Below the pieces are notes generated by a model. That model had not been told where the DNA came from. It ran no database searches and was given only the letters and a program-made list of their open reading frames with translations. A stretch of 64,000 nucleotides of DNA, from the NCBI RefSeq assembly GCF_054482595.1, contig NZ_CM137008.1; one strand, given 5' to 3'. Both the position numbers and the translations under genes were made by a program. Positions 1 through 64,000 of this stretch are shown one piece after another (the first letter of the stretch is position 1; each line of letters starts with the position of its first letter).

Positions 1-136
1 TTGATAGCCAGTCATCCCATTGCGACACTCGGCTAAAAAACAGGTCATTTGTCGCCTCGGTTCTGGCTTCATCGCTCGCCATCCAGTCTGCGTCAAACTT
101 ACACAGAATGGAATTGAGTCTGTTTTCGTCGGCCAT
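1..136 (-). CDS. Portal protein, N-terminal fragment (P22 gp1-like); gene runs off the window
   Basis: Minus-strand ATG at 134-136 directly after terL stop; translation [43 protein letters not shown] resembles recalled P22 portal N-terminus. Confidence 0.5.
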
Positions 137-1636
137 TTAAGTTCTCCGTGCGATGGGCCTGATTGGGGCTGGTATCTTTTTCTCTTTTGGTTTTTTGATG
201 TCGCGCATCATTTTGGCGAAGCGGCGCATCATGTATGCATAGCGAACAGCTGAGAGAACGTCGTCGTTAAGCTTGACGATTTTCCCGTTTTCATCACGGT
301 GATAGAGGCGGAACTCCTCAAAGAATGGCTCACAGGTGTTGAATACTTTGAAGCGACCGTCGAGCATCATGTCTCGCAATTCAGTGATGCCAGGCTCAAC
401 AGCATTACCGCCATCAGGCCATGTCGCATGCTCCTGCAACATCATAAATCCAGCGTCTGCATACTGCCCTTTGAGCTGCTCACCGCCGCCCTTCTCGTGC
501 TGGTTTCCGTCATGAGGCCATGCTGTTGGCACTTTATGCGCCCATGATTTAACCGCTCCCCATGCCTGAACGGCTGTTTTTTCTTTCGCCTTCCACACGC
601 GTGAAACGTAGATTGTGTCTGCGTCCTTATCCCACCAAATCTGAACCTGCGCCTGCGGGTGATCCCATCCGAAATCCATCCCGCCAATTACGTAGAAGTG
701 ATCAGGACACTCGAACGGCTGACACTTAATCGTCTCTTCCGGTATCTGGAAGATTCGACCACTACCCATCGTAGGAATACCGCGAGCACGCGCCTCTCTC
801 TCATGCTCAGGATAGGATGCGATGATTTGCTCTTTCTGCTCGTCGGTATAGTGCTCAGCGTCATAGATGGTCATGTTGACCACTTTCTGCGACTTGCTGG
901 GATTCTTCAGGAACTTGGTAACAACGTCAGACATCCCCATCAGCGGGGTAAATGTCAGAATTGAGAATTGCCCGTATTTGTTGGTACGGGTAAGACCTTC
1001 GCCATAAATGCTGTATGGTGGCTCTTCGTCAAACCACACGCCGTGGATTGTGTCACCCTGCCAGCGAGCACGGCCTTGCGAGTATGGCTTGAAGTAGCAG
1101 ATTGAAATGCCATCTTCAACGCCATCAGCCGTGTGATGCTTAACCAGAAGATGATCAACAAGGTTCGGAAAGAAAGGAGACTTCTTCCAGCTAATGATGT
1201 CTTCTTTCGGTATGGAACCGTAGCCAGGCTCATCATTCTCTTCGATACGACCGCACAGGATGCGTTGAGTCGTTTTGGTTACAGTCTCGTTTGTCTCTCC
1301 ACCAATCCAGAAGACAACAGGCTCATAGAAACGCTTACCTTTCCACTCACCGCCATATTTACCATCAGCAGGATAGCCTTTTGTGCCCGGATAACGACCG
1401 GTAAGGTGAAACGCGACTTCAGCAGCACCAGTAAATGACTTACCAAGCTGGTTACCAGCCATAAAACATCGCTCTGGATAGTCATGCCCGGCGTCGATGA
1501 ACTCACGCTGCTTGCTGTATGGCGTAAATTCATATAGCAGGTGTGTGTTCCGGTAGTTCTCTTCTTCTTCGAGTAGCTCGAGCAACTCGATTTGCTCTTC
1601 GTCGCTCAGGTTATCAAGAATCGCGTCCAGTTCCAC
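137..1636 (-). CDS. Terminase large subunit (P22 gp2-like)
   Basis: 499 aa ORF; recalled match to P22 TerL; position after terS. Confidence 0.85.
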
Positions 1637-2102
1637 GGTTGAATAGCTCCTTGATACGAGAGCGCCGCTTATCGCGATCTCCCTTATCAGGTGTCACGTC
1701 TTCAACTTGCGACTGCTCTTTGAGGCCCAAATCACGGGCGATGATGTTAGCGTTGAGAAGGTCAGCGGCTGCGCCAGAGAATTTCTGGTCGTAGATGACC
1801 TGTTCTGCTCGCGTAACGACTTCAGATAAATCTTCTCGCAGGCGATATGTGCGCCATGTTTCAAGCGTCACATCAATGAACAGAGTGAGGCCGGTAATGG
1901 TCATCGCTCGCATCTTGGCGATAGGCTCTTGTATTACTTCACCCTGATACGAGAACGCCTTCATCTCCCATAGCGGGTTAGCTTCCACCCACTCGAAGTA
2001 TTCACAACAAGCAGCCCACAGCGCCTCAGGCGATTCGAATTTAGGATTTCGCCCATGACTACTGCGGGCCTCCCAAAATCGGTTGCCCTTTGGTGCTGCC
2101 AT
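1614..2102 (-). CDS. Terminase small subunit (P22 gp3-like)
   Basis: 162 aa ORF immediately upstream of terL, overlapping it. Confidence 0.75.
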
Positions 2103-2181
2103 ATTGATTATTTCCCTTCTGCTTGCTTATCCCATTCATCGCGGAATTTGGATGGGTTGTCGAAACCTTGAGTTGCCATGT

Positions 2182-2424
2182 TTATGCTCCTGTAGTGAAC
2201 AGATCTAACGCTTCCTTCGATTTACGCACCGCTTCGATAGTGCGGGTCGTGATATCTGAATTAGCGCCGCCTGACTGGAAGTGAATTTTGAATAGCTCAA
2301 GCTTCAACTCGTCAGTGCCAATGAACTGAAATGCTTCTTCTGCGGCTGCGTTCTGGTTCATGACCAGTTTGTAAATCTCTAACTGGAATTTCTGTTCTTC
2401 AGTCATGGGAATAATCTCTGCCAT
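2182..2424 (-). CDS. Hypothetical phage protein
   Basis: 80 aa ORF between lysis genes and terS; no recognised family. Confidence 0.3.
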   Translation of the reverse strand: MAEIIPMTEEQKFQLEIYKLVMNQNAAAEEAFQFIGTDELKLELFKIHFQSGGANSDITTRTIEAVRKSKEALDLFTTGA

Positions 2425-2571
2425 TGTTGGCTCCGTTTATCCGTTAAAAGGGATATCAGTTAAGTTATCCCGTGTAGGGTATAAGCCATTATCAAAGCCA
2501 CTCTGTAGGGAATGGCTTTTGTGATGGCAATAAAAAAGGCCGCCTAAGCGACCTTTCATTTTTCATCCGTT

Positions 2572-2790
2572 TTAATCATCTGGGTAATTAAGCGGCATCC
2601 AGTGTGTAACCTTGCTTGCTCCTGAATCGATGAATGCCTTGGTTCTCTGCCAGTAAGAGCCCATACATGATAGTTTGAACACGTCACCAGTATCAGTAAG
2701 AGCTATAACCTCTTTAGACCACATCCCTTCTTTGCTTTCTGGTAGCCGGTGTTCAACATTGATCCATTGGTTTCCGTTATCATCCATCAC
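2572..2790 (-). CDS. Small phage protein, DUF551-like
   Basis: 72 aa ORF ending ...VTHWMPLNYPDD, reminiscent of the DUF551 C-terminus. Confidence 0.35.
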   Translation of the reverse strand: MMDDNGNQWINVEHRLPESKEGMWSKEVIALTDTGDVFKLSCMGSYWQRTKAFIDSGASKVTHWMPLNYPDD

Positions 2791-3226
2791 AACCTCGTCT
2801 AGTTGTTCGTCATAGATTCAGTGGCTGGCGGTGACGATTCCGCTTTTCGGGAGCTACCCTAGCCACTGTTTTATTCTATCCGATGTCTTTCCATCAGTCC
2901 GCCACCACAAAGAATCTTTTTTGCCATAAGGCAGGAGGTTCATCTTTCAGTGGCTGCCAGTGTTATTTCCCCACCTACTGGCTTGGGTTGTTTCGCTGTA
3001 CTGCCGTAACTGGTTGCCCAGAATAAATTCCGGTTTCATTATCAAGCCCACCCGTAGATAGGCTTTGTAATGAACCGGCTCTTATCTCAACGCAGCCCCT
3101 TACCGCGCGCCAGATGCTCAATATCAAGCATCAGCAATGAGATGTTTAATCTGGATTCACTCCAGAAGTGATCACCACCCTGTCTACAGAGCCAGATGTG
3201 AAGGATGATGAGTAAAATTATCGCTA

Positions 3227-3664
3227 TCATCGAAGGCATTGCGTCCTGATGTATTCCTGCAGGTAGTCAACCTGCGCGGTTATCCTGTCGATTCCACTTC
3301 GGAGACGGTAATAATTGAGTTCAGCATCTGCTGTAAGTCTTGGGCTTTCTCCATTGCCCATGCCGCTGGCTCCGGTCGTTGACTTTGCACAGGTGGCGGC
3401 GACTTGCAGGCGCTTACGACCAGCAGAAACATCAGCACGGAGACTTTCGATAGTCGCGTTAGCATCAGCAAGCTCCTTTGTGTATCTGGCGTCAAGTTCT
3501 GCTACATCACGTTGACGCTTCTGCATGTCAGCGATTGTGGATGTGGCTTTATCACGTTGCTCTTTGTAGGCGATGGCGTTATCACGGTAATGATTAACAG
3601 CCCATGACAGGCAGACGATGATGCAGATAACCAGAGCGGAGATAATCGCGGTTACTCTGCTCAT
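3227..3664 (-). CDS. Rz: Rz i-spanin
   Basis: 145 aa ORF with N-terminal TM segment, directly after endolysin; contains embedded Rz1 frame. Confidence 0.75.
3280..3465 (-). CDS. Rz1: Rz1 o-spanin lipoprotein (embedded in Rz, alternate frame)
   Basis: Embedded ORF with lipobox LVVSAC and proline-rich [14 protein letters not shown] like lambda Rz1; start set at internal Met. Confidence 0.6.
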
Positions 3665-4137
3665 ACCTCAATCTCTCTGACCGTTCCGCCTGCTTCTTTG
3701 AATTTTGCAATCAGGTTGTCAGCCTTATGCTCGAACTGACCATAACCAGCACCCGGCAACGAAGCCCAGATATTGCTGCAACGGTCGATTGCCTGACGGA
3801 TGTCACCGCGATCAATCATCGGTAAAGCGCCACGCTCTTTAATCTGTTGCAATGCCACAGCGTCCTGGCTTTTGGGAGAGAAGTCTTTCAGGCCAAGTTG
3901 CTTGCGGTAGGCATCCCACCAACGTGAAAGAAGCTGGTAACGTCCGGCGGCTGTTGATTTGAGCTTTGGGTTTAGCGTGACACGTTTGCGAGGGTGATCG
4001 GAGTAATCAGTGAATAGCTCTCCGCCAACAATGACGTCATAACCATGATTTCTGGTTTTCTGACGTCCGTTATCAGTTCCCTCCGACCACGCCAGCATAT
4101 CGAGGAACGCCTTACGTTGATTATTGATTTCCACCAT
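3661..4137 (-). CDS. R: Endolysin R (lambda-type lytic transglycosylase)
   Basis: 158 aa; near-identical to recalled lambda R ([35 protein letters not shown]...). Confidence 0.9.
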
Positions 4138-4444
4138 CTTCTACTCCGGCTTTTTTAGCAGCGAAGCGTTTGATAAGCGAACCTATCGAGTCAGTACCGA
4201 TGTAGCCGATAAACACGCTCGTTATATAAGCGAGATTGCTACTTAGTCCGGCGAAGTCGAGAAGGTCACGAATGAACCAGGCGATAATGGCGCACATCGT
4301 TGCGTCGATTACTGTTTTTGTAAACGCACCGCCATTATATCTGCCGCGAAGGTACGCCATTGCAAACGCAAGGATTGCCCCGATGCCTTGTTCCTTTGCC
4401 GCGAGAATGGCGGCTAACAGGTCATGTTTTTCTGGCATCTTCAT
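4121..4444 (-). CDS. S: Holin S (lambda-type)
   Basis: 107 aa; matches recalled lambda S ([62 protein letters not shown]...). Confidence 0.9.
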
Positions 4445-4980
4445 GTCTTACCCCCAATAAGGGGATTTGCTCTATTTAATTAGGAATAAGGTCGATTACT
4501 GATAGAACAAATCCAGGCTACTGTGTTTAGTAATCAGATTTGTTCGTGACCGATATGCACGGGCAAAACGGCATGAGGTTGTTAGCGCAGCCTCTTGCCA
4601 CCCGCTTTCACGAAGGTCATGTGTAGAAGGCCGCAGCATAACTATCACTGATGAATTCAGGACAGCTAGTGGCTACGGCTCAGTTTGGGTTGTGGCGGCC
4701 GGAATCGAACCGGCTTCCATCGGTGCGCTGCCGATTGCAGTACGCGCGGCGGTCAGCTACATGACTAGTATTTTCACTATCGCCTATCTGCTAGCTCGCC
4801 ATTGAGCTTCACCACAACGATAAGAGCACTGCGCGGCACCTTTCACCAATTCCGCGAGGTCTGCGGGTTCAATGCTCTTACCTGTTGTGCAAATAAAAAA
4901 GCCACCGTTGCAACTTAAGAGTCACTAACGGCAGCTTATGCGAATAGTGTTGCTCATTTGTTCAATGATGTCAACACGTT

Positions 4981-5469
4981 CTATGCTACATGTTTAATTT
5001 TCTCTACACGTTTCCGGTTTTTAAACGCACTATCCAGAACTGGGTAAATCATAAACAACGAAGCATTGAGGATTTCGTCAACTTCCCGGCGACAGGTTGC
5101 GAGCGATGGTTTTTGAATACGCCCGCCGCCCCGGCATAACATCTTGCGAGGTCTTGCGACACGATGATAGTAAGATGCAATGGCATGCTTGGAAGATCCA
5201 TGAGCGTAGTAGCTGAGGAGGATGCCAAAGGCTTTCTTGTCAATGCACATGACGGAATCGACGACCTGAGAAATCAACATTCCATCATCATCATTACACA
5301 TTGGCCTTGTCATAACTCTTCCCGGCTCTACGCTCTCCATGAACTTCGCTATTACGCTGCTCATGCGCTTTTCCAGGCGACCTGAATAAACCCATGCGCC
5401 CCACAGTTCAAGCCAGCCATTCAGCCACTCGTGCTGTTCTTTGGTGAGGTTTAGTTCTCTTATGCTCAT
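4981..5469 (-). CDS. Q: Late-gene antiterminator Q-like (phage 21 Q-type)
   Basis: 162 aa ORF immediately downstream of ninH and upstream of the lysis cassette; Cys/His-rich; assignment mainly positional. Confidence 0.55.
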   Translation of the reverse strand: MSIRELNLTKEQHEWLNGWLELWGAWVYSGRLEKRMSSVIAKFMESVEPGRVMTRPMCNDDDGMLISQVVDSVMCIDKKAFGILLSYYAHGSSKHAIASYYHRVARPRKMLCRGGGRIQKPSLATCRREVDEILNASLFMIYPVLDSAFKNRKRVEKIKHVA

Positions 5470-5654
5470 CGCCTTCCCCTCTTGCCCTGTTTGACCATCA
5501 GGACGCCGTTAACTATTACGTGACGCTCACCTTTGCTGTCTCGGTTGTACTTGAGCACTGTTCCTCTTGCACAGGAAAGCATCCTTGCCACTTCGGTCTG
5601 ATTGCCTCGTGTCTGGATAAGAAGCTCTGGTATCGTTTGAATTGTGGCGTTCAT
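5466..5654 (-). CDS. ninH: NinH
   Basis: 62 aa; resembles recalled lambda NinH (TIPELL...GNQTEVARML.C.RGTV.KY...HVIVNGVLMV). Confidence 0.7.
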   Translation of the reverse strand: MNATIQTIPELLIQTRGNQTEVARMLSCARGTVLKYNRDSKGERHVIVNGVLMVKQGKRGRR

Positions 5655-6013
5655 ACGTTCTCCAGTTCGGTGATTTTTATTCCAAGCCTTCCGCCTGGTA
5701 CTTTCACACCACGAATTACGCGAATGTCATCGAATTGCTCGTCGTCTTCCGCAAATCCGGCGTGGATAAGGGAGTCGAGTAAACCCTTCAGGATGTTATC
5801 GAGGTCGCGGCGGCGGGAGTCTGGAACGTCTGCGATGACTTTGATGCGGAGTCGTGATTTGGTGAAAATGTCTAACTTGAGTTGGCGGATGATTTGCTGA
5901 ACGTCTTTTCGGTATTTCTGGCCTTTATCGCTGATGTAGTATTGGCTTCCCCGTCTTCGCCAGTAGGTGTTCACCGACGGCGGGTAAGGAAGCACAAACT
6001 GATATTCGTTCAT
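5651..6013 (-). CDS. rusA: RusA-type Holliday junction resolvase
   Basis: 120 aa; PDSRRRDLDNILK motif and overall similarity to RusA. Confidence 0.85.
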   Translation of the reverse strand: MNEYQFVLPYPPSVNTYWRRRGSQYYISDKGQKYRKDVQQIIRQLKLDIFTKSRLRIKVIADVPDSRRRDLDNILKGLLDSLIHAGFAEDDEQFDDIRVIRGVKVPGGRLGIKITELENV

Positions 6014-6300
6014 GACTTAATCTTCCCCTCCTTCAGCAGTATCGCCTGCGTCCTGATTACGCCTTCGAGGTGGTAAAGTCTGGCGTCTTTGTTGTCGAGA
6101 TTATGGGTGCGTCGGTCGATCTCCGCGTGGCAGTCACTACAAGCCCATGCGCCGATCAGGTCGTCAGGCTTCATTCCCGTTCCGCAAATTCCAGCCATCC
6201 GGTAATGTGCCAGAACTGTAGTTTCAGGGTTGCCATTGCATACGCCGTAAATACGTACCTGACATTCTCTTCCGCGCGCTTCTTTGCGTAGGTTAGCCAT
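6010..6300 (-). CDS. YbcO-like putative nuclease (DUF1364)
   Basis: 96 aa; strong similarity to recalled DLP12 YbcO (ARGRECQVRI.GVCNGNPET.VLAH...CHDEIDRRTH). Confidence 0.7.
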   Translation of the reverse strand: MANLRKEARGRECQVRIYGVCNGNPETTVLAHYRMAGICGTGMKPDDLIGAWACSDCHAEIDRRTHNLDNKDARLYHLEGVIRTQAILLKEGKIKS

Positions 6301-7022
6301 TAAGCAGCCTCCCCTGTTACTTTCAGCATTCCGTTATCGAGCAGCTTTCTGGTCAGCCACTGTTGACCACGCCCGGTGATTTTTGTGGTAAACGATATCT
6401 GTATTCCGTGATTTGTGTTGACCGCTGTTTCTTTCACTGTGAAATAGCCGCGATCCATATATTCCTGCATTGGCACATTGCGCCGGGAACCTGAAGCAAT
6501 AAGGATTTTGTGATCGCGCATCCATGCAAACAGTTTGTTTGGACCAATACCAACAACCTTTGCATAGTTTCCAATCAAAATTCCGCTGGCCTCGCCAACT
6601 CGATCGGCAAACTCAACTTTAGGTGCGGCAATTGCGAGCTGGTTTTCCAGTTGCATTTTCTGCTCAGCAAGATCAGCAGCAAGGCGCAACGCTTCCGGTA
6701 ACGTTTTGGGGATATTAACCGCAGTTTCTTCAAGCTCTCGCCAACGGTCAACAAGACGAGCGGTGAATTCCGGCGACAACTGGGCTACAACGACAATACT
6801 GTCTCGCTTTCCTTGTTCGCCTTCGAAGACGTAAGCCTCGACACTACGGCGCAGCCCTAAGTTATTGATTTTTTCGAAAACCTGCAATGCAGGAAGTTGA
6901 ATAACTCCAGATTTAGCCAGGCGCTCTATTGATATTTTTACGTTATCTGGACGACTTCCCACCAACTCAGCGATTTCAATGCTTGTCATTTTGATGGCAT
7001 TGCCATTTATTAACTCATTCAT
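6300..7022 (-). CDS. Phage antirepressor, Rha N-terminal domain with Ant-type C-terminal domain
   Basis: 240 aa; N-terminus MTSIEIAELVGSRPDNVKISIERL typical of Rha family. Confidence 0.55.
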   Translation of the reverse strand: MNELINGNAIKMTSIEIAELVGSRPDNVKISIERLAKSGVIQLPALQVFEKINNLGLRRSVEAYVFEGEQGKRDSIVVVAQLSPEFTARLVDRWRELEETAVNIPKTLPEALRLAADLAEQKMQLENQLAIAAPKVEFADRVGEASGILIGNYAKVVGIGPNKLFAWMRDHKILIASGSRRNVPMQEYMDRGYFTVKETAVNTNHGIQISFTTKITGRGQQWLTRKLLDNGMLKVTGEAA

Positions 7023-7191
7023 CGTCTTCTTCCTCGTACATTGAGCTATTCGGATCGCTCATCAGTTCTGCGCAGCAGTGCTTACACACGTGAACTTCCA
7101 GCACATGCAGCTTCTGACCGCAGTTAGCGCACGTTAAAGCTCGCTCGACGCTTTCTTTCTGGTATTGAAGGGATTGGGATGGGCTAAGCAT
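7015..7191 (-). CDS. ninF: NinF
   Basis: 58 aa ORF below the track threshold, found by translation: [58 protein letters not shown]; matches recalled lambda NinF. Confidence 0.65.
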   Translation of the reverse strand: MLSPSQSLQYQKESVERALTCANCGQKLHVLEVHVCKHCCAELMSDPNSSMYEEEDDE

Positions 7192-7568
7192 TATTGGATT
7201 CTCTGCATCATGAGAAAGACAATCATGGCGGCGCGGAGAGGTCTGGTATCAAATATTGGGCTTACACCTTTTGCATCCACACACCATTCAGTTAACTGGT
7301 CTAAGATAGAAATCCGGTATTTCTCAATAATCGGCCATGAGGCGCTCGGATCATTGCAGTAGTCAGGTAAAGGGTTTAATGGCTCAAGACTTGTATCAGA
7401 ATTTCCGTAATACCATTTATTGGTGTTATTCCCTGATGTTTCCGGTTTACATGCCCAAAGGCCTTTAAAAATTATGTCTCCTACCATTCTGTTAATTTCA
7501 AAATCACTTAACTGTGAATAATCCATTGTCATTTCCTCGCACGATGTATTAGCCACCGGATATCCCAC
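7191..7568 (-). CDS. Hypothetical nin-region protein
   Basis: 125 aa ORF (true start may be an internal Met); no recognised family. Confidence 0.35.
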
Positions 7569-7701
7569 AGGTGAGCCGTGTAGTTGAATGTTTTTACGTC
7601 AGATTCTTTTGGGATTGGCTTGGGTTTATTTCTGGAGCGTTTCGTTGGAAGGTATTTGCAGTTTTCACAGATTATGTCGGTGATGCTTCGTCGCTGTCGT
7701 C

Positions 7702-8547
7702 TCATGCCGCATCCTCAAAATTAAATCCAAGCTGACATGAAAATGCTTCACATGATTCAGAACACGAACCTGAATCATACTGTCGCATTGATGTCATTCT
7801 TGAGGCTAACTCATCTCTTGATATATCACTAAACAAGGCAATCAGTGATTTAAGTGTATTATTCCCTCGATACATAACCGGTTCCTTTCCTGTTTTTATT
7901 TCTGTATCAAGGATGTTGATAAATGCATCTGCAAGTTCTGGCTCATCCATGGCTGCCAGCGCAACCTTTTGCATACTTTTTTTTATACAGAAAACACAAT
8001 TACCAAGATGCTCCTGTATGCCAAGATCAAACTTCTGCCCACTCCACCAATCAAGCACATCCTGTTTTTCAAAATCGCTTATATCAGCCAGGTACCGAAA
8101 ACCATTAGCCCTTTTAAGCCTGTTTGGTTCATCTGTGCGAATGCCAAGCCATGTGATGTAATTTCCTTTCCCAAACTTTTCCTGACAATATTTGGTGAAT
8201 GGAACAGACTTCATTCTGTCGGTACAGAACGCACCGCCGATATATGGATGTCCGTATTTATTTAACATCCTTTTCCACGGTATAAGATCTGGACCAATAT
8301 CATTGACACCTATCTCTTCATAACTACTGGCCTTCCCCATTTCTGGATTAGGTATTACACGAAGGCAATGTAAGTCTATTTTCCAGTTACTGACGATATT
8401 TCGGATGAACTCATATGTTTTAGGGTGCTCTGCCCCTGTATCCATGAAAACGTAATGCACGTCTTCACCTGACTGTCGCTTTTGCTCCATTAGCCAGAGC
8501 AAATATGCTGACGTCCTGCCACCTGAGAAACTAACGACATTTACCAT
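7702..8547 (-). CDS. PAPS reductase-like / PP-loop ATP pyrophosphatase family protein (possibly NinC-equivalent)
   Basis: N-terminal [16 protein letters not shown]-loop motif; start set at Met MVNVV so it abuts the methyltransferase gene; NinC equivalence not verified. Confidence 0.5.
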
Positions 8548-9071
8548 GCAGCCCTCCTGACGCCCTGCCCGATCGCCATCAATGCCGCTTTGGATACGGT
8601 AGTAAACATCCGTCGAGGACTGATGAACGGTCGCCAAATCAGCAGCATGGAGCCTTTGCTGTTTCCCTTCTTCTCCAGCCCTGTCGATGGTTCGATAAAA
8701 TTAATCCGTCCATCAGTGATGATGCGAACTTCGTCAATACTCTCCAGAGCCTTGCTGAACCATCCGACAGACATATCCTCTGGCACAAGCATCACTACCG
8801 TCTGTCGCTGTTGTATGCACTGCTCAGCGGCTTTTTCCACCCACGGCCTGATATTGCTGTACGGTGGGTTATTCCAGATTGCACCGTGGCTTATCCACTC
8901 AGAATTTAGCGCGTCGTCGGCCTCAGTTAACCAGTGAGCGCACAGAGCATTTTTGTCGCTCGCTGCCGAATCCAGCCAGAATCCAAACTCAATATCCAGT
9001 GCATCAAAAAGCCAAAGCGGCGTTTGCCAGCAGTCCTTGTCGTGTGCTGGCGTATTTGATTTGATAGTCAT
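8541..9071 (-). CDS. Phage Dam-like DNA N6-adenine methyltransferase
   Basis: WQTPLWLFDAL...NPPYS motifs; start set at MTIKSN overlapping ninB stop. Confidence 0.6.
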   Translation of the reverse strand: MTIKSNTPAHDKDCWQTPLWLFDALDIEFGFWLDSAASDKNALCAHWLTEADDALNSEWISHGAIWNNPPYSNIRPWVEKAAEQCIQQRQTVVMLVPEDMSVGWFSKALESIDEVRIITDGRINFIEPSTGLEKKGNSKGSMLLIWRPFISPRRMFTTVSKAALMAIGQGVRRAAW

Positions 9072-9508
9072 GCAGCCCGATCTCCCCATCTCGCTTTCCA
9101 CTCCAGAGCCAGTCTCGCTTCGTCTGACCACTTAACGCCACGCTCTGTACCGAATGCCTGTATAAGCTCTAATAGCTCCGCAAATTCGCCTACACGCATC
9201 CTGCTGGTTGACTGGCCTATTACCACAAAGCCATTCCCGGCAAGGTTAGGAACAACATCCTGCTGCTTTAATGCTGCGGTAAACACACACTTCCAGCTTT
9301 CTGCATCCAGCCAGCGACCATGCCATTCAACCTGACGAGAGACGTCACCAAGGCAAGCCCAAAGCTTTCGATTCTGGTCTAAGCTGCGGTTGCGTTCCTG
9401 AATGGTTACTACGATTGGTTTGGTTGGGTCTGGAAGAATTTGCTGTACCGCGTGAATAGCGTTTTGCTGATGTGCTGGAGATCGAATTTCAAAGGTTAGT
9501 TTTTTCAT
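9068..9508 (-). CDS. ninB: NinB (Orf-family recombination mediator)
   Basis: About 146 aa from Met MKKLTFEIRS with GAGGG-type RBS; NinB-like sequence and position after the helicase gene. Confidence 0.7.
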   Translation of the reverse strand: MKKLTFEIRSPAHQQNAIHAVQQILPDPTKPIVVTIQERNRSLDQNRKLWACLGDVSRQVEWHGRWLDAESWKCVFTAALKQQDVVPNLAGNGFVVIGQSTSRMRVGEFAELLELIQAFGTERGVKWSDEARLALEWKARWGDRAA

Positions 9509-9525
9509 GACTTCCCTCTCCCCCA

Positions 9526-9555
9526 AATAAAAAGGCCTGCGATTACCAGCAGGCC
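9526..9555 (-). terminator. Rho-independent terminator (tR2-like, between helicase gene and nin region)
   Basis: GGCCTGC-N8-GCAGGCC hairpin followed by T-run on the minus strand. Confidence 0.4.
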
Positions 9556-9584
9556 TGTTATTAGCTCAGTGATGTAGATGGTCA

Positions 9585-11036
9585 TCAGAATCCTCCTTTC
9601 TTCTTGGACTGCGGTTCCTCGCGTTCACGTCGGCGCATTTCAGCAGACTGTTGGTCTGTGTCATAAATAGCGCCATTTGCCTGAATGCAATACACCGTGC
9701 CGGTATTGCCATGACGATTGAGACGAAGGATTAGTTCGGTTTCACCAGGCGGAACACTGTCATCAAAAGCACCTTCACGATGGATCCCCACCCAATAATC
9801 GCAATCCTGTTCAATCTGCCCTGTATCGCGCGAGTCACTTGGTAATGGGCGTTTATTGGTTCGGCTTTCCAGTGCGCGGTTAAGCTGCGTCAGAAGCACA
9901 ACAACGCAATCAAGCTCTTTGGCAAGGTTCTTCAGTCCTTTGGTGATCATGCCGTAAGCAAGGTCGTTGCGATCGGCCTTCTCAGCGGTCATTAGTGTCA
10001 GGTAATCGACCAGAATCATGCCAACACATCCTTTTTCTCGCTTGATTCGACGGCTTTCGCTGACGATTTGAGCCAGAGATAATCCCGGCGTGTCGTCGAT
10101 GTAAAGCAGGTCGATTTCACTCAAGCGATTGGCTGTTTCGATCGCCCTGTTGAAGTCACCATCGTAATCACCCTGATAGCCGTCATCAGCGTCATTTGTC
10201 GCCGGAAGGTAAAAAATATTCGGGTTAACACCTGACTTCTGTCCCACCAGTTTTTCCAGTATCTGGTCACCTGGCATTTCAAGGCTGAACATCAGAGCGG
10301 GCTTTTTCTCATGCACTGCGCAGTTGATTGCCATCTGGCTGTATAGCGTCGTTTTCCCCATCTTAGGGCGAGCGCCAATGACAAACAGAGAGCCTTTCAC
10401 CAGACCTTTCGGTGACAGCATCCTGTCCAGCGATGGGATCCCTGTGCTCATTCCCCGTTGTTCGCCTGATGGGTCAAATCGCTTCTCAAGGTCGCTAACC
10501 CAGTCTTCCATGACCTCACCAAATGAACGAAGGCCGCGACGCGATCCGGTTTTTGCATGGTCTGTCAGTTGCGTGAAAATCGACTGAATAGCTTCGTACT
10601 TCTGCGTTGCAGTCATTCCGTTGCGGGAATAGAGCAATTCCGTCGCTTCAGTCATGCGGTTGATGGCGTAGCGTTCCATTGCGGTTTCACGAACCTGCAT
10701 TGCATAGGCAACGATGTTTGCGGCGCTTGGCGTGTTCTTTGCGATCTCAGCGATATAAGCAAAACCGCCAACAGACGCCGTTAACGATTTACGCTCCAGT
10801 TCATCGAAAAGCGTCAGGCCATCTACTGGCTTTTGCTCCCGGTGCATTCTGGTTATTTCTTCGAAAAGGATTTTGTGTGGCCGGCTGTAAAATGAGTCAG
10901 GCTTCAGCATCGCCAGAACTTTCTGGACGCGCTCACTGCTGTCATCATCCAGAAGCAATCCACCAATCACCGCCTGCTCTGCCTCGATGCTATGGGGCGG
11001 CGCATAAAAATTATCGGTCATCGTGTTCACCCTCAC
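9585..11036 (-). CDS. DnaB-family replicative helicase (P22 gene 12-type)
   Basis: 483 aa; DnaB N-terminal domain and Walker A GARPKMGKT. Confidence 0.85.
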   Translation of the reverse strand: MRVNTMTDNFYAPPHSIEAEQAVIGGLLLDDDSSERVQKVLAMLKPDSFYSRPHKILFEEITRMHREQKPVDGLTLFDELERKSLTASVGGFAYIAEIAKNTPSAANIVAYAMQVRETAMERYAINRMTEATELLYSRNGMTATQKYEAIQSIFTQLTDHAKTGSRRGLRSFGEVMEDWVSDLEKRFDPSGEQRGMSTGIPSLDRMLSPKGLVKGSLFVIGARPKMGKTTLYSQMAINCAVHEKKPALMFSLEMPGDQILEKLVGQKSGVNPNIFYLPATNDADDGYQGDYDGDFNRAIETANRLSEIDLLYIDDTPGLSLAQIVSESRRIKREKGCVGMILVDYLTLMTAEKADRNDLAYGMITKGLKNLAKELDCVVVLLTQLNRALESRTNKRPLPSDSRDTGQIEQDCDYWVGIHREGAFDDSVPPGETELILRLNRHGNTGTVYCIQANGAIYDTDQQSAEMRRREREEPQSKKKGGF

Positions 11037-11901
11037 GAACTTTCAGGTAGGTATTGTCGTTAAGCAGGAAATCAAATCCCTTTTTGTGCCAGACGGTTCC
11101 GCGTTGATGGTTTGGACGCTCTTCGAACATCCATCGGCAATTTTCGCCTACGTAGCTCAAATAATTTCTCCAGTCCTGCATCGTGAACCCATGCCCGTCA
11201 AGCTGGCGGGTTATCACTCCGGCTTTGCGCCAGAACGTTCGGATCTGGTTTTTACGCTTGTCATTCAGTGCGCGGATTCTTGGCGCTTCAGGAAGGATTT
11301 CGTGGTAAGCATCGACAACATCCTGACAGCTGACGGAAGGTTTTTTCTTGTCAGACTTTTTGTCTGCTGTGGCACTCTCTAATACGTCAGTATTAGAGAT
11401 ATTATTTATATTATTGTTTATGGACAACCGTTGGACAACCGTTGGACAATCTCCGCTGAGAGCCGCACCATTACTGGTGTTTGCGTTGGACAACTGTTGG
11501 ACAACCGTTGGACAATTTTTTGCCTGAAAATCGTCATATTTAACGATTGTAAACAGGCTAAATTTCTTCCCCATCGAGCAAATATTAAGCATACCTTTCG
11601 ACTCAAAAGTCCGTAATAAGCTCCGAACTTTGTTGTCGGGGATGAATGTTTCTCTGACCAGCGACGGGCGTCCAGTTATCATCTGACCGCGATCAACAGT
11701 TATCGGACCGATATCCGTATTGACGACAGTAGATTCGTGATTAGCCTTGAGGATTAAGTGAAGCCAAAGATGTACTGCCTGAGAGTCCTTATAGAGCCTG
11801 CTGTCCATAAACTGGCGGTGTATAGAGACATACCCCATACTGGATGCCTCCTGATGTTGTACAGGGTTATGCCTGTAATCAGCTAACTTAACGACGCCCA
11901 T
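11011..11901 (-). CDS. Replication initiator, O-like
   Basis: 296 aa ORF upstream of helicase; contains iteron array inside its coding sequence as in lambda O. Confidence 0.7.
   Translation of the reverse strand: MGVVKLADYRHNPVQHQEASSMGYVSIHRQFMDSRLYKDSQAVHLWLHLILKANHESTVVNTDIGPITVDRGQMITGRPSLVRETFIPDNKVRSLLRTFESKGMLNICSMGKKFSLFTIVKYDDFQAKNCPTVVQQLSNANTSNGAALSGDCPTVVQRLSINNNINNISNTDVLESATADKKSDKKKPSVSCQDVVDAYHEILPEAPRIRALNDKRKNQIRTFWRKAGVITRQLDGHGFTMQDWRNYLSYVGENCRWMFEERPNHQRGTVWHKKGFDFLLNDNTYLKVREGEHDDR
11422..11516. repeat. Origin iterons: two triplets of ~11-bp TTGGACAACCG repeats, followed by an AT-rich stretch
   Basis: Direct repeats read at 11422-11450 and 11488-11516; encode repeated CPTVVQ(Q/R)LS in O. 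Confidence 0.6.
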
Positions 11902-12083
11902 GTTTCACTCCTGCTTTGGCTAGTCTGTAAACACCAACAAGGCGCTCTGCGAACGCCCTGTTATTTGCTGCGGCTACCACTAATCCCTCAGGTGAATCAG
12001 GGTGTCGAATCTCTTCTTTTTCCTGGTATTTCTTACGACGTTTTGTCATAATTACTCCTGTGGATTGATCCAGTCTTTCTACA

Positions 12084-12362
12084 TCAGGCCTCGAAGAATT
12101 CGCCGTTCTTCGGGGCTTTTTCTTTTGTCAGCATTCTGGCTACTTTCTTAGCCAGTTCCGCCAACTCCTCGTCTTCAACACCCCATTCAAGAACAGCCAG
12201 AAGCATTCCCATTTTTGGGATGAAGCTGTCTTTCCATCGCGAAATTTGCGATTCATTAATCCCTAATGCATCAGCAACCTTTCGCTGACCACGTACAGCA
12301 ATTCGATTCAGGATGTTGCTTGTAATTGCATTCGCTTTCTTGCGAGTACTTGTAAGTTGCAT
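12084..12362 (-). CDS. cII: CII-like transcriptional activator
   Basis: From Met MQLTSTRKK; strong similarity to recalled lambda CII (GTEKTAEAVGVDKSQISRWKRDWIPKFSMLLAVLEWGV). Confidence 0.7.
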   Translation of the reverse strand: MQLTSTRKKANAITSNILNRIAVRGQRKVADALGINESQISRWKDSFIPKMGMLLAVLEWGVEDEELAELAKKVARMLTKEKAPKNGEFFEA

Positions 12363-12430
12363 ATGTAAGTATTTCCTTAACAAATAAGAAGTTATGCGCA
12401 TCAACTTATGCGCGTTGTATTCCCGCATTT

Positions 12431-12474
12431 CGGCGGGAATGAGGACCATGACTGTTAAAGAGCGGTGTTACTTA
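12431..12474 (-). promoter_or_regulatory. nutR-like site (boxA CGCTCTTTAAC plus boxB hairpin)
   Basis: Minus-strand boxA-like sequence and TCCCGC-N6-GCGGGA hairpin just downstream of cro; same hairpin recurs upstream of N. Confidence 0.45.
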
Positions 12475-12717
12475 TGCTGCCTGATTCGGTTTTGGAAACA
12501 GGTGTGGCAAATCGGGGCGAATTTCGTAAGCCTTGATCTGCCCTCCAGTGGCGTTAACGATGGCGGTAACTTTCTCTGGAGAGACCAACCCGCCTTTCAG
12601 CCATTTGTGTACTGCTGGCTGCGTTACACCACACTTGTCGGCAAGACGCTTTTGGCTACCGACAATTTTCAAGGCTCGTTGAATTACTAAATTCATGAGC
12701 ATACCTCTTGTGGTCAT
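12472..12717 (-). CDS. cro: Cro-like repressor (HTH)
   Basis: 81 aa HTH ORF divergent from cI across the operator region; true start probably an internal Met. Confidence 0.6.
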   Translation of the reverse strand: MTTRGMLMNLVIQRALKIVGSQKRLADKCGVTQPAVHKWLKGGLVSPEKVTAIVNATGGQIKAYEIRPDLPHLFPKPNQAA

Positions 12718-12732
12718 TACTTATAACCAAAG

Positions 12733-12795
12733 ATAACTCAAGTTATAAAAATTAGCAATAACCTTTGTTATTTTACTTTGGATAACCGTAGTTAT
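12733..12795. promoter_or_regulatory. OR operator region: three ATAAC-N4-GTTAT palindromes
   Basis: Sites at 12733-12746, 12758-12771, 12782-12795, centres ~24-25 bp apart, between cro and cI. Confidence 0.5.
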
Positions 12796-12807
12796 AGATT
12801 TGTGGGT

Positions 12808-13515
12808 ATGAAAACATTCGCAGAAAGACTAAATGCAGCCATGAGCTCAGCAGGGGTATCACAATCACAGCTTGCTGACATGGTTGGAATATCTCAGCCA
12901 GCCATACAGAAGATGTCGTCCGGTAAAACAAACGGATCTCGCAAGATGGTTGAATTAGCCAATGCTTTAAAAGTGCGTCCTGAATGGCTTAGTTCTGGTA
13001 TTGGTGAAATGAGGGATGGTGCACATGAAGAACCATCCAATGTCCGTGAGTCATCTTTAAAAGCTGTGGTATGGGAAGACATTAAAAGAAACGATGACGA
13101 GTTTGTTGCGTTGCCTCTTCTTAACGTTTCGCTTTCAGCTGGAAGCGGTAGCTGCGAGCTAGAGGAATCATCGGAGTTCTCTTTGGTTTTCAGAAAGCAC
13201 TATCTGAAAAAGATGGGAGTATCTGAAAGATCAGCCAAGCTAGTTAGGGTTGTAGGGCAAAGCATGGAACCAACGCTTCACGATGGCGATGTTGTTGGTG
13301 TTAACACGCAAGATACCACAATCAGAGATGGTAAAACCTACGCTATTTGCCAGTCTGATTTGTTACGAGTAAAAACATTAATCGCCACCCCTACATCGGT
13401 GATAATCAGATCAATAAATCGCGAAGAGTACCCGGATGAAGTAATGGATAGAGATGAATTTCATAAAACCGTAAGGATTATTGGCAGAGTATTCTGGTCG
13501 TCTCATAGTTGGTAA
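12808..13515 (+). CDS. cI: CI-like repressor (HTH plus S24/LexA-like autocleavage domain)
   Basis: N-terminal HTH, C-terminal GQSMEPT...DGD motif; start set at first ATG of the TTG-initiated ORF. Confidence 0.8.
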   Translation: MKTFAERLNAAMSSAGVSQSQLADMVGISQPAIQKMSSGKTNGSRKMVELANALKVRPEWLSSGIGEMRDGAHEEPSNVRESSLKAVVWEDIKRNDDEFVALPLLNVSLSAGSGSCELEESSEFSLVFRKHYLKKMGVSERSAKLVRVVGQSMEPTLHDGDVVGVNTQDTTIRDGKTYAICQSDLLRVKTLIATPTSVIIRSINREEYPDEVMDRDEFHKTVRIIGRVFWSSHSW

Positions 13516-13757
13516 CCGATAATCAGAAGAAGACTTACGGAAGTGCGGAGGGATAATGGAATTTCTGATAGTTTTTGTTGTTGTTTTGGTCATCATTCTT
13601 TTTGTTTTGCTAAGCATTAGCAAAAAGCTATCTCAAATGATTGAACATAGCTCTAATCGCGCAAAATAGACTGGCCCCCTGAATCTCCAGACAACCAATA
13701 TCACTTATTTAAGTGATAGTCTTAATACTAGTTTTTAGACTAGTCATTGGAGAGCAG

Positions 13758-14123
13758 ATGATTGATGTCTTAGGACCGGAGAAACGCAGACGGCGTACTA
13801 CACAGGAAAAGATCGCTATTGTTCAGCAGAGTTTTGAACCGGGAATGACAGTCTCCCTTGTTGCCCGGCAACACGGTGTGGCAGCCAGCCAGTTATTTCT
13901 CTGGCGCAAGCAATACCAGGAGGGAAGTCTTACTGCTGTGGCCGCAGGAGAACAGGTCGTTCCTGCCTCTGAACTTGCTGCCGCCATGAAGCAGATTAAA
14001 GAACTCCAGCGCCTGCTCGGCAAAAAAACGATGGAAAATGAACTCCTTAAAGAAGCCGTTGAATACGGGCGTGCAAAAAAGTGGATAGCGCACGCGCCCT
14101 TATTGCCCGGGGATGGGGAGTAA
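13758..14123 (+). CDS. insC: IS2 transposase OrfA (InsC)
   Basis: 121 aa [26 protein letters not shown]..., matches IS2 InsC. Confidence 0.9.
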
Positions 14124-14986
14124 GCTTAGTCAGCCGTTGTCTCCGGGTGTCGCGTGCGCAGTTGCACGTCATTCTCAGACGAACCGATGACTGGAAAGAT
14201 GGTCGCCGCAGCCGTCACTCAGATGATACGGATGTGCTTCTCCGTATACACCATGTTATCGGAGAGCTGCCCACATATGGTTATCGTCGGGTATGGGCGC
14301 TGCTTCGCAGACAGGCCGAACTTGATGGTATGCCTGCGATCAATGCCAAACGTATTTACCGGATCATGCGCCAGAATGCGCTGTTGCTTGAGCGAAAACC
14401 CGCTGTACCGCCATCGAAACGGGCACATACCGGCAGAGTGGCTGTGAAAGAAAGTAATCAGCGATGGTGCTCTGACGGGTTCGAGTTCCGCTGTGATAAC
14501 GGAGAAAAACTGCGAGTCACGTTCGCGCTGGACTGCTGTGACCGTGAGGCACTGCACTGGGCGGTCACTACGGGCGGCTTCAACAGTGAAACAGTACAGG
14601 ACGTCATGCTGGGAGCGGTGGAACGCCGTTTCGGCAACGAGCTTCCGGCGTCTCCAGTAGAGTGGCTGACGGATAATGGTTCATGCTACCGGGCTAATGA
14701 AACACGGCAGTTTGCCCGGATGTTGGGGCTTGAACCGAAGAACACGGCGGTGCGGAGTCCGGAGAGTAACGGCATAGCAGAGAGCTTCGTGAAAACGATA
14801 AAGCGTGACTACATCAGTGTCATGCCCAAACCAGACGGGTTAACGGCAGCAAAGAACCTTGCAGAGGCATTCGAGCATTATAACGAATGGCATCCGCATA
14901 GTGCACTGGGTTATCGCTCGCCACGGGAATATCTACGGCAGCAAGCCAGTAATGGGTTAAGTGATAACAGGTGTCTGGAAATATAG
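14081..14986 (+). CDS. insD: IS2 transposase OrfB (InsD)
   Basis: 301 aa ORF overlapping insC as in IS2. Confidence 0.9.
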
Positions 14987-15193
14987 GGGCAAATCCACAA
15001 AAGAAGAAGAGCATCTAATTGATATAAAAGAGATTCTATCTGATATAAAAATCACATTAGATGAAATAAAATACACAACAGATCTAATTGAACAGTATAA
15101 AATACCAACCCCAAACGAGAGAAAAGCAATAGATCAATATCGTATTGACTTAGAAATCGACGAAATGCTAAGCAAAAGAAAAGACTAAAAACA

Positions 15194-15220
15194 CCCGGCC
15201 TCAGCGCCGGGTTTTCTTTT
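15194..15220 (+). terminator. Rho-independent terminator after the rex-locus gene
   Basis: CCCGGC-loop-GCCGGG hairpin followed by TTTTCTTTT. Confidence 0.5.
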
Positions 15221-15385
15221 CCTGCCGTTCACCACCCAATCACCCATCATCATCATAGACAAGCATCAAGCCAAAGGTAACACCTTCACCCCGCACGCAA
15301 GCCCTCAAACACCAATCAATCAGCAACATTTACAAAAATAAAATACATTTGTTATCCATCACTTATAACTTATTTACCACAAAAT

Positions 15386-15424
15386 ATAAGTTAGGTTATT
15401 GACCACACCTATAACCTAAGTTAT
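15386..15424. promoter_or_regulatory. OL operator region: two ATAAC/G-N4-GTTAT sites flanking a putative pL -35 TTGACC
   Basis: Sites at 15386-15399 and 15411-15424, same half-sites as OR. Confidence 0.45.
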
Positions 15425-15472
15425 CTTTAAGCCATCAGCAGGACGCTGGTAGCCAAACGGAACAGATTGGCA

Positions 15473-15515
15473 GGCTCTTTAACATTGATGGGATTGTCCC
15501 GCCGAAATGCGGGAA
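15473..15515 (+). promoter_or_regulatory. nutL-like site (boxA GCTCTTTAACA plus boxB hairpin)
   Basis: boxA-like sequence at 15473-15484 and TCCCGC-N6-GCGGGA hairpin at 15497-15515 upstream of N. Confidence 0.45.
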
Positions 15516-15708
15516 CCAAAGAGTAGTTGGCTTTGGGATTGGATGAATGAGCAGGCTGATGCTCGACCAATGTATAAACAGCGCTCATGGCAAGCAGTAA
15601 CCAATCTGCGCCTCAAGACAGCGTCACTGGTAGTGCGGGCGCTCTAACCAGTAAGCCGGAATTCAGCACCGGCCATCCAATCACCAAAGTCAATCATCGG
15701 AGGTCAAC

Positions 15709-16008
15709 ATGACAGTAGTCATTACATATCTGGCTGACGATAACGCCAGAAATCGCCGCAGAGCACGCAGACAGACTCAACGTGAACAGGCAATGCAAGA
15801 GCAGCGACTGGCGCGAAAAATTGCGCTAAAGCTCTCTGGTTGCGTCAGAGCAGATAAAGCAGCATCACTCGGAAGCCTTCGCTGCAAGAAGGCAGAAGAA
15901 GTCGAGCGTAAACAGAACCGTATTTACTACCGCAAGCCACGCAGTGAAATGGGTGTGACTTGTGTTGGTCGCCAGAAAATGAAATTAGGCAGCAAACCAC
16001 TTATTTGA
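15709..16008 (+). CDS. N: Antiterminator N-like
   Basis: 99 aa; arginine-rich N-terminus NARNRRRARRQ; C-terminus matches recalled lambda N (R.YY.KP....G.TC.GRQK.K..S.PLI). Confidence 0.7.
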   Translation: MTVVITYLADDNARNRRRARRQTQREQAMQEQRLARKIALKLSGCVRADKAASLGSLRCKKAEEVERKQNRIYYRKPRSEMGVTCVGRQKMKLGSKPLI

Positions 16009-16016
16009 GGTGAGAT

Positions 16017-16439
16017 GTGGAAGAACAAGCAAACAAGATTCTCGTAGAACTACTGCAAAAAGCCAGCAATGGAATAGACGCGGCTGTTTCATTTAGCCAG
16101 GCACAGATTCCTGATGTTGTTCATCAGTTGCTAATATGGAGTTTTGTCCATAGCGCACTTTTCCAAGTGACTGGGTTGTTGCTTTTAATTGCAGCAATGA
16201 AACTTCCTAGTTTTGCAAGAACGGCAAGAAATAATGGCGAGAGATGGACGTCTTTCGATGGATGTCCAAATGATGGATATTTTATATCTTCGTTTTATTA
16301 CGATATATGCACTGTATTTGCTCCTGTATTTGGCCCAATTATTGGCGTTTTAATTATTGCCTTCAATTTCGAATGGTTGAAGATTTGGCTTGCACCTAAG
16401 TTATTCCTAATTGAATATGCAGCGTCATTGGTTAAGTAA
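16017..16439 (+). CDS. Predicted multi-pass membrane protein in the early-left operon (SieB position)
   Basis: 140 aa, GTG start after SD GAGGTGAG; several hydrophobic segments; family not recognised. Confidence 0.4.
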   Translation: MEEQANKILVELLQKASNGIDAAVSFSQAQIPDVVHQLLIWSFVHSALFQVTGLLLLIAAMKLPSFARTARNNGERWTSFDGCPNDGYFISSFYYDICTVFAPVFGPIIGVLIIAFNFEWLKIWLAPKLFLIEYAASLVK

Positions 16440-16490
16440 TTTCAGGCCGAATATTCGGCCTTTATTTTTAGCATAAACAACAGAGGTGAA

Positions 16491-16625
16491 TATGAACGCA
16501 GTTGAATTTACAAAATGGATGGCAGAGCAAGATATCACAGGAGCCGACGAAAAGGCTGTGTACTACATGGCTATGCTATGGATTCACAAAGCAAAAGAGG
16601 CTGCAAATGCTCTTGGAGGTGAGTG
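16491..16625 (+). CDS. Small hypothetical phage protein
   Basis: 44-codon ORF found by translation (MNAVEFTKWMAEQDITGADEKAVYYMAMLWIHKAKEAANALGGE). Confidence 0.25.
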
Positions 16626-16826
16626 ATGTGCGAGTTTTATGAAGCAGATATCAAACGCCCAGAAATGGCAAGTGATGCGACATTACGTGATTACTTCGCA
16701 GCAAAGGCTATGCAAGCAATGATTAGCAATCCATCGATTATCGATAATGATTCTGATGGAGATGTTAATTATGCAGCAAGCGCTGCATATAAGTTTGCAG
16801 ACGCAATGCTCAAAGCTCGCGAATAA
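16623..16826 (+). CDS. Hypothetical phage protein
   Basis: 67 aa ORF, acidic, no recognised family. Confidence 0.3.
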   Translation: MMCEFYEADIKRPEMASDATLRDYFAAKAMQAMISNPSIIDNDSDGDVNYAASAAYKFADAMLKARE

Positions 16827-16961
16827 GCACTGTGTATTCATTCCAACGAGTGAATACACGGAGCAATGTCGCTCGTAACTAAACAGGAGCCGACTTGTTC
16901 TGATTGTTGGAAATCTTCTTTGCCCTCCAGTGTGAGGGCAATTTTTTTTGATGGAGGATAT

Positions 16962-17930
16962 ATGAGTGAAGTAACAGATTTAGTTGTTATTGAAAAAGCA
17001 AATGCAATGACTGTATTTCAGTCTGCCGACCAGATTGAAGAAATTCTCCAAAAGGTTGAACGTGAAGTTATGTCATTTGTGCCTGATATCACAACGGCAA
17101 AGGGCAGAAAGGAGATCGCTTCTCTGGCGTATAAAGTTGCGCAGACGAAAACATATCTCGATGGTCTTGGCAAAGACCTTGTTGCTGAACTGAAGGAAAT
17201 TCCAAAGCTAATTGATGCCAACCGCAAGACAGTGCGCGATCGCCTTGATGAACTGAAAGCCAAGGCGCGCCAGCCTCTTACTGATTATGAGGAAGAACAG
17301 GCGCGGATTAAAGCCGAAGAAGAAGCTAAGGCAGCAGCTGAAGCTCTCGCAAAGCAAATTGAGTCTGACCATGAAATAGCGATTTTGATGGATCGCGAAT
17401 TTGACCGCCAAAGAGAAGAGGCAAGACTCAAAGCGGAGCAGGAAAAGCGAGAGCATGAAGAACGATTAAAAAGAGAAGCTGAAGAGAAAGCCAGAGCTGA
17501 AGCCGAAGCAAAGGCAAAAGCCGAAATTGAAGCAGCAGCAAGACGAGAAGCAGAGGCTAAGGCCGCAGCGGAACGTGCAGAGCGTGAACGCATTGAAGCC
17601 GAGCAACGAGCACAGCGCGAAGCAAAAGAGGCAGCAGAACGAGCTGAAAGAGAAAAGCATGCGGCAATTGAAGCAGAACGCCGTAAAGCACAGGAGGAGG
17701 CAGAACGAATCCGGCGCGAGGCTGAAGCAAAAGAGCAAGCCAGAATAGCAGAAGAAAAAAGAATCAAGGACGAAGAAGAGCGTAGAGCAAAGGATAAAGC
17801 TCACCGGAAAGAAGTAAATAACAAAATACTTGCTGACCTTATCAAGGTTGGCGCATCAGAAGATGTTGCTAAAAATATCATAACAGCCATCGTAAAAGGC
17901 GAAGTATTCGCAACAAAAATAACCTACTAA
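16962..17930 (+). CDS. Coiled-coil protein with long Ala/Glu/Lys/Arg-rich region
   Basis: Start set at Met after SD GGAGGA; central ~150 aa EAEAKAKAEIEAAARREAEAK-type repeats. Confidence 0.4.
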   Translation: MSEVTDLVVIEKANAMTVFQSADQIEEILQKVEREVMSFVPDITTAKGRKEIASLAYKVAQTKTYLDGLGKDLVAELKEIPKLIDANRKTVRDRLDELKAKARQPLTDYEEEQARIKAEEEAKAAAEALAKQIESDHEIAILMDREFDRQREEARLKAEQEKREHEERLKREAEEKARAEAEAKAKAEIEAAARREAEAKAAAERAERERIEAEQRAQREAKEAAERAEREKHAAIEAERRKAQEEAERIRREAEAKEQARIAEEKRIKDEEERRAKDKAHRKEVNNKILADLIKVGASEDVAKNIITAIVKGEVFATKITY

Positions 17931-17954
17931 TAAAACCAACATAAGGAACCACCC

Positions 17955-18086
17955 ATGATTTACGCAATCGCGGGAGGCGCTCGCATGGGTGCCTTCCAAT
18001 TAAATGAATCTTTACTTGAACGAATCACCCGTAAATTACGTGACGGATGGAAAAGAGTTGAGGTCTTATTATGCGCAATGAAATAG
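17955..18086 (+). CDS. cIII: CIII-like protease inhibitor
   Basis: 43 aa; ESLLERITRKLRDGWKR matches recalled lambda CIII core. Confidence 0.7.
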   Translation: MIYAIAGGARMGAFQLNESLLERITRKLRDGWKRVEVLLCAMK

Positions 18087-18223
18087 CCATTAATCACCAG
18101 ATGCTTCGTGCGGCACAAAACAAAGCAGTAATAGCCAGATTTATTGGTGATTCCAAAATGTGGCTTGAAGCAAATAAAGCGATGAAATCAGCTATCAACC
18201 TTCCGTGGTATCGCAGGAAATGA
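18071..18223 (+). CDS. kil: Kil-like host division inhibitor
   Basis: 50 aa; QNKAVIARFIGDSKMWLEANKAMKS resembles recalled lambda Kil; position after cIII. Confidence 0.55.
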   Translation: MRNEIAINHQMLRAAQNKAVIARFIGDSKMWLEANKAMKSAINLPWYRRK

Positions 18224-18378
18224 GTTTTACAGATAACTGGTCAGACGAAGAATTCATTCGTCAGATGAAAGATTTAATCGGTAACGAAGGAGATATTCAT
18301 GTCACTTGCAACCACAGTGAAGGAGAGCAAGTTACAGAGACGCATGTACACGCAGAAAGCTCTCTGGTATCGCCATAA
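18220..18378 (+). CDS. Small hypothetical phage protein
   Basis: 52-codon ORF by translation; no family recognised. Confidence 0.2.
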   Translation: MSFTDNWSDEEFIRQMKDLIGNEGDIHVTCNHSEGEQVTETHVHAESSLVSP

Positions 18379-18477
18379 TGGCGACCGCGAAGGAATGCGG
18401 GTATGCCTTAATTTGTCCCGAGTCGAAGTATTAAATCAGCGTTATTTCCTTGGGCCATGTCCATTCTGAGGTGAATT

Positions 18478-19185
18478 ATGGATTTGAATAAATTCGATGA
18501 GCCATTCAGCCCTGAAGATATCGAATGGCGAATACAGCAAAGCGGTAAAACACGCGATGGCAAAGTGTGGGCTATGGTGCTGGCTTATGTCACGAACCGG
18601 GCAATCATGAAACGCCTGGACGATGTTTGCGGCAAAGCAGGATGGCGCAATGAATACCGCGATATTCCCAACAACGGCGGCGTTGAATGCGGCATATCAA
18701 TAAAGATTGATTCCGAATGGGTAACCAAATGGGATGCTGCTGAAAACACGCAGGTAGAAGCCGTCAAAGGTGGTCGTTCCGGTGCAATGAAGCGCGCTGC
18801 CGTTCAGTGGGGAATCGGTAGGTATCTGTATAACCTTGAGGAAGGTTTCGCACAAACATCTCTCGATAAAAAGCAGGGGTGGCACAGGGCAAAACTCAAG
18901 GATGGAACAGGATTTTACTGGCTCCCTCCATCGCTGCCGGGATGGGCAATCCCAGCATCAGATAACAAACCATCACCAGAAAATACCAACCAGAAATCTC
19001 CATCGGTTAACTGCGAACAAATCCTGAAAGACTTCAGCGATTATGCGTCAACAGAAACTGACAAGAAAAAACTCATCGAGCGTTATCAGCGTGACTGGCA
19101 ATTAATGGCTGGCAACGAGGAGGCGCAGGCTAAATGCGTTCAGGTAATGAACATCAGAGTTAACGAGCTAAAACAGGCGGCATAA
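18478..19185 (+). CDS. Putative single-strand annealing protein (Rad52-like)
   Basis: 235 aa immediately upstream of ssb in the position occupied by bet in lambda; family call tentative. Confidence 0.45.
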   Translation: MDLNKFDEPFSPEDIEWRIQQSGKTRDGKVWAMVLAYVTNRAIMKRLDDVCGKAGWRNEYRDIPNNGGVECGISIKIDSEWVTKWDAAENTQVEAVKGGRSGAMKRAAVQWGIGRYLYNLEEGFAQTSLDKKQGWHRAKLKDGTGFYWLPPSLPGWAIPASDNKPSPENTNQKSPSVNCEQILKDFSDYASTETDKKKLIERYQRDWQLMAGNEEAQAKCVQVMNIRVNELKQAA

Positions 19186-19659
19186 ATGGCAAGTAGAGGC
19201 GTAAATAAGGTGATCATTATTGGTCGCCTTGGGCATGATCCAGAAATCAGATATTCACCATCAGGAACGGCATTTGCAAACCTTACAGTTGCTACGTCAG
19301 AACAATGGCGTGATAAGAAAACTGGAGAGCAAAAGGAGCAGACGGAGTGGCACCGCGTGGTAATGAGCGGGAAACTGGCAGAAATTGCCAGCGAATATCT
19401 GCGAAAAGGCTCTGAGGTTTATCTTGAAGGAAAATTGCGGACAAGAAAATGGCAGGATCAAAGCGGACAGGATAGGTTCACTACCGAAGTCATCGTGGGC
19501 GTTGGTGGAACCATGCAAATGCTTGGTGGCAAGCAAGGAGGCAATGAACAGTCTTCACCTCAGCGAAATAACGGTCAGCAACAAAGACAGCAATCTCAGC
19601 AGCAGGGGAATCACAGCGAACCACCTATGAACTTCGACGATTCGGATATTCCGTTCTAG
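19186..19659 (+). CDS. ssb: Single-stranded DNA-binding protein
   Basis: 157 aa; OB-fold region nearly identical to E. coli SSB; Gln/Gly-rich tail ending DIPF. Confidence 0.9.
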
Positions 19660-19668
19660 GAGCTGAAT

Positions 19669-20148
19669 ATGAAAATCTGCTCAAGATGCCATCAACAGAA
19701 GGAAGAAAGGGACTTTCAAATCAGAAGAGCATCCAGAGATGGATTAACTGCCGCTTGCCGGGCTTGCCTGGCTGAATATGACAAAGAGCGCGCGGGATTG
19801 CCACATCGAGTATCAGCAAGGAGAAAATATCAATCATCGGAACGCGGAAGAGAACGGTGTAACGCAGCCAAAAAGCGGTTCATTCAGAGCAACCCATGGA
19901 AAAGAAAAGCCCACATCATCGTGGGTAATTTTTTGCGCGACGGTAAGCTAATCCGACCACCACAATGTGAGTGCTGCGGATCAGAATGTAAACCACAGTC
20001 GCACCACTGCGACTACAGCAAACCAACCGATGTGATGTGGCTCTGCAAGTCATGTCATGTCGAGTGGCACAAACATAACAAACCTATCTACCCAGACGAG
20101 GAACCAGTAACTCTCCCCTTCCCTCGTCACGCTATTCACGCAATTTAA
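19669..20148 (+). CDS. Zn-ribbon/HNH-type nuclease-like protein
   Basis: CSRCH and CRAC N-terminal motifs; C-terminal SHHCDYSKP...WLCKSCHVEWH resembles the HNH His-Me finger. Confidence 0.45.
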   Translation: MKICSRCHQQKEERDFQIRRASRDGLTAACRACLAEYDKERAGLPHRVSARRKYQSSERGRERCNAAKKRFIQSNPWKRKAHIIVGNFLRDGKLIRPPQCECCGSECKPQSHHCDYSKPTDVMWLCKSCHVEWHKHNKPIYPDEEPVTLPFPRHAIHAI

Positions 20149-20156
20149 GGACTTAC

Positions 20157-20705
20157 ATGAATCACTTGATGGTTGACCTTGAAACAATGGGCAACGGGCC
20201 ATACGCGCCAGTTATTTCTATTGGGGCGGTATTCTTTGATCCGAATACCGGAGAAACAGGAGAAGAGTTCTCGGTAAATATCTCGCTTGAATCATCAATG
20301 CGATATCGAGCGCGTCCTGACGCTTCAACGATTTTATGGTGGCTGGAACAGAGTGAAGAAGCCAGAAAATCGCTAACCAGCAACACTCAGGAGCTTTCAA
20401 CGGCTCTTTCATGGTTATCTGAATTCATCATAAAGAACGCTAACCACAAATTCGTTCAGGTTTGGGGGAATGGAGCATCATTTGACTGCGTTATTCTCCG
20501 AAACAGTTATTCGCTGACAGGGCAGCCAGTTCCGTGGCAGTGGTGGAATGACCGCGACGTAAGAACAATCGTCGAACTTGGGAAGGTAATAGGATTCGAC
20601 CCTAAGCGAGATATGCCATTCAAAGGAACTCGCCACAACGCTCTTGATGATGCCATTCACCAAGCCAAATACGTTTCAGCGATCTGGAAAAAGTTAGCTA
20701 AATAA
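20157..20705 (+). CDS. DEDDh-type 3'-5' exonuclease
   Basis: MVDLETMG (Exo I) and HNALDDA (Exo III) motifs. Confidence 0.65.
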   Translation: MNHLMVDLETMGNGPYAPVISIGAVFFDPNTGETGEEFSVNISLESSMRYRARPDASTILWWLEQSEEARKSLTSNTQELSTALSWLSEFIIKNANHKFVQVWGNGASFDCVILRNSYSLTGQPVPWQWWNDRDVRTIVELGKVIGFDPKRDMPFKGTRHNALDDAIHQAKYVSAIWKKLAK

Positions 20706-20721
20706 TCAACAGGAGAAAACC

Positions 20722-21018
20722 ATGCCAGCGCCTCTGTATGGTGCGGATGACCCGCGCCGCTGTTCCGGCAATTCCGTATCGGAGGTGCTGGATAAATTCA
20801 GAAAAAACTACGATCGGATAATGTCGCTACCTCAGGAAACGAAAGAGGAAAAGGAATTTCGCCATTGTATATGGCTTGCAGAGAAAGAAGAACGCGAGCG
20901 AATTTACCAGACATCAATCCGACCATTCCGCAAAGCCACATATACCCACTTCCCTGAATATATCGACCCGCGCCTGCGTAATTACCGCTCACGCTATGGC
21001 GCTATCAGTAATGACTGA
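20722..21018 (+). CDS. Hypothetical phage protein
   Basis: 98 aa ORF, no recognised family. Confidence 0.3.
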
Positions 21019-21171
21019 GGAATTTACCATGAGAGGACTTGCATACAATCCCGGCATTCTTCCGGCAGAAATGATTATTCGCCAACGCGTAAAGCCAATG
21101 CCATCGAGAGAGGGATTACTTAAGCGAAACTCGTTTCCATCAGTGAATCAAAACAAATATCTGAATGCGAT

Positions 21172-21576
21172 GTGGCGGAGTGGGAAGAAATGAAACAAAT
21201 GTCACTAATTGAGATGGATGGTTTTCTGAAAGGTAAATGCATCCCACGAGATTTAAAGGTTAACGAAACAAACGCTGAATATCTGGTGCGTAAATTTGCT
21301 GAAGCGGAGGCCAAGTGCGCGGCGCTGGCAGCGGATAATGCGGCGCTTAAACAGTCGGAGAAGGAATTTAATAACTTCTGTCGTCAGGAGTACTACGGTT
21401 GGGAGGACAACTTCACGGAAACCCCAGCCACCGATGCTTTCCTGGCTGAAGTACGGGCGCAGGGTGTGGAGATGGCTATGGAGCATATGCAGTCGAGCGG
21501 TTCGTTAACATTTGGAGATTGCTACATATCACTTAACGAGTTCGCCGCAGAGCTTCGCAAAGGAGGTAACCAGTGA
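21172..21576 (+). CDS. Hypothetical phage protein (start uncertain)
   Basis: 134 aa ORF; internal Mets at codons 7 and 10 are alternative starts. Confidence 0.3.
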
Positions 21577-21872
21577 GTGTATATCTCATTGATAAACGCC
21601 GACGTGGGCAACAAATACCACCTGTAGGAATTCCGAATCACACATGGTTTTGCGTACTTGATATCGATGGCATGGATAAGTTTGTTGACACTCGTCATTA
21701 CTGCGATACCGCAACAGCTACTCCGGCGAAAGCAAAGAAAATGGCTGCTCTGATAGAAAACTGGACTCCACCTGATGGGTGGTGCAATGGGAATGATCGA
21801 GATTGGCATGAAAAAATGAAGGGCTATATCTGCGATTTCTTACGTAAATGCAACGGCTTCAGGGTGATGTGA
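21573..21872 (+). CDS. Hypothetical phage protein
   Basis: 99 aa ORF overlapping neighbours by 4 bp, typical operon packing. Confidence 0.3.
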   Translation: MSVYLIDKRRRGQQIPPVGIPNHTWFCVLDIDGMDKFVDTRHYCDTATATPAKAKKMAALIENWTPPDGWCNGNDRDWHEKMKGYICDFLRKCNGFRVM

Positions 21873-21873
21873 C

Positions 21874-22554
21874 ATGAACAAGATTGACTATCAGGCACTG
21901 CGTGAGGCAGCAGAAAAAGCAACGTGTGGTGCGTGGTCGCTCGAATATGGAGAGGAGAGATTTGATGCTGGTGATGCGCTAATTCATCGTGAAGTTGTTG
22001 GATATCTTCCCATTTGCAGAATTGAAGGAGCGCATCCTGAAAGCGGTTTCGATGAAGATTTCCAAATGGAACAGCAGGCCAATGCTGAATTCATCGCCGC
22101 AGCCAATCCGGCTACCGTCTTGGCGCTGCTTGATGAACTGGAAGCCGCAGAGAAGCGTATCGCTGAATTGGAGTCACTGACTGTACCACAGTTACCGCAG
22201 CAAGCGGTGCCGGATGAAATGCCGGAGCCAGATACCGCGAGAATGTTCTTTACCGATGCAGTTGTGGCAATAGCTAAGGTTCAAGGCTGGAACGCCTGCC
22301 GCGCTGCCATGCTTCATAGTGCCGAACCTGTAAGCCAGGCTTACAAGTTGAACGCGCTGGATGGCAACTCTCCGGTAACTCCGGATGGTTGGGTTATGGT
22401 GCCGAAGGAGTTAACGCCGGAAATGATGAGAGCCGTTCAGATTAGAAGTGAGCTTGGAGGGTATGCCACTTCCAATCTATCTGGTGCATACAATATGTTT
22501 TCTGAGTTCTGGAATGTTGCTGTCTCAGCTGCGCCTAAGGTGGATGATTTATGA
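21874..22554 (+). CDS. Ead/Ea22-like protein
   Basis: 226 aa; N-terminal ALREAAEKAT.GAW...AAANPATVLALLDELEAAE resembles the Ead/Ea22 family. Confidence 0.45.
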   Translation: MNKIDYQALREAAEKATCGAWSLEYGEERFDAGDALIHREVVGYLPICRIEGAHPESGFDEDFQMEQQANAEFIAAANPATVLALLDELEAAEKRIAELESLTVPQLPQQAVPDEMPEPDTARMFFTDAVVAIAKVQGWNACRAAMLHSAEPVSQAYKLNALDGNSPVTPDGWVMVPKELTPEMMRAVQIRSELGGYATSNLSGAYNMFSEFWNVAVSAAPKVDDL

Positions 22555-22853
22555 ATCTCTATCGCTGCCCATTCTGTGGTTCCACTGTGCTTAACATCGG
22601 ATACTCATTCAGTATCAGAGGGAAAATGCGCTATGTGTCATGCAAATGTGGTGCCCAAGGACCAGAAAAACGAACTAGATCTGAAGCGATTTCTTCATGG
22701 AATAGTCGAATGAAAGTATGGGTTTATGATCCAGAAACCATATTAAACGCTGAAGAGCGCAGGAGAACGGAAGTCTATATTCATAACCTTAATGAAGATG
22801 GATTTACACCAGTGCTTGTAAAGGCTACTCCGCAGGAGGTTAACCATGGCTAA
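22551..22853 (+). CDS. Lar-like restriction alleviation family protein
   Basis: N-terminal YRCPFCGS zinc-ribbon typical of the Lar family; 100 aa. Confidence 0.45.
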   Translation: MNLYRCPFCGSTVLNIGYSFSIRGKMRYVSCKCGAQGPEKRTRSEAISSWNSRMKVWVYDPETILNAEERRRTEVYIHNLNEDGFTPVLVKATPQEVNHG

Positions 22854-22940
22854 CCTGCAACTTGACGTCAAAGGTGAATAACAATCCTCGCATTCGCGGG
22901 GATTTCTTTTATCTGAACTCGCTACGGCGAGTTTTATTTT

Positions 22941-23252
22941 ATGGAGATGATTATGACCTGTTCAACATTCAACCCTCTAACGTTACAGAAATACCAGCCA
23001 GACCCTGAAGATTTATGCTCACTGTGTGGCGGAAATCATGGTAAAGCCGCCATGATCGAATGTAAGGACAAAATCCACATTTGCCTTAATTGCGTTGATG
23101 TCCTCGTTGATATCAAAAATGAGAGAGAAGATAAAAAGCGTAGCGAGGCTGTTAGCGCCTTAGATTCATGGATGCGAGATGGGTATAGTGCCGCGCAAAT
23201 TTATGACTTAGCCATTTCAAAAGGCGAAATACCAGGAGTACGCATCGAATAA
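22941..23252 (+). CDS. Hypothetical Cys-rich (zinc-finger-like) protein
   Basis: 103 aa with CSLCGG and CLNC motifs. Confidence 0.3.
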   Translation: MEMIMTCSTFNPLTLQKYQPDPEDLCSLCGGNHGKAAMIECKDKIHICLNCVDVLVDIKNEREDKKRSEAVSALDSWMRDGYSAAQIYDLAISKGEIPGVRIE

Positions 23253-23292
23253 GACATAACCGATATTCGAATTGAAGAACTGAAAGAACACC

Positions 23293-23318
23293 AAGCCGCC
23301 TGATGGCGGTTTTTTCTT
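23293..23318 (+). terminator. Rho-independent terminator upstream of xis
   Basis: GCCGCC-TGAT-GGCGGT hairpin followed by TTTTTT. Confidence 0.4.
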
Positions 23319-23342
23319 GCGTGTAATTGCGGAGACTTTGCG

Positions 23343-23561
23343 ATGTACTTGACACTTCAGGAGTGGAACGCACGCCAGCGACGCCCAAGAAGCCTTGAAA
23401 CAGTTCGTCGATGGGTACGCGAGTGCAGGATATTCCCTCCTCCGGTTAAGGATGGAAGAGAGTATCTGTTCCACGAATCAGCGGTAAAGGTTGACTTAAA
23501 TCGACCAGTAACAGGTAGCCTTTTGAAGAGGATCAGAAATGGGAAGAAGGCGAAGTCATGA
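23343..23561 (+). CDS. xis: Excisionase (lambda Xis)
   Basis: 72 aa MYLTLQEWNARQRRPRSLETVRRWVRE..., matches recalled lambda Xis. Confidence 0.9.
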   Translation: MYLTLQEWNARQRRPRSLETVRRWVRECRIFPPPVKDGREYLFHESAVKVDLNRPVTGSLLKRIRNGKKAKS

Positions 23562-24609
23562 GCGCCGGGATTTACCCCCTAACCTTTATATAAGAAACAA
23601 TGGATATTACTGCTACAGGGACCCAAGGACGGGTAAAGAGTTTGGATTAGGCAGAGACAGGCGAATCGCAATCACTGAAGCCATACAGGCCAACATTGAG
23701 TTATTTTCAGGACACAAACACAAGCCTCTGACAGCGAGAATCAACAGTGATAATTCCGTTACGTTACATTCATGGCTTGATCGCTACGAAAAAATCCTGG
23801 CCAGCAGAGGAATCAAGCAGAAGACACTCATAAATTACATGAGCAAAATTAAAGCAATACGGGGGGGGCTGCCTGATGCTCCACTTGAAGACATCACCAC
23901 AAAAGAAATTGCGGCAATGCTCAATGGATACATAGACGAGGGCAAGGCGGCGTCAGCCAAGTTAATCAGATCAACACTGAGCGATGCATTCCGAGAGGCA
24001 ATAGCTGAAGGCCATATAACAACAAACCCTGTCGCTGCCACTCGCGCAGCAAAATCAGAGGTAAGGAGATCAAGACTTACGGCTGACGAATACCTGAAAA
24101 TTTATCAAGCAGCAGAATCATCACCATGTTGGCTCAGACTTGCAATGGAACTGGCTGTTGTTACCGGGCAACGAGTTGGTGATTTATGCGAAATGAAGTG
24201 GTCTGATATCGTAGATGGATATCTTTATGTCGAGCAAAGCAAAACAGGCGTAAAAATTGCCATCCCAACAACATTGCATGTTGATGCTCTCGGGATATCA
24301 ATGAAGGAAACACTCGATAAATGCAAAGAGATTCTTGGCGGAGAAACCATAATTGCATCTACTCGTCGTGAACCGCTTTCATCCGGCACAGTATCAAGGT
24401 ATTTTATGCGCGCACGAAAAGCATCAGGTCTTTCCTTCGAAGGGGATCCGCCTACCTTTCACGAGTTGCGCAGTTTGTCTGCAAGACTCTATGAGAAGCA
24501 GATAAGCGATAAGTTTGCTCAACATCTTCTCGGGCATAAGTCGGACACCATGGCATCACAGTATCGTGATGACAGAGGCAGGGAGTGGGACAAAATTGAA
24601 ATCAAATAA
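23539..24609 (+). CDS. int: Tyrosine integrase (lambda Int)
   Basis: 356 aa; matches recalled lambda Int; overlaps xis as in lambda. Confidence 0.95.
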   Translation: MGRRRSHERRDLPPNLYIRNNGYYCYRDPRTGKEFGLGRDRRIAITEAIQANIELFSGHKHKPLTARINSDNSVTLHSWLDRYEKILASRGIKQKTLINYMSKIKAIRGGLPDAPLEDITTKEIAAMLNGYIDEGKAASAKLIRSTLSDAFREAIAEGHITTNPVAATRAAKSEVRRSRLTADEYLKIYQAAESSPCWLRLAMELAVVTGQRVGDLCEMKWSDIVDGYLYVEQSKTGVKIAIPTTLHVDALGISMKETLDKCKEILGGETIIASTRREPLSSGTVSRYFMRARKASGLSFEGDPPTFHELRSLSARLYEKQISDKFAQHLLGHKSDTMASQYRDDRGREWDKIEIK

Positions 24610-24663
24610 TGATTTTATTTTGACTGATAGTGACCTGTTCGTTGCAACAAATTGATAAGCAAT

Positions 24664-24697
24664 GCTTTTTTATAATGCCAACTTAGTATAAAAAAGC
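24664..24697. promoter_or_regulatory. sib/tI-like inverted repeat overlapping the att core
   Basis: GCTTTTTTATA ... TATAAAAAAGC inverted repeat immediately downstream of int. Confidence 0.45.
24683..24697. other. attL: attL core of prophage (lambda common core, reverse complement TTAGTATAAAAAAGC) at the prophage-host junction
   Basis: 15-bp core flanked on one side by recalled lambda P' arm sequence and on the other by host sequence (AGGCTTCA = reverse complement of the attB left arm TGAAGCCT). Confidence 0.85.
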
Positions 24698-24743
24698 AGG
24701 CTTCAACGGATTCATTTTTCTATTTCATAGCCCGGAGCAACCT

Positions 24744-26027
24744 GTGAACACATTTTCAGTTTCCCGTCTGGCGCTGGCATTGGCTTTTGGCGTGACGCTG
24801 ACCGCCTGTAGCTCAACACCACCCGATCAACGTCCTTCTGATCAAACTGCGCCTGGTACCTCTTCTCGCCCGATTCTGTCGGCAAAAGAAGCGCAGAATT
24901 TCGATGCTCAACACTATTTTGCATCCCTGACACCAGGTGCTGCAGCGTGGAATCCGTCCCCGATAACCCTGCCTGCGCAACCTGACTTTGTTGTCGGCCC
25001 GGCGGGTACTCAAGGTGTAACGCATACCACGATTCAGGCGGCGGTAGATGCGGCAATTATCAAGCGCACCAACAAGCGCCAGTATATTGCCGTGATGCCT
25101 GGTGAGTATCAGGGAACGGTGTATGTCCCTGCTGCTCCAGGTGGAATTACTCTGTACGGTACAGGTGAAAAACCGATTGATGTGAAGATTGGGCTTTCCC
25201 TTGATGGGGGCATGAGCCCTGCCGACTGGCGTCACGACGTCAACCCGCGCGGCAAATATATGCCAGGTAAACCAGCGTGGTATATGTACGATAGCTGCCA
25301 GAGCAAACGCAGCGACAGTATCGGTGTTCTGTGTTCTGCGGTCTTCTGGTCACAAAACAATGGCCTGCAACTGCAAAACCTGACCATCGAAAACACGCTG
25401 GGTGATAGCGTAGATGCGGGTAACCATCCGGCGGTGGCACTGCGTACTGACGGTGACCAGGTACAGATTAACAACGTTAACATTCTCGGTCGTCAGAACA
25501 CCTTCTTTGTCACCAACAGCGGTGTGCAGAACCGTCTGGAAACGAATCGTCAGCCGCGTACGCTGGTGACCAACAGCTACATTGAAGGGGATGTGGATAT
25601 CGTTTCTGGTCGCGGCGCAGTGGTGTTCGATAACACCGAATTCCGCGTGGTGAACTCACGTACTCAGCAAGAAGCGTATGTGTTTGCACCGGCTACGCTG
25701 TCCAACATTTACTACGGTTTCCTCGCCGTAAACAGCCGTTTCAATGCTTCCGGTGATGGCGTGGCACAACTGGGCCGCTCGCTGGATGTTGATGCCAATA
25801 CCAACGGTCAGGTGGTGATCCGTGATAGCGCCATCAACGAAGGTTTTAATACGGCTAAACCGTGGGGCGATGCGGTGATCTCTAATCGTCCGTTTGCGGG
25901 TAACACCGGCAGCGTTGACGATAGCGACGAAATACAGCGCAATCTGAATGACACTAACTACAACCGCATGTGGGAATACAATAACCGCGGCGTGGGTAGC
26001 AAAGTGGTTGCAGAGGCGAAGAAGTAA
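24744..26027 (+). CDS. ybhC: Pectinesterase-family outer-membrane lipoprotein (putative acyl-CoA thioesterase) YbhC
   Basis: 427 aa with lipoprotein signal (LTACSS); recognised as E. coli YbhC. Confidence 0.85.
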   Translation: MNTFSVSRLALALAFGVTLTACSSTPPDQRPSDQTAPGTSSRPILSAKEAQNFDAQHYFASLTPGAAAWNPSPITLPAQPDFVVGPAGTQGVTHTTIQAAVDAAIIKRTNKRQYIAVMPGEYQGTVYVPAAPGGITLYGTGEKPIDVKIGLSLDGGMSPADWRHDVNPRGKYMPGKPAWYMYDSCQSKRSDSIGVLCSAVFWSQNNGLQLQNLTIENTLGDSVDAGNHPAVALRTDGDQVQINNVNILGRQNTFFVTNSGVQNRLETNRQPRTLVTNSYIEGDVDIVSGRGAVVFDNTEFRVVNSRTQQEAYVFAPATLSNIYYGFLAVNSRFNASGDGVAQLGRSLDVDANTNGQVVIRDSAINEGFNTAKPWGDAVISNRPFAGNTGSVDDSDEIQRNLNDTNYNRMWEYNNRGVGSKVVAEAKK

Positions 26028-26039
26028 GAGCTATTAACT

Positions 26040-26165
<126 letters not shown>

Positions 26166-26167
26166 TT

Positions 26168-28429
26168 TTACATCTGACGGTTTTTATTGAAGTTAATCAA
26201 ACTACCCGCCTTGATAATCTCGCGCTCTTCAGCAGTCAGACTTTCCATATAGAGCGTAATTTCCGTTACCGGCGCATCTTCATGGATCACATAACCTTTA
26301 AACGTCGTACCCGGATTATCCAGCGCCGCTTTAATGCCAGGGATGTAAATGTAATCCCCCACTTCAAAGGTTGGCACTTCCGCCATCTGCAGAGGTAACA
26401 TCCCCCAGTTGATGACGTTAGAACGGTAGCGTTTAGTCGCGTACTCCTCGGCAATATTCGCCAGACCGCCAATCACACGCTGACAACTCGCCGCCTGTTC
26501 ACGCGCAGAACCATCGCCTGGTTTCACCGCATAGACCATGCTGCCAATTTCAGTTTGCAGCGGATCAATATGCTCCTGACCAGCAATCTGCTTAATGCGC
26601 GCAAACACCTCTGTCAGCTCGCTGACATTCCCCGCCAGACGCTGATTTTCCAGCTCAGCAGTCGCTTTACTTCTGCCAACATAACCTGGATCGCGGCGTG
26701 ACAGGGTAAACTCCGCCAGACCAATCGGATTTGAACGATAAGAAGAGGTTTCACCGGAAGGAATCAGTTCGTCGGTGGTGGTCACTTCGTCGAGGATCTT
26801 CGAGCACACTTTGAGGACGATATTGTCAGTCAGCGCCCCCAATTCCGGCCAGTCTTTAATGTTCGGTCCGTAAATCAGCGGTTGCTGAGTTGCCCCTTTC
26901 ACAATGCCCTGATAAACACGGTTTTTATACGGCGTTACATCGAAGGCGTACTCCGGCACGTTGTCCCAGCAATCAAGTTCGCTGGCAGAGGTTAAATAGC
27001 CACCGTTTGCCGCAGTCGCAGCGATAGAACGAGCGTCCATCAACGCCACCGCTGACATCTGCCCATTAGCTGGCTTAGAGCCTTCGCGGTTCGGGAAGTT
27101 ACGCGTGGTGTGGCGAATACTCAAACCGTTGTTGATTGGCGTATCGCCCGCGCCAAAGCATGGGCCACAGAACGCGGTTCTGATAATTGCGCCTGCGCCA
27201 ATCAAATCTGCTACCACACCTTTTTTGGCTAAATCCATAAACACCGGCTGTGATGACGGGTAAACCGCCAGCGAGAAGGTGTCATTGCCACAGGATTGAC
27301 CGCGCAGTGCATTCGCCGCCGCGATGACGTTTTCGTAGTTACCGCCAGAACAGCCCGCGATAATCCCCTGCTGCACTTTCAGGCGACCATTTTCCACTTT
27401 ATCCAGCAGCGAGAGTTTGGCCTTACCGTGCGCCACGCGTTCGGACTCAATTTCAATCTCACGCAGAATGTCGGTCAGGTTCTGGTTCAGTGTGTCGATT
27501 TCATACACGTTGCTCGGGTGGAACGGCAGCGCAATCATTGGTTTGATGGCACTTAAATCAACGCTGATGCAGCCATCGTAGTACGCCATCGGTTGAGGGT
27601 TAAGCTGGCAGTAATCCTGGCCGCGACCGTGCAGCGTCAGCCAGTTATGGACTTCTTCATCGGTTTGCCAGACAGAACTTAAACAGGTCGTTTCAGTGGT
27701 CATAACGTCAACGCTGTTACGGAAATCGGTAGAGAGCGCAGCAACACCGGGACCTACGAATTCCATCACTTTGTTTTTGACGTAGCCGTTTTTGAACACG
27801 GCACCGATGATAGCCAGCGCCACATCCTGCGGCCCCACATACGGCGCTGGTTTTCCGGTCAGATGCACCGCAACAACTCCCGGATAGTCGATATCCCAGG
27901 TGTCATTAAGCAGCTGTTTTACCAACTCACCGCCGCCCTCACCGACTGCCATTGTCCCTAATGCACCGTAACGGGTGTGGCTGTCTGACCCGAGGATCAT
28001 TTTGCCCCCGCCTGCCATCATCTCACGCATATATTGATGGATGACCGCAATATGCGGAGGCACAAAAATACCGCCATAACGCTGAGCTGCCGATAAACCA
28101 AAAACATGGTCATCACCGTTAATGGTGCCGCCGACGGCGCAGAGTGAGTTATGGCAGTTGGTCAGCACATACGGCAGCGGGAAACGTTCCATTCCGGACG
28201 CTTTAGCGGTCTGTACAATACCAACAAAGGTAATATCGTGAGAGGCTAATGAATCAAACTTAATTTTAAGTTTATCCATATTTCCGGACGTATTATGAGA
28301 ATAGAGAATAGACCAGGCAATAGTGCCTTTTTTGGCTTCTTCTTTTTTAATTTCGCCGGTGAAATGTTCTTCGGCAATTATTTCGTTATTACTGGCGAGA
28401 AACACGCCTTTTTCAGATAACTTGATCAT
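26168..28429 (-). CDS. ybhJ: Aconitase-family hydratase YbhJ
   Basis: Aconitase signature GSDSHT and Fe-S ligand cysteines; start set at Met MIKLSEK. Confidence 0.8.
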
Positions 28430-28611
28430 CAAATGCTCCAGACATCTGCGCACCGTGAAGTGCGCAGCAAGAAAATAAATGGATATACTCTAAATAATTC
28501 GAGTTGCAGGAAGGCGACAAGCGAGTGAATCCCCAGGAGCTTACATAAGTAAGTGACTGGGGTGAGCGAACGCAGACGCAGCACATGCAACTTGAAGTAT
28601 GACGAGTATAT

Positions 28612-30045
28612 TTACAGCATGTTCCAGCCGATCAGCATATTCCACCACCACACTCCGAGGGTGATATGCACCAGGAAGGTTAATATCGTCAGTACCGCAC
28701 CGACCAACCACCAGGATTTAATATCGTTGTAACCCACGCCAAAGATGACCGGACCTGCCGCGCCGCCATAGTGAGTAACCATGCCGCCATAGGAGTTGGA
28801 GAACAACAGTGCCAGCGCGGTTAACATTAACGGTGCGCCGGAGACGTTCGCCAGCATGGCAAATACCGGTAACATAGCAACGATATAGGCACTACCGGAA
28901 GCGAAGAAATAACGCACGATGATGCTGAGGAAAATAATAACGAAGAAAGCAACGTTACCGTGACCATCAAATGCCAGGTTATTTTTAAAGACTTCAGCTA
29001 ACCATTCGAAAAATTTAACTTTCGATAATAAGGAGCTTAAGCCGATAATACCGCCGTACCAGATTAAGGTATTCCAGCCGCCTTTATTTTTAACCACGTC
29101 TTCCCAGGTAACGATACCCAGCAGCAGCATAGTCGCCATAACAACGATTGCCACGGTGGATTCATCAACCCCCAGAGACTTACTGAAAATCCAGCCCAGC
29201 AGCGCCAGCACAAAGACACCGAGCAGCATTTTTTCGCGGATTTTCATCGGTCCCAGTTCGGCAAGGCCCGCTTTAGCGATGGTTTTGTTATCCACCTTCT
29301 TAATTTCTGGTGGATACATGGTGTAAATCACCAGCGGGGTGACCAGCAGCATAATGATGCCCGGCAATCCGGCGGCCAGCGCCCATCCACCCCAGCTAAT
29401 TTGCAGGTGCAGAATGTCGTTGATCATTTTCAGCGCCAGAATGTTCCCCGCCATTGCGGTAAAGAACATATAGCTGGTGGTTTTGGTGACCATGTAAATG
29501 GACATCATCAGGTAATGTCCGACACGACGCGGACTTTTTTCCGGTTCGGACCCCAAAGCCACCGCCACGCTGTTGATGATCGGTAACACAATGCCGCCCG
29601 CACGCGCGGTGTTAGACGGTGTTGCCGGAGCCAGTACCAGATCGAGGAAAACCGTAACGTAACCCAGACCCAGCGTGGTGTTACCGATTTTACCAATCAG
29701 CAGATAGGCAATACGTTTACCTAAACCGGTGGTCACAAATGCGGCGCTTAAGGTAAACGCCGAGAACACCAGCCAGGTAGTACCTGAAGAGTAACCGCTT
29801 AATACGGCGGTGGTTTTAAACGCACCGTCGGATAAGTTACCGACCACCACCATGGAGGCAGCAACGGCAATTAACAGTACGACAGGTTCCGGGAAAGGCT
29901 TGATAACCAGCCCCACAATGGCCGCCAGGTAAATACCAAAAAGCACCCACGCCAGTTCGCTTAATCCTGCCGGAGCTGGCATAAAGCCAATAATACATGG
30001 GATCGCTAATATCAGAATTAGCTTCCATAACGATTTCTTATTCAT
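28612..30045 (-). CDS. ybhI: DASS-family anion transporter YbhI
   Basis: 477 aa polytopic membrane protein, recognised as YbhI. Confidence 0.8.
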   Translation of the reverse strand: MNKKSLWKLILILAIPCIIGFMPAPAGLSELAWVLFGIYLAAIVGLVIKPFPEPVVLLIAVAASMVVVGNLSDGAFKTTAVLSGYSSGTTWLVFSAFTLSAAFVTTGLGKRIAYLLIGKIGNTTLGLGYVTVFLDLVLAPATPSNTARAGGIVLPIINSVAVALGSEPEKSPRRVGHYLMMSIYMVTKTTSYMFFTAMAGNILALKMINDILHLQISWGGWALAAGLPGIIMLLVTPLVIYTMYPPEIKKVDNKTIAKAGLAELGPMKIREKMLLGVFVLALLGWIFSKSLGVDESTVAIVVMATMLLLGIVTWEDVVKNKGGWNTLIWYGGIIGLSSLLSKVKFFEWLAEVFKNNLAFDGHGNVAFFVIIFLSIIVRYFFASGSAYIVAMLPVFAMLANVSGAPLMLTALALLFSNSYGGMVTHYGGAAGPVIFGVGYNDIKSWWLVGAVLTILTFLVHITLGVWWWNMLIGWNML

Positions 30046-30120
30046 TTAAAATCCTGTTCTTTCTGTATGACTCATACAGAAGTCCTTTATTGATTGTCCT
30101 TATCCTGACAACGAATCTTT

Positions 30121-31173
30121 TCAGGGAAGATAAACTTCACCGGAAAATATTTTTCTGGTCGTCCGAATAACAGATGCGCGTAACGTCGTGGCATCCTGAC
30201 CTTCATTACTTAAATGAACGTCGAGCGCACCACTGGGGTGTTCAATATTGATATTGCCATATCCTACAGAAGGGATGATTTGTCGGGTGACGGTGCCTTC
30301 CAATGCACAACTACTGGAAATAGCAATAGCACCGGTTATCGCCAACGCGCGATGGCAAGAATGCGGCATAAAATAACGCACATTAATTGCCCCGCCTTTC
30401 TGCGCTGGAGAAATAAGCACAGGTTTAGGGATAACCATATTACTGACATCACCTAAGCCCATTGCTTTACCCGCTTGTAGACGGATAGATTCAATGCGGG
30501 CTAATAATGCTTTGTCGGCATCCAGTTCCGCCGGTAATTCATAGCCTGTTTTTCCCAGATATTCAGCCGGAATAATGACGACTGGCATCGCCATATCGAT
30601 ACAGGTCACCGGGACATCGTCAAAATAATCAATCTGATTATCAGTCGGGAAAACTTTTCCGGTTTTGGTTCCAGCGGCATTCAGGAAAGTGAGCGCAACC
30701 GGTGCGGCAGTACCCGGTACGCCGTCAATTCTGGCACTACCCTCGTACTCGACAACACCATTTGGCGTTTGCACATCAGCTTCGATGAACGTACCCGTAT
30801 TGACGTTGCGGATACGTACGCGGGTAACTGGCGAAGTCGCTGCAATCAAACCATTTTCAATGGCGAATGCCCCAACGCCAGACAGCATATTGCCGCAGTT
30901 AGGCGTGGTATCGACACGTTGCTCATGGACGATAACTTGAGCAAACAGATAATCAACATCAGCACGCGGATCGCTGGAACGGCTTATAATGGCGACTTTA
31001 CTGGTCAGTGGATTACCGCCGCCAATACCGTCAATTTCCAGATCGTTACCGGAACCCATAATTGCCATCAATATTTTATCGCGCTGCGTTTGATCTTCGG
31101 GTAAATGTTCCGCTAACAGGAACGCGCCCCTCGAGGTTCCACCTCGCATCATCACGCAGGGTATTTTTTTCAT
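30121..31173 (-). CDS. ybhH: PrpF-family isomerase YbhH
   Basis: 350 aa, PrpF/AcnD-accessory-like fold family. Confidence 0.8.
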   Translation of the reverse strand: MKKIPCVMMRGGTSRGAFLLAEHLPEDQTQRDKILMAIMGSGNDLEIDGIGGGNPLTSKVAIISRSSDPRADVDYLFAQVIVHEQRVDTTPNCGNMLSGVGAFAIENGLIAATSPVTRVRIRNVNTGTFIEADVQTPNGVVEYEGSARIDGVPGTAAPVALTFLNAAGTKTGKVFPTDNQIDYFDDVPVTCIDMAMPVVIIPAEYLGKTGYELPAELDADKALLARIESIRLQAGKAMGLGDVSNMVIPKPVLISPAQKGGAINVRYFMPHSCHRALAITGAIAISSSCALEGTVTRQIIPSVGYGNINIEHPSGALDVHLSNEGQDATTLRASVIRTTRKIFSGEVYLP

Positions 31174-31356
31174 AATAATGCCCTCAATTTAAAAACATAA
31201 CTTATTGCGATATGGTTACATTAAGGGCAAAGCATCTCTAATGACTTTAGCTCAACGATTAATAACATTTTTTCATTAATTTAAGTTGGCTAAATGCAGT
31301 TAAAATTTTTAACGGCCAGCCACCCAAAATCAACGCTTCCATTTTCCGGAGTAATA

Positions 31357-32310
31357 ATGAAGCATGAATTATCAAGTATGAAGGCATTTGTCATACTGGC
31401 AGAGTCCAGTTCATTTAACAATGCCGCTAAATTACTCAACATTACGCAACCTGCATTAACGCGAAGAATAAAAAAGATGGAGGAAGATTTACATATTCAA
31501 CTATTTGAGCGTACAACTCGCAAGGTTACGTTAACAAAAGCAGGAAAAAGGTTGCTCCCGGAGGCGCGGGAATTAATAAAGAAATTCGATGAAACGCTTT
31601 TTAATATTCGTGATATGAATGCTTATCATCGTGGTATGGTGACGTTAGCGTGTATTCCGACCGCAGTATTTTATTTTTTACCGCTGGCAATCGGTAAATT
31701 TAATGAGCTGTATCCCAATATTAAAGTGCGGATTCTGGAACAAGGCACGAATAATTGCATGGAATCGGTGCTATGTAACGAATCAGACTTTGGCATAAAC
31801 ATGAACAACGTCACAAATTCATCCATTGATTTTAGCCCACTGGTCAACGAGCCGTTCGTGCTGGCCTGTCGGCGTGACCATCCATTGGCCAAAAAGCAGC
31901 TTGTAGAATGGCAGGAGTTAGTGGGTTACAAAATGATTGGCGTACGCTCCTCCAGCGGCAACCGACTGTTGATAGAACAACAGCTAGCCGACAAGCCCTG
32001 GAAGCTGGACTGGTTTTACGAAGTGCGTCATCTTTCGACGTCATTAGGACTGGTGGAGGCAGGACTGGGGATTTCAGCGCTTCCTGGTCTGGCAATGCCC
32101 CATGCGCCCTATTCTTCGATTATTGGTATCCCACTGGTGGAACCCGTTATACGTCGGACATTGGGGATTATTCGCCGCAAAGATGCCGTGCTTTCTCCGG
32201 CAGCTGAACGCTTTTTTGCCTTGCTGATTAATTTGTGGACTGACGATAAAGACAATTTGTGGACCAATATCGTCGAACGCCAGAGACATGCGTTACAGGA
32301 GATAGGTTAA
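31357..32310 (+). CDS. ybhD: LysR-type transcriptional regulator YbhD
   Basis: N-terminal HTH (AFVILAESSSFNNAAKLLNITQPALTRRIKKME); start set at Met MKHEL; divergent from ybhH. Confidence 0.8.
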   Translation: MKHELSSMKAFVILAESSSFNNAAKLLNITQPALTRRIKKMEEDLHIQLFERTTRKVTLTKAGKRLLPEARELIKKFDETLFNIRDMNAYHRGMVTLACIPTAVFYFLPLAIGKFNELYPNIKVRILEQGTNNCMESVLCNESDFGINMNNVTNSSIDFSPLVNEPFVLACRRDHPLAKKQLVEWQELVGYKMIGVRSSSGNRLLIEQQLADKPWKLDWFYEVRHLSTSLGLVEAGLGISALPGLAMPHAPYSSIIGIPLVEPVIRRTLGIIRRKDAVLSPAAERFFALLINLWTDDKDNLWTNIVERQRHALQEIG

Positions 32311-32350
32311 TACACCGGCGCAGGAGAGACTGCGCCGGGTAAATCAGCGG

Positions 32351-33382
<1,032 letters not shown>

Positions 33383-33500
33383 CTAAAATTAGTCGCTTTT
33401 GGCGGTGAATGCTGAATTAAAACGCAGAATTTTGTCCGATAGTGGTATCGGTGTACCATTCGCGCAGAAGTAAATTCTTAACCTTAATCTGGAATACGCC

Positions 33501-34319
33501 ATGACCACACGCGTGATTGCTCTCGACTTAGACGGCACCTTATTGACCCCGAAAAAGACCTTGCTTCCATCATCGATAGAAGCCCTGGCCCGCGCTCGCG
33601 AAGCAGGCTATCAATTAATCATCGTCACAGGTCGCCATCACGTCGCTATTCATCCTTTTTATCAGGCGCTGGCGCTGGATACACCTGCTATTTGCTGTAA
33701 TGGCACCTATTTGTATGATTATCATGCAAAAACCGTGCTGGAAGCGGACCCAATGCCCGTTAATAAAGCCCTGCAACTCATTGAGATGCTGAATGAACAC
33801 CACATTCACGGTCTGATGTATGTCGATGATGCAATGGTCTATGAGCACCCGACCGGGCATGTCATTCGCACGTCTAACTGGGCGCAAACCCTGCCGCCGG
33901 AACAGCGTCCGACTTTCACACAAGTCGCTTCTCTGGCTGAAACGGCGCAACAAGTTAACGCCGTATGGAAGTTCGCCCTGACGCACGATGACCTGCCGCA
34001 ATTGCAGCATTTTGGTAAGCATGTCGAACATGAACTGGGACTGGAGTGTGAATGGTCCTGGCACGATCAGGTTGATATTGCACGCGGCGGCAACAGCAAA
34101 GGTAAACGTTTGACGAAATGGGTTGAGGCGCAAGGCTGGTCGATGGAAAACGTCGTGGCGTTCGGCGATAACTTTAATGATATCAGTATGCTGGAGGCCG
34201 CTGGTACAGGCGTGGCGATGGGCAACGCCGATGACGCGGTAAAAGCGCGCGCCAACATTGTGATTGGTGATAACACCACCGACAGCATTGCCCAGTTCAT
34301 TTATAGCCACCTGATTTAA
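33501..34319 (+). CDS. ybhA: HAD-family phosphatase YbhA (pyridoxal phosphate phosphatase)
   Basis: 272 aa; HAD motif I (LDLDGTLL). Confidence 0.85.
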   Translation: MTTRVIALDLDGTLLTPKKTLLPSSIEALARAREAGYQLIIVTGRHHVAIHPFYQALALDTPAICCNGTYLYDYHAKTVLEADPMPVNKALQLIEMLNEHHIHGLMYVDDAMVYEHPTGHVIRTSNWAQTLPPEQRPTFTQVASLAETAQQVNAVWKFALTHDDLPQLQHFGKHVEHELGLECEWSWHDQVDIARGGNSKGKRLTKWVEAQGWSMENVVAFGDNFNDISMLEAAGTGVAMGNADDAVKARANIVIGDNTTDSIAQFIYSHLI

Positions 34320-35378
34320 TCAGGCGGTTATCGACACACTTTTAATTTGCGCGTACAGCCACAGGCCAGGTTTGATCGCCAGTTCATCCCTGGCCCACGG
34401 GCTGATACGCGCCCACAGCGTTTTACCGCCGACTTCCAGTTCCACTTCCACCTGGCCGTTGTCGTCATAACTATTAACAACTTTTGCCCGCAATACGTTA
34501 CGAATGCTGGTTTGCTGCGGCGGTTGTAAAACCAGAGAAACATCGGAAGCCTGAATGCGGATACGTAGCGCAGCTTGCAGCGGTTCGTCCAGCTTATTGA
34601 CCCACAAATGCTGATCGCCCAGCGCCAGCGCAGTCATCGCGTAATGCGGATGATGCTCAAGTACCGTCACTTTCAGAATGCTACTTTGTTGCTCTTTCGG
34701 CAGCCACGGATTCATCACGCTACTACCCCAGACTTCTTCCAGCGCGCCAAAGGCTTTCACCTGACCGTTTTCCAGTACCATCACTCTGTCTGCCAGATGG
34801 AGGATCTCATCCAGCGAATGGCTGACATACAACATCGGGATGTTGATTTCCCGCGTCAGACGTTGCAGATAAGGCAACAGTTCGCGTTTACGCGGAATAT
34901 CCAGTGACGCCAGCGGTTCATCCAGCAACAGCAATTCTGGTGCCGTCAGCAAAGCCCGCCCAATCGCTACGCGCTGTTTTTCGCCTCCGGACAGGCTGCC
35001 TGGTAAACGGTCAAGCAACGGTTCAATGCCTAAAAGCGCCACCAGCTTATCGAACTGATCGACCATGCTTTTCGCCATGCCGTAGCGCAGATTGCCACGC
35101 ACTTTGTAATGCGGAAACAGCCGCGCATCCTGAAAAACATAGCCAACGCGACGCTTTTCCGGCGTCAGGCAGATACCTTTTTCGGCATCATTTAGTACCC
35201 GCCCATTGAGGACAATCCGCCCTTTTTGCGGGCGCGTCAGTCCACTGATGGCGTTAATCAGCGAAGTTTTTCCGGCACCGGAGACGCCAAAGATAGCAGT
35301 GATGCCATTGGCGGGCAGCGTTTCATTAATGGTCAGGCAATGGTTGCCCAACGTCTGGGAAAAATTCAGTTCCAGCAT
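34320..35378 (-). CDS. modC: Molybdate ABC transporter ATP-binding protein
   Basis: 352 aa; Walker [13 protein letters not shown] signature LSGGEKQR. Confidence 0.9.
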
Positions 35379-35380
35379 GA

Positions 35381-36070
35381 TTAGCGCCCCGCCCGTTCAC
35401 GGCTGATTCTGGCCAGCCATTCTGAAATCAACAGGGAGATCATCGCCAGCGCAATAGAAATAATGCACAGTCTCGCTGCGCCACTTTCCCCGCCGGGGGT
35501 CTGAATCAGGGTATACATGGCAGAAGGAATGGTTCGCGTTTCACCAGGAATGTTCGACACAAAGGTGATGGTTGCGCCAAATTCACCGAGAGAACGAGCA
35601 AAAGCCAGTACCGTACCAACAATAATTCCCGGTAAGGTCAGCGGTAACGTGATAGTAAAGAAAACGCGCCAGCGCCCGGCACCCAGTGTTCTTGCGGCCT
35701 GTTCCAGTTTGACATCAACTCCTTCCAGCGCCAGACGAATTGCCCGCACCATCAGCGGAAACGACATGACGGCGGCAGCGAGAACCGCGCCGCGCCAGCT
35801 AAAGGCGAAGGTAATGCCAAACCAGTCATACAGACGTTCACCGATAAATCCGCGCCGTCCCATCGAAACTAATAATAAGTAACCGACGACCACGGGCGGT
35901 AACACCAGCGGTAGATGCAGTACGCTGTCGAGCAGAGCTTTGCCCGGAAACGTGCAACGCACCAGTAACCAGGCAAAAAAGATCCCAAACGGCAGGCTAA
36001 ACAGCACAGCCAGGGAAGAAACTTTCAGGCTTAATAAAACTGCCTGCCATTCTGGATCGGTCAGTATCAT
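35381..36070 (-). CDS. modB: Molybdate ABC transporter permease
   Basis: 229 aa membrane protein adjacent to modA/modC. Confidence 0.9.
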
Positions 36071-36843
36071 TACTTGGTTGTAAATCCGTAACGTTTAAAG
36101 ATTTCCGCAGCCTGCGGCCCTTTCAGATAATCATAAAATGCTTTCACTGTCGCATTGTTATGCCCTTCCACAACAGCAACCGGATATTCCACTTTTTTAT
36201 GTGAATCTTCCGGGAAGGTGGCAACCACTTTTACCCCTTTGCTGGCAACTGCATCAGAACCGTAGACAATGCCCAGAGGCGCTTCGTTACGTTCGACCAG
36301 CGCCAGCGCCCCACGAACATCTTCCGCTGGGGCCAGTTTCGGAGAGAGCGTATCCCATGCGCCCAGTTTTTGCAGTGCTTCTTTTGCATAAATGCCAGCG
36401 GGAACATGTTCCGGATCGCCAACCGCCAGGCGACCGCCATTCAGCAGCGAAGTCCAGTTGGTTTTGCTGTCGATGATGAAATCTTTCTGCTCGCTGGCTT
36501 TCGGTGCTACAACGACCAGGCTATTGCCGAGCAGTGTCTGACGCGTAGCTGTATCGATCGCTTTTTTATCAACCGCATAATCCATCCATTTCTGATCGGC
36601 AGAAATAAACAGATCCGCAGGCGCACCCGCTTCAATCTGACGGGCGAGAGTAGATGACGAAGCGAAAGAAGAAACCACATCCACGCCTTTCTCTTTTTTA
36701 TACTGCGTAGCAATGTCCTGCATTGCGTTAGTCAGTGATGCGGCGGCGAACACCGTGATTTTCCCTTCATCTGCCAGTGCATTGCCAGCAACAGCGAAAG
36801 AGAGTGCCGCCCCAGCAAACAAGTTCAACCATTTACGAGCCAT
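36070..36843 (-). CDS. modA: Molybdate-binding periplasmic protein
   Basis: 257 aa with signal peptide, recognised as ModA. Confidence 0.9.
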   Translation of the reverse strand: MARKWLNLFAGAALSFAVAGNALADEGKITVFAAASLTNAMQDIATQYKKEKGVDVVSSFASSSTLARQIEAGAPADLFISADQKWMDYAVDKKAIDTATRQTLLGNSLVVVAPKASEQKDFIIDSKTNWTSLLNGGRLAVGDPEHVPAGIYAKEALQKLGAWDTLSPKLAPAEDVRGALALVERNEAPLGIVYGSDAVASKGVKVVATFPEDSHKKVEYPVAVVEGHNNATVKAFYDYLKGPQAAEIFKRYGFTTK

Positions 36844-37009
36844 TGGTAACCCCTTAATGTAACGTTATGTAGGCGACAATATAACGACTAACTCGGAATT
36901 TTCCCAGCAGTTATTGCTAACCTTTGTGAGGTAGATAAGAAAAAATATCGGCAGGAAAAGCAGGAAGTTGAGAAAAAGAAAATGCCCGACTAAGCGGGCA
37001 TTCAGGGAA

Positions 37010-37177
<168 letters not shown>

Positions 37178-37287
37178 TCATGAGACTATTCTAACCGCTA
37201 AGCACAGAAAAGCACTCCCCTTTTGTGCGGTCAGCTTTGCGTGGCGTTCGTTTTCCGTCACAATAAGACTTTTGCCAGGACATTGTT

Positions 37288-38076
37288 ATGCAGGCCGAAA
37301 TCCTTCTCACCCTTAAGCTCCAACAAAAATTATTCGCCGACCCGCGCCGCATTTCGCTACTAAAACACATTGCGCTTTCCGGTTCCATTAGCCAGGGAGC
37401 GAAAGATGCCGGTATCAGCTATAAAAGCGCCTGGGATGCCATTAACGAGATGAATCAGTTAAGTGAGCATATTCTGGTCGAGCGTGCAACAGGCGGTAAA
37501 GGTGGCGGCGGCGCAGTACTGACCCGCTATGGTCAGCGACTGATTCAGCTCTATGACTTACTGGCGCAAATCCAGCAAAAAGCCTTTGATGTGTTAAGTG
37601 ACGATGACGCCCTGCCGCTGAACAGCCTGCTGGCCGCGATCTCACGTTTTTCACTGCAAACCAGCGCCCGTAACCAGTGGTTCGGTACCATCACCGCCCG
37701 CGATCATGATGACGTTCAACAGCATGTTGATGTCTTACTGGCTGATGGAAAAACACGCCTGAAAGTCGCAATTACCGCACAAAGCGGCGCGCGTCTGGGG
37801 CTGGATGAAGGCAAAGAAGTGTTGATATTGCTAAAAGCGCCGTGGGTAGGCATTACTCAGGACGAAGCGGTCGCGCAAAACGCTGACAACCAATTACCGG
37901 GTATTATTAGTCATATTGAGCGCGGCGCAGAGCAGTGCGAAGTATTAATGGCGCTACCGGACGGGCAAACACTGTGCGCCACAGTGCCGGTAAATGAAGC
38001 GACTTCTCTTCAGCAAGGACAGAATGTCACGGCCTACTTTAATGCCGACAGCGTGATTATCGCCACGCTGTGCTAA
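37288..38076 (+). CDS. modE: Molybdate-responsive transcriptional regulator
   Basis: 262 aa recognised as ModE. Confidence 0.9.
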   Translation: MQAEILLTLKLQQKLFADPRRISLLKHIALSGSISQGAKDAGISYKSAWDAINEMNQLSEHILVERATGGKGGGGAVLTRYGQRLIQLYDLLAQIQQKAFDVLSDDDALPLNSLLAAISRFSLQTSARNQWFGTITARDHDDVQQHVDVLLADGKTRLKVAITAQSGARLGLDEGKEVLILLKAPWVGITQDEAVAQNADNQLPGIISHIERGAEQCEVLMALPDGQTLCATVPVNEATSLQQGQNVTAYFNADSVIIATLC

Positions 38077-38143
38077 GCGTGTTGACAATTTGTTATGAAA
38101 CACGTATCCCTGTCAGTAATCGCTGCACAAAATGGGATATAAA

Positions 38144-39616
38144 ATGTCATCGTTGCAAATTTTGCAAGGCACGTTTCGTCTTGGCGACACAAAAACGCTG
38201 CAATTGCCTCAGCTAACGTTAAACGCGGGTGATAGTTGGGCGTTTGTCGGTTCGAATGGAAGCGGGAAATCGGCGCTGGCCCGCGCGCTGGCGGGGGAAC
38301 TTCCGCTTTTGAAAGGTGAACGGCAAAGCCAGTTTTCCCACATCACTCGTCTCTCCTTCGAGCAATTGCAAAAGCTCGTCAGCGACGAATGGCAGCGGAA
38401 TAACACCGATATGCTCGGCCCTGGCGAAGATGACACCGGACGCACTACGGCTGAGATTATTCAGGATGAAGTAAAGGATGCACCGCGCTGCATGCAACTG
38501 GCACAGCAGTTCGGTATTACCGCCCTCCTCGACCGACGCTTTAAATACCTTTCCACTGGCGAGACGCGAAAAACCCTGCTGTGTCAGGCGCTGATGTCGG
38601 AGCCTGACTTGTTGATTCTTGATGAGCCGTTCGATGGCCTGGATGTTGCCTCACGTCAGCAGTTGGCTGAGCGACTCGCCTCGTTACATCAGTCCGGTAT
38701 TACTCTGGTACTGGTGCTCAATCGCTTCGATGAGATCCCGGAATTTGTCCAGTTTGCTGGCGTGCTGGCGGATTGCACGTTAGCGGAAACTGGCGCTAAA
38801 GAGGAACTGCTCCAACAAGCACTCGTCGCGCAACTGGCGCATAGCGAACAGCTTGAAGGTGTGCAACTGCCGGAGCCGGATGAACCTTCAGCACGTCACG
38901 CCTTACCCACCAACGAACCGCGCATTGTGCTGAATAATGGCGTGGTTTTTTATAACGATCGCCCCATTCTTAATAACCTTAGCTGGCAGGTGAATCCTGG
39001 CGAGCACTGGCAAATTGTCGGGCCAAATGGCGCGGGAAAATCGACGTTATTGAGCCTTATCACTGGCGATCATCCGCAGGGATACAGCAACGATTTAACG
39101 CTTTTCGGACGGCGTCGGGGCAGCGGTGAAACCATCTGGGACATCAAAAAACATATTGGTTACGTCAGCAGTAGTTTGCATCTGGATTACCGTGTCAGTA
39201 CTACCGTGCGTAACGTTATTCTTTCGGGGTATTTTGATTCGATTGGCATTTATCAGGCCGTTTCGGATCGCCAGCAAAAACTGGTGCAGCAGTGGCTGGA
39301 TATTCTCGGCATTGATAAACGCACCGCTGACGCTCCTTTCCATAGTCTTTCCTGGGGACAGCAGCGTCTGGCGCTGATCGTCCGCGCGCTGGTGAAACAT
39401 CCGACGTTGCTTATTCTCGATGAACCACTACAGGGGCTTGATCCGCTCAATCGCCAGCTTATCCGCCGTTTTGTTGATGTGCTGATTAGCGAAGGTGAAA
39501 CGCAATTGTTGTTTGTTTCGCACCACGCTGAAGATGCACCTGCCTGTATTACCCATCGTCTTGAGTTCGTGCCGGACGGTGGACTCTATCGCTATGTGCT
39601 GACAAAAATATATTGA
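38144..39616 (+). CDS. modF: ABC-family ATPase ModF (two ATP-binding domains)
   Basis: Two Walker A motifs (GSNGSGKS, GPNGAGKS); start set at Met MSSLQI. Confidence 0.85.
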   Translation: MSSLQILQGTFRLGDTKTLQLPQLTLNAGDSWAFVGSNGSGKSALARALAGELPLLKGERQSQFSHITRLSFEQLQKLVSDEWQRNNTDMLGPGEDDTGRTTAEIIQDEVKDAPRCMQLAQQFGITALLDRRFKYLSTGETRKTLLCQALMSEPDLLILDEPFDGLDVASRQQLAERLASLHQSGITLVLVLNRFDEIPEFVQFAGVLADCTLAETGAKEELLQQALVAQLAHSEQLEGVQLPEPDEPSARHALPTNEPRIVLNNGVVFYNDRPILNNLSWQVNPGEHWQIVGPNGAGKSTLLSLITGDHPQGYSNDLTLFGRRRGSGETIWDIKKHIGYVSSSLHLDYRVSTTVRNVILSGYFDSIGIYQAVSDRQQKLVQQWLDILGIDKRTADAPFHSLSWGQQRLALIVRALVKHPTLLILDEPLQGLDPLNRQLIRRFVDVLISEGETQLLFVSHHAEDAPACITHRLEFVPDGGLYRYVLTKIY

Positions 39617-39877
39617 GTCGGTAGTGCTGACCTTGCCGGAGGCGGCCTAAGCGCCCTCTCCGGCCAACGGTTCGACGCATGCAGGCATGAAACCGCGTCT
39701 TTTTTTCAGATAAAAAGCGCAATCATTCATAAACCCTCTGTTTTATAATCACTTAATCGCACATAAAAAATGGCTAAACTCTTGTGTAAACGATTCCACT
39801 AATTTATTCCATGTCACACTTTTCGCATCTTTGTTATGCTATGGTTATTTCATACCATAAGCCTAATGGAGCGAATT

Positions 39878-40894
39878 ATGAGAGTTCTGGTTACCGGTGG
39901 TAGCGGTTACATTGGAAGTCATACCTGCGTGCAACTACTGCAAAACGGTCATGATGTCATCATTCTTGATAACCTCTGTAACAGTAAGCGCAGCGTACTG
40001 CCTGTTATCGAGCGTTTAGGCGGCAAACATCCAACGTTTGTTGAAGGCGATATCCGTAACGAAGCGTTGATGACCGAGATCCTGCACGATCACGCTATCG
40101 ACACCGTGATCCACTTCGCCGGGCTGAAAGCCGTTGGCGAATCGGTACAAAAACCGCTGGAATATTACGACAACAATGTCAACGGTACTCTGCGCCTGAT
40201 TAGCGCCATGCGCGCCGCTAACGTCAAAAACTTTATTTTTAGCTCCTCCGCCACCGTTTATGGCGATCAGCCCAAAATTCCATACGTTGAAAGCTTCCCG
40301 ACCGGCACACCGCAAAGCCCTTACGGCAAAAGCAAGCTGATGGTGGAACAGATCCTCACCGATCTGCAAAAAGCCCAGCCGGACTGGAGCATTGCCCTGC
40401 TGCGCTATTTCAACCCGGTTGGCGCGCATCCGTCGGGCGATATGGGCGAAGATCCGCAAGGCATTCCGAATAACCTGATGCCATACATCGCCCAGGTTGC
40501 TGTAGGCCGTCGCGACTCGCTGGCGATTTTTGGTAACGATTATCCGACCGAAGACGGTACTGGCGTACGCGATTACATCCACGTAATGGATCTGGCGGAC
40601 GGTCACGTCGTGGCGATGGAAAAACTGGCGAACAAGCCAGGCGTACACATCTACAACCTCGGTGCTGGCGTAGGCAGCAGCGTGCTGGACGTGGTTAATG
40701 CCTTCAGCAAAGCCTGCGGCAAACCGGTTAACTATCATTTTGCACCGCGTCGCGAGGGCGACCTTCCGGCCTACTGGGCGGACGCCAGCAAAGCCGACCG
40801 TGAACTGAACTGGCGCGTAACGCGCACACTCGATGAAATGGCGCAGGACACCTGGCACTGGCAGTCACGCCATCCACAGGGATATCCCGATTAA
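39878..40894 (+). CDS. galE: UDP-glucose 4-epimerase
   Basis: 338 aa from MRVLVTGGSGYIGSH; recognised as GalE. Confidence 0.95.
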   Translation: MRVLVTGGSGYIGSHTCVQLLQNGHDVIILDNLCNSKRSVLPVIERLGGKHPTFVEGDIRNEALMTEILHDHAIDTVIHFAGLKAVGESVQKPLEYYDNNVNGTLRLISAMRAANVKNFIFSSSATVYGDQPKIPYVESFPTGTPQSPYGKSKLMVEQILTDLQKAQPDWSIALLRYFNPVGAHPSGDMGEDPQGIPNNLMPYIAQVAVGRRDSLAIFGNDYPTEDGTGVRDYIHVMDLADGHVVAMEKLANKPGVHIYNLGAGVGSSVLDVVNAFSKACGKPVNYHFAPRREGDLPAYWADASKADRELNWRVTRTLDEMAQDTWHWQSRHPQGYPD

Positions 40895-40903
40895 GGAACG
40901 ACC

Positions 40904-41950
40904 ATGACGCAATTTAATCCCGTTGATCATCCACATCGCCGCTACAACCCGCTCACCGGGCAATGGATTCTGGTTTCACCGCACCGCGCTAAGCGCCCCT
41001 GGCAGGGGGCGCAGGAAACGCCAGCCAAACAGGTGTTACCTGCGCACGATCCAGATTGCTTCCTCTGCGCAGGTAATGTGCGGGTGACAGGCGATAAAAA
41101 CCCCGATTACACCGGGACTTACGTTTTCACTAATGACTTTGCGGCCTTGATGTCTGACACGCCAGATGCGCCAGAAAGCAACGATCCTTTGATGCGTTGC
41201 CAGAGCGCGCGCGGTACCAGCCGGGTGATCTGCTTTTCACCGGATCACAGTAAAACGCTGCCAGAGCTCAGTGTTGCGGCATTGACGGAAATCGTCAAAA
41301 CCTGGCAGGAGCAAACCGCAGAACTGGGGAAAACGTACCCATGGGTGCAGGTCTTTGAAAACAAAGGCGCGGCGATGGGCTGCTCTAACCCGCATCCGCA
41401 CGGACAGGTTTGGGCAAATAGCTTCCTGCCTAACGAAGCTGAGCGCGAAGACCGCCTGCAAAAAGAATATTTTGCCGAGCAGAAATCACCAATGCTGGTG
41501 GATTATGTTCAGCGCGAGCTGGCAGACGGTAGCCGTACCGTTGTTGAAACCGAACACTGGTTAGCCGTAGTGCCTTACTGGGCTGCCTGGCCGTTCGAAA
41601 CGCTACTGCTGCCCAAAGCCCACGTTTTACGGATCACCGATTTGACCGACGCCCAGCGCAGCGATCTGGCGCTGGCGTTGAAAAAGCTGACCAGTCGTTA
41701 TGACAACCTCTTCCAGTGCTCCTTCCCCTACTCTATGGGCTGGCACGGCGCGCCATTTAATGGCGAAGAGAATCAACACTGGCAGCTGCACGCGCACTTT
41801 TATCCGCCTCTGTTGCGCTCCGCCACCGTACGTAAATTTATGGTTGGTTATGAAATGCTGGCAGAGACCCAGCGAGACCTGACCGCAGAACAGGCAGCAG
41901 AGCGTTTGCGCGCAGTCAGCGATATCCATTTTCGCGAATCCGGAGTGTAA
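40904..41950 (+). CDS. galT: Galactose-1-phosphate uridylyltransferase
   Basis: 348 aa recognised as GalT. Confidence 0.95.
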
Positions 41951-41953
41951 GAA

Positions 41954-43102
41954 ATGAGTCTGAAAGAAAAAACGCAATCTCTGTTTGCCAACGCATTTGG
42001 CTACCCTGCCACTCACACCATTCAGGCGCCTGGCCGCGTGAATTTGATTGGTGAACACACCGACTACAACGACGGTTTCGTTCTGCCCTGCGCGATTGAT
42101 TATCAAACCGTGATCAGTTGTGCGCCACGCGATGACCGTAAAGTTCGCGTAATGGCAGCCGATTATGAAAATCAGCTCGACGAGTTTTCCCTCGATGCGC
42201 CCATTATCGCGCATGAAAACTATCAATGGGCGAACTACGTTCGTGGCGTGGTGAAACATCTGCAACTGCGTAACAACAGCTTCGGCGGTGTGGACATGGT
42301 GATCAGCGGCAATGTGCCGCAGGGTGCCGGGTTAAGTTCTTCCGCTTCACTGGAAGTCGCGGTCGGAACCGTATTGCAGCAGCTTTATCATCTGCCGCTG
42401 GACGGCGCACAAATCGCGCTTAACGGTCAGGAAGCAGAAAACCAGTTTGTTGGCTGTAACTGCGGGATCATGGATCAGCTAATTTCCGCACTCGGCAAGA
42501 AAGATCATGCCTTGCTGATTGACTGTCGCTCACTGGGGACCAAAGCAGTTTCCATGCCGAAAGGTGTGGCTGTCGTCATCATCAACAGTAACTTCAAACG
42601 TACCCTGGTTGGCAGCGAATACAACACCCGTCGTGAACAGTGCGAAACCGGTGCGCGTTTCTTCCAGCAGCCAGCTCTGCGCGATGTCACCATTGAAGCG
42701 TTCAACGCTGTTGCACATGAGCTGGACCCAATCGTGGCGAAACGCGTGCGTCATATCCTGACTGAAAACGCCCGCACCGTTGAAGCTGCCAGCGCGCTGG
42801 AGCAAGGCGACCTGAAACGTATGGGCGAGTTGATGGCGGAGTCTCATGCCTCTATGCGCGATGATTTCGAAATCACCGTGCCGCAAATTGACACTCTGGT
42901 AGAAATCGTCAAAGCTGTGATTGGCGACAAAGGTGGCGTACGCATGACCGGCGGCGGATTTGGCGGCTGTATCGTCGCGCTTATTCCGGAAGAGCTGGTG
43001 CCTGCCGTACAGCAAGCTGTCGCTGAACAATATGAAGCAAAAACAGGTATTAAAGAGACTTTTTACGTTTGTAAACCATCACAAGGAGCAGGACAGTGCT
43101 GA
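41954..43102 (+). CDS. galK: Galactokinase
   Basis: 382 aa recognised as GalK. Confidence 0.95.
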
Positions 43103-44136
43103 ACGAAACTCCCGCACTGGCACCCGATGGTCAGCCGTACCGACTGTTAACTTTGCGTAACAACGCAGGGATGGTAGTCACGCTGATGGACTGGGGTGCG
43201 ACTTTACTTTCAGCCCGTATTCCGCTTTCCGATGGCAGCGTCCGCGAGGCGCTGCTCGGCTGTGCCAGCCCGGAATGCTATCAGGATCAGGCCGCGTTTC
43301 TGGGGGCCTCTATTGGTCGTTATGCCAACCGCATCGCCAATAGCCGTTATACCTTTGACGGTAAAACCGTGACGCTTTCGCCAAGTCAGGGCGTTAACCA
43401 GCTGCACGGCGGCCCGGAAGGGTTCGACAAACGTCGCTGGCAGATTGTGAACCAGAACGATCGTCAGGTGCTGTTTGCCCTGAGTTCAGATGATGGCGAT
43501 CAGGGCTTCCCGGGTAATCTCGGCGCGACGGTGCAATATCGTCTGACCGACGATAACCGTATCTCCATTACTTATCGCGCCACAGTTGATAAACCTTGCC
43601 CGGTGAATATGACTAATCACGTCTATTTCAATCTTGACGGCGAGCAGTCTGACGTGCGCAATCACAAGTTGCAGATTCTGGCGGACGAATATCTGCCGGT
43701 TGATGAAGGCGGCATTCCGCTCGACGGCCTGAAATCTGTCGCCGGAACGTCTTTTGATTTCCGCAGCGCCAAAATCATCGCCAGTGAGTTTCTTGCCGAC
43801 GAAGATCAGCGCAAAGTGAAAGGTTACGATCACGCATTCTTGTTACAGGCCAAAGGCGATGGCAAGAAAGTGGCGGCGCATGTCTGGTCAGCAGATGAAA
43901 AATTGCAGCTGAAGGTCTACACCACCGCTCCGGCTCTGCAATTCTACTCCGGCAACTTCCTCGGCGGCACACCGTCGCGGGGAACCGAACCTTACGCCGA
44001 CTGGCAAGGGCTGGCTCTGGAAAGCGAGTTTCTGCCGGACAGCCCGAACCACCCTGAATGGCCGCAACCGGACTGCTTCCTGCGTCCTGGCGAAGAGTAT
44101 TCCAGCCTGACGGAATATCAGTTTATTGCTGAGTAA
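43096..44136 (+). CDS. galM: Aldose 1-epimerase (galactose mutarotase)
   Basis: 346 aa recognised as GalM. Confidence 0.9.
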
Positions 44137-44142
44137 TGTTAA

Positions 44143-44166
44143 GCCCTCGTCATGAGGGCTTTATCT
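44143..44166 (+). terminator. Rho-independent terminator of the gal operon
   Basis: GCCCTC-GTCAT-GAGGGC hairpin followed by T-rich tail. Confidence 0.5.
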
Positions 44167-44337
44167 CATATTGTTCAAATCACCAGCAAACACCGACATA
44201 TTTGCAACTCAATATTCACAACAACCTTACACTGCGCCACTATTTTCGCTATGGTTATGCGTAAGCATTGCTGTTGCTTCGTCACGGCAATATAATGAGA
44301 ATTATTATCATTAAAAGATGATTTGAGGAGTAAGTAT

Positions 44338-45090
44338 ATGGCTGTAACTAAGCTGGTTCTGGTTCGTCATGGCGAAAGTCAGTGGAACAAAGAAAACCGT
44401 TTCACCGGTTGGTACGACGTGGATCTGTCTGAGAAAGGCGTAAGCGAAGCAAAAGCAGCAGGTAAGCTGCTGAAAGAGGAAGGTTACAGCTTTGACTTTG
44501 CTTACACCTCTGTGCTGAAACGCGCTATCCATACCCTGTGGAATGTGCTGGACGAACTGGATCAGGCATGGCTGCCCGTTGAGAAATCCTGGAAACTGAA
44601 CGAACGTCACTACGGTGCGTTGCAGGGTCTGAACAAAGCGGAAACTGCTGAAAAGTATGGCGACGAGCAGGTGAAACAGTGGCGTCGTGGTTTTGCAGTG
44701 ACTCCGCCGGAACTGACTAAAGATGATGAGCGTTATCCGGGTCACGATCCGCGTTACGCGAAACTGAGCGAGAAAGAACTGCCGCTGACGGAAAGCCTGG
44801 CGCTGACCATTGACCGCGTGATCCCTTACTGGAATGAAACTATTCTACCGCGTATGAAGAGCGGTGAGCGCGTAATCATCGCCGCACACGGTAACTCCCT
44901 GCGTGCGCTGGTGAAATATCTTGATAACATGAGCGAAGAAGAGATTCTTGAGCTGAATATCCCGACTGGCGTGCCGCTGGTGTATGAGTTCGACGAGAAT
45001 TTCAAACCGCTGAAACGCTATTATCTGGGTAATGCTGACGAGATCGCAGCGAAAGCAGCGGCGGTTGCTAACCAGGGTAAAGCGAAGTAA
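44338..45090 (+). CDS. gpmA: 2,3-bisphosphoglycerate-dependent phosphoglycerate mutase
   Basis: 250 aa from [17 protein letters not shown]. Confidence 0.95.
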
Positions 45091-45115
45091 ATGTCATTCG
45101 TTTAAAAATGAGAAA

Positions 45116-45143
45116 GCCGACTGCAAGTGAGTCGGCTTTTTTG
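45116..45143 (+). terminator. Rho-independent terminator after gpmA
   Basis: GCCGACTGCAAGTGAGTCGGC hairpin followed by TTTTTTGTT. Confidence 0.6.
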
Positions 45144-45248
45144 TTGCTAACAATGGAGCACATTGCCTGATGCGACGCTGCGCGTCTTATCAGGCCTATG
45201 GTGATTCATCGGATACGCCACTCTTGCGGTGCATCCGACAATTAAACC

Positions 45249-46301
45249 TTACCCGCGACGCGCTTTTACTGCATTCGCCAGTTGACGTAACAGAGCATCG
45301 GTATCATCCCAGCCAATGCAGGCATCGGTGATGCTCTTACCGTAGGCCAGCGGCTCCCCGCTCTCGAGGCTCTGATTGCCTTCCACCAGATGGCTTTCCA
45401 CCATCACGCCAATAATGGCCTTTTCGCCACCGGCAATCTGCTGGCAAACGTCAGCACAAACATCCATCTGCTTTTTGAATTGTTTTGACGAGTTAGCATG
45501 GCTGAAATCGATCATCACCTGTGCTGGCAGGCCTGCTTTGTTCAGCCCTTCTTTCACTTCAGCAACGTGCTTCGCGCTGTAGTTAGGCTCTTTACCGCCG
45601 CGCAGAATGATATGGCAATCGCCGTTACCGCTGGTATTCACAATCGCCGAATGCCCCCATTTAGTTACGGACAGGAAGCAGTGCGGCGCACCGGCGGCAT
45701 TAATGGCATCGATAGCCACTTTAATCGTACCGTCTGTGCCATTTTTAAAACCTACCGGACAAGAAAGACCAGACGCCAGTTCGCGGTGCACCTGCGATTC
45801 CGTGGTACGTGCACCAATTGCGCCCCAGCTCATCAGGTCAGCGAGATACTGAGGAGTGATCATATCGAGGAATTCACCCGCAGCTGGCAGACCGCTGTCG
45901 TTAATATCGAGCAGCAATTTACGGGCAATACGCAAACCGTCGTTGATCTGGAAGCTATTGTCCATATGCGGATCGTTAATCAGCCCTTTCCAGCCCACCG
46001 TGGTGCGCGGCTTTTCAAAATAGACGCGCATTACGATTTCCAGCTCATCTTTCAGCTCTTCACGCAGCGCCAACAAGCGAGTTGCGTACTCTTTAGCCGC
46101 TACAGGATCATGAATTGAGCACGGACCAATCACCACTAACAGGCGATCATCATTCCCTTTCAGGATTTTATGGATCGCTTTTCGGGCATGGGCAACCGTA
46201 TTAGCGGCATTTTCAGTAGCGGGGAATTTTTCCAGCAATGCGACAGGAGGAAGTAACTCTTTGATTTCTTTGATGCGTAAATCGTCGTTCTGATAATTCA
46301 T
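45249..46301 (-). CDS. aroG: DAHP synthase, Phe-sensitive
   Basis: 350 aa recognised as AroG. Confidence 0.95.
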   Translation of the reverse strand: MNYQNDDLRIKEIKELLPPVALLEKFPATENAANTVAHARKAIHKILKGNDDRLLVVIGPCSIHDPVAAKEYATRLLALREELKDELEIVMRVYFEKPRTTVGWKGLINDPHMDNSFQINDGLRIARKLLLDINDSGLPAAGEFLDMITPQYLADLMSWGAIGARTTESQVHRELASGLSCPVGFKNGTDGTIKVAIDAINAAGAPHCFLSVTKWGHSAIVNTSGNGDCHIILRGGKEPNYSAKHVAEVKEGLNKAGLPAQVMIDFSHANSSKQFKKQMDVCADVCQQIAGGEKAIIGVMVESHLVEGNQSLESGEPLAYGKSITDACIGWDDTDALLRQLANAVKARRG

Positions 46302-46616
46302 GTCTGTTCCAGTGTTGCCATACTTATCTTAGTGAATGCAATACCTCCAATCTATATCTTCCGTCAGAATGTGTAAACGGGGTTTTACACTATGAACGGA
46401 TTAATCCTGGAATTAGCAAGAAAAACGCCAGATTGTCGCGAAAAACGAGATCTCTCCTACAATTTCTAACTGTAACTCCTTTGTTTGTTAATTATTTCAA
46501 GATTCTCTGCTGGATTTCTTTGCCTGGCTGAAATCTTAAACCAATGCCTTATATTCACCTGCAAATGCACTGTTGGAAGAGGTTATCCGACATAACGACC
46601 ATAACAGGAGCATCCT

Positions 46617-46997
46617 ATGAAAATGACAAAACTGGCCACACTATTTCTGACTGCCACTCTAAGCCTTGCCAGCGGTGCCGCACTGGCTGCCGATAGCGGA
46701 GCGCAAACCAATAACGGCCAGGCAAACGCCGCAGCTGATGCGGGCCAGGTAGCCCCTGACGCCCGTGAAAATGTCGCGCCAAATAACGTCGACAATAACG
46801 GGGTAAATACCGGTTCTGGCGGCACTATGCTGCATCCGGATGGTTCTTCAATGAACAATGACGGCATGACCAAAGATGAAGAGCACAAGAACACCATGTG
46901 CAAAGATGGTCGCTGCCCGGATATCAATAAAAAGGTACAAACCGGTGATGGCATCAATAATGATGTCGATACCAAAACCGACGGTACCACGCAGTAA
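46617..46997 (+). CDS. ybgS: Secreted low-complexity protein YbgS
   Basis: 126 aa with signal peptide, recognised as YbgS. Confidence 0.7.
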
Positions 46998-47110
46998 CCC
47001 TGCAAAATAGCCAATAATGGGAGAGCGGAGTCTCTCCCTTTTAATTTTTCACTTCTAAAAGCAGTATGATGTCATAAAGTTAAGTGAGAATAATTAAGGG
47101 ATGACTCGTC

Positions 47111-48052
47111 ATGGCGCACTCACACTCACACACGTCCTCACACCTGCCAGAAGATAATAATGCTCGTCGCTTGTTGTATGCTTTCGGCGTGACTGCCGGG
47201 TTTATGCTGGTAGAAGTCATTGGTGGTTTTCTTTCTGGTTCTCTGGCTTTGCTGGCCGATGCGGGTCATATGTTGACCGATACTGCCGCCCTGCTTTTCG
47301 CCCTACTCGCCGTGCAATTTTCACGTCGTCCTCCCACCATTCGCCATACTTTCGGTTGGCTAAGACTGACCACGCTCGCGGCGTTTGTGAATGCCATCGC
47401 CCTCGTGGTAATTACCATTTTGATTGTCTGGGAGGCGATAGAACGCTTCCGCACGCCGCGTCCGGTAGAGGGCGGCATGATGATGGCAATTGCCGTGGCT
47501 GGGTTGCTGGCAAATATACTTTCTTTCTGGTTACTTCATCACGGCAGCGAAGAGAAAAACCTCAACGTACGAGCAGCGGCACTGCATGTGCTCGGGGACC
47601 TGCTGGGTTCGGTTGGGGCTATTATTGCCGCGTTGATTATTATCTGGACCGGCTGGACACCTGCTGACCCCATTCTCTCGATACTGGTGTCGCTTCTGGT
47701 TCTGCGTAGCGCGTGGCGACTGTTGAAAGATAGCGTGAATGAATTACTTGAGGGTGCACCGGTATCGCTGGATATCGCTGAACTGAAGCGTCGTATGTGC
47801 CGGGAAATCCCGGAAGTCCGCAATGTGCACCATGTGCATGTATGGATGGTAGGCGAGAAGCCGGTGATGACGTTGCATGTGCAGGTGATCCCGCCACACG
47901 ATCACGATGCCTTGTTGGATCAGATCCAACACTACCTGATGGATCACTATCAGATTGAGCACGCCACCATTCAGATGGAATATCAACCTTGTCATGGGCC
48001 AGACTGCCACCTGAATGAAGGGGTGTCTGGCCATTCACATCATCACCATTAA
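47111..48052 (+). CDS. zitB: Zinc efflux cation-diffusion facilitator
   Basis: 313 aa CDF protein with His-rich termini. Confidence 0.9.
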
Positions 48053-48768
48053 TGGGACAGCGCGCGTGAGCCTCTTTCACGTGCGCTGTTGATCCACATC
48101 CGGCTGCCGTTGAGCGCAATAAAGGTCAGGATGATGTACTCTAGAGACATGGCGTAAACGCCCTGAAGTGCAAAAATAACGACGCTAATCACGTTAATAA
48201 TCACCCACAACAGCCAGTTTTCCACATACTTACGCGTCATCAGAATCATTGCCACGATAGATAACACCATCATGCAGGAATCCCAAAACGGGAAAGCGTC
48301 CGGTTGCAGTTCAGGCATCACAACCTGTAATCCTAATGCTTGCATGATCATGACTGCCACGCGGGTCAAAAATGCAAACACCGGATTGATAAATACCGTC
48401 ATCAGACCAATCGAAACAACGCAAACCGCCAACCAGCTGAGTGCCTTCGGCAATGGCAACCAGCGAATTTTCAACTCCGCCTCGTTCTGACTGGTTTGTC
48501 GCGACCACGCATACCAGCCGTAAATATTCGCGGCAAAGAAAAACACCTGTAATAGCAGGCTGGCATACAGCTGAATCTGAAAGAAAATAATGCCAAATAA
48601 GGTGACGTTGATCAGGCCAAAGAAGTAGTTGCTGATCTTCTCCAGACTGGCAAGGCCAATACACAGCAACCCGGCGATTGTGCCTACCGCTTCGATCCAT
48701 GAGAGATCATAACCGCCTGCTCCTATTGGTATATGTACCAGGATATTCTGCACACTAAAAAAATCCAT
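48049..48768 (-). CDS. pnuC: Nicotinamide riboside transporter
   Basis: 239 aa membrane protein recognised as PnuC. Confidence 0.9.
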
Positions 48769-48805
48769 CTTTCCCCCAAAGCGTAACGTTACGCCTTATT
48801 ATTCG

Positions 48806-49849
48806 TTATCCACGTAGTGTAGCCGCAAAATCCAGCATACGATTGAGCGGCACCAGCGCCCTCTCTCGCAGCCTTTCATCAACATGAACCTCGTGATTGC
48901 TTCCTTCCTGTTCTAATGCCTCAGCGATGGCCTGGAGGCCATTCATGGCCATCCACGGACAATGCGCGCAGCTGCGGCAGGTTGCGCCCTCACCCGCGGT
49001 TGGTGCTTCCAGTAACTCTTTATCTGGCACCGCCTGCTGCATTTTGTAGAAAATACCCCGATCGGTTGCCACGATAAGCCGCTGATGTGGCAATGTTTTC
49101 GCAGCAGCGATCAGTTGACTGGTGGAACCGACCGCATCCGCCATATCGACAATAGCTTGTGGTGATTCTGGATGCACCAGTATGGCAGCATCCGGGTATT
49201 CTTCTTGCAAGCGGGTTAACGCCTGAGTCTTAAATTCATCATGCACAATGCAAGCACCCTGCCAGCATAAAATGTCTGCGCCCGTCTGTTTTTGCACGTA
49301 ACGCCCCAGATGTTTGTCGGGTGCCCAGATGATTTTTTCACCCAAACTATCAAGATGATCAATAAGTTCGACGGCAATGCTTGAAGTTACCACCCAATCT
49401 GCCCGCGCTTTTACCGCAGCAGAAGTGTTGGCGTAGACGACGACAGTACGATCGGGATGGGCATCGCAAAATGCGTTAAATTCTTCAACAGGGCAGCCGA
49501 GATCCAGTGAACACTCAGCCTGAAGTGTCGGCATCAGAATTGTTTTTTCCGGACTGAGAATTTTGGCGGTTTCTCCCATAAATCTCACCCCAGCGACTAA
49601 CAACGTAGAAGCGGGATGCTTTGCACCGAAGCGCGCCATTTCCAAAGAATCAGAAATACAGCCACCGGTTTCTTCTGCCAGTTGTTGAATTTCGGGATCG
49701 GTATAGTAGTGGGCAACCATCACCGCATTACGTTCTTTTAGCAGACGTTTTATCTTCTCGCGGTAATACGCTTTTTCATCAATGCTTAACGGCGTCGGCT
49801 TCGGGGGGAAAGGATAAATCGCCGTGTCTGGATCAAACATCACGCTCAT
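48806..49849 (-). CDS. nadA: Quinolinate synthase
   Basis: 347 aa recognised as NadA. Confidence 0.9.
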
Positions 49850-50094
49850 CTTACCATCTCGTTTTACAGGCTTAACGTTAAAACCGACATTAGCGTGATA
49901 TTCGCTGTTATCGGTGTAATTTGTTTTATATGCTAAACAAGATAGTCGAATGGTAGGGAAAAGTCACTCGAATTACGTATGAGATGCCGAATGCCACACT
50001 TTGCGTCTTATTCCTCCGACGTAAAGTTGTTTACGCAGCAAGCGCGGAGTATGTCATCAGGGTCAAGAATTGAAATTGAGAGATGCCTGAATAG

Positions 50095-50123
50095 CAAAAA
50101 AGCGCCTTTAGGGCGCTTTTTTA
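50095..50123 (-). terminator. Rho-independent terminator at the end of the tRNA operon
   Basis: AGCGCC-TTTA-GGGCGCT hairpin flanked by A/T runs; identical copy at 50251-50279. Confidence 0.5.
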
Positions 50124-50282
50124 CATTGGTGGGTCGTGCAGGATGACTCGCTTCGCTCGCCCTTCGGGCCGTCGCCGCGAGCGGCTCCGTTGTTTCGCTA
50201 CGCTCAACTCAAACCTGCTGCAGGTTCGAATCTTTGAGTATCGCAGATAGCAAAAAAGCGCCTTTAGGGCGCTTTTTTACAT

Positions 50283-50358
50283 TGGTGGGTCGTGCAGGAT
50301 TCGAACCTGCGACCAATTGATTAAAAGTCAACTGCTCTACCAACTGAGCTAACGACCC
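50283..50358 (-). tRNA. lysQ: tRNA-Lys (anticodon UUU)
   Basis: 76-nt exact reverse complement of recalled E. coli tRNA-Lys. Confidence 0.9.
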
Positions 50359-50391
50359 CTTGCGGGATTATGCTGCTTTAATCATTCAGGA

Positions 50392-50467
50392 TGGTGGGTC
50401 GTGCAGGATTCGAACCTGCGACCAATTGATTAAAAGTCAACTGCTCTACCAACTGAGCTAACGACCC
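50392..50467 (-). tRNA. lysZ: tRNA-Lys (anticodon UUU)
   Basis: 76-nt exact reverse complement of recalled E. coli tRNA-Lys. Confidence 0.9.
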
Positions 50468-50613
50468 ATACGGGTGTTACCTGAAAGATTTTTACTCGGG
50501 GCCAATCTTTAAGATTGGTGGGTCGTGCAGGATGACTCGCTTCGCTCGCCCTACGGGCCGTTGCTGGCGCAACGTTATCCTTCACGCTTAACATCTGAGT
50601 TTGATGTTAAAAT

Positions 50614-50689
50614 TGGTGGGTCGTGCAGGATTCGAACCTGCGACCAATTGATTAAAAGTCAACTGCTCTACCAACTGAGCTAACGACCC
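50614..50689 (-). tRNA. lysY: tRNA-Lys (anticodon UUU)
   Basis: 76-nt exact reverse complement of recalled E. coli tRNA-Lys. Confidence 0.9.
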
Positions 50690-50692
50690 GAG

Positions 50693-50768
50693 TGGTGGGT
50701 GATGACGGGATCGAACCGCCGACCCCCTCCTTGTAAGGGAGGTGCTCTCCCAGCTGAGCTAATCACCC
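50693..50768 (-). tRNA. valZ: tRNA-Val (anticodon UAC)
   Basis: 76-nt exact reverse complement of recalled E. coli tRNA-Val. Confidence 0.9.
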
Positions 50769-50819
50769 GATACTGCGCTGGATACTACAAACTACTTCCA
50801 CCGAACCCACCGTAATTAG

Positions 50820-50895
50820 TGGTGGGTCGTGCAGGATTCGAACCTGCGACCAATTGATTAAAAGTCAACTGCTCTACCAACTGAGCTAACGACCC
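50820..50895 (-). tRNA. lysW: tRNA-Lys (anticodon UUU)
   Basis: 76-nt exact reverse complement of recalled E. coli tRNA-Lys. Confidence 0.9.
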
Positions 50896-50897
50896 GG

Positions 50898-50973
50898 TGG
50901 TGGGTGATGACGGGATCGAACCGCCGACCCCCTCCTTGTAAGGGAGGTGCTCTCCCAGCTGAGCTAATCACCC
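50898..50973 (-). tRNA. valT: tRNA-Val (anticodon UAC)
   Basis: 76-nt exact reverse complement of recalled E. coli tRNA-Val. Confidence 0.9.
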
Positions 50974-51008
50974 GATACTTCGCTGGATACTACAACTAAC
51001 TAGGTTAG

Positions 51009-51084
51009 TGGTGGGTCGTGCAGGATTCGAACCTGCGACCAATTGATTAAAAGTCAACTGCTCTACCAACTGAGCTAACGACCC
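51009..51084 (-). tRNA. lysT: tRNA-Lys (anticodon UUU)
   Basis: 76-nt exact reverse complement of recalled E. coli tRNA-Lys. Confidence 0.9.
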
Positions 51085-51248
51085 ACTTTTTCGTTGCTTT
51101 CGGTTTGTTTGATATCCCGTGGCAACGGCGGCATATATTACTGATTTCAGACTTGAGCGCAACAAAAATTTCGATGTAGATCACTCAACTGCTTATGATT
51201 CGCACGACACGACCAGAAATAATGCGACTTCTGGTCGTGTGTTATGCA

Positions 51249-52040
51249 TTACATCGCGTTCAGACGTTTTTGCGCCTGTTTAGCGCCATCAGTACCAGGG
51301 TATTTACTGATAACCTGCTGGTATACGGCTTTCGCTTTTGCGGTGTCACCTTTGTCCTGCATGATGACGCCGACTTTAAACATCGCATCTGCAGCCTTTG
51401 GTGACTTCGGATAGTTTTTCACTACCGAAGCAAAATAGTACGCCGCATCATCTTTTTTACCCTTGTTGTAGTTTAACTGACCCAGCCAATAATTGGCGTT
51501 TGGCAGGTAAGTTGAATCAGGGTAATTTTTGATGAAATTCTGAAATGCCACCATTGCGTCATCCTGGCGGGATTTATCCTGCACCAGCGCAATAGCTGCA
51601 TTGTAATCCGTGTTTGCATCACCGCTTTTCACCGGCGCGCCAGTATTCGCAGTACCAGCATCAGCTGTCGGCGTCGTTGATGCCGCCGCACCGCTTTGAT
51701 CACCGCTGGTTGATTGCGCCGCTGCACCACCGCTGCTGAGGCTGTCGATCTGCAACAGGATCTGCTTTTGCCGCTCCACGACCTGATTCAGTTGATACTG
51801 ATTTTCCTGAATCTGACCACGCAGGGAATCAATATCGGATTGATTATCAGAGAGTTGTTGCTGGAGTTGGGTTAAAAGCTGGCTGTGAGCATTAGAAATA
51901 CGCTCAAGTTGAGTGACGCGGTCTTCGACCGAGCCTGAGCCGACACTACTGATTGGTGCCTGAGCAAAAGCGGCCCAGGGGGCCGCTATACCAACCAGTA
52001 ACGACAGACTCAATAGTTGATGTCTGAAGTTACTGCTCAT
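51249..52040 (-). CDS. cpoB: Cell division coordinator CpoB (YbgF), TPR protein
   Basis: 263 aa with signal peptide and Gln-rich coiled coil. Confidence 0.9.
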   Translation of the reverse strand: MSSNFRHQLLSLSLLVGIAAPWAAFAQAPISSVGSGSVEDRVTQLERISNAHSQLLTQLQQQLSDNQSDIDSLRGQIQENQYQLNQVVERQKQILLQIDSLSSGGAAAQSTSGDQSGAAASTTPTADAGTANTGAPVKSGDANTDYNAAIALVQDKSRQDDAMVAFQNFIKNYPDSTYLPNANYWLGQLNYNKGKKDDAAYYFASVVKNYPKSPKAADAMFKVGVIMQDKGDTAKAKAVYQQVISKYPGTDGAKQAQKRLNAM

Positions 52041-52049
52041 GCAATTCTC

Positions 52050-52595
<546 letters not shown>

Positions 52596-52605
52596 TTAAT
52601 TATTA

Positions 52606-53898
52606 TCACAGATACGGCGACCAGGCAGGGAATTTGACCTGTCCATCAGTTGCCGGAAGACGCGCTTTGAAACGCCCATCTGTAGAAACCAAATTCAGCA
52701 CGGATCCCATCCCCTGAGAAGAGCTGTAGATTACCATAGTGCCGTTAGGTGCCAGACTTGGCGTTTCATCCAGGAACGTGGACGACAGAACTTGTACGCC
52801 TCCCGTTGCCAGATCTTGTTTGGCAATGTGCTGCTGCCCACCGTTGGAGCTGACCATTACCATAAATTTACCGTCGCTGCTGACATCCGCATCCTGGTTC
52901 TGCGAACCTTCCCAGGTAATACGTTGTGGCGCACCGCCGTTGATATTCACTTTATAAACCTGTGGACGACCGGCCTGGTCAGAAGTAAATGCCAGGTTCT
53001 GGCTGTCCGGGAACCAGGTCGGTTCGGTATTGTTACTGCGACCATCAGTCACCTGGCGGATCTGACCAGAAGCCAAATCCATTACGTACAGGTTCAGGCT
53101 ACCGGTTTTCGACAAGGCGAATGCCAGTTTGCTGCCGTCTGGCGAGAATGCAGGCGCACCGTTGTGACGCGGGAATGAAGCCACCTGACGTACAGCGCCG
53201 TTTGCCAGCGTTTGGATAACCAGCGCGGAACGACCGCTTTCGAAGGTCACATAAGCCAGTTTAGAACCGTCTGGTGACCACGCCGGGGACATCAGCGGCT
53301 GTGGTGAACGGTGAACGACAAACTGGTTGTAACCGTCATAGTCAGATACGCGCAGTTCATACGGGAACTGACCGCCGTTGGTCTGAACAACGTAGGCAAT
53401 ACGGGTACGGAACGCACCTTTAATACCGGTCAGTTTTTCAAACACTTCATCACTGGCGGTATGACCAGCATAACGCAGCCACTGCTTGTTCACTTTGTAC
53501 GAGTTCTGAGCAAGTACAGTACCCGGTGCGCCGCCAGTGTCAACAAGTTGATAAGCAACATTGTAAGAACCATCCGGATTCGGAGTGACCTGACCGACAA
53601 CTACAGCGTCAATACCCAGCGCGGACCATGCAGCTGGTTGTACTTCCTGCGCACTACCCGGCTGCTGTGGCAGACGAGCGCGATCTAACGGATTAAATTT
53701 ACCGCTGTTACGCAAGTCGGCAGCAACGATGCCGCCAATATCTTCAGGTGCCGCACCAGGGCCCGCCCACTGGAAAGGAACAACTCCAATAGGACGACCG
53801 GAATCTACACCGCTGTCGATCACAATGCGGACTTCAGCATGCAGAACTGATGCCCACAGTATGAGAAAACCAAATGCTACTCGTAATGCCTGCTTCAT
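52606..53898 (-). CDS. tolB: Tol-Pal system periplasmic protein TolB
   Basis: 430 aa beta-propeller with signal peptide. Confidence 0.9.
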
Positions 53899-54030
53899 CA
53901 TATCTCCCTTATCTGGACCGATGGCCCACGATAATTTAGCAGAATGTTAACAAACTAAAATACACAAAACTACCAGAACCCCGTGGCAACCGGTGCCTGA
54001 TGTTGACCGTCGGAACAGTCAACATCGCGA

Positions 54031-55296
54031 TTACGGTTTGAAGTCCAATGGCGCGTTTTTGAACACTTCATATACTGCCTGGCTTGGTGGTTTCGGGATC
54101 TTCGCAAGTTTAGCTGCTGCCAACGCAGCCTGACAAAGTGCGGGATCGCCACCTTCAGGTTTGATATCCAGTAACATGCCATCGGGTGCCAGTTTTATGC
54201 GCAGCGTACAGGTTTTGCCTGCATAGGACGATGCGTCATAGAACTTACTTTCGATAGCAGATTTAATCTGCCCGGCATAGTTATTGATATCGGCCCCTGA
54301 TGCGCCATTGTTTTTAGTATTACCACTCCCGGCAGGCGAAGCATTGTTCCCTTTCGCCCCTCCCCCCGTTTTCGGTGCATTCTTACCAGAGCTTAGCTCA
54401 CCGAAAATATCATCTGCCTCTGCGGCAGCTTTTGCTGCAGCGGCTTTTTCAGCTGCTGCTTTTGCAGCTGCCGCTTTTTTGTCTGCGGCGGCTTTTTCTG
54501 CCGCTGCTTTCTTATCAGCTGCTGCCTTTTCTGCAGCCGCTTTTTCTGCTGCTTTTTTGTCGGCTGCAGCTTTCTCTGCTGCCGCTTTCTTATCAGCTGC
54601 AGCCTTTTCAGCAGCCGCTTTCTTCTCAGCTTCTGCCTTGGCTTTTTCAGCAGCTTCAGTTGCCGCTTTCTTTCTTGCTTCAGCTGCAGCTGCTTCTGCC
54701 GCTTCCGCTTTCTTCTTCAGCGCCGCAGCGGCTGCCTCGGCTTTTTTCTGCGCTTCGGCTGCGGCTTTGGCGGCTTCTGCTTCTGCTTTTTTCTTCGCAT
54801 CTGCAGCCGCTTTCTTCGCTGCATCTTCCGCAGCTTTAGCATCCGCTTCGGCCTTCGCTTTAGCATCTGCCGCCGCTTTCGCTGCCGCCTCTTCCGCTTG
54901 CTTCTGCTTTAACTCGGCCTGTTTTGCGGCTTCTTCAGCCTGCTTTTTCTGTTCCTGAGCAGCTAACCGCTCTTTCTCAAGTTGCTTCAGGCGTTCCTGT
55001 TCAGCCGCTTGTTTCTCACGCAGTTCTTCAGCAGCCTGCTGTTCCTTCATCTTGCGCTGCTCATCAGAACGCTTCGCGCTTGATTCCTGGCTTTGCATGC
55101 GTTTGTACTGCTCAACTACCGCACCTGAATCAACCATGACAGCGTCGATGGACGAACCACCGCCGCCTCCGGCTGAAGCTTCTATATTCTCATCGAACGA
55201 ACTCCAGATCAGCGCCGCAAATAAGATGACATGCAGCACTGCTGAAATAATTATCGCCCGCTTGAGCTTGTCGTTTTGTTCGGTTGCCTTTGACAC
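54031..55296 (-). CDS. tolA: Tol-Pal system protein TolA
   Basis: 421 aa with long Ala/Lys/Glu-rich helical domain. Confidence 0.9.
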   Translation of the reverse strand: MSKATEQNDKLKRAIIISAVLHVILFAALIWSSFDENIEASAGGGGGSSIDAVMVDSGAVVEQYKRMQSQESSAKRSDEQRKMKEQQAAEELREKQAAEQERLKQLEKERLAAQEQKKQAEEAAKQAELKQKQAEEAAAKAAADAKAKAEADAKAAEDAAKKAAADAKKKAEAEAAKAAAEAQKKAEAAAAALKKKAEAAEAAAAEARKKAATEAAEKAKAEAEKKAAAEKAAADKKAAAEKAAADKKAAEKAAAEKAAADKKAAAEKAAADKKAAAAKAAAEKAAAAKAAAEADDIFGELSSGKNAPKTGGGAKGNNASPAGSGNTKNNGASGADINNYAGQIKSAIESKFYDASSYAGKTCTLRIKLAPDGMLLDIKPEGGDPALCQAALAAAKLAKIPKPPSQAVYEVFKNAPLDFKP

Positions 55297-55360
55297 TCTC
55301 GGTTTCCAAAAACTGTTCGCCTGTTACCCGCTCTCTTTCAAGCAAGGGAAACGCAGATGT

Positions 55361-55789
55361 TTAGATAGGCTGCGTCATTAAACCAACCGATTTCACACCC
55401 GCACTATGTAACAAGTTCAGTGCTTTAATTATTTCATCGTAAGGCACATCTTTTGCGCCACCGATCAGAAAGACCGTTTTCGGGTTGGCCTTGAAACGGC
55501 TGGACACTTCCGCCACCACCTGCTCTGGTGGTAAACGCTCCAGGCGATCTTTCTCAACCACCACGGTGTACTGACCAATACCAGACACTTCAACAATCAC
55601 TGGCGGATTATCGTTACTGCTCACCGCCTGTGATTCAGTAGCGTCTGGCAGATCGACCTCCACGCTCTGGGTGATGATGGGCGCTGTCGCCATAAAGATC
55701 AGCAACAGCACCAGCAGTACGTCCAGCAACGGTACAATGTTGATTTCGGACTTGAGATCGCGACGACCTCGTCCACGCGCTCTGGCCAT
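55361..55789 (-). CDS. tolR: Tol-Pal system protein TolR
   Basis: 142 aa recognised as TolR. Confidence 0.9.
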   Translation of the reverse strand: MARARGRGRRDLKSEINIVPLLDVLLVLLLIFMATAPIITQSVEVDLPDATESQAVSSNDNPPVIVEVSGIGQYTVVVEKDRLERLPPEQVVAEVSSRFKANPKTVFLIGGAKDVPYDEIIKALNLLHSAGVKSVGLMTQPI

Positions 55790-55792
55790 GGC

Positions 55793-56886
<1,094 letters not shown>

Positions 56887-57035
56887 TTTACATCCCGGTA
56901 ATGCAACAAAAGTTAGAGCTTTTAAACGCTGCTACTATACGCGCGCGATTGAGGTTTGGGAATGAGGGCAAGTTAAGGGAGCGTAAAAATTTATGGGCCT
57001 GGAGCGGCCCATAATTTTTTAAAGAGAATTCTGAT

Positions 57036-57329
57036 TTAAAAGAAGAAGAAAATCAGCCCGACAATGAGAACAATATCGGCAAGCAATGGGCAAAAAATCC
57101 CTTGCCAAAGAACCTTCTGCGGACGAAAGCCCACGCCGTGAATCACACCAGCACAGACGGCCCACATCAGCAATAAACCATGCCAGATTTCCAGTTCACT
57201 GGTCTTCGCGGCGAAACGTGATGGGTCCCAAAACATACATCCTGCTAACAGAAGCGCCATCACGAAGGAAAGCGCCCGCAGGGGGCGCTTGTCCATTACC
57301 GCATACAAGGTTGCGATAATCTTACTCAT
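57036..57329 (-). CDS. ybgE: Small membrane protein YbgE
   Basis: 97 aa membrane protein downstream of cydX. Confidence 0.8.
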   Translation of the reverse strand: MSKIIATLYAVMDKRPLRALSFVMALLLAGCMFWDPSRFAAKTSELEIWHGLLLMWAVCAGVIHGVGFRPQKVLWQGIFCPLLADIVLIVGLIFFFF

Positions 57330-57442
57330 CAGATGTCTTCTTGACCGGCTTTGCCTGATTCGACGTGCTCAAGCGCCAGCGCGGTGATTACCCCAAACGA
57401 ACAGGCAAGAAGCGTTCCCAGAATCCATGCGAAATACCACAT
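57329..57442 (-). CDS. cydX: Cytochrome bd-I small subunit CydX
   Basis: 37-codon ORF by translation: MWYFAWILGTLLACSFGVITALALEHVESGKAGQEDI. Confidence 0.8.
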   Translation of the reverse strand: MWYFAWILGTLLACSFGVITALALEHVESGKAGQEDI

Positions 57443-57456
57443 TTTTAGCTCCTTAC

Positions 57457-58596
57457 TTAGTACAGAGAGTGGGTGTTACGTTCAATATCTTCTTTGGTGA
57501 TACGACCGAACATTTTCCAGTAACACCAGGCGGTGTAGAGCAGAATGATCGGTACCAGAACCACCGCAACCCAGGTCATGACGTTAAGTGTCAGCTGGCT
57601 GGAAGTTGCATCCCACATTGTCAGGCTTGCGTTCATCATGGTGCTGGACGGCATCACAAACGGGAACATTGCGATACCGGCAGTCAGGATGATGCAGGCC
57701 AGCGTCAGGGAGGAGAACACAAACGCCCATGCGGCTTTATCCATACGTGCAGTCAGGATGGTCAGCAGCGGCAGAACCACACCCAGTGCCGGAATAGCCC
57801 ACAGAATTGGCGTGTTGTTGAAGTTAACCAGCCATGCGCCAGCTTCACGAACCACTTCTTTATTCAGCGGGTTAGAGGCTGCGTAATGGTCCATTGTCGA
57901 TTTCACGACATAACCATCGATACCGTACATCACCCATACACCAGCCAGTGCGAAGCAGACCAGTGTCACCAGTGCCGCCACCTGAGCCGTTGCACGGGTA
58001 CGCAGGTGCAGTTCGCCCACGGTACGCATTTGCAGATAGGTTGCGCCCTGAGTAATGATCATCCCTACGCTCACCACGCCTGCCAGCAGGCCGAACGGGT
58101 TAAGCAGCTGGAAGAAGTTACCGGTGTAGTACAGACGCAGATATTCATCAACGTTGAACGGTACGCCCTGCAACAGGTTACCGAACGCTACACCAATCAC
58201 CAACGGCGGAACGAAGCTACCAATGAAGATGCCCCAGTCCCACATGTTACGCCAGCGGGTTTCTTCAATCTTGGAGCGGTAGTCAAAACCGACCGGACGG
58301 AAGAACAAAGACGCCAGCACGAGGATCATCGCCACATAGAAGCCGGAGAACGCAGCGGCATAGACCATCGGCCAGGCAGCAAACAGTGCGCCGCCTGCGG
58401 TGATCAGCCAAACCTGGTTACCGTCCCAGTGTGGTGCGATGGAGTTAATCATAATTCGACGCTCGGTGTCGTTACGACCGAGGAAACGGGTGAGCATGCC
58501 CACCCCCATGTCGAAACCATCAGTGACTGCAAAACCAATCAGCAGAACGCCAACCAGCAGCCACCAGATAAAACGCAATACTTCATAATCGATCAT
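57457..58596 (-). CDS. cydB: Cytochrome bd-I ubiquinol oxidase subunit II
   Basis: 379 aa recognised as CydB. Confidence 0.95.
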   Translation of the reverse strand: MIDYEVLRFIWWLLVGVLLIGFAVTDGFDMGVGMLTRFLGRNDTERRIMINSIAPHWDGNQVWLITAGGALFAAWPMVYAAAFSGFYVAMILVLASLFFRPVGFDYRSKIEETRWRNMWDWGIFIGSFVPPLVIGVAFGNLLQGVPFNVDEYLRLYYTGNFFQLLNPFGLLAGVVSVGMIITQGATYLQMRTVGELHLRTRATAQVAALVTLVCFALAGVWVMYGIDGYVVKSTMDHYAASNPLNKEVVREAGAWLVNFNNTPILWAIPALGVVLPLLTILTARMDKAAWAFVFSSLTLACIILTAGIAMFPFVMPSSTMMNASLTMWDATSSQLTLNVMTWVAVVLVPIILLYTAWCYWKMFGRITKEDIERNTHSLY

Positions 58597-58611
58597 TTGA
58601 CGACTCCTGTC

Positions 58612-60180
58612 TTAGCGTGCCGGCTGAGTAGTCGTGGAAGACTGCTCAAAGTGATAGCGACCGGTTTTCAGGCTGCTTGGGCCGAGGCGTGCAAACTTGA
58701 ACATTAAGAACAATTCTGCCACCAGGAACAGGGTATACAGGCCGCAAATCAGCACCATTGAGAAGATGAGATCGCCTGCGGTCAGTGACGAGTTCGCCAC
58801 AGCTGTCGGCAGCACTTCACCGATAGCCCACGGTTGGCGGCCATATTCAGCCACGAACCAGCCCGCTTCTACAGCAATCCACGGCAGCGGAATACCGTAC
58901 AGCGCGGCGCGCAGGAGCCATTTTTTCTCGCCAATGCGGTTGCGGATGACACTCCAGAAAGAGAGCGCGATGATTGCCAGCAGCAGGAAGCCACACGCCA
59001 CCATGATACGGAACGCGAAGTACAGCGGCGCTACACGCGGAATGGAGTCTTTGGTTGCCTGTTGAATCTGCGCTTCAGTCGCATCAGCCACGTTTGGCGT
59101 ATAGCGTTTCAGCAGCAGACCGTAACCGAGGTCCTTCTTCATGCTATTGAACTGGTCACGAACCGCCTGGTCGGTAGAACCAGAACGCAGTTGTTCGAGC
59201 AGAGAGTACGCCTTCATCCCGTTACGAATGCGTTCTTCATGCTGCACCATCAGTTCTTTCAGGCCGATAACTGGAGTATCCACGGAACGCGTTGCAATGA
59301 TGCCCAGCGCGTAAGGGATCTGGATCGCAAATTTGTTCGTCTCCTCTTCCTGATCAGGAATGCCGAACAGAGTAAAGGCAGCAGGCGCAGGTTGCGTTTC
59401 CCACTCGGCTTCAATAGCAGCCAGTTTGGTTTTCTGCACGTCGCCCATTTCGTAGCCGGATTCATCACCCAGAACAATAACAGACAGAACGGCAGCCATA
59501 CCGAAGCTGGCAGCGATAGCAAAGGAGCGTTTAGCGAAGGCGAAGTCACGACCTTTCAGCATATACCATGCGCTGATACCGAGGATGAACATCGCGCCAG
59601 TAACATAACCAGACGCTACAGTGTGAACGAATTTCACCTGAGCAACCGGGTTAAGCACCAGCTCGGAGAAGCTCACCATCTCCATACGCATAGTTTCAAA
59701 GTTGAAATCGGACGCGATTGGGTTTTGCATCCAGCCGTTCGCAACCAGAATCCACAGTGCGGACAGGTTTGAACCGAGCGCCACCAGCCAGGTGACACAC
59801 ATATGCTGAACTTTACCCAGACGATCCCAACCGAAGAAGAACAGACCTACAAAGGTGGATTCGAGGAAGAAGGCCATCAGACCTTCGATTGCCAGCGGCG
59901 CACCGAAGATATCCCCTACATAGTGGGAATAGTAAGACCAGTTAGTCCCGAACTGGAACTCCATGGTCAGACCGGTAGCCACACCCAGAGCGAAGTTGAT
60001 ACCAAACAACTTGCCCCAGAACTTGGTCATATCTTTATAAATCTGTTTGCCGGAAAGGACGTAGACCGTTTCCATAATGGCCAGCAGGAACGCCATACCG
60101 AGCGTCAGTGGCACAAAAAGGAAGTGGTACATCGCGGTCAAGGCAAACTGTAAGCGCGACAGTTCGACTATATCTAACAT
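58612..60180 (-). CDS. cydA: Cytochrome bd-I ubiquinol oxidase subunit I
   Basis: 522 aa from [12 protein letters not shown]. Confidence 0.95.
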
Positions 60181-60517
60181 CATGACTCCTTGCTCATCGC
60201 ATGAAGACTCCGAGAGTGAACCCCGTTAGAAAGGGTCACACGCATGCCCCAATACAAAATTATTTGCTCGCCTCTATCGTTGCCATTTCATCTAAAGAGG
60301 AAAAGACAATGATAAAAAAGTTACAAATATGTTAATGAATAAACCAAATTGATCCCGTAATTATATTACGCCGCAAAATCCTTACAATAAACAGGTTTTT
60401 ATTGAGCAAATTTGCATTTTTCGACAGTGATCAATTTATAGCGAAATTGTCACGATCTCACCAATTTGATCTACGACAATTTATCGTGTTTTGCAGATTT
60501 TTTTCAAGAATTAAAAA

Positions 60518-60531
60518 TTGATTTATATCAA
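60518..60531. promoter_or_regulatory. FNR-type binding site in the cydAB promoter region
   Basis: TTGATTTATATCAA matches the FNR consensus TTGAT-N4-ATCAA within the AT-rich region upstream of cydA. Confidence 0.5.
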
Positions 60532-60985
60532 AACCAACCAAATATGTTAATTATGTATAAACCATAGATCATTGGTGATTTTATTGTTAATTTATTGTGA
60601 AATATTTATGCAACACAATTATTACAATGAAAAGGTATAGATAAAAAACCAGTATTTTATTTAACAGAACCGCCTTATCCACTTTTTATAATACCAATTG
60701 ATTAGAGTAGCCAATTTGTTGCTATTTTACATAACATATTTTTATCAAAGTTAATTGATTGTTGCCTTTATGAGCACCGACCGTAAGCCCGTTATGTTAT
60801 TGTTTCATTAGTAATAATCACTTAAATGTATCGATGAAACAGGTATGACTTACCGGGAGTGATTGTTTCTGAGTGAACAGAGGCCACTTTCGCCTGATAA
60901 ATGAAAAATGAGCGATTTTTGCAAGTTAGTTTTTCTATAGCCGAGTACGCTCAGCGCCTCGCTTGATTACAATGAGGTTGCTGCT

Positions 60986-61930
60986 ATGAGTCCTGATAAT
61001 ATCGGTTCGGCTGTCAATCGCTTCTCAGGTTGGCCATCTAATGATCCTCTAAAAACAGATGAAGAATCAATGACATCACCCGTGACTGTGCAGGTAATAA
61101 AGATGATTGCCGCCATCCTTGATCCACATCGGATAGTCGTTGGAATTGATACACTTTATACAACGCAGCGCGAAACATTTACCTCAGAGAGTCAACAGCT
61201 CATTGAATCAGCATTGCAAACACTTCATGTGATGAATTTAAATAACCTGGAAACAAATCGCGATGAAGAAGGTCACTATCTGGCTTTTGAATATAACGTT
61301 GACACCTCTGACAGAATAACCGTTTCTGCTTATAATGAAAAAAAACCTGGCTGCTATGGCCAATGTCTTGTAATACAGGATGACGAAACAAACTTATTTA
61401 ACCTGATAAAAATTAAAATTTTCGAAGCCAGGCATAATTATGTCGCTCAATTGATGAGCGATCCGGAATTTATGTTCAAATTTAGTTATAGCGCTCAACA
61501 AAATAGATTAGAACCTCATCTTCTGGTTCCCACTTATTTCCCTCTAAAAACAAACGAACCGGTTACGCAAGAGGATATACTGTTACTTTATCGTTTCTTT
61601 AAAATGGATGGTGATTTTAATATATTAACATCAGATGAATACATGAGTATCATGACACCTCTGATGAAGTGTGAGCGCAGCATCCACGACCACAACAGGT
61701 ATGTGACGGGCAAAGATACCCTTCTTCTGGACTATCCTCCTTCTGGTAACCAGATATATTTCCATATTTTTCCTGACGAATCAGCAACACTAGTCCTTTA
61801 TTTTTCAAACAATGACATTGAATGTTTCGTCTTTGAAAGAGATATTCCGAGCCAGTATCGCTTTTTCAAAATGTTTACCAATCTGGCACTGGTTATTGAT
61901 CAGTTAACCGATGCCAATCAAATACTTTAA
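60986..61930 (+). CDS. Hypothetical protein in AT-rich segment
   Basis: 314 aa ORF with visibly low GC; no recognised family. Confidence 0.4.
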   Translation: MSPDNIGSAVNRFSGWPSNDPLKTDEESMTSPVTVQVIKMIAAILDPHRIVVGIDTLYTTQRETFTSESQQLIESALQTLHVMNLNNLETNRDEEGHYLAFEYNVDTSDRITVSAYNEKKPGCYGQCLVIQDDETNLFNLIKIKIFEARHNYVAQLMSDPEFMFKFSYSAQQNRLEPHLLVPTYFPLKTNEPVTQEDILLLYRFFKMDGDFNILTSDEYMSIMTPLMKCERSIHDHNRYVTGKDTLLLDYPPSGNQIYFHIFPDESATLVLYFSNNDIECFVFERDIPSQYRFFKMFTNLALVIDQLTDANQIL

Positions 61931-62011
61931 TTTTCTATATATCCCCTATGGCAAATATTGCTAAACAATGCCTGGGGATTAATTTTTATTACTCACGGAA
62001 AGATTTAAATA

Positions 62012-62434
62012 ATGATACCATCTCAGATCTCTTTCAATACCCTTCCAGTCAATGCAACATACGCTTCAGAGACAACAGTTGACACACAAAAATTCTCTGA
62101 CATCCTCTACTCAGCGGGGTGTTCCCTAAAGGATATGGCTTATCTGAGCAGATGTCTGGCATCAATACACCCGACTCTCGCCAAAAACATTTATGAAACA
62201 GAAAATCTCAGCGATCAAAAATTACTGCATATTGATTGCCGTAGTACAAATGACATCAAGATAAATATCTTTTTTGGTCAACAACGAGAAGGATTAATTG
62301 AAATTAATTCTGACACAGTCATTTTTTCGATATTGTCTTCATTAATTGACTCCGCCATTTCTAAATTTCAACACCAAATCCCCGTTAACGGTTCAGTTAA
62401 TCGTGAACTATTGTATGAGGATTATACTGATTAA
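62012..62434 (+). CDS. Hypothetical protein in AT-rich segment
   Basis: 140 aa ORF, low GC, no recognised family. Confidence 0.4.
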   Translation: MIPSQISFNTLPVNATYASETTVDTQKFSDILYSAGCSLKDMAYLSRCLASIHPTLAKNIYETENLSDQKLLHIDCRSTNDIKINIFFGQQREGLIEINSDTVIFSILSSLIDSAISKFQHQIPVNGSVNRELLYEDYTD

Positions 62435-62981
62435 ATCCACCCTGTCGCGAAAAATGGCCTGCGTTATTGCCAGACGTAATAAAACCTTTGATTAACGTTA
62501 CTCATACTGATAGCACCTTCATGTACCTCTCTTTTTTACGAAAAATTAAAAGAGCTAACTAAGGTCATAATTCGCATGAATCATTAACCATTTGTTATTT
62601 TCAACATTATTTTTACATTAAGCAGAGATGAATTGCAGTGAAATTCGACTTAAATCTTATGAAATGCATTTACTCATGGCTAAAACCACGTCACAAAAAT
62701 GCAAATTAGAAGTAGATCACAATTATCTCAATACATTAAATCAAGTTAATTTTAAAAATTTAACACTCATGACATTAGTTGACATAACACACTGAATTAA
62801 CATGAGAATTTAAAAACATACTTTAAACAATCATTTCCCGAAAGACATTTTGAAAATAGATCAATTGCAACATTACGGTCAGATAAAGACACTCCTGTGA
62901 TATTAAACCTGTGCCGTTATGAACGGCCATAAATACGACGTGTGTAACTTATTTTACTCTCTGTCTTACAAAGGATTACCC

Positions 62982-63431
62982 ATGAAGAAAGCAACACTTG
63001 TGATTGGCGTTATTGGCGCGGACTGCCATGCAGTAGGCAATAAAGTTCTGGACCGCGTTTTTAGCAACCACGACTTCAGAGTCATTAATCTGGGCGTAAT
63101 GGTCAGCCAGGACGAATATATTGATGCGGCCATTGAAACTGGCGCTGACGCGATTGTCGTCTCCTCTATCTATGGGCATGGTGATATCGACTGTCTGGGC
63201 ATGCGCGAACGCTGCATCGAGCGTGGACTGGGGGACATCCTGCTCTATGTGGGCGGTAACCTGGTAGTCGGAAAACATGACTTCGCTGACGTGGAAACCA
63301 AATTCAAAGAGATGGGATTTGATCGCGTCTTTGCCCCAAGTCATGACTTAGAAGAGGTTTGTCAGCTGATGGCCCACGATATCAACCAACGTCATGACGT
63401 TGATACTCGTATTCTTGAAGAGGCTATCTGA
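62982..63431 (+). CDS. glmS: Glutamate mutase small (B12-binding) subunit
   Basis: B12-binding domain ([11 protein letters not shown]); start set at Met MKKATL after SD AAGGAT. Confidence 0.8.
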
Positions 63432-64000
63432 TGCAAATCGTCTCTGTCGATATTGGATCGACGTGGACCAAAGCAGCCCTCTTCACCCGGGAGGGGGACG
63501 CGTTAACGTTGGTTAACCACGTACTGACCCCAACCACCACCCATCATCTGGCGAAGGGGTTTTTCTCCAGCCTGAACCAGGTGTTAAACGTAGATAATGC
63601 CCTCCCCCTGTTAAACAGCGGTGAGGTTGCATTGAAGTATTCCTCCTCTGCCAAAGGTGGGCTGGCGGTTGCCGCAATGGGATTGGTGCCTTCTATCACC
63701 CTGGAAACCGCGAAAGTAACCGCTCACTCTGCGGGTGCTAAAATTGCGCAATATTACGCCTACAAGCTGAACCGCCGTGATATCCAGGCACTGGAAGAAA
63801 CGCAGCCCGATATTCTCTTGTTCACCGGCGGCACCGACGGCGGAGAAGAAAGCTACGGACTGAATAACGCCCGTGTGCTGGCAGAATCCAAACTCGACTG
63901 CGCCATTATTTATGCCGGAAACCGGGATATTCAGGACGAGGTGCAGGAGATCCTCGGGCATAAAGACCTGACCATCGTCGACAACGTTCTGCCCGATCTT
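63431..64000 (+). CDS. glmL: Glutamate mutase accessory protein MutL/GlmL-like (partial, runs off the window)
   Basis: ATG overlapping glmS stop; open frame to window end reading [18 protein letters not shown]... Confidence 0.6.
   Translation, partial: MQIVSVDIGSTWTKAALFTREGDALTLVNHVLTPTTTHHLAKGFFSSLNQVLNVDNALPLLNSGEVALKYSSSAKGGLAVAAMGLVPSITLETAKVTAHSAGAKIAQYYAYKLNRRDIQALEETQPDILLFTGGTDGGEESYGLNNARVLAESKLDCAIIYAGNRDIQDEVQEILGHKDLTIVDNVLPDL

What the first reader, a model, noticed from the sequence alone, without database searches (positions are those of the whole stretch)
2791..3226. ORF-poor, possibly decayed segment between the DUF551-like gene and Rz
About 440 bp with no ORF of 60 codons or more on either strand sits between tightly packed late genes and contains an 8-bp inverted repeat pair (CAGTGGCT…AGCCACTG) spanning ~35 bp. 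This may be a pseudogenised moron (lambda carries bor and lambdap78 near here) or a structured non-coding element.
Basis: seen in the sequence. Interest (0 to 1): 0.25.

Follow-up and report, generated by a model that had tools for sequence, protein, structure and literature searches.

The report
Known int-alpA RNA leader, not decay
The apparently empty stretch between the lysis and DNA-packaging genes of this P22-like E. coli prophage is not decayed DNA: it holds a small conserved gene, a nearly invariant segment that yields a small RNA in phage P22, and a catalogued but functionally uncharacterised structured RNA (int-alpA) that probably controls translation of the next gene.

Summary
In detail: no ORF of 60 codons or more, and an 8-bp inverted repeat at 2819-2826/2861-2868. 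The repeat alone is within chance, since 17% of shuffles contain one.

All features lie on the minus strand, inside a P22-like late operon:
- **3087-3239:** an intact 50-codon gene (PHROG 11822, Sf6 gp65 family), annotated in relatives.
- **About 3064-3072:** an empty slot where relatives carry rha, GIY-YIG or KilA-N cassettes.
- **2877-3007:** a nearly invariant segment shared with P22, HK97, ST64T and Sf6. It matches the core of the reported P22 small RNA "P22G".
- **2807-2869:** a match to Rfam RF02996 (int-alpA), 42 bits against a gathering score of 35.8.

Across 166 distinct int-alpA instances from phages and bacteria, the third-hairpin loop is complementary to two sites in the downstream leader. 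The second site overlaps the Shine-Dalgarno sequence and sits in a small hairpin loop. In the window this is the leader of the DUF551 gene.

The most likely function is translational control of the downstream gene; the trigger is unknown. The family is already known. The proposed loop pairing is a testable lead.

The parts
2807..2869 (-). int-alpA RNA motif (Rfam RF02996), a three-way junction. P2 is 2857-2859 with 2849-2851 (loop 2852-2856). Junction GAAAA is 2844-2848. P3 is 2840-2843 with 2828-2831. The P3 loop (L3) is AAUCGUCA at 2832-2839.
   Evidence: cmscan gives 42.0 bits against a gathering score of 35.8, E 5.7e-7; the hit recurs. The MFE fold reproduces all three stems, z -3.3. P1 and P2 covary in 63 distinct homologues.
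2807..2812 (-). D1: UGACGA, the first leader site complementary to L3 (6 bp). It is single-stranded and lies 6 nt after P1. Proposed pseudoknot partner or decoy.
   Evidence: Sequence. Family-wide co-variation of loop and site. H-type pseudoknot geometry.
2789..2806 (-). P4 hairpin: ACAAC at 2802-2806 paired with GUUGU at 2789-2793. Its loop presents D2 (GACGA, 2795-2799), the second L3-complementary site, which overlaps the Shine-Dalgarno GAGG (2793-2796).
   Evidence: Family-wide, the stem flanking D2 averages 5.13 bp against 3.97 +- 0.09 when permuted. D2 ends a median of 7 nt before the start codon.
2572..2787 (-). DUF551 gene, the gene served by the leader. Start is ATG 2785-2787; an alternative GTG is at 2788-2790.
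   Evidence: Pfam PF04448 E 9.4e-10. RefSeq WP_000342560.1 in relatives.
2877..3007 (-). Nearly invariant ~130-nt segment shared with P22, HK97, ST64T, Sf6 and epsilon34. It is homologous to the core of the P22 small RNA 'P22G'. Homology with HK97, ST64T and BIS08P22 extends to 3072.
   Evidence: Found in 194 phage records at 89-99% identity. Alignment A3. P22G coordinates and sequence are in PMC13397905 Table 2. Fold z -2.6.
2871..2927 (-). Short ORF MAKKILCGGGLMERHRIE (18 codons plus TAA) inside the conserved segment, with no Shine-Dalgarno sequence. It stops 2 nt before P1. Its tail differs between phages, and in ST64T it is fused to the DUF2560 gene ('orf118').
2946..2962 (-). 17-nt copy (15/17 identical) of the 3' strand of P1 plus the adjoining junction (compare 2817-2833), lying inside the conserved segment. 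It could pair with the 5' strand of P1. Unexplained.
   Evidence: direct repeat D1; inverted pair I3. Not a family-wide feature.
3044..3065 (-). Hairpin AAGCCUA...UGGGCUU (7 bp including one G-U pair) 21 nt after the stop of the 50-codon ORF, with no U tract.
   Evidence: Read from the sequence. Conserved in ST64T and BIS08P22. Not scored as a terminator.
3064..3072 (.). Mosaic joint, an empty cassette slot. Relatives carry rha (691 nt, flanked by a 9-nt direct repeat CATTACAAA), GIY-YIG nuclease or KilA-N cassettes here.
   Evidence: Pairwise BLAST joints. Annotations. 20 of 80 related loci have no cassette.
3087..3239 (-). 50-codon gene [22 protein letters not shown]... with a hydrophobic N-terminus. 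Its start overlaps the last 13 nt of Rz. Function unknown.
   Evidence: PHROG 11822, E 3.9e-38, full length. Annotated as WP_001139681.1, Sf6 gene 65 and epsilon34 gp67. Found in 473 viral contigs. Variable sites fall 10 at third, 5 at first and 0 at second codon positions.

Best explanation
The stretch is an ordinary, intact mosaic spacer of a P22-like late operon, transcribed right to left from the Q-dependent late promoter. It is not a decayed gene. It contains a 50-codon conserved gene, an empty cassette slot, a nearly invariant segment that yields the small RNA P22G in phage P22, and an int-alpA RNA motif.

The motif plus the next 35 nt form the 5' leader of the DUF551 gene.

Proposed mechanism (inferred, not shown): the three-way junction presents the loop of its third hairpin (L3, AAUCGUCA). 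That loop can pair either with D1 (UGACGA), a single-stranded site just 3' of the junction, or with D2 (GACGA). Pairing with D1 would give an H-type pseudoknot and leave the ribosome-binding site free. D2 overlaps the Shine-Dalgarno GAGG and sits in the loop of a small hairpin immediately before the start codon. Pairing with D2 would be a loop-loop contact that masks the ribosome-binding site.

The element would therefore be an intercistronic translational control device for the downstream mobile-element gene. What shifts the balance is unknown. Candidates are ribosomes terminating just upstream of P1, free copies of the junction RNA, or a host factor or ligand bound by the invariant junction core.
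For: SHOWN:
- Rfam RF02996 matches at 42.0 bits against a gathering score of 35.8.
- The MFE fold gives the same three stems, z -3.3.
- In 63 distinct homologues, 93% of P1/P2/P3 cells are paired. 181 cells carry a change on both sides, against 66 +- 6 in shuffles. Slid controls give 33-49% paired.
- Ten instances from 8 loci retrieved by sequence pattern were independently confirmed as int-alpA at 46-67 bits.
- Loop-leader complementarity: in 166 distinct instances (112 distinct loops), 95% have a 5-mer complementary to L3 between P1 and the start codon, against 24 +- 3% with permuted loops. There is no signal upstream of P1, in the coding region, or for the P2 loop.
- 100 of the 166 have two or more sites of at least 5 nt, against a mean of 11.9 (maximum 22) when permuted.
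- Positions are fixed. D1 starts a median of 16 nt after CCGCC, D1 to D2 is 7 nt, and D2 to the start codon is 7 nt.
- D1 pairs with the 3'-justified part of the loop and leaves 2-4 nt at its 5' side, which is H-type pseudoknot geometry.
- A stem flanks D2: 5.13 bp against 3.97 +- 0.09 permuted.
- The motif is intercistronic. In 49% of 158 instances a same-strand ORF of 60 aa or more stops 0-20 nt before P1, against 5% at random positions.
- Context in the window is Q, holin, Rz/Rz1, gp3 and the large terminase, all on the minus strand. No minus-strand terminator or promoter was scored in the segment.

INFERRED: that L3:D2 pairing lowers translation, that D1 competes with D2, and the identity of the trigger.
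Against: - There are no expression, probing or mutational data for any int-alpA RNA in the searchable literature. Rfam classifies it as an sRNA gene, not a cis-regulator.
- In the window the two pairings are short and nearly equal in stability: -7.5 kcal/mol for D1 and -7.1 for D2.
- The window copy has a U-to-A change in the otherwise 90%-conserved junction nucleotide after P3, and it scores 3 bits below the L001 variant.
- The window lacks the long upstream ORF that ends near P1 in half of the family. Only an 18-codon ORF without a Shine-Dalgarno sequence ends there.
- The high diversity of loops, with three-way matching, fits a specificity (trans-recognition) function at least as well as a purely cis switch.
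- My family set was collected with a pattern that fixes the core and P3. It is therefore a biased subset, and P3 covariation could not be tested apart from one variant copy in L103.
Confidence: 0.55

Rival explanations
1. c4/CI- or IsrK-like trans-acting RNA. The three-way junction is released from the operon transcript by processing, or by termination after P1 in some members, as a stable ~60-nt RNA. Its loop then pairs in trans with D1 and D2 on full-length transcripts of the same or a co-resident element. This represses translation of the downstream gene and gives element-specific 'immunity'. D1 in cis only neutralises the transcript's own loop.
For: - Rfam types the family as an sRNA.
- The topology matches the Rfam C4 model: a closing stem plus two hairpins, the second with a large variable loop.
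- As with c4, the target overlaps the ribosome-binding site of the gene immediately downstream (review of Citron & Schuster 1990 in PMC12197685).
- Loops are very diverse (112 loops in 166 instances) with three-way matching.
- Two copies in one contig carry different loops (L126, L103), as expected for orthogonal specificities.
- Some downstream genes are antirepressor-like: Bro-N, Rha and ANT.
- 21 of 158 members have a run of four or more T directly after P1, which would allow a short isoform as in IsrK (PMC4825925).
Against: - 87% of members, including the window copy, have no U tract after P1.
- No promoter was scored upstream in the window, and there is no family-wide promoter signal.
- No L3-complementary sites lie upstream, unlike c4 a1/b1 or P4 seqA.
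- There is no match to the C4 or IsrK models, and ARAGORN finds no tRNA-like gene.
- The pseudoknot geometry of L3:D1 fits a cis fold well.
Confidence: 0.25
2. A constitutive structural element with no switching. The three-way junction plus the L3:D1 pseudoknot would be an mRNA stability, processing or insulation module at the 5' end of a mobile gene cassette. D2 would resemble D1 only because both are Shine-Dalgarno-like or arose by local duplication.
For: - The motif travels with many unrelated downstream genes as a portable cassette 5' end.
- It begins right after upstream stop codons.
- D1 is the longer match in 55 cases against 10 and is transcribed first, so the pseudoknot should dominate.
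Against: - D2 co-varies with L3 at positions outside the Shine-Dalgarno core, for example GACGA, UGAAGG, AAGGCA and UCACAG.
- D2 is displayed in a hairpin loop with a covarying stem, which is hard to explain without an L3:D2 contact.
Confidence: 0.1
3. One reading: a pseudogenised moron or decayed segment.
For: - No ORF reaches 60 codons.
- An 18-codon ORF is cut short relative to ST64T orf118.
- There is a 57-nt deletion relative to Sf6 and L003 at 3022/3024.
Against: - The same arrangement is present at 93-99% identity in many functional phages, including HK97, ST64T, SEN22 and mEp234.
- Most phages also lack the 57 nt.
- The 50-codon ORF is intact and shows a third-position bias among variable sites.
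- The short ORF is short in P22, HK97, epsilon34 and Sf6 too. The long ST64T form is a fusion with DUF2560.
Confidence: 0.03
4. A chance inverted repeat, or a plus-strand intrinsic terminator (the stem is followed by TTTTATT on the plus strand), or a DNA-level recombination or boundary site.
For: - An 8-bp inverted repeat occurs in 17% of shuffles.
- TTTTATTC follows the repeat on the plus strand.
- Mosaic joints lie nearby at 2877-2882.
Against: - The covariance-model match is on the minus strand only.
- A 34-nt branched loop is not terminator-like, and the terminator scan did not score it.
- The loop-leader-SD complementarity is strand- and position-specific relative to a start codon, which is an RNA-level property.
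Confidence: 0.03

Closest known systems
int-alpA RNA motif (Rfam RF02996; Weinberg et al. 2017, NAR 45:10811, PMC5737381)
   Same: The window copy matches the model end to end (positions 1-71) above the gathering score. It has the same three stems and the same conserved junction nucleotides: CUAG, CGAAAAGCGG and CCGCC.
   Different: It lies upstream of a DUF551 gene in a phage late operon, not next to int or alpA. It has a U-to-A change after P3 and a 3-bp P2. The main text of the paper does not discuss the motif, and its supplement was not available. I therefore could not check whether the loop-leader pairing was noted. At consensus level, the 3' tail of the Rfam model (..auaAgGG) is complementary to the consensus loop (CCuU).
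c4 antisense RNA of P1/P7 and CI RNA of P4 (Rfam RF01695, clan CL00128)
   Same: Both are small structured RNAs encoded in the same transcript, immediately upstream of the target. A hairpin-loop sequence is complementary to the ribosome-binding site of the next gene. The topology is the same: a closing stem plus two hairpins. Both occur in mobile elements, and L244 carries both.
   Different: There is no C4 model match in the window. int-alpA has one loop with two downstream sites, rather than two elements with upstream and downstream site pairs, and no upstream sites. The conserved core differs. RNase P processing and trans action are known for c4/CI (my own knowledge) but untested here.
IsrK of Gifsy-1 (PMC4825925)
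   Same: A prophage RNA that is both a leader of an mRNA and, as a short isoform, a regulator of that mRNA's translation through alternative structures.
   Different: IsrK activates translation, and its short form arises at a terminator. The window copy has no terminator after P1, and there is no Rfam IsrK match.
Pseudoknot switch of repZ (ColIb-P9) / repBA (Rfam PK-repZ, PK-repBA) and the MS2 coat-replicase long-range pairing (my own knowledge, not tested here)
   Same: An upstream hairpin loop pairs with a sequence at the ribosome-binding site of the downstream cistron. The outcome depends on ribosomes finishing an upstream ORF that ends close to the structure. This parallels stop codons lying 6-12 nt before P1.
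   Different: In repZ the pseudoknot activates translation and is opposed by an antisense RNA. Here the paired site overlaps the SD, and a second decoy site exists.
P22 sncRNA 'P22G' (PMC13397905, Table 2)
   Same: Window 2877-3007 aligns with P22 (AF217253) 21931-22063 at 94.7% identity, inside P22G (21873-22076). It has the same position downstream of the lysis/rha region.
   Different: P22G was defined only by small-RNA read coverage during infection and has no known function. In P22 it follows rha and is not followed by int-alpA.

Membership tests
int-alpA RNA (Rfam RF02996) | Covariance-model score at or above the curated gathering score (35.8 bits), full-length match | tested here: met
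   42.0 bits, model positions 1-71 of 71, minus strand 2807-2869, E 5.7e-7. The hit recurs in a 92-kb search at E 3.7e-5.
int-alpA RNA (Rfam RF02996) | Three-stem junction (outer stem enclosing two hairpins) supported by covariation | tested here: met
   The MFE fold gives P1, P2 and P3. In 63 distinct homologues 93% of cells are paired, 6 of 7 P1 pairs and both variable P2 pairs show double changes, and no shuffle out of 500 reaches the observed score. P3 was fixed by my search pattern and so was not testable there. One variant copy (L103, GUGU/GCAC) keeps the pairing.
int-alpA RNA (Rfam RF02996) | Conserved junction nucleotides CUAG / CGAAAAG / CCGCCUG | tested here: met
   The window has CUAG, CGAAAAGCGG and CCGCC-A-G. 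The single deviation is U to A after P3, at a column that is at least 90% T in 63 homologues.
int-alpA RNA (Rfam RF02996) | Neighbourhood of integrase or alpA genes (origin of the name) | tested here: not met
   The window copy precedes DUF551 in the late operon. Among 148 downstream proteins, only 4 are integrases and AlpA is not among the 25 most frequent families. HNH nucleases, Bro-N, Rha, DUF1376 and DUF551 are also found. This is a tendency, not a strict requirement of the Rfam model.
int-alpA RNA (Rfam RF02996) | Independent small RNA gene (Rfam type 'Gene; sRNA') | tested here: inconclusive
   No promoter or terminator was scored on the minus strand next to it. Only a weak -10-like TAGAAT lies at 2873-2878. 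87% of members lack a U tract after P1, and half start 0-20 nt after an upstream stop codon. This points to a leader or intercistronic element, but processing into an sRNA is not excluded.
C4 antisense RNA (Rfam RF01695) | Match to the C4 covariance model | tested here: not met
   No C4 hit in 2300-3700 even at E up to 10. The same search method finds C4 at 72.5 bits in L244.
C4 antisense RNA (Rfam RF01695) | Loop-complementary target sites both upstream (a1/b1, seqA) and downstream (a2/b2, seqC) of the RNA | tested here: not met
   Downstream sites are present (95% against 24% permuted). Upstream sites are absent (15% against 19% permuted).
C4 antisense RNA (Rfam RF01695) | Processing by RNase P to a stable trans-acting RNA | not testable with these tools
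   ARAGORN finds no tRNA-like gene. No expression data are available.
Moron / pseudogenised moron | Own promoter and terminator flanking a coding remnant, with homology to an intact gene elsewhere | tested here: not met
   No minus-strand promoter or terminator in the segment. No Pfam or PHROG match for the small ORFs other than the intact 50-codon gene. The DNA is collinear with intact phages.
Rho-independent terminator | GC-rich hairpin with a short loop, immediately followed by a U tract on the transcribed strand | tested here: not met
   The loop is 34 nt and branched. The minus-strand tail is AAUCUAU. The scan does not score it on either strand.
P22G sncRNA (PMC13397905) | Sequence homology to P22 21873-22076 | tested here: met
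   94.7% identity over 131 nt, window 2877-3007. Accumulation as an RNA in this prophage was not tested.

The most novel reading that the evidence does not exclude
int-alpA would not be a free-standing sRNA gene. It would be a widespread, portable intercistronic translational regulator of mobile-element genes. A three-way junction presents a hypervariable loop that chooses between a decoy site (an H-type pseudoknot) and the Shine-Dalgarno site of the next gene (a loop-loop contact). The element is placed so that ribosomes finishing the upstream gene stop about 6-12 nt from its closing stem. This would make it either a device that couples translation of a cassette gene to the gene before it, or a c4-like, element-specific immunity RNA. 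I could not find this described, but I could not read the supplement of the 2017 discovery paper.
Probability: 0.4. Interest if true: 0.6.

Novelty: already known. Interest (0 to 1): 0.4.

Why it matters
For this window the result is mainly a correction. The "gap" is not decayed DNA but three conserved functional-looking elements, none of which RefSeq annotates as RNA. The exact leader occurs in 46 of 5426 complete E. coli genomes.

More broadly, int-alpA is an orphan RNA family with no known function. Three observations here turn it into a directly testable hypothesis:
- Its third loop co-varies with two leader sites.
- The second of those sites is the ribosome-binding site of the downstream gene.
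- The motif usually starts a few nucleotides after an upstream stop codon.

The hypothesis concerns how phages, satellites and islands control translation of accessory genes embedded in long operons. Those genes include HNH and GIY-YIG nucleases, antirepressor-like proteins and integrases.

The finding also places the recently reported P22 small RNA "P22G" in a nearly invariant segment shared by otherwise mosaic phages as different as P22 and HK97. That conservation argues that P22G is more than degradation debris.

Tried and rejected
- **Decayed gene.** DNA comparison with E. coli genomes and phages, plus Pfam and PHROG scans of every small ORF, showed intact collinear copies and no remnant. 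The only differences are the variable tail of the 18-codon ORF and a 57-nt indel that most phages also lack.
- **Terminator or promoter.** The consensus scan found nothing on the minus strand. Position-specific composition upstream of 171 motifs showed only weak A/T enrichment and no -35 element. Part of that enrichment probably comes from stop codons.
- **tRNA-like gene or att remnant.** ARAGORN found none.
- **C4, IsrK or another known RNA.** There were no Rfam matches at E up to 10 other than int-alpA.
- **Alternative pairing with the upstream copy of the P1 3' strand (2946-2962) as a general switch.** Rejected as a family feature: mean longest copy 5.23 nt against 4.94 permuted, driven by a few loci.
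- **Upstream L3 target sites, as in c4.** Absent.
- **Terminator after P1 generating a short isoform.** Only 21 of 158 members have a run of four T, and the window copy does not.
- **Literature.** 'int-alpA' occurs in one paper, only as a Rfam scan hit in STEC genomes. The 2017 paper's main text does not discuss it and its supplement is not held. Searching the conserved core sequence in full texts returned only unrelated primers.
Full report
**Context.** All genes at the left end of the window are on the minus strand and form a P22-like late operon:

| Gene | Coordinates |
|---|---|
| Q antiterminator | 4981-5469 |
| Holin | 4121-4444 |
| Lysozyme | 3661-4137 |
| Rz | 3227-3664 |
| Rz1 | 3280-3465 |
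| DUF551 | 2572-2787 |
| DUF2560 | 2182-2424 |
| gp3-type small terminase | 1614-2102 |
| Large terminase | 137-1636 |

The nearest relatives are E. coli prophages and Lederbergvirus phages such as Sf6, epsilon34, P22 and ST64T. The finding covers the 436 nt between DUF551 and Rz.

**Observation.** It is correct that no ORF reaches 60 codons. The perfect inverted repeat CAGTGGCT/AGCCACTG is at 2819-2826 and 2861-2868. On its own the repeat is unremarkable: 16.7% of dinucleotide shuffles of the segment contain an equivalent one.

**What the segment contains, from the Rz side.**

1. **3087-3239, minus strand: an intact 50-codon ORF.**
   - Its ATG overlaps the last 13 nt of Rz.
   - It matches PHROG 11822 over its full length (E 3.9e-38).
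   - It is annotated as a protein in RefSeq prophages (WP_001139681.1), in Sf6 (gene 65) and in epsilon34 (gp67).
   - It occurs in 473 viral contigs.
   - Among 19 DNA versions, the 15 variable sites fall 10, 5 and 0 at codon positions 3, 1 and 2, as expected for a coding sequence.
2. **About 3064-3072: a mosaic joint.**
   - Relatives carry a Rha gene here (691 nt, flanked by a 9-nt direct repeat), a GIY-YIG nuclease or a KilA-N protein.
   - In 20 of 80 related loci the slot is empty, as it is here.
3. **2877-3007 (to 3072 for some phages): a segment conserved at 89-99% identity in 194 phage records.**
   - These include P22, ST64T, Sf6, epsilon34 and the siphoviruses HK97 and mEp234/235.
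   - About 100 nt are invariant across six phages.
   - The segment corresponds to the core of 'P22G', one of ten small RNAs recently reported from P22-infected Salmonella (P22 21873-22076, "downstream of ORF201, no known function"; PMC13397905).
   - It contains a short ORF (MAKKILCGGGLMERHR...) without a Shine-Dalgarno sequence. Its tail and length (18-37 codons) differ between phages, and in ST64T it is fused to DUF2560 as 'orf118'.
   - The segment folds somewhat better than shuffles (z -2.6). Its function is unknown.
4. **2807-2869, minus strand: a match to Rfam RF02996, the int-alpA RNA motif.**
   - The score is 42.0 bits against a gathering score of 35.8, over the full model length.
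   - Energy minimisation independently gives the same three-way junction (z -3.3).

**Testing the structure.**
- I collected related sequences with a degenerate pattern of the conserved core, from viral contigs and from bacterial genomes.
- Ten hits in eight of these loci were confirmed as int-alpA by Rfam at 46-67 bits.
- In 63 distinct sequences, P1 and P2 are 89-100% paired.
- 181 cells carry changes on both sides, against 66 +- 6 in shuffles. Slid controls give 33-49% paired.
- Identity as an int-alpA RNA is therefore secure.
- The window copy differs from the consensus by a 3-bp P2 and by a U-to-A change in the junction after P3.

**A lead on function.** The loop of the third hairpin (L3) varies greatly: 112 versions in 166 distinct instances. 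In nearly every case it is complementary to one or two sites in the leader between P1 and the next start codon.

- **Controls.** A complementary 5-mer is present in 95% of leaders against 24 +- 3% when loops are permuted. There is no excess upstream of P1 (15% against 19%), none in the coding region (17% against 18%), and none for the P2 loop (10% against 10%).
- **Two sites.** 100 instances have two or more sites of at least 5 nt, against a mean of 11.9 (maximum 22) when permuted.
- **Fixed positions.** D1 begins a median of 16 nt after the CCGCC of P3. D2 follows 7 nt later and ends 7 nt before the start codon, which is the Shine-Dalgarno position.
- **D2 is displayed in a hairpin loop.** It is flanked by a short stem, P4, averaging 5.13 bp against 3.97 +- 0.09 permuted.
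- **Pseudoknot geometry.** D1 pairs with the 3'-justified part of L3 and leaves 2-4 nt on the 5' side. That is the geometry of an H-type pseudoknot stacked on P3.
- **In the window.** L3 is AAUCGUCA (2832-2839). D1 is UGACGA (2807-2812). P4 pairs 2802-2806 with 2789-2793. D2 is GACGA (2795-2799) and overlaps the SD GAGG (2793-2796). The DUF551 start is ATG 2785-2787.
- **Duplex energies.** They are -7.5 kcal/mol for D1 and -7.1 for D2. In the L001 variant, changes in L3 and D1 shift this to -7.1 and -10.5.

**Family-wide context.**
- The downstream genes are diverse mobile-element genes: HNH-type nucleases (several families), AP2 and NUMOD3 modules, integrases, Bro-N, Rha, ANT, DUF1376, DUF6387 and DUF551. 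Most have no Pfam match.
- The motif is typically intercistronic. In 49% of 158 instances a same-strand ORF of 60 aa or more stops 0-20 nt before P1, with a peak at 6-12 nt, against 5% for random positions.
- Only 13% have a run of four or more T after P1. There is no clear upstream promoter signal.
- In the window the only ORF ending next to P1 is the 18-codon short ORF, which stops 2 nt before it. In the L001, L003 and BIS08P22 variants that ORF ends at the UAG of the conserved CUAG.

**Mechanism.** The anatomy is shown: a three-way junction, the complementarity of L3 to D1 and D2, the P4 hairpin, and the overlap with the SD. The rest is inferred.

- **Favoured model (confidence about 0.55).** This is a translational control leader. 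L3 either forms a pseudoknot with the decoy D1, leaving the SD free, or contacts D2 in the P4 loop and masks the SD.
- **Trigger.** Unknown. Candidates are ribosomes terminating just 5' of P1, free junction RNA, or a factor bound by the invariant core.
- **Main rival (about 0.25).** A c4/CI- or IsrK-like arrangement, in which the junction is released and acts in trans. The arguments for it are the shared topology with the Rfam C4 model, the extreme loop diversity, and different loops in two copies on one contig. The arguments against it are the lack of upstream sites, terminators and promoters.
- **Minor rivals.** A purely structural cassette boundary element, decay, a chance repeat, or a DNA site.

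**Comparison with what is known.**
- The element is a member of a catalogued family (Weinberg et al. 2017), so it is not new as an object.
- I found no functional study. 'int-alpA' appears in one searchable paper, only as a scan hit in STEC genomes. The 2017 main text does not discuss it and the supplement is not held.
- I therefore cannot say whether the loop-leader pairing was noticed before. The 3' tail of the Rfam consensus (..AgGG) is complementary to its consensus loop (CCuU), so the seed alignment already includes D1.
- It is not a member of the C4 family: there is no model match, and there are no upstream sites.

**Verdict.**
- The object is already known as a family but functionally uncharacterised.
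- Interest is moderate (0.4). It comes from the testable translational-control hypothesis and from the link to P22G, not from the locus itself.

Noticed in passing
window 2877-3007 (to 3072), minus strand: A nearly invariant ~130-nt segment is shared by otherwise mosaic phages (P22, ST64T, Sf6, epsilon34, HK97, mEp234/235). It equals the core of the reported P22 small RNA 'P22G'. It carries a short ORF without a Shine-Dalgarno sequence whose tail varies between phages. Its function is unknown.
   Followed up: partly
window 2946-2962 vs 2817-2833: A 17-nt direct repeat (15/17 identical): the 3' strand of int-alpA P1 plus the adjoining junction recurs 129 nt upstream, inside the conserved segment. 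It could pair with the 5' strand of P1 (8 bp). This is not a general feature of the family, and it is unexplained.
   Followed up: partly
family-wide (loci L007-L249): int-alpA motifs usually begin 6-12 nt after the stop codon of a co-directional upstream ORF (49% within 0-20 nt, against 5% at random positions). In 9 cases the upstream ORF's stop lies 10-20 nt inside the motif, which is where the UAG of the conserved CUAG would fall (the stop codons themselves were not inspected). This suggests coupling to upstream translation.
   Followed up: partly
L001/L003 vs window, leader 2795-2839: Two natural variants of the same leader differ at L3 position 2, at one D1 position and at the junction after P3. 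Predicted stability shifts from D1 slightly stronger than D2 (-7.5/-7.1 kcal/mol, window) to D2 much stronger than D1 (-10.5/-7.1, L001).
   Followed up: partly
L003 2123-2839 (E. coli OkiPb01715): The 691-nt rha cassette that fills the slot is flanked by a 9-nt direct repeat, CATTACAAA (window 3064-3072). This looks like microhomology or a target-site duplication at the mosaic joint.
   Followed up: no
L244 3715-3802 and 6466-6534; L103 3760-3831 and 4345-4414; L126 4107-4171 and 7804-7869: One bacterial island carries both a C4 antisense RNA and an int-alpA RNA. Two viral contigs carry two int-alpA copies each, with different loops and matching leader sites. The second L103 copy has a covarying P3 (GUGU/GCAC).
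   Followed up: partly
L128 1347-1703 (ST64T orf-118): ST64T 'orf118' appears to be a fusion of the conserved short ORF (MAKKILCGGGLMERHR) with a DUF2560-like gene. It is not an independent gene family. P22, HK97 and epsilon34 have a stop after 27-28 codons.
   Followed up: partly
window 50127-51084 and 52011-52149, minus strand: Host chromosome: an array of seven tRNA genes with two RtT repeats, and the CpoB/ybgF thermometer (142 bits). The right part of the window is therefore core E. coli chromosome, not prophage.
   Followed up: no
window 3022/3024: A 57-nt insertion/deletion relative to Sf6, L003, JEP4 and IME10. Most other phages (HK97, ST64T, SEN22) lack the 57 nt, as the window does.
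   Followed up: partly

Follow-up and report, generated by a model that had tools for sequence, protein, structure and literature searches.

What kind of RNA, if any, is encoded between the gene of the Q antiterminator and the gene of holin S in a lambdoid late leader that carries a T-arm motif? The sequence studied here, called the window throughout, is a single stretch of 64,000 nt. The first-pass annotation had placed the motif on the minus strand, within positions 4640-4760, and had suggested that it may be a part of a degenerate or unusual tRNA, or the relic of one.

The tRNA-like frame between tR' and holin S

The region is a lambdoid late-gene control region, with all its features on the minus strand (Table 1). 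A putative late promoter and a terminator-like hairpin had been noted upstream of the motif. The terminator hairpin stands, as it aligns with the tR' sites of HK75 and Sf6, while the promoter (TTGACA) was not flagged by our scan. In particular, the scan for sigma-70 promoter and intrinsic-terminator consensuses flagged none in positions 4400-5100, and, since this simple scan did not flag a terminator either, the tR' assignment rests on homology. The tRNA-like element described below is located on this strand too, after tR' and ahead of holin S, and therefore can be transcribed only within the Q-antiterminated late transcript. The segment preceding S is common to all leader alleles, including those of lambda and Sf6, and starts 1 nt after the CCA of the tRNA-like element and, likewise, 1 nt after the CCA of the Sf6 tRNA-Thr.

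The T arm is canonical, as had been noticed. Its 17-mer GCCGGTTCGATTCCGGC (4698-4714, minus strand) has no other match in the window even if up to two mismatches are allowed, a match of this type was observed in 0 of 100 shuffled sequences, and none is expected by chance. In the earlier reading, neither an acceptor stem nor an encoded CCA could be found for this arm. Both are present, as GTTGTGGTG forms 9 bp with CGCCACAAC (stem P1), and CCA stands directly 3' of this stem. The stem had been overlooked because positions 4640-4760 include no more than the 3' half of the element, and the 5' strand of the stem lies beyond them. The T arm is not an isolated motif, being a part of a full tRNA-like frame.

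Table 1. Positions of the features discussed in the text (coordinates of the window)
Feature	Position	Strand	Basis and details
Q antiterminator, PF06530	4981-5469	-	domain match
TTGACA, putative late promoter	4974-4969	-	sequence
tR'-type terminator	4895-4935	-	9-bp stem, 17-nt loop, T6 run; base-for-base alignment with the annotated tR' of HK75 and Sf6
Slot 1	4822-4879	-	AAGAGCATTG, 38 nt, CAGTGCTCTT; closing stem covaries between alleles
Whole tRNA-like element	4686-4818	-	133 nt; starts with the first G of the acceptor-like stem and ends with the encoded CCA
P1 acceptor-like stem, 5' strand GTTGTGGTG	4810-4818	-	9 bp with 4689-4697
D-arm-like hairpin	4794-4807	-	GCTC, loop AATGGC with GG, GAGC
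Extra arm	4737-4791	-	between D arm and anticodon-like arm; base GCAG (4791-4788)/CTGC (4740-4737)
Anticodon-arm-like hairpin	4719-4735	-	ATCGG, loop CAGCGCA (4730-4724), CCGAT; 5 bp/7 nt
T arm	4698-4714	-	stem GCCGG/CCGGC, 5 bp; loop TTCGATT, 7 nt; canonical, covarying stem
P1 acceptor-like stem, 3' strand CGCCACAAC	4689-4697	-	pairing and covariation
Encoded CCA	4686-4688	-	directly 3' of the stem, read from sequence
Conserved leader segment, ~240 nt	4445-4685	-	from the element to the S start codon; alignment A1
Holin S, lambda-type, PF05106	4121-4444	-	domain match; followed by R and Rz

Read along the minus strand, the element begins with GTTGTGGTG, situated 111 nt upstream of its partner strand and followed by AA and the D-arm-like hairpin; after the extra arm come the ATCGG hairpin, GGAA, the T arm, then CGCCACAAC without a spacer, and CCA. 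In an alternative drawing, produced by ARAGORN with relaxed thresholds, the acceptor has 8 bp and is followed by C and then by CCA. The extra arm (56 nt) carries the loop motif AAUACUAGU and the conserved junction strands AUAG and GCGCGUA. In the anticodon-like loop, position 33 is A and position 37 is C, that is, there is neither U33 nor a purine in position 37, and thus this hairpin cannot decode.

P1, the D arm, the base of the extra arm, the anticodon-like hairpin and the T arm are all present in the minimum free energy (MFE) fold of the isolated element, and likewise in that of the full leader. The fold energy of the element taken as a single sequence is unexceptional (z = -0.85), and the case is therefore built on comparative data.

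Standard tools do not call the element. ARAGORN with default settings, the check proposed earlier for this region, called no tRNA at 4500-5000, and it reported no tRNA or tmRNA at the element either in the window or in 17 related loci; the tRNAs that it found in the window are seven host ones at 50.3-51.1 kb. The Rfam scan of the window at gathering scores returned only the seven host tRNAs. With the relaxed setting (-ps50), the only candidate at the element is a poor, intron-containing one, among several overlapping candidates on both strands, and it was used for drawing only.

Conservation of the fold in diverged copies

Homologues were identified by a scan for the T loop located beside CCACAAY-CC and by BLAST. 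The window allele is present in 163 of 5426 complete E. coli genomes (in 125 of them with at least 99% identity), all these copies being unannotated or labelled 'hypothetical protein', and in 92 phage records, mostly of Salmonella Skatevirus. The identical 133-mer is carried by further E. coli strains, SMN013SH2 and PI6 among them, and by phage PDP110P2. In Salmonella phage vB_CECAV_048 a 58-nt piece of the homologue is annotated as 'tRNA-Ser'. Some 3% of the complete E. coli genomes, as well as many records of Salmonella phages, seem to carry an RNA gene that is unannotated or misannotated (as 'tRNA-Ser', 'hypothetical protein' or 'polyubiquitin-A'). Diverged homologues were found in Pantoea phage PdC23 (78% identity, in a long intergenic region) and in the P22-like phage BIS08P22 (73% identity). 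The length of 133-135 nt is kept in these lineages, which are only 73-78% identical.

The genomic neighbourhoods of the homologues differ. In BIS08P22 it is flanked by a boxB-like hairpin on one side and by the start codon of N on the other, and its CCA stands 20 nt ahead of the ATG. Among other members of the family, described below, L134 is located in an early operon, where it follows a CI-like repressor and precedes a DicF-like sequence, and L128 in a late leader upstream of the holin gene, as in the window. In Skatevirus phages the element is situated between genes annotated on the opposite strand, and this does not fit a simple operon-leader role. The composite CACAAC-AGGN-[slot-1 hairpin]-NCC-GUUGUGG-[tRNA-like]-CCACAAC-CCA is kept in unrelated contexts. 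The distance from the stem to the CCA is 0-1 nt in 10 of the 11 different contexts of the downstream flank, a count in which the two C's were forced by the search pattern and some flanks are mutually related. The loop sequences are near-constant from E. coli to Pantoea phages, the CAGCGCA loop being nearly invariant.

The covariation analysis was performed on alignment A3, comprised of 13 sequences, including those of PdC23 and BIS08P22. In the five helices of the frame 99.1% of the alignment cells are paired, and six pairs vary in a compensatory manner (16 cells). These values were reached by none of 500 shuffles, and controls with slid partner strands show 25-52% paired cells. The D-arm-like and anticodon-like helices are paired in all cells (100%). 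A larger set of 27 sequences shows the same direction.

In P1, pairs 1, 2, 7, 8 and 9 vary across the family by compensatory changes or by G-U pairs. The replacements observed in P1 and the T stem are G-C to C-G, G-C to A-U or U-A, and U-A to A-U. The variants of P1 include GUUGUGGUG/CGCCACAAC, GAUGUGGUG/CACCACAUC, ...GGUU/AACC... and ...GGUA/UGCC..., those of the T stem are GCCGG/CCGGC, GCUGG/CCAGC, GUUGG/CCAAC, GCAGG/CCUGU and GAUGG/CCAUC, and the base of the extra arm is formed by GCAG/CUGC, GUGU/ACAC or GGG/CCC. Since most copies are 96-100% identical, much of the covariation comes from few lineages (PdC23, BIS08P22, L125, L165, L132). The two inner hairpins predicted in the extra arm by the MFE fold are not supported by the alignment, as they are paired in 83% and 91% of cells, with departures to non-pairs and no compensatory changes; in PdC23 the inner region of this arm forms one long stem instead.

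A custom covariance model built from A3 (R1) finds a single copy in the window, with a score of 169 bits. Moreover, it weakly cross-matches the host tRNA-Lys and tRNA-Val (17-28 bits), aligning the D arm of tRNA-Lys to the hairpin at 4794-4807 and the anticodon arms of both tRNAs to the ATCGG hairpin.

There is also a sister group (L134, L141, L193, L129, L162, L181 and others) with the same P1, a length of 134 nt and a canonical D arm UAGCUCAAUUGGUUAGAGC. Here a 5-bp stem with a 4-nt loop replaces the anticodon arm, and the variable region holds a structured insert of 57 nt. The sister group is rejected by ARAGORN; with the Rfam tRNA model it scores 31.9 bits, which exceeds the gathering score of 29, and the consensus fold by RNAalifold is a cloverleaf in which eight pairs covary. 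In L128 the insert is in the D loop.

The conservation, the compensatory substitutions and the tRNA score of the sister group taken together fit a selected structured RNA, and do not fit a decaying gene. Judged by these comparisons, the element is a tRNA-derived structured RNA that appears to be selected for its fold. The earlier description as a non-standard tRNA-like sequence, for which ARAGORN with default settings returns nothing, thus holds in its first part, and the label of remnant or relic is not supported. A relic, that is, a tRNA gene that was broken by an insertion, has no function and is carried between conserved recombination flanks, would account for the failure of default tRNA searches, for the poor candidate at very relaxed thresholds, for the loop without U33 and R37, for flanks that are conserved equally well, and for the lack of RefSeq annotation in the 163 E. 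coli genomes. Still, stem-breaking changes and indels would be expected of a relic, while in the diverged copies compensatory changes keep every helix of the frame paired, the length stays within the same 133-135 nt at 73-78% identity, the CCA is retained in different flanks, and a second group with other inserts keeps the frame. We consider the relic unlikely.

Two other candidates were discarded. A coding role of the plus-strand open reading frames 4651-4764 and 4692-4805 (37 amino acids each) was rejected, as the copies differ by 1-nt indels; for the same reason the element is regarded as non-coding. An attP remnant was rejected as well, given that both halves of the cloverleaf are present, there is no integrase nearby, and the element resides inside operon leaders.

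Two cassette slots in the late leader

The alleles of the late leader were catalogued in 120 IMG/VR loci sharing the conserved downstream sequence CTGAGCCGTAGCCACT. The interval from tR' to CTGAGCCGTAGCCACT consists of two slots for cassettes. The inverted repeat that closes a slot is conserved, being AAGAGCAYTG ... CAGTGCTCTT in slot 1, and GTTGTGGTG ... CGCCACAAC, followed by CCA, in slot 2. In the window, slot 1 together with its flanks CACAAC (4889-4884) and GTTGTG (4818-4813) may form a hairpin of 19 bp, with a fold z of -3.6 and 0 of 200 shuffles being equally stable. The slot-2 allele of the window, that is, the tRNA-like element, is also found in HK75.

Genuine tRNAs occupy the same place. 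The earlier statement that lambdoid phages often carry tRNA genes in the Q-to-S interval agrees with tRNA-Asn and tRNA-Thr of Sf6 and of phage-21-like and P22-like phages, and the comparison with these intervals places the element exactly where tRNA-Asn and tRNA-Thr lie. In 53 of 124 sampled leaders tRNA-Asn(GTT) and tRNA-Thr(TGT) replace both slots, and the CCA end of tRNA-Thr is 1 nt from that of the element. The element is positionally interchangeable with genuine tRNAs.

Other alleles of slot 2 are more diverse. Those of the CUS-3, L009 and L053 type, for which no Rfam match was found, have terminal hairpins at both ends, with covarying stems and complementary loops GCUGA/UCAGC; the pairing of these loops could be a Watson-Crick substitute for the elbow formed by the D and T loops. 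In lambda, the slot-2 allele keeps the closing stem, with a compensatory change of G-C to C-G relative to the window, and the CCA, without tRNA features.

Among the slot-1 alleles there is a hammerhead-like one, with an intact core of CUGACGAG, helix II, CGAAAC, helix III and GUC, and with helix I formed by CGCGC/GCGCG; its match to the Rfam model Hammerhead_1 (24.7 bits, E = 0.0014) is below the gathering score of 34. In the alleles of L066, L128 and L022, T-loop hairpins abut the closing strand. The slot-1 allele of lambda is the exact target of the northern probe P844. This probe detects LPR2, an Hfq-bound RNA of ~63 nt observed mainly in the lytic cycle (bioRxiv 10.1101/2024.10.31.621285). 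Since the target of P844 is this allele, at least the slot-1 module of lambda is released from the late transcript and accumulates as a discrete RNA.

The exchange of alleles suggests one more reading, at the level of DNA, in which the inverted repeats (GTTGTGG...CCACAAC and AAGAGCA...TGCTCTT) would serve as boundaries of mosaicism or as homing or recombination sites, the likeness to a T arm being incidental. Alleles are indeed swapped exactly at the repeats, the flanks are annotated as 'boundary sequences' in the CUS-3 record, and HNH endonuclease genes are found in or beside the cassette region of L053, BIS08P22 and PdC23. At the same time, the strand-specific covariation, tolerant to G-U pairs, in the T, D and arm-base helices is left unexplained by this reading, as are the CCA and the tRNA-model score of the sister group, and, moreover, cassette exchange can coexist with an RNA function. 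A purely DNA-level explanation therefore seems very unlikely to us.

Likeness to known RNAs and a possible role in processing

In terms of known classes, the element shares with decoding tRNAs the T arm with the GTTCRANNC loop, GG in the D loop, and a stem followed by NCCA. It lacks U33 and R37 in the loop, it is called neither by a tRNA finder nor by RF00005 at the gathering score, and its stem of 8-9 bp and length of 133 nt differ from the 7-bp acceptor stem and 73-95 nt taken as the size criteria. Its best Rfam match is the tRNA-like-domain part of the tmRNA model (20.2 bits, E = 7e-6), limited to the T arm and acceptor, with 316 model positions skipped and the score below the gathering score of 47; the tmRNA search with ARAGORN (-m) returned no tmRNA. 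The idea of a functional unusual decoding tRNA or a miniature tmRNA, to which the encoded CCA, the T and D arms, the partial match to the tmRNA model and the 'tRNA-Ser' label in vB_CECAV_048 might point, is hardly credible, given the loop without U33 and R37, the 56-nt arm inserted between the D and anticodon arms, the 4-nt loops of the sister group, the lack of an ARAGORN call, the tmRNA score of 20.2 against 47, and the absence of a tag reading frame and of G3-U70. Other Rfam matches (snoU85, mir-743, MIR535, ctRNA) were dismissed as chance.

The element carries the characteristics of a late-leader tRNA cassette of the Sf6/phage 21 type, that is, the late strand, the location between tR' and the pre-S segment, and the CCA at the junction. 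In the late leaders of Sf6, phage 21, phage L and P22-like phages, tRNA-Asn is accompanied by tRNA-Thr or tRNA-Leu (PMC8022706). These tRNAs share with the element the tR'-to-pre-S interval, the strand and, within 1 nt, the CCA junction. The tRNAs of the Sf6/phage 21 type are 75-76 nt long, have proper anticodon loops and are detected by ARAGORN, whereas the element has 133 nt, no usable anticodon and an extra arm. It also shows the features of the family defined here (P1 GUUGUGG...CCACAAC and ~134 nt), with covariation of the frame across genera.

Molecular mimicry of tRNAs is well known from RNA viruses, tmRNA, Y RNAs and MALAT1. The tRNA-like domain of tmRNA (RF00023) resembles the element in having an acceptor stem, a T arm and CCA but no anticodon arm able to decode; the element differs from tmRNA in lacking pseudoknots, a tag ORF and the alanine identity pair G3-U70, and in having a full D stem. 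Another similar molecule is the bacterial Y RNA YrlA, which is non-coding and imitates tRNA in its D arm, T arm and acceptor (Chen et al. 2014, PMC4201824); YrlA of M. smegmatis is cut by RNase P and receives CCA, and YrlA is found in phages as well. Unlike the element, which belongs to a phage operon leader, YrlA has an Ro60 (Rsr)-binding stem with the GNCGAAN0-1G motif, and its gene is located beside rsr. At E <= 10 the only Rfam matches are tmRNA, tmRNA_permuted and snoU85 (the presence of a YrlA model in the Rfam copy used is unconfirmed), and the neighbours of the element are Q and holin S, not rsr.

In mascRNA/MALAT1 and in the punctuation of mitochondrial transcripts by tRNAs, a tRNA-shaped module is cut out by RNase P and 3' enzymes, and thereby sets the ends of the flanking RNAs. 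The principle proposed here is the same; these systems are eukaryotic or organellar, with no sequence relation to the phage element, the processing of which we infer. By this analogy, the element would work most like tRNA-type processing signals, which include phage and operon-embedded tRNAs besides mascRNA and mitochondrial punctuation, and in appearance it comes closest to the tRNA-like modules of tmRNA and YrlA. The class that suits it best is that of tRNA-like structured RNAs, here within a modular leader architecture.

We give about an even chance to the reading of the element as a tRNA-derived RNA without anticodon function, occupying a cassette slot as one of its alleles, that is excised from the late transcript as RNA punctuation. 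Host enzymes of tRNA maturation would recognize the acceptor/T-arm stack and the elbow; the structural prerequisites, namely the coaxial acceptor/T stack without a spacer, the 3' CCA, and D and T loops able to form an elbow, are present. RNase P would act at the 5' side of the element, and before this step or instead of it the neighbouring hairpin of 19 bp could be cut in the manner of RNase III. Such a cut at the internal loop would fit the size of LPR2 (~63 nt) and leave GUUGUGG at the new 5' end. With the 3' end matured to CCA, a stable tRNA-shaped RNA would be released, and the pR'/qut/tR' leader would be split from the mRNA for lysis and morphogenesis. The cleavage of the element, the enzymes involved, and the role of the cleavage or of the released RNA are all proposed here on the grounds of structure and context.

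The 12-bp acceptor/T stack is what RNase P normally measures. As the acceptor-like stem of the element has 8-9 bp, not 7, its stack has 13-14 bp, not 12, and this counts against the processing model. The N leader of lambda has an RNase III processing site in the position matching that of the BIS08P22 homologue. The lambda late leader is also reported to be processed by RNase III (Daniels et al. 1988, cited in PMC7547250). As an analogy, rather than as a test, the sites in these two leaders support a processing role.

A broader version of the processing model is somewhat doubtful. According to it, lambdoid and related temperate phages would keep a 'cut here' site in the leaders of their operons (after tR' in the late leader, and from nutL to N in the pL leader). 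RNA modules of different kinds could replace one another at this site, and the tRNA-like module would in addition yield a stable trans-acting RNA ending in CCA. The modules may include an RNase III hairpin (as in LPR2), tRNAs, a hammerhead ribozyme, kissing-loop RNAs and the tRNA-like family; the released RNA may, for example, act as a decoy, drawing off defence nucleases directed at tRNA or enzymes that bind it, or may even be chargeable.

It is also possible, at a similarly modest level of confidence, that the element acts in trans as a small RNA on a scaffold of tRNA type, with the frame serving only for excision and stability and the extra arm or the conserved loops (CAGCGCA, AAUACUAGU) being the working part. 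As a protein decoy or sponge, it could occupy enzymes that bind tRNAs or defence nucleases that target them; it could also regulate by base pairing. The frame is indeed constant, while the inserts differ wholly (the 56-nt arm at positions 26/27, the 57-nt variable-region insert of the sister group, the D-loop insert of L128), and the near-invariance of the loop sequences from E. coli to Pantoea phages also speaks for such a role. So does the lambda RNA LPR2, which is Hfq-bound and forms chimeras with other RNAs; LPR2 is the slot-1 module adjoining the tRNA-like slot upstream within the two-slot architecture shared by the window, and not the tRNA-like module, as slot 2 of lambda has the same closing stem and no tRNA features. 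Phage tRNAs, moreover, are known to serve in counter-defence (bioRxiv 10.1101/2023.03.15.532788). A scaffolded small RNA and the processing model do not exclude each other. A 6-nt complementarity of the CAGCGCA loop to the downstream leader was dropped as a candidate interaction, as it is present in phages that have no element.

Conserved, anticodon-less tRNA-shaped RNAs in operon leaders of temperate DNA phages are absent from Rfam and from the papers searched: no account of the family of the element was found in Rfam release 15 or in the full-text literature searched for leader tRNA-like or hammerhead elements and for phage tRNA-like non-coding RNAs. If true, the processing model would give one explanation for the tRNAs located in leaders after the late terminator, for the RNase III-processed late and N leaders of lambda, for LPR2, and for the hammerhead-like ribozyme. 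An engineered 'tRNA scaffold' is used to stabilise recombinant RNAs, and the tRNA-like element would then be its natural counterpart.

The lambda allele of slot 2 keeps the stem and the CCA without tRNA features, and therefore these may also serve a role other than tRNA mimicry, such as the pairing of GUUGUG with CACAAC. In the full-length fold GUUGUG pairs downstream, in the acceptor stem, and the pairing with the upstream CACAAC is an alternative. A requirement for two partners of GUUGUG would account for the near-frozen sequence of the outer 6-7 bp of P1, next to inner pairs that covary. As a separate observation, the BIS08P22 homologue is closed by GAUGUG/CACAUC and has one more CACAUC ~95 nt upstream, a single suggestive case of dual pairing.

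Alleles of the two cassette slots

The slot-1 module of the window, upstream of the tRNA-like element, folds as a 13-bp hairpin, which grows to 19 bp when its flanks are included (fold z = -3.6). By position it is homologous to the module of lambda that is hit by the northern probe for LPR2, a small RNA of about 63 nt from the lambda lytic cycle. The window slot is therefore likely to encode a small RNA of the LPR2 type whose interior differs.

Another slot-1 allele, found in L077 and also in L103, L120, L010 and L081, contains a type-I hammerhead-like ribozyme core. In L077 its elements follow the order CUGACGAG, helix II, CGAAAC, helix III and GUC, with helix I formed by CGCGC/GCGCG, and it scores 24.7 bits (E = 0.0014) against Rfam Hammerhead_1, below the gathering score of 34. 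The core is followed by about 130 nt more of structured-looking RNA, enclosed by the same slot-1 closing stem.

The closing stem of the window's slot 2 is common to three other alleles, those of L003 (CUS-3), L009, L053 and relatives, which have no matching family in Rfam. Their first hairpin loop is GGCUGA and the last one AG(U/A)UCAGCA; the stems of both hairpins covary, and the 5-nt complementarity between the loops suggests a kissing-loop elbow.

BIS08P22 (L202) is the single lineage in which P1, the acceptor-like stem of the tRNA-like element, is GAUGUG/CACAUC in place of GUUGUG/CACAAC. A further CACAUC lies about 95 nt upstream, as three-way covariation would have it if P1 can pair in the alternative way proposed; this is one case, with a chance expectation of roughly 3%.

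Neighboring genes and annotation of the element

HNH or homing-endonuclease genes lie within or adjoin the cassette region (loci in the table), the L053 ORF matching PF13392 with E = 3e-18. They are reminiscent of the homing endonucleases in the tRNA gene clusters of phages T4 and T5.

The tRNA-like element is misannotated in public records (L200, H74, H71/H72); in L200 a 58-nt piece of it is labelled tRNA-Ser, and other records name the region "polyubiquitin-A" or "hypothetical protein". In Skatevirus phages the genes on both sides of the element are annotated on the opposite strand.

Other RNA motifs and the host part of the window

In the window, Rz is followed after a few hundred bases by the Rfam int-alpA motif (42.0 bits, above the gathering score of 35.8), and the same motif occupies the equivalent position in L009 and L077. 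In L134, in an early operon after a CI-like repressor gene, the sister-group tRNA-like element is followed about 45 nt downstream by a DicF-like sequence with a score of 29.6 bits, short of the gathering score of 48.

The right part of the window carries a host tRNA array, RtT RNA matches and the CpoB/ybgF thermometer, and is therefore E. coli core genome adjoining the prophage.

Coordinates of cassette alleles, neighboring genes and RNA features
Feature	Sequence	Position	Strand
Slot-1 module	window	4822-4879	-
Slot-1 hairpin with flanks	window	4813-4889	-
Hammerhead-like core (slot equivalent: window 4822-4879)	L077	2189-2235	
Slot-2 allele	L003 (CUS-3)	470-700	
BIS08P22 lineage with altered P1	L202	1398-1634	
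HNH/homing-endonuclease genes	L053, L051, L069	between the two slots	
HNH/homing-endonuclease genes	L202	2090-2590	
HNH/homing-endonuclease genes	L201	2952 onwards	
Piece labelled tRNA-Ser	L200 (Salmonella phage vB_CECAV_048)	1574-1631	
int-alpA motif	window	2807-2869	-
DicF-like sequence	L134	5673-5721	
Host tRNA array: five tRNA-Lys(UUU), two tRNA-Val(UAC) genes	window	within 50127-52149	-
RtT RNA, two matches inside the array	window	within 50127-52149	-
CpoB/ybgF thermometer	window	52011-52149	-

Follow-up and report, generated by a model that had tools for sequence, protein, structure and literature searches.

Does a Dam-type methyltransferase gene whose stop codon overlaps the start of a PP-loop gene form a functional unit with that gene, or do the two share a position in a prophage and nothing else? 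The question is posed by positions 7,702 to 9,071 of the window, by which we mean the whole 64,000-nucleotide stretch of contig NZ_CM137008.1 (RefSeq assembly GCF_054482595.1) that was analysed. A sequence-only reading had described the two genes as a translationally coupled pair, and had left the product of the second as either a NinC-type protein or a nucleic-acid-modifying partner of the methylase.

The locus is an ordinary lambda-like prophage stretch with a nin region built from interchangeable cassettes. The genes lie on the minus strand in the order ninB - dam - ninC - ninE - ninX - ninF, so that the methyltransferase is indeed situated between ninB and ninF, as had been claimed. ninB (9068..9508) encodes an Orf-family recombination mediator of 146 amino acids (PHROG 72, E 9.5e-59), 100% identical to lambda NinB by tblastn. 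It is followed by dam (8541..9071, ATG at 9071, TAA at 8541), encoding an orphan phage N6-adenine methyltransferase of 176 amino acids; by ninC (7702..8547, ATG at 8547, TGA at 7702), encoding a PP-loop ATP-pyrophosphatase-like protein of 281 amino acids ('PAPS reductase family'); and by the context gene ninE (7529..7705, 58 amino acids). NinB, NinC, NinE, NinX, NinF, Ant, a small HNH-like protein (PHROG 131), RusA and Q are the annotated neighbours. In a consensus scan of positions 7300-9700 the only terminator-like site is a hairpin followed by a T-run, 5' of ninB (9533..9556, minus strand), and none occurs between dam, ninC and ninE. The hairpin occupies the position where a tR2-type nin-region terminator is expected. 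GC content drops from 51% to 41% on passing from dam to ninC (40.9% in ninC, 51% in dam and ninB). The cassettes are a ninB identical to that of lambda, a very common orphan Dam, a low-GC NinC allele shared with P22-like Salmonella phages, and ninE; phages with the orders ninB-dam-ninE, ninB-ninC-ninE and ninB-dam-ninC are all known.

The methylase is a standard phage N6-adenine methyltransferase, the common lambdoid orphan. Its TIGR01712 score is 264.2 bits, the cut-off being 97.05, with residues 2-168 aligned to profile positions 1-165; PF05869 matches with E 2.1e-64, and the catalytic (D/N)PPY motif is intact (NPPY, residues 68-71, within NNPPYS, 67-72). The full-length equivalog match, the NPPY motif and the orphan status are all shared with the TIGR01712/PF05869 phage Dam enzymes of the T1 and Stx-phage VT-2 type, from which it differs only by one C-terminal residue, a Trp that results from a TGA-to-TGG change. 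The characterised T1 and VT-2 Dam enzymes methylate adenine in GATC. The protein shares 99% identity with the Sf101 and vB_SosS_Oslo methylases and stands after ninB as in these two and in hundreds of lambdoid phages. Of 5426 complete E. coli genomes, 1539 (28%) carry the allele, and dam occurs in most nin regions. No restriction endonuclease was found beside it among the annotated neighbours, in agreement with the earlier description, and PADLOC labels it 'orphan methyltransferase'. The nearby nuclease-like genes are only the standard ones of the nin region, the 96-aa small HNH-like gene and rusA, about 1.4 kb off, and a cognate endonuclease gene adjoining the methylase, as defines a type II restriction-modification system, is absent from the annotated neighbours. 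A role of the orphan methylase in anti-restriction is plausible.

The 281-aa protein is a member of the NinC family. A tblastn comparison with lambda NinC gives 55.9% identity across 99% of the protein (E 5e-100), and the profile search that had been advised for it returned PHROG 33262 (E 1e-111) and PF01507 (E 1.1e-7). The N-terminal SGGxxS motif from which a PP-loop had been recognised is present as SFSGGRTS at residues 6-13. In NinC alignments of 15 and of 64 sequences, the SGGxxS motif and C108, C184, C187 and C266 form invariant columns; C262 and C266 make up a cysteine pair in or next to a C-terminal tail of low predicted confidence (pLDDT <50 at 263-265 and 270-281), where the motif reads SCSESCE. 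With lambda NinC (Nin290, NP_040635; PHROG 33262/424) the protein has in common the PP-loop, five conserved cysteines, the position in the nin region and the linker at the start codon. The allele is a different one (281 amino acids here, 290 in lambda), 98.6% identical to the NinC of P22-like Salmonella phages, and unlike in lambda a dam cassette intervenes between ninB and ninC and no ninD follows. A weak match to the PDB chain PptA (E 0.31) was also recorded. Lambda NinC is dispensable, and for none of the NinC proteins is a biochemical activity known (PMC10695390); the statements we found on NinC function go no further than 'poorly understood', 'non-essential' and 'deserve further investigation'.

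The overlap between the dam stop and the ninC start is real, amounting to 7 nt (ATGGTAA) on the minus strand, and is preceded at a distance of 7 nt by the Shine-Dalgarno sequence GGAGG. A start/stop overlap is, however, present at all the gene junctions of the region: the ninB TGA and the dam ATG overlap as ATGA (9071-9068), as do the ninC TGA and the ninE ATG (7705-7702), behind the same type of linker. The 11-nt linker GGGCTGCATGA, which combines a Shine-Dalgarno sequence with overlapping stop and start codons and lies at the end of each cassette, connects ninB to ninC in lambda, and here both ninB to dam and dam to ninC; in the form GGGCTGCATG(A/G), the linker at the ninC start is identical to the lambda ninB-to-ninC junction. 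The dam-to-ninC junction (8541..8558, minus strand), GGAGGGCTGCATGGTAA, is this nin linker with one A-to-G change (ATGA to ATGG), seen in an alignment against ST540, Oslo, SE16 and Sf101. Because of this change the dam TGA becomes a Trp codon and the stop shifts to the next TAA, which gives the overlap its length of 7 nt. As the linker ends every cassette, the genes are co-transcribed (pR-type early transcription) and translationally coupled regardless of their function, and as each junction has an overlap, the dam-ninC pair is not singled out by its own. We therefore rejected a translational coupling specific to Dam and NinC, the same linker and overlap being found at ninB-to-dam and ninC-to-ninE, at ninB-to-ninC in lambda and in SE16, and at dam-to-ninE in Sf101. 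Of the coupling proposed from the sequence, the coupling itself stands and its specificity to this pair does not.

The distribution of the two genes points in the same direction. The ninC allele occurs in 27 E. coli genomes, in 15 of which dam lies upstream, a frequency that looks like random cassette assortment. Since NinC proteins that are 98-99% identical follow either dam or ninB, there is no sign of co-adaptation, and NinC is found without a methyltransferase in lambda, in SE16, in the Klebsiella phage SBP and in an Acinetobacter phage. Nor can the arrangement be regarded as novel: the order ninB-dam-ninC is present in vB_SosS_Oslo, in several IMG/VR prophages and in the 15 complete E. 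coli genomes mentioned. As the ninC allele differs, no INPHARED phage record covers 80% or more of this very DNA. RefSeq prophages and sequenced phages already carry annotations of both genes in this order, and the locus itself adds nothing new.

It might follow that nothing but synteny joins the two genes, that is, that Dam and NinC are unrelated cassettes in the slot after ninB, that NinC is unconnected to methylation, and that fusions of the two elsewhere arise incidentally where early genes are crowded together and overlap. The generic linker at every junction, the prevalence of dam in E. coli, the near-identity of NinC alleles with or without dam and the many phages that carry NinC alone all speak for such a reading, as does the ease with which a one-base change at an ATGA junction alters frames, the dam stop having already moved by one codon here. 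What speaks against it is found in other phages. We gathered 88 loci with NinC, which form 39 clusters at 90% identity. In 11 of these clusters NinC is fused in frame to a methyltransferase, in 5 the two are directly adjacent and in 6 they lie within 2.5 kb, while 17 clusters have no methyltransferase within 3 kb. The fusion partners belong to PF05869 and PF02086, once to PF00145 too; the fusions confirmed by Pfam are PF01507+PF05869 and PF00145+PF01507+PF02086, and ranks 2-5 of the AFDB50 matches of NinC are methyltransferase fusions from four genera. The fused methyltransferase domains keep their catalytic NPPY or DPPY motifs, and fusions are found in both gene orders with the motifs of both domains intact. 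Fusion or adjacency involves at least two unrelated Pfam methyltransferase families, the fusions have dedicated acidic linkers, and they extend to non-lambdoid phages that have no nin linker. No other type of neighbour recurs in a like manner in the 88 loci. On this evidence we consider it somewhat unlikely that synteny is the whole explanation. The sequence-only reading had itself named as fatal the outcome that the protein is the conserved NinC and the methylase the common lambdoid Dam with no linkage beyond synteny; both identities are indeed of this kind, and the recurrent methyltransferase fusions and adjacency speak against a lack of linkage.

A phenotype has been published for a segment that includes one of the fusions. 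Two genes of the Vibrio phage 44E38.1, p0018, which encodes a PAPS+Dam fusion, and p0019, together enabled infection of a Dnd+ host (10.1101/2021.05.05.442762); the two genes were moved jointly, so the effect of the PAPS domain is not isolated. The NinC described here and the NinC domain of p0018 share 61% identity, the two Dam domains come from one Pfam family (38% identity), and in both phages the genes are placed among early or recombination genes. p0018 is, however, one polypeptide with NinC at its N-terminus, whereas here there are two ORFs, Dam first, separated by a stop codon. The locus has no p0019 partner, and the anti-Dnd phenotype is that of the two-gene Vibrio segment; a conserved third partner resembling p0019 was found neither in the window nor in the 88 loci.

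With respect to defence and modification enzymes, NinC resembles a small DndC/SspD-like PP-loop enzyme. Its best PADLOC matches are SspD (2.4e-14), BrxP (6e-8) and DndC (4.5e-4), and the SspD match is confined to the N-terminal PP-loop half (residues 4-144 of NinC on profile positions 3-122 of 277). For DndC, a 4Fe-4S cluster on three cysteines and a cysteine dyad have been described (PMC10853773), a set of three plus an extra pair that, compared by description only, parallels C108/C184/C187 and C262/C266 of NinC, which is much smaller than either DndC or BrxP. The annotated neighbours of ninC include neither a DndD/E, SspB/C or BrxC partner nor a cysteine desulfurase, and neither an ATPase (DndD/SspC/BrxC) nor a DNA-binding or nicking subunit (DndE/SspB) was found in the comparator loci inspected.

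The only solved structures that match are those of CysH and APS reductase, at the PP-loop, and none is of a close NinC relative. 1SUR and 6VPU are the top PDB matches and, with 2GOY, represent the nearest solved folds, with TM-scores of 0.40-0.53 over about 179 of the 281 residues, where only the PP-loop core is common; sequence similarity to CysH is limited to the first ~70 residues. What NinC shares with CysH and APS reductase is the nucleotide-binding PP-loop core and, in broad outline, a C-terminal tail that is flexible and bears a cysteine. It differs from CysH in having an extra helical C-terminal half and another tail motif, SCSESCE in place of the ECGLH of CysH. A true CysH can be rejected, since with the CysH equivalog model (NF002537) NinC reaches 18.6 bits where the cut-off is 154, and with the APS_reductase model 16.5 where it is 235. 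NinC is in all likelihood not a sulfate-assimilation enzyme.

The frequent fusion of NinC relatives in other phages to DNA methylases makes it probable that NinC assists phage DNA in evading bacterial restriction. Our reading of the locus as a whole, to which we give an even chance, is that of a cassette-built nin region in which NinC is a DNA-directed anti-restriction enzyme alongside Dam. We propose that Dam would methylate adenine in the phage DNA, affording protection from methylation-sensitive restriction. By analogy with DndC, NinC would probably carry a [4Fe-4S] cluster on C108, C184 and C187, with C262 and C266 as a probable sulfur-relay pair on the flexible tail. NinC would probably spend ATP on activating a site in the DNA, the likeliest candidates being the backbone or a base beside the target of the methylase, and this would shield the phage DNA from phosphorothioate-linked (Dnd/Ssp-type) restriction. 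It would act with an adenine methyltransferase, be it the phage or the host Dam, if one is present, and would not need a phage copy in cis. Against this reading stand the dispensability of lambda NinC, the 17 clusters with no methyltransferase close by, the like NinC alleles behind dam and behind ninB, the joint transfer of two genes in the Vibrio experiment, the half-length SspD match, and the absence beside ninC of the NTPase and DNA-binding partner on which the established phosphorothioate systems depend. With this the alternatives left to the PP-loop protein by the sequence-only reading are no longer exclusive: it is of the NinC type, and its role as a nucleic-acid-modifying partner is borne out in part, by the methyltransferase fusions and adjacency and by the anti-Dnd segment.

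A more specific version would have NinC-type proteins as autonomous minimal DNA modifiers of the sulfur or adenylation type, targeted by an adenine methyltransferase (fused, adjacent or the host Dam), whose marks at or beside Dam sites blind Dnd/Ssp-type restriction. We put it forward tentatively, and in this precise form consider it unlikely. The modification system so conceived has two parts and no DndD/E- or SspB/C-type partners.

A stricter dependence, in which Dam recognises and flips the base and NinC adds a sulfur-containing or adenylation-dependent mark at or beside the Dam site, both proteins being obligatory and no DndD/E-type ATPase taking part, appears to us more doubtful still. 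It would account for the fusions, which come in either gene order and keep the motifs of both domains, and the PP-loop and cysteine pattern is like that of the sulfur-transfer enzymes TtuA, LarE and DndC. Against it stand the frequent occurrence of NinC alone, in lambda too, and the fact that, to our knowledge, no unusual modification of lambda DNA has been reported. The literature on related systems cuts both ways: BREX type 4 trades its adenine methylase for a PAPS-reductase-domain protein, and all four established phosphorothioate systems require an NTPase and a DNA-binding partner (PMC12914056).

The same PP-loop and CxxC pattern would fit an enzyme directed at RNA, by which NinC would thiolate or otherwise modify tRNA in the manner of TtcA, TtuA or TilS, for instance in escape from anticodon nucleases or in the tuning of translation, and NinC does have structural matches to TtuA, TilS and LarE and a weak profile match to the TilS N-domain. 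We deem this very unlikely, as the fusion partners are DNA methyltransferases and not RNA-binding domains, the closest matches in the defence library are the DNA-modifying SspD, BrxP and DndC, and the published phenotype concerns a DNA-targeting system. That NinC is an auxiliary metabolic gene product, a genuine PAPS/APS reductase boosting sulfate assimilation of the host in infection or lysogeny, is suggested by its name in Pfam, PHROG and RefSeq ('phosphoadenosine phosphosulfate reductase'), by its nearest solved folds and by papers that so read prophage PAPS reductases (10.64898/2026.02.18.706556), and is scarcely credible in view of the model scores, the restricted similarity and the divergent tail given above and of the repeated fusion to DNA methyltransferases, for which sulfate assimilation offers no reason.

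Genes called 'PAPS reductase' belong to the most widespread phage genes that still await an explanation, conflicting readings placing them either in sulfur metabolism or in anti-defence, and lambda ninC has lacked a function since the genome was sequenced. The repeated fusions of NinC to two unrelated methyltransferase families, taken with the single published anti-Dnd phenotype, argue for DNA as the target of the family in the arms race over restriction, a role for which lambda and its relatives provide an easy test system. Should the reading of NinC as a minimal modifier targeted by a methyltransferase be true, it would at last give a function to ninC, lambda's 40-year-old orphan gene.

The prophage nin region is read from the minus strand, where ninB (9508..9068, 146 aa), 100% identical to lambda NinB, is followed directly 3' by a methylase gene, dam (ATG 9071, TAA 8541; 176 aa), then by the gene of a PP-loop protein of 281 aa (ATG 8547, TGA 7702; SFSGGRTS at residues 6-13) and by ninE (7705..7529). 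Beyond ninE come, in order, ninX, ninF, an Ant-type antirepressor, a small HNH-like protein (PHROG 131), RusA, a NinH-like protein and Q. A DnaB-like helicase gene lies upstream of ninB, and between the two, at the expected place of a tR2-type terminator, stands a strong terminator-like hairpin (9533-9556, minus strand; 8 pairs, 6 of them GC, then TTTTATTT). ORF reading bears out the sequence-only reading in its coordinates, protein length, SGGxxS motif and 7-nt start/stop overlap.

The antirepressor (240 aa, PHROG 63; window 6010-7022) sits within the nin region, between ninF and the 96-aa HNH-like protein that precedes rusA, and the junction resolvase of the prophage is RusA, not NinG/Rap. 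The best single-place coverage of window 1-25000 by any complete E. coli genome is at most 63%, hence this exact mosaic prophage is absent from the collection, in which all its modules do occur. GATC is scarce in window 1-40000, a span that takes in the early region of the prophage and whose 20-kb stretches contain 49 and 54 sites versus about 78 expected; it is not depleted in 40001-64000 (105 versus 94 expected). The shortage could reflect selection tied to Dam or to mismatch repair, or simply different origins. The E. coli ST540 prophage (L010, 12442-13857) shares the nin region; its annotation lists Ral, anti-RecBCD genes and, adjoining terminase, an anti-CBASS Acb1-family protein, so that it is rich in counter-defence genes.

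To judge from its sequence, the 281-aa protein is clearly a full-length NinC. It shares 55.9% identity with lambda NinC across 99% of its length (E 5e-100) and 98.6% with the "NinC" of P22-like Salmonella phages such as SE16 and SF11. NCBI and UniRef already name the 435-member cluster of 99%-identical proteins to which it belongs. The profile searches that had been proposed for it matched PHROG 33262 (E 1e-111) and, weakly, PF01507 (E 1.1e-7). A CysH identity is ruled out, the equivalog giving 18.6 bits versus a cut-off of 154, and only its first ~70 residues resemble PAPS/APS reductases of solved structure. C108 (in FCTDR), C184 and C187 (in GNCxFC) are invariant in NinC, and C262 and C266 (in GSCSESCE) form a near-invariant pair in or beside the sole low-confidence part of a model that is confident elsewhere (overall pLDDT 88, pTM 0.87). 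Structure comparison places the sulfur transferases LarE and TtuA, together with TilS, next after CysH and APS reductase. Chain C of PDB 21fy ("PptA", 270 aa) gave a weak N-terminal match to the NinC profile (E 0.31).

The methylase matches PF05869 (Pfam Dam, E 2.1e-64) and the NCBIfam equivalog TIGR01712, "phage N-6-adenine-methyltransferase" (264 bits versus a cut-off of 97), with its NPPY motif unbroken. Among 5426 complete E. coli genomes, 1539 carry its allele (DNA identity of at least 95%), and hundreds of phage records contain it too. PADLOC classes it as an orphan and no restriction endonuclease gene occurs among the neighbouring genes, in agreement with what had been proposed.

Junction alignment and direct reading of the lambda and window sequences gave the linkers GGGCTGCATGATAAATGTCGTT (lambda ninB to ninC), GGGCTGCATGACTATC (window ninB to dam) and GGGCTGCATGGTAAATGTCGTT (window dam to ninC). 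One conserved linker thus stands at both ends of dam, where the 10-11-nt nin linker GGGCTGCATG(A/G) forms a direct repeat around the cassette (window 8541-8547 and 9068-9078). This linker provides a Shine-Dalgarno sequence and an ATGA stop/start overlap, and looks like a recombination site for gain or loss of the dam cassette. The dam/ninC overlap, ATGGTAA, is ATGA with a single A-to-G variant, by which the TGA of dam becomes Trp and the stop shifts to the next TAA; plain ATGA is present in E. coli ST540, phage vB_SosS_Oslo and SE16, and also at the ninC-to-ninE junction. As these junctions read, the Dam-NinC coupling is a generic cassette linker: the overlap is real, and the same linker at other nin junctions takes away any coupling special to this pair. 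Sequenced phages hold all three cassette orders, ninB-dam-ninE (Sf101), ninB-ninC-ninE (SE16) and ninB-dam-ninC (vB_SosS_Oslo). A GC step (window 7702-8547 versus 8541-9526) separates ninC (40.9%) from dam (51.4%) and ninB (50.5%), ninX being at 41%; this fits a separate acquisition of the ninC cassette and suggests a lower-GC phage pool as its source.

The ninC allele occurs in 27 complete E. coli genomes, 15 of them with the order ninB-dam-ninC, about what free assortment would give since a large proportion of nin regions include dam. With either dam or ninB in front, NinC proteins remain 98-99% identical. From this frequency and the unchanged NinC it follows that the lambdoid Dam-NinC pairing is synteny only. 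The sequence-only reading, which left open a NinC-type protein or a nucleic-acid-modifying partner, is thus supported in part: the protein is NinC-type, and this locus is a lambda-type NinC and a common Dam joined by a generic cassette linker, the outcome named beforehand as refuting a special pairing. The ninB-dam-ninC arrangement is already known and annotated.

Across the NinC family, 80 IMG/VR loci with NinC relatives (53-99% identity) and 8 GenBank phage loci, grouped at 90% identity into 39 clusters, were surveyed by tblastn, ORF tracing, motif scans, PHROGs and Pfam. NinC is fused in frame to a DNA methyltransferase in 11 clusters, directly adjoins a methyltransferase gene, in either order, in 5, and has one at 1-2.5 kb in 6; none was detected nearby in 17. 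By our own rough expectation, a phage gene picked at random would have a methyltransferase within 3 kb in well below 10% of cases. Some fusion partners are PF05869-type Dams of several sub-lineages (e.g. L041, L042, L045), which share 25-84% identity with one or other Dam used as query, that of the window and the Dam domain of a Vibrio phage; others are of the E. coli-Dam-like D12 class, PF02086, unrelated to PF05869 (L036, L039, L047, L052). In L040:1402-4698 (IMGVR_UViG_2890773813_000005) a single 1099-aa ORF joins PF00145 (C5-cytosine methylase), NinC-type PF01507 and PF02086 (D12 Dam). Its sisters L039, L047 and L052 retain NinC and D12, with apparent remnants of the C5-methylase N-terminus upstream. 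The NPPY or DPPY catalytic motifs are unbroken in the fusions, and ranks 2-5 of the AlphaFold-DB models nearest to NinC are methyltransferase fusions (Yersinia, Lelliottia, Providencia, Pectobacterium). No other recurrent neighbour of NinC was found among the surveyed loci. On gene arrangement, the family-wide tie of NinC to DNA methyltransferases is real and recurrent.

In the NinC homologues P0068 (423 aa), P0100 (399 aa), P0014, P0036, P0069, P0070 and P0073, ~70% identical to the window NinC, the C-terminus is extended by 60-150 aa. No Pfam match is recorded for these extensions, which show no likeness to Dam and may be a further fusion partner.

The sole functional datum found for NinC-type proteins comes from Vibrio phage 44E38.1, whose p0018, a 479-aa PAPS+Dam fusion, and companion p0019, moved to a sister phage, allowed infection of a Dnd+ host (Piel et al., bioRxiv 10.1101/2021.05.05.442762). 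The window NinC is 61% identical to the NinC domain of p0018, and p0019 is absent from all other loci surveyed. A later preprint cites this work as a phage PAPS reductase aiding Dnd evasion; prophage PAPS-reductase copies were read as sulfur-metabolism genes in a 2026 preprint (10.64898/2026.02.18.706556), and a 2024 paper held that the phage homologues "deserve further investigation".

The top defence-library matches of NinC are SspD (E 2.4e-14, over the N-terminal half), then BrxP and DndC, all PP-loop subunits that put sulfur into the DNA backbone. A published description of DndC (PMC10853773) makes it an ATP pyrophosphatase of the PP-loop type in which three cysteines bind a 4Fe-4S centre and a cysteine dyad is a supposed sulfur relay; the three invariant cysteines and near-invariant C262/C266 pair of NinC may be a counterpart of these. 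We infer, as the best reading, that NinC would be a small DndC/SspD-like DNA-acting anti-restriction enzyme. The restriction subunit DndH carries a catalytically dead DAM domain, proposed to compete with invader methylases (PMC10853773); this would explain why a phage might combine an active Dam with a DndC-like enzyme. A phage-encoded adenine methyltransferase would assist NinC rather than be required by it, because enterobacterial and Vibrio hosts carry their own Dam. Against the DndC/SspD-like reading, known phosphorothioate synthesis requires an NTPase and a DNA-binding subunit (PMC12914056), neither of which occurs near ninC; NinC stands alone in many phages; and the Vibrio transfer moved p0018 and p0019 jointly (10.1101/2021.05.05.442762). 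Lambda NinC is dispensable (PMC10695390), with no interactions detected. What interest remains attaches to what NinC does, a question that lambda allows to be tested directly.

Follow-up and report, generated by a model that had tools for sequence, protein, structure and literature searches.

The genome paper for Salmonella phage L names six imprecise 11-bp TGTCCAACGGA repeats as its likely replication origin (PMC8022706), and the phage L record carries a rep_origin annotation at the place homologous to the locus described here. The replication regions of L and P22 can be exchanged only as a whole, at least as an earlier study is cited in the phage L paper (Hilliker 1981, cited in PMC8022706). 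In phage SPP1, the initiator G38P binds the direct repeats of oriL within its own gene, beside an AT-rich unwinding element; binding has been shown experimentally, and a 356-bp oriL fragment supports replication in vitro (PMC5737612, PMC6316719). Here, we describe a prophage locus in a 64-kb stretch of DNA (referred to at its full length as the window) that has six imprecise 11-bp TGTCCAACGGA repeats inside a gene, and compare it with phage L and with these other systems. It is very likely that the six repeats and their flanking DNA constitute a lambda-like prophage replication origin lying inside the gene of its own initiator, and we infer origin activity from the comparison and from homology to tested systems. 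The origin interpretation given in the initial annotation of this locus is thus supported by sequence comparison, and the repeat type is an ordinary feature already known from phage L.

Within the early right operon, the initiator gene (Table 1) comes after cro, cII, and orf48 and before a DnaB-type helicase gene, with the helicase ORF start overlapping the end of the initiator ORF. Pfam matches in this region are to cII, Cro, S24 repressor, and DnaB, and the ORF order is as in the L and HK022 annotations; an Rfam scan of positions 10900 to 12800 gave no matches, not even to the oop RNA family. The initiator matches phrog_345 ('replication initiation O-like') over residues 1 to 296 (E 2.5e-85), and its gene is 99% identical to those of HK629, HK75, mEp234, and HK633. 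In the protein, a disordered linker connects an N-terminal winged-helix domain with a C-terminal domain, and the AlphaFold model has two confident domains (pLDDT of about 80 to 90 in the N-domain and 82 to 92 in the C-domain) with a low-confidence linker between them. The origin-encoded residues 141 to 188 have a pLDDT below 50 and form this connection, such that the repeats, the AT-rich stretch, and the palindrome together encode the predicted disordered linker. Origin DNA is presumably tolerated in the coding sequence because the encoded stretch is a flexible linker between folded domains.

The initial annotation referred to the gene as O-like, which is apt for its position and function, but not for its N-terminal domain, which is related to SPP1 G38P. 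PF04492 (Phage_rep_O) does not match the window initiator even at E values up to 1, whereas it matches lambda O and P22 gp18, used as positive controls, with E values of 6e-36 and 7e-38, respectively, and BLASTP finds no similarity between the initiator and lambda O (E 4.5). Pfam and NCBIfam scans of the initiator gave no usable family, returning only a sub-threshold DUF7376, and PDB sequence searches with either the window protein or lambda O gave no matches. The N-domain aligns with residues 2 to 112 of G38P with 28% identity over 111 residues (E 8e-13 by BLASTP and 1e-5 by tblastn), and the structures that Foldseek ranks highest for it (CodY, MarR, and TubR) are without exception winged-helix DNA-binding proteins, with weak E values of 0.05 to 0.2. 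The C-domain is 100% identical to that of HK022 O and weakly similar to the C terminus of P22 gp18 (25% identity, E 1e-4), and no similarity to lambda O was found. The type of C-domain tracks the downstream partner gene.

Table 1. Coordinates in the window of the putative origin, its initiator gene, and the adjacent helicase gene
Feature	Position	Strand	Remarks
Initiator gene, 296 aa, O-like by position	11011..11901	-	ORF; phrog_345 match
N-terminal domain coding region, aa 23-127	11521..11835	-	Predicted origin-binding winged helix; recognition helix predicted at aa 89-101
Iteron triplet 1	11483..11515	-	TTGTCCAACGG, TTGTCCAACAG, TTGTCCAACGC; core invariant in 59 distinct relatives
Units of triplet 1	11505-11515; 11494-11504; 11483-11493	-	TTGTCCAACGG; TTGTCCAACAG; TTGTCCAACGC
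Spacer between triplets	11450..11482	-	33 bp, three 11-bp slots
Iteron triplet 2	11417..11449	-	TTGTCCAACGG, TTGTCCAACGG, TTGTCCATAAA; pattern fits both triplets in 56/59 distinct relatives
Units of triplet 2	11439-11449; 11428-11438; 11417-11427	-	TTGTCCAACGG; TTGTCCAACGG; TTGTCCATAAA
AT-rich stretch, candidate DNA-unwinding element	11400..11420	.	Directly after last iteron; 17.5% GC over 11380-11419
Perfect palindrome	11376..11399	.	TCTCTAATAC-tgac-GTATTAGAGA; 10-bp arms, 4-nt loop
C-terminal domain coding region, about aa 190-296	11011..11335	-	Predicted partner-recruiting domain
DnaB-type replicative helicase gene	9585..11036	-	Pfam DnaB E 3.5e-31, DnaB_C E 2.8e-60

Six iterons in two clusters of three had been proposed from the sequence, and all six 11-bp units indeed share the 7-mer TTGTCCA on the minus strand. 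The full 11-mer initially given, TTGGACAAC(C/T)G, is exact in three of the six units and the other three deviate from it at outer positions; the gap between the clusters is 33 bp and not the approximately 40 bp first reported. The units are head-to-tail direct repeats without an inner dyad, and a single 11-bp register accommodates all nine slots (six units plus the 33-bp spacer), with Tandem Repeats Finder reporting a period of 11 in both arrays. The spacer also contains a 5-bp inverted repeat (CACCA-gtaa-TGGTG), which was dropped from consideration, as it is absent in phage L. TTGTCCA occurs 11 times in the window on both strands, compared to 8.5 expected, and six of these occurrences are packed in phase on one strand within 95 bp, for which the chance is approximately 1e-11 (Poisson estimate). 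The repeats are within the coding sequence and translate as NCPTVVQQLSNAN...DCPTVVQRLSINN, as originally noted, and the AT-rich stretch said to come after them is present, downstream in the gene orientation and to the left on the plus strand.

The initial annotation made its reading depend on conservation of the repeats as DNA across related phages, and such conservation is observed. Among 59 distinct relatives the TGTCCA core does not vary at any codon position, and conservation of the AT-rich sequence CAATAATATAA likewise extends to every codon position; third-codon positions just upstream of the repeats vary in 20 to 54% of these sequences. With a period of 11 bp, the reading frame shifts from one unit to the next through all three frames, and because the units shift frame and the core is invariant at synonymous positions, the constraint acts on the DNA and not on the peptide. 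The layout of three 11-bp units, 33 bp, three further 11-bp units, AT-rich stretch, and palindrome is found at the same gene position in phages with five repeat words, as seen by comparing the window with phage L, Cronobacter ENT47670, HK022, Pantoea PA-1, Yersinia 30.14, and Klebsiella ST11-VIM1phi8.1. The spacer is constant in length across these seven phages and five repeat classes, and variable in sequence. Salmonella phage ST-29 also carries the repeats and was left out, its gene being frameshifted in the record. A scan of IMG/VR proteins with the N-domain yielded only near-identical copies (80 of 259), which are not useful for assessing divergence. Searching published full texts for the repeat sequence mostly gave primers from unrelated papers.

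The initiator genes are mosaic, and in these genomes the repeat word is seen to track the N-domain, not the C-domain. TGTCCAA is common to the window, L, and Cronobacter proteins, the N-domains of which are 74 to 83% identical. In HK022 the C-domain is identical, the N-domain is only 49% identical, and the repeat is TTACCAGCA; the Cronobacter gene combines the window's repeats with a Klebsiella-type C-domain. This covariation of repeat sequence and N-terminal domain is consistent with the earlier suggestion of an initiator-origin specificity pair distinct from that of lambda. The mosaic junction with HK022 is exactly at 11421, at the border of the last repeat and the AT-rich stretch, and from 11421 to 9554 the window and HK022 are 98.6% identical, extending through the whole helicase gene, which is inherited together with the C-domain. 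There are also natural chimeras (L094, L127, and L128) in which a window-type N-domain and 3+3 TGTCCAA repeats are joined to a lambda-O-type C-domain (56 to 59% identical to lambda O 177-299, E about 1e-50), with a lambda P homologue encoded downstream. Because such chimeras exist naturally, the module of N-domain and repeats appears able to substitute for the N-domain and ori of lambda O. Homologues number 1603, and natural genes of 274, 296, and 318 aa have one, two, and three triplets, respectively; either two triplets would not be strictly required, or some of the prophages with varied copy number may be defective. About 2.6% of complete E. coli genomes contain a replication module of this type (L/ST64T/Sf6 specificity). 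Initiators of the L/ST64T and Sf6/HK629 types are only 82% identical and have the same repeat core, which bears on the question raised in PMC2629481 of whether they have a common target.

The palindrome following the AT-rich stretch has a different pattern of conservation. At least 11 different perfect palindromes occupy this site among the relatives, with pairing in 96.5% of cells, compared to 63% in shuffles. Both-sided changes are seen in nine of the 10 pairs, and G-U pairs are absent from the inner nine, with none in 153 inner cells despite 51 double changes. The palindrome is thus maintained by compensatory changes and constrained as a structure, and its free covariation points to a structural hairpin rather than a site that is read as sequence. 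It could be taken for an antisense-strand terminator, as the pattern matches and the L record annotates it likewise, yet we do not favor this: the stem is AT-rich with three G-C pairs (-7.5 kcal/mol as DNA), the lack of G-U pairs argues against it, and lambda and P22 have palindromes at the equivalent place in their known origins.

These features suggest how the origin would operate. The N-terminal winged-helix domain would bind the six 11-bp TTGTCCA units and, because there is one unit per helical turn, the bound initiators would form two sets of three aligned along the same side of the DNA. Assembly of this nucleoprotein complex, together with transcription across the gene from the early right promoter, would impose strain and open the candidate unwinding element. 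The 10-bp palindrome would probably be extruded as a hairpin after strand separation, and could stabilize the opening or mark the loading site. The C-domain would then recruit the phage DnaB-type helicase encoded by the next gene, and a separate loader would be unnecessary, as in P22.

Other explanations for the repeats are unlikely to differing degrees. Host DnaA, or some different protein of the host or phage, might bind them in place of the N-domain, in which case they would still serve replication or its control, and the initiator would recognize the origin by other means. The DnaA box consensus is TTATNCACA, and the 9-mer-plus-2 spacing of the repeats is reminiscent of weak DnaA site arrays in oriC; by direct comparison, TTGTCCA resembles the DnaA box TTATCCACA at six of nine positions. 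Repeats of the TGTCCAAC type are also found beside the PF09681 N-domains of Streptococcus and Lactococcus phages, although a distant relationship between the two N-domain families is possible (hhalign probability 61%, E 8e-5), which would account for the shared word with no host factor involved. We nonetheless consider another binder unlikely, as phages of one host group differ in repeat word in step with their N-domains, and recognition by a common host factor would not call for this. A DnaA-box array specifically was rejected, since TTGTCCAAC differs from the consensus at positions 3, 8, and 9, and the repeats covary with a phage protein.

Alternatively, the array could be an initiator binding site at which replication does not start, and which instead has a control role in autoregulation of the helicase by a roadblock, origin pairing, or fork stalling as proposed for G38P at SPP1 oriR (PMC6316719). 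Its location within the operon and upstream of the helicase gene fits such a role, as does a copy number ranging from one to three triplets. However, an AT-rich stretch and a palindrome always follow the array, as they do at the firing origins of lambda, P22, and SPP1 oriL, and the 64-kb window has no second TTGTCCA cluster to act as the true origin, making a purely regulatory function very unlikely. It is scarcely credible that the repeats are simply a duplicated linker peptide or a neutral tandem duplication with no function as DNA, and the comparisons described here already contradict this. At 33 bp, a triplet comprises an integral number of codons, disorder is predicted for the stretch that it helps to encode, and unequal recombination shifts the copy number in 66-bp steps, but the inner period of 11 bp changes the frame from unit to unit, the DNA core shows no synonymous variation among relatives in which the neighboring codons have diverged, and five repeat classes with equal spacing covary with the N-domain. 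Initiator binding at a replication origin is the reading we prefer.

For the window itself, the locus would mark the start of prophage replication and assign the module to the L/ST64T/Sf6 specificity type, and otherwise matters little. The comparison adds that the junction of the recognition and partner modules is exactly at the border of the last repeat and the AT-rich stretch, and that the origin-adjacent palindrome is preserved through compensatory changes. We note that the initiators of Streptococcus and Lactococcus phages, whose N-domain belongs to Pfam PF09681, have the same 11-bp TGTCCAAC repeats, an occurrence that may be new; the enterobacterial and Streptococcus/Lactococcus phage N-domains that share TGTCCAAC have no BLAST similarity. 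We tentatively put forward, without quite expecting it to hold, a wider and undescribed rule in which replisome-organizer genes would all carry 11-bp head-to-tail ..CCA(A/G)C repeats immediately after the winged-helix part, followed by easily melted DNA. It would span the G38P-like family (enterobacterial and Bacillus phages) and PF09681 (Streptococcus, Lactococcus, and Clostridium phages, and Streptococcus satellites). If true, the shared TGTCCAAC and the covarying palindrome would imply an ancient shared mode of origin recognition with a specificity code of two or three bases, and the 11-bp CCAAC pattern could allow the origins of many uncharacterized phages and satellites to be located from sequence alone.

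SPP1, a system with experimental support, encodes in gene 38 an N-terminal domain homologous to that of the window initiator, and both SPP1 oriL and the putative origin in the window lie in the initiator's own gene, directly after the part coding for the N-domain, with 11-bp-phased direct repeats and then an AT-rich stretch. Mapping of the SPP1 356-bp StyI-HindIII fragment onto gene 38 places the 11-bp-phased repeats at the equivalent gene position. The SPP1 repeat word, AAAnGACAC, differs from that of the window, and the C terminus of G38P is a Phg_2220_C domain (PF09524, E 2e-20), which the window protein does not match. SPP1 also requires G39P, a loader encoded by a gene of its own between those of the initiator and the helicase, and has in oriR a further region for binding; the window has neither. 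The SPP1 host is Gram-positive, unlike that of the window.

The lambda-style arrangement recognized in the initial annotation is retained with a different iteron: the origins of lambda (gene O) and P22 (gene 18) are likewise placed centrally in the initiator gene, where it encodes the interdomain linker, and show the same succession of iterons, AT-rich stretch, and 4-nt-loop palindrome. Lambda-type initiators and the window protein are also alike in that the N-domain would set origin specificity and the C-domain the partner. The window N-domain is of a different sequence family from those of lambda O and P22 gp18 (PF04492), and the comparison of iterons that had been recommended shows that lambda and P22 have four units of about 18 to 20 bp, each with an inner inverted repeat, in contrast to the six 11-bp units without a dyad in the window. 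In place of lambda P, the presumed partner is a DnaB-type helicase encoded by the phage, as in P22.

The closest known system is the phage L type, which includes gene 18 of L and ST64T, Sf6 gene 43, and the O genes of HK629, HK75, mEp234, and HK633. The window initiator has 82% amino acid identity to gp18 of L and ST160, with differences in the first ~20 residues. At position 1 of the repeat unit, each of the six units in the window has T, and three of the six in phage L have A; none of these differences has an evident functional consequence. Phage L otherwise has the same 11-bp repeat (TGTCCAACGG[A/T]) in the same 3+33+3 layout, the same AT-rich stretch, the same palindrome save for one loop base, and, as in the window, a DnaB-type helicase gene downstream.

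The repeat array lies in the early right operon of a lambdoid prophage, within the initiator gene, whose 3' end is overlapped by a helicase gene. The initial annotation had placed the repeats inside an O-like coding sequence with an AT-rich stretch after them, and the gene-strand reading agrees, with 17.5% GC across 11380-11419; the peptide repeats it quoted are correct on translation of the ORF. Six units are present as it described, but the full 11-mer is exact in only three. Common to all six is the 7-mer TTGTCCA, which occurs 11 times on both strands of the window (8.5 expected), six of these being the in-phase array copies. Tandem Repeats Finder reports period 11 in each of the two arrays, and the spacer is exactly three unit lengths, giving nine slots in one register with one unit per helical turn. 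With a period of 11, the units within a triplet are each read in a different frame, and the only repeat at the protein level is the whole 33-bp triplet.

Features of the initiator region, and loci compared with it (other contigs numbered separately)
Feature	Coordinates	Strand	Basis or remark
311-aa ORF, downstream of ninB	7702-8637	-	looks PAPS-reductase-like by sequence reading
196-aa ORF, downstream of ninB	8541-9131	-	looks adenine methyltransferase-like by sequence reading
ninB	9068-9526		upstream of the two ORFs within 7702-9131
DnaB-type helicase	9585-11036	-	Pfam
Initiator ORF, 296 codons	11011-11901	-	ORF call
Iteron triplet 1: TTGTCCAACGG, TTGTCCAACAG, TTGTCCAACGC	11515-11483	-	gene-strand reading
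Spacer, 33 bp	11482-11450	-	gene-strand reading
Iteron triplet 2: TTGTCCAACGG, TTGTCCAACGG, TTGTCCATAAA	11449-11417	-	gene-strand reading
AT-rich run	11420-11400		after triplet 2 in gene orientation
Perfect palindrome TCTCTAATAC-tgac-GTATTAGAGA	11399-11376		after AT-rich run in gene orientation
53-aa ORF	11888-12049	-	overlaps initiator gene start by 14 bp
CII-like activator	12084-12449	-	Pfam
Terminator-like hairpin	12086-12118	+	antisense to 3' end of cII-like gene
Cro-like regulator	12472-12717	-	Pfam
S24-type repressor	12778-13515	+	Pfam
Two overlapping ORFs, 136 and 301 aa	13713-14986	+	~200 bp past repressor gene end
Chimeric initiator, L094	1037-2625		IMG/VR
Chimeric initiator, L127	1172-2760		IMG/VR
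Chimeric initiator, L128	8829-7241		IMG/VR
Four contiguous units, L096	2969-3012		IMG/VR contig 2737471821_000012
Five contiguous units, L089	gene nt 323-377		Pseudomonas phage Orimi01

We note several other features of the neighborhood. The 53-aa ORF is the counterpart of orf48 of P22 and HK022, labeled "hypothetical" in some annotations and "tail protein" in others, and its position is kept in all relatives examined. The strong terminator-like hairpin (14 pairs, then a T run) sits where lambda and HK629 have the oop RNA terminator; Rfam has no match in its region. The ORF pair beyond the repressor gene resembles the orfA/orfB transposase pair of an inserted IS3-family element, which we take to be IS2-like.

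The scaffold of three 11-bp units, 33 bp, three 11-bp units, AT-rich DNA, and palindrome occupies the same place within the gene in seven phages, with five repeat words: (T/A)TGTCCAAC in the window, Salmonella phage L, and Cronobacter phage ENT47670; TTACCAGCA(A/G)A in HK022; TTACCAACAGA in Pantoea phage PA-1; GTGCCAACAGA alternating with TTACCAACAAA in Yersinia phage 30.14; and (G/A)TGCCAACA(G/A)A in Klebsiella phage ST11-VIM1phi8.1. An exact-pattern scan of IMG/VR requiring one triplet returned at least 120 contigs, 59 of which are distinct enterobacterial origin segments; both triplets carry the pattern in 56 of the 59, though only one was demanded. TGTCCA is unchanged in all six slots of these segments at any codon position, while 20-54% of them show variation at unit positions 1 and 9-11, in the spacer, and at the third codon positions immediately upstream, which shows that the constraint acts on the DNA. 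Loss of the repeats as DNA across phages, which the initial annotation had named as evidence against its reading, is thus not what we find.

Triplet number is variable, with homologues of 318, 296, and 274 amino acids having three, two, and one triplets, respectively, in steps of 22 codons (66 bp). The homologous proteins P0001 (318 aa) and P0036 (274 aa) are otherwise near-identical to the 296-aa window product, and dozens of contigs carry the one-triplet form, complete Shigella flexneri and Escherichia coli genomes among them. The L096 locus has a 55-bp deletion between triplets, and the resulting frameshift probably leaves its initiator gene dead. The Orimi01 initiator is a distant family member (23% identity) whose units have the core AACCAG(C), with neither the 33-bp gap nor an obvious AT-rich stretch after them.

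PHROG 345 ("replication initiation O-like") covers the full initiator ORF (E 2.5e-85); scans of Pfam and NCBIfam found no family. The lambda-style, origin-within-O description holds for an origin-type array inside an initiator gene, but not for the N-terminal domain (N-domain). PF04492 detects lambda O (E 6e-36) and P22 gp18 (E 7e-38) and finds nothing in the window initiator even at E up to 1, and BLASTP against lambda O gives E 4.5, ruling out an N-domain of the lambda O/P22 gp18 kind. Residues 20-127 are homologous to residues 2-112 of G38P, the SPP1 replisome organizer (28% identity, E 8e-13). The C-terminal domain (C-domain) shows weak similarity to the C terminus of P22 gp18 (25% identity, E 1e-4), which would fit a phage DnaB-type helicase being the partner of each protein. 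An AlphaFold model (14-sequence alignment, mean pLDDT 70.7) has a confident N-domain at residues ~26-125, with a helix-turn-helix and beta hairpin, a low-confidence stretch at 141-188, and a confident helical C-domain at 190-296. In the PDB, the best Foldseek matches of the N-domain are without exception winged-helix DNA binders (CodY, MarR, TubR, and ArsR type), with weak E values (0.05-0.2). The low-confidence stretch between confident domains suggests that codons 129-175, containing the repeats, AT-rich run, and palindrome, encode the N-domain end and a disordered linker.

N-domain identity to the window is 74% in phage L and 83% in the Cronobacter phage, both with the window repeats, and only 44-49% in all phages with other repeat words. 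The C-domains group differently (window and HK022, 100%; Cronobacter and Klebsiella, 80%; Pantoea and Yersinia, 86%), such that HK022 has the window C-domain with another N-domain and repeats, and the Cronobacter phage has the window N-domain and repeats with another C-domain. By blastn, the window/HK022 junction of this module exchange is at 11421, the first base past the last repeat core, from which the two are 98.6% identical through the AT-rich stretch, palindrome, C-domain, and whole helicase gene. The three natural chimeras combine a window-type N-domain (75% identity) and 3+3 TGTCCAA repeats with a C-domain that matches residues 177-299 of lambda O at 56-59% identity (E about 1e-50); downstream, the helicase is replaced by a homologue of lambda P (47% identity, E 1e-70). 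The repeat word thus tracks the N-domain and the C-domain tracks the partner gene, the same domain logic as in lambda O, in which origin binding resides in the N-terminal 162 residues (as cited in PMC2629481). This covariation argues for the O/ori specificity pair distinct from that of lambda that had been proposed.

The array is very probably a replication origin with six sites for the initiator's own N-domain, as judged from sequence comparisons. N-domain binding, presumably at all six, would melt the AT-rich DNA next to them; the phage helicase would be brought in by the C-domain, and the palindrome may also contribute. Some other protein could bind the repeats, although this is improbable given how closely repeat word and N-domain covary. 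Somewhat less probable again is a control or roadblock site that does not fire. The least credible reading is a mere peptide duplication: the whole triplet is indeed repeated in the protein, but the core is held in all six slots irrespective of codon position. The observation in the initial annotation is confirmed overall, and its reading as an origin is supported.

Lambda (GTCAGAGAATTC-tggc-GAATCCTCTGAC) and P22 (a C/G palindrome at the same place) share with the window a palindrome after the AT-rich stretch. The window relatives have at least 11 different perfect palindromes at this position, with 9-10-bp arms and a 4-nt T(G/A)A(C/A/T) loop. Among 17 distinct sequences, pairing is seen in 96.5% of cells, versus 63% in shuffles and 30-53% with the partner column slid, in windows centered on each sequence's best hairpin, which favors pairing; both sides change in nine of the ten pairs, and G-U is absent from the inner nine. 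Despite the centering bias, chance falls far short of explaining why every variant has perfect arms of 9-10 bp at one fixed position. Since the sequence changes freely while Watson-Crick symmetry stays strict, the palindrome points to a DNA structure, either a hairpin on either strand or a cruciform; a sequence-read site or an RNA stem does not fit.

The pattern scan also matched ~35 loci outside the close enterobacterial relatives, mostly of low GC, many with a TGTCCAAC triplet at codon 132-140 of a 260-340-aa ORF with a PF09681 (Phage_rep_org_N) N-domain and a Rep_Org_C or Phg_2220_C C-domain. A tblastn search identifies these ORFs as initiator genes from phages of Streptococcus and Lactococcus and from Streptococcus satellites. 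Six such genes picked by protein similarity alone have 11-bp-phased repeats at the same place, followed by GAGATAGAG-type DNA; the words are TGTCCAA (Lactococcus 53802, S. thermophilus CHPC925, and satellite Javan357), TTCCAAC (S. pyogenes Javan527), TGTCC variants (Clostridium phiCT19406C), and TTGCAAC (pneumococcal phage 11865). When profiles of the two N-domain families are compared, the helix-turn-helix and wing region matches at 61% probability (E 8e-5), which is no more than suggestive of a relationship. We found no published description of the shared 11-bp pattern in a search that took in little of the older phage literature. In the Streptococcus and Lactococcus phage and satellite initiators (IMG/VR L093, L111, L113, L122, L130, L132, L133, L157, L174, L177, and L191; named phages L213-L218), the repeats come straight after the stretch that codes for the N-domain, and the first unit often adjoins an inverted copy, TTGGACA. 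Javan357 (L215) and other Javan satellites have the same kinds of initiator and repeat as full phages of the same hosts, raising the question of whether satellites and helper phages might compete for, or share, origin recognition.

The initiator gene DNA is 99% identical in coliphages HK629, HK106, HK75, mEp234, mEpX2, HK633, and ECP1, ~84% identical to Salmonella phages L, ST64T, and ST160, and 76% identical to ENT47670. The full gene is present at ≥95% identity in 143 of 5,426 complete E. coli genomes, and at least 259 IMG/VR contigs encode an N-domain relative, the 80 examined being near-identical. The phage L GenBank record has a rep_origin annotated at the homologous place; phage L gp18 shares 15% identity with lambda O and 25% with P22 gp18, and the L and P22 replication regions are exchangeable only as a whole (PMC8022706). 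A feature of this kind with the same repeat word is already described, as a prediction rather than an experimental result, and the array is a member of this described origin type; only the wider 11-bp CCAAC pattern and the covarying hairpin might be new. In SPP1, G38P binds direct repeats of oriL within gene 38, adjoining an AT-rich unwinding element, and a 356-bp HindIII-StyI fragment supports origin-dependent replication in vitro (PMC5737612, PMC6316719). The sole StyI-HindIII pair 356 bp apart in the SPP1 sequence delimits gene-38 nt 224-580, at the center of which are five units, GAAACGACAGA, GAAACGACACG, AAAAAGACACG, AAAAAGACACA, and GAAACGGATAA, defined here by 11-bp phasing and perhaps different from the original "AB boxes." SPP1 oriL is thus like the window array in having 11-bp-phased units followed by AT-rich DNA inside the initiator gene.
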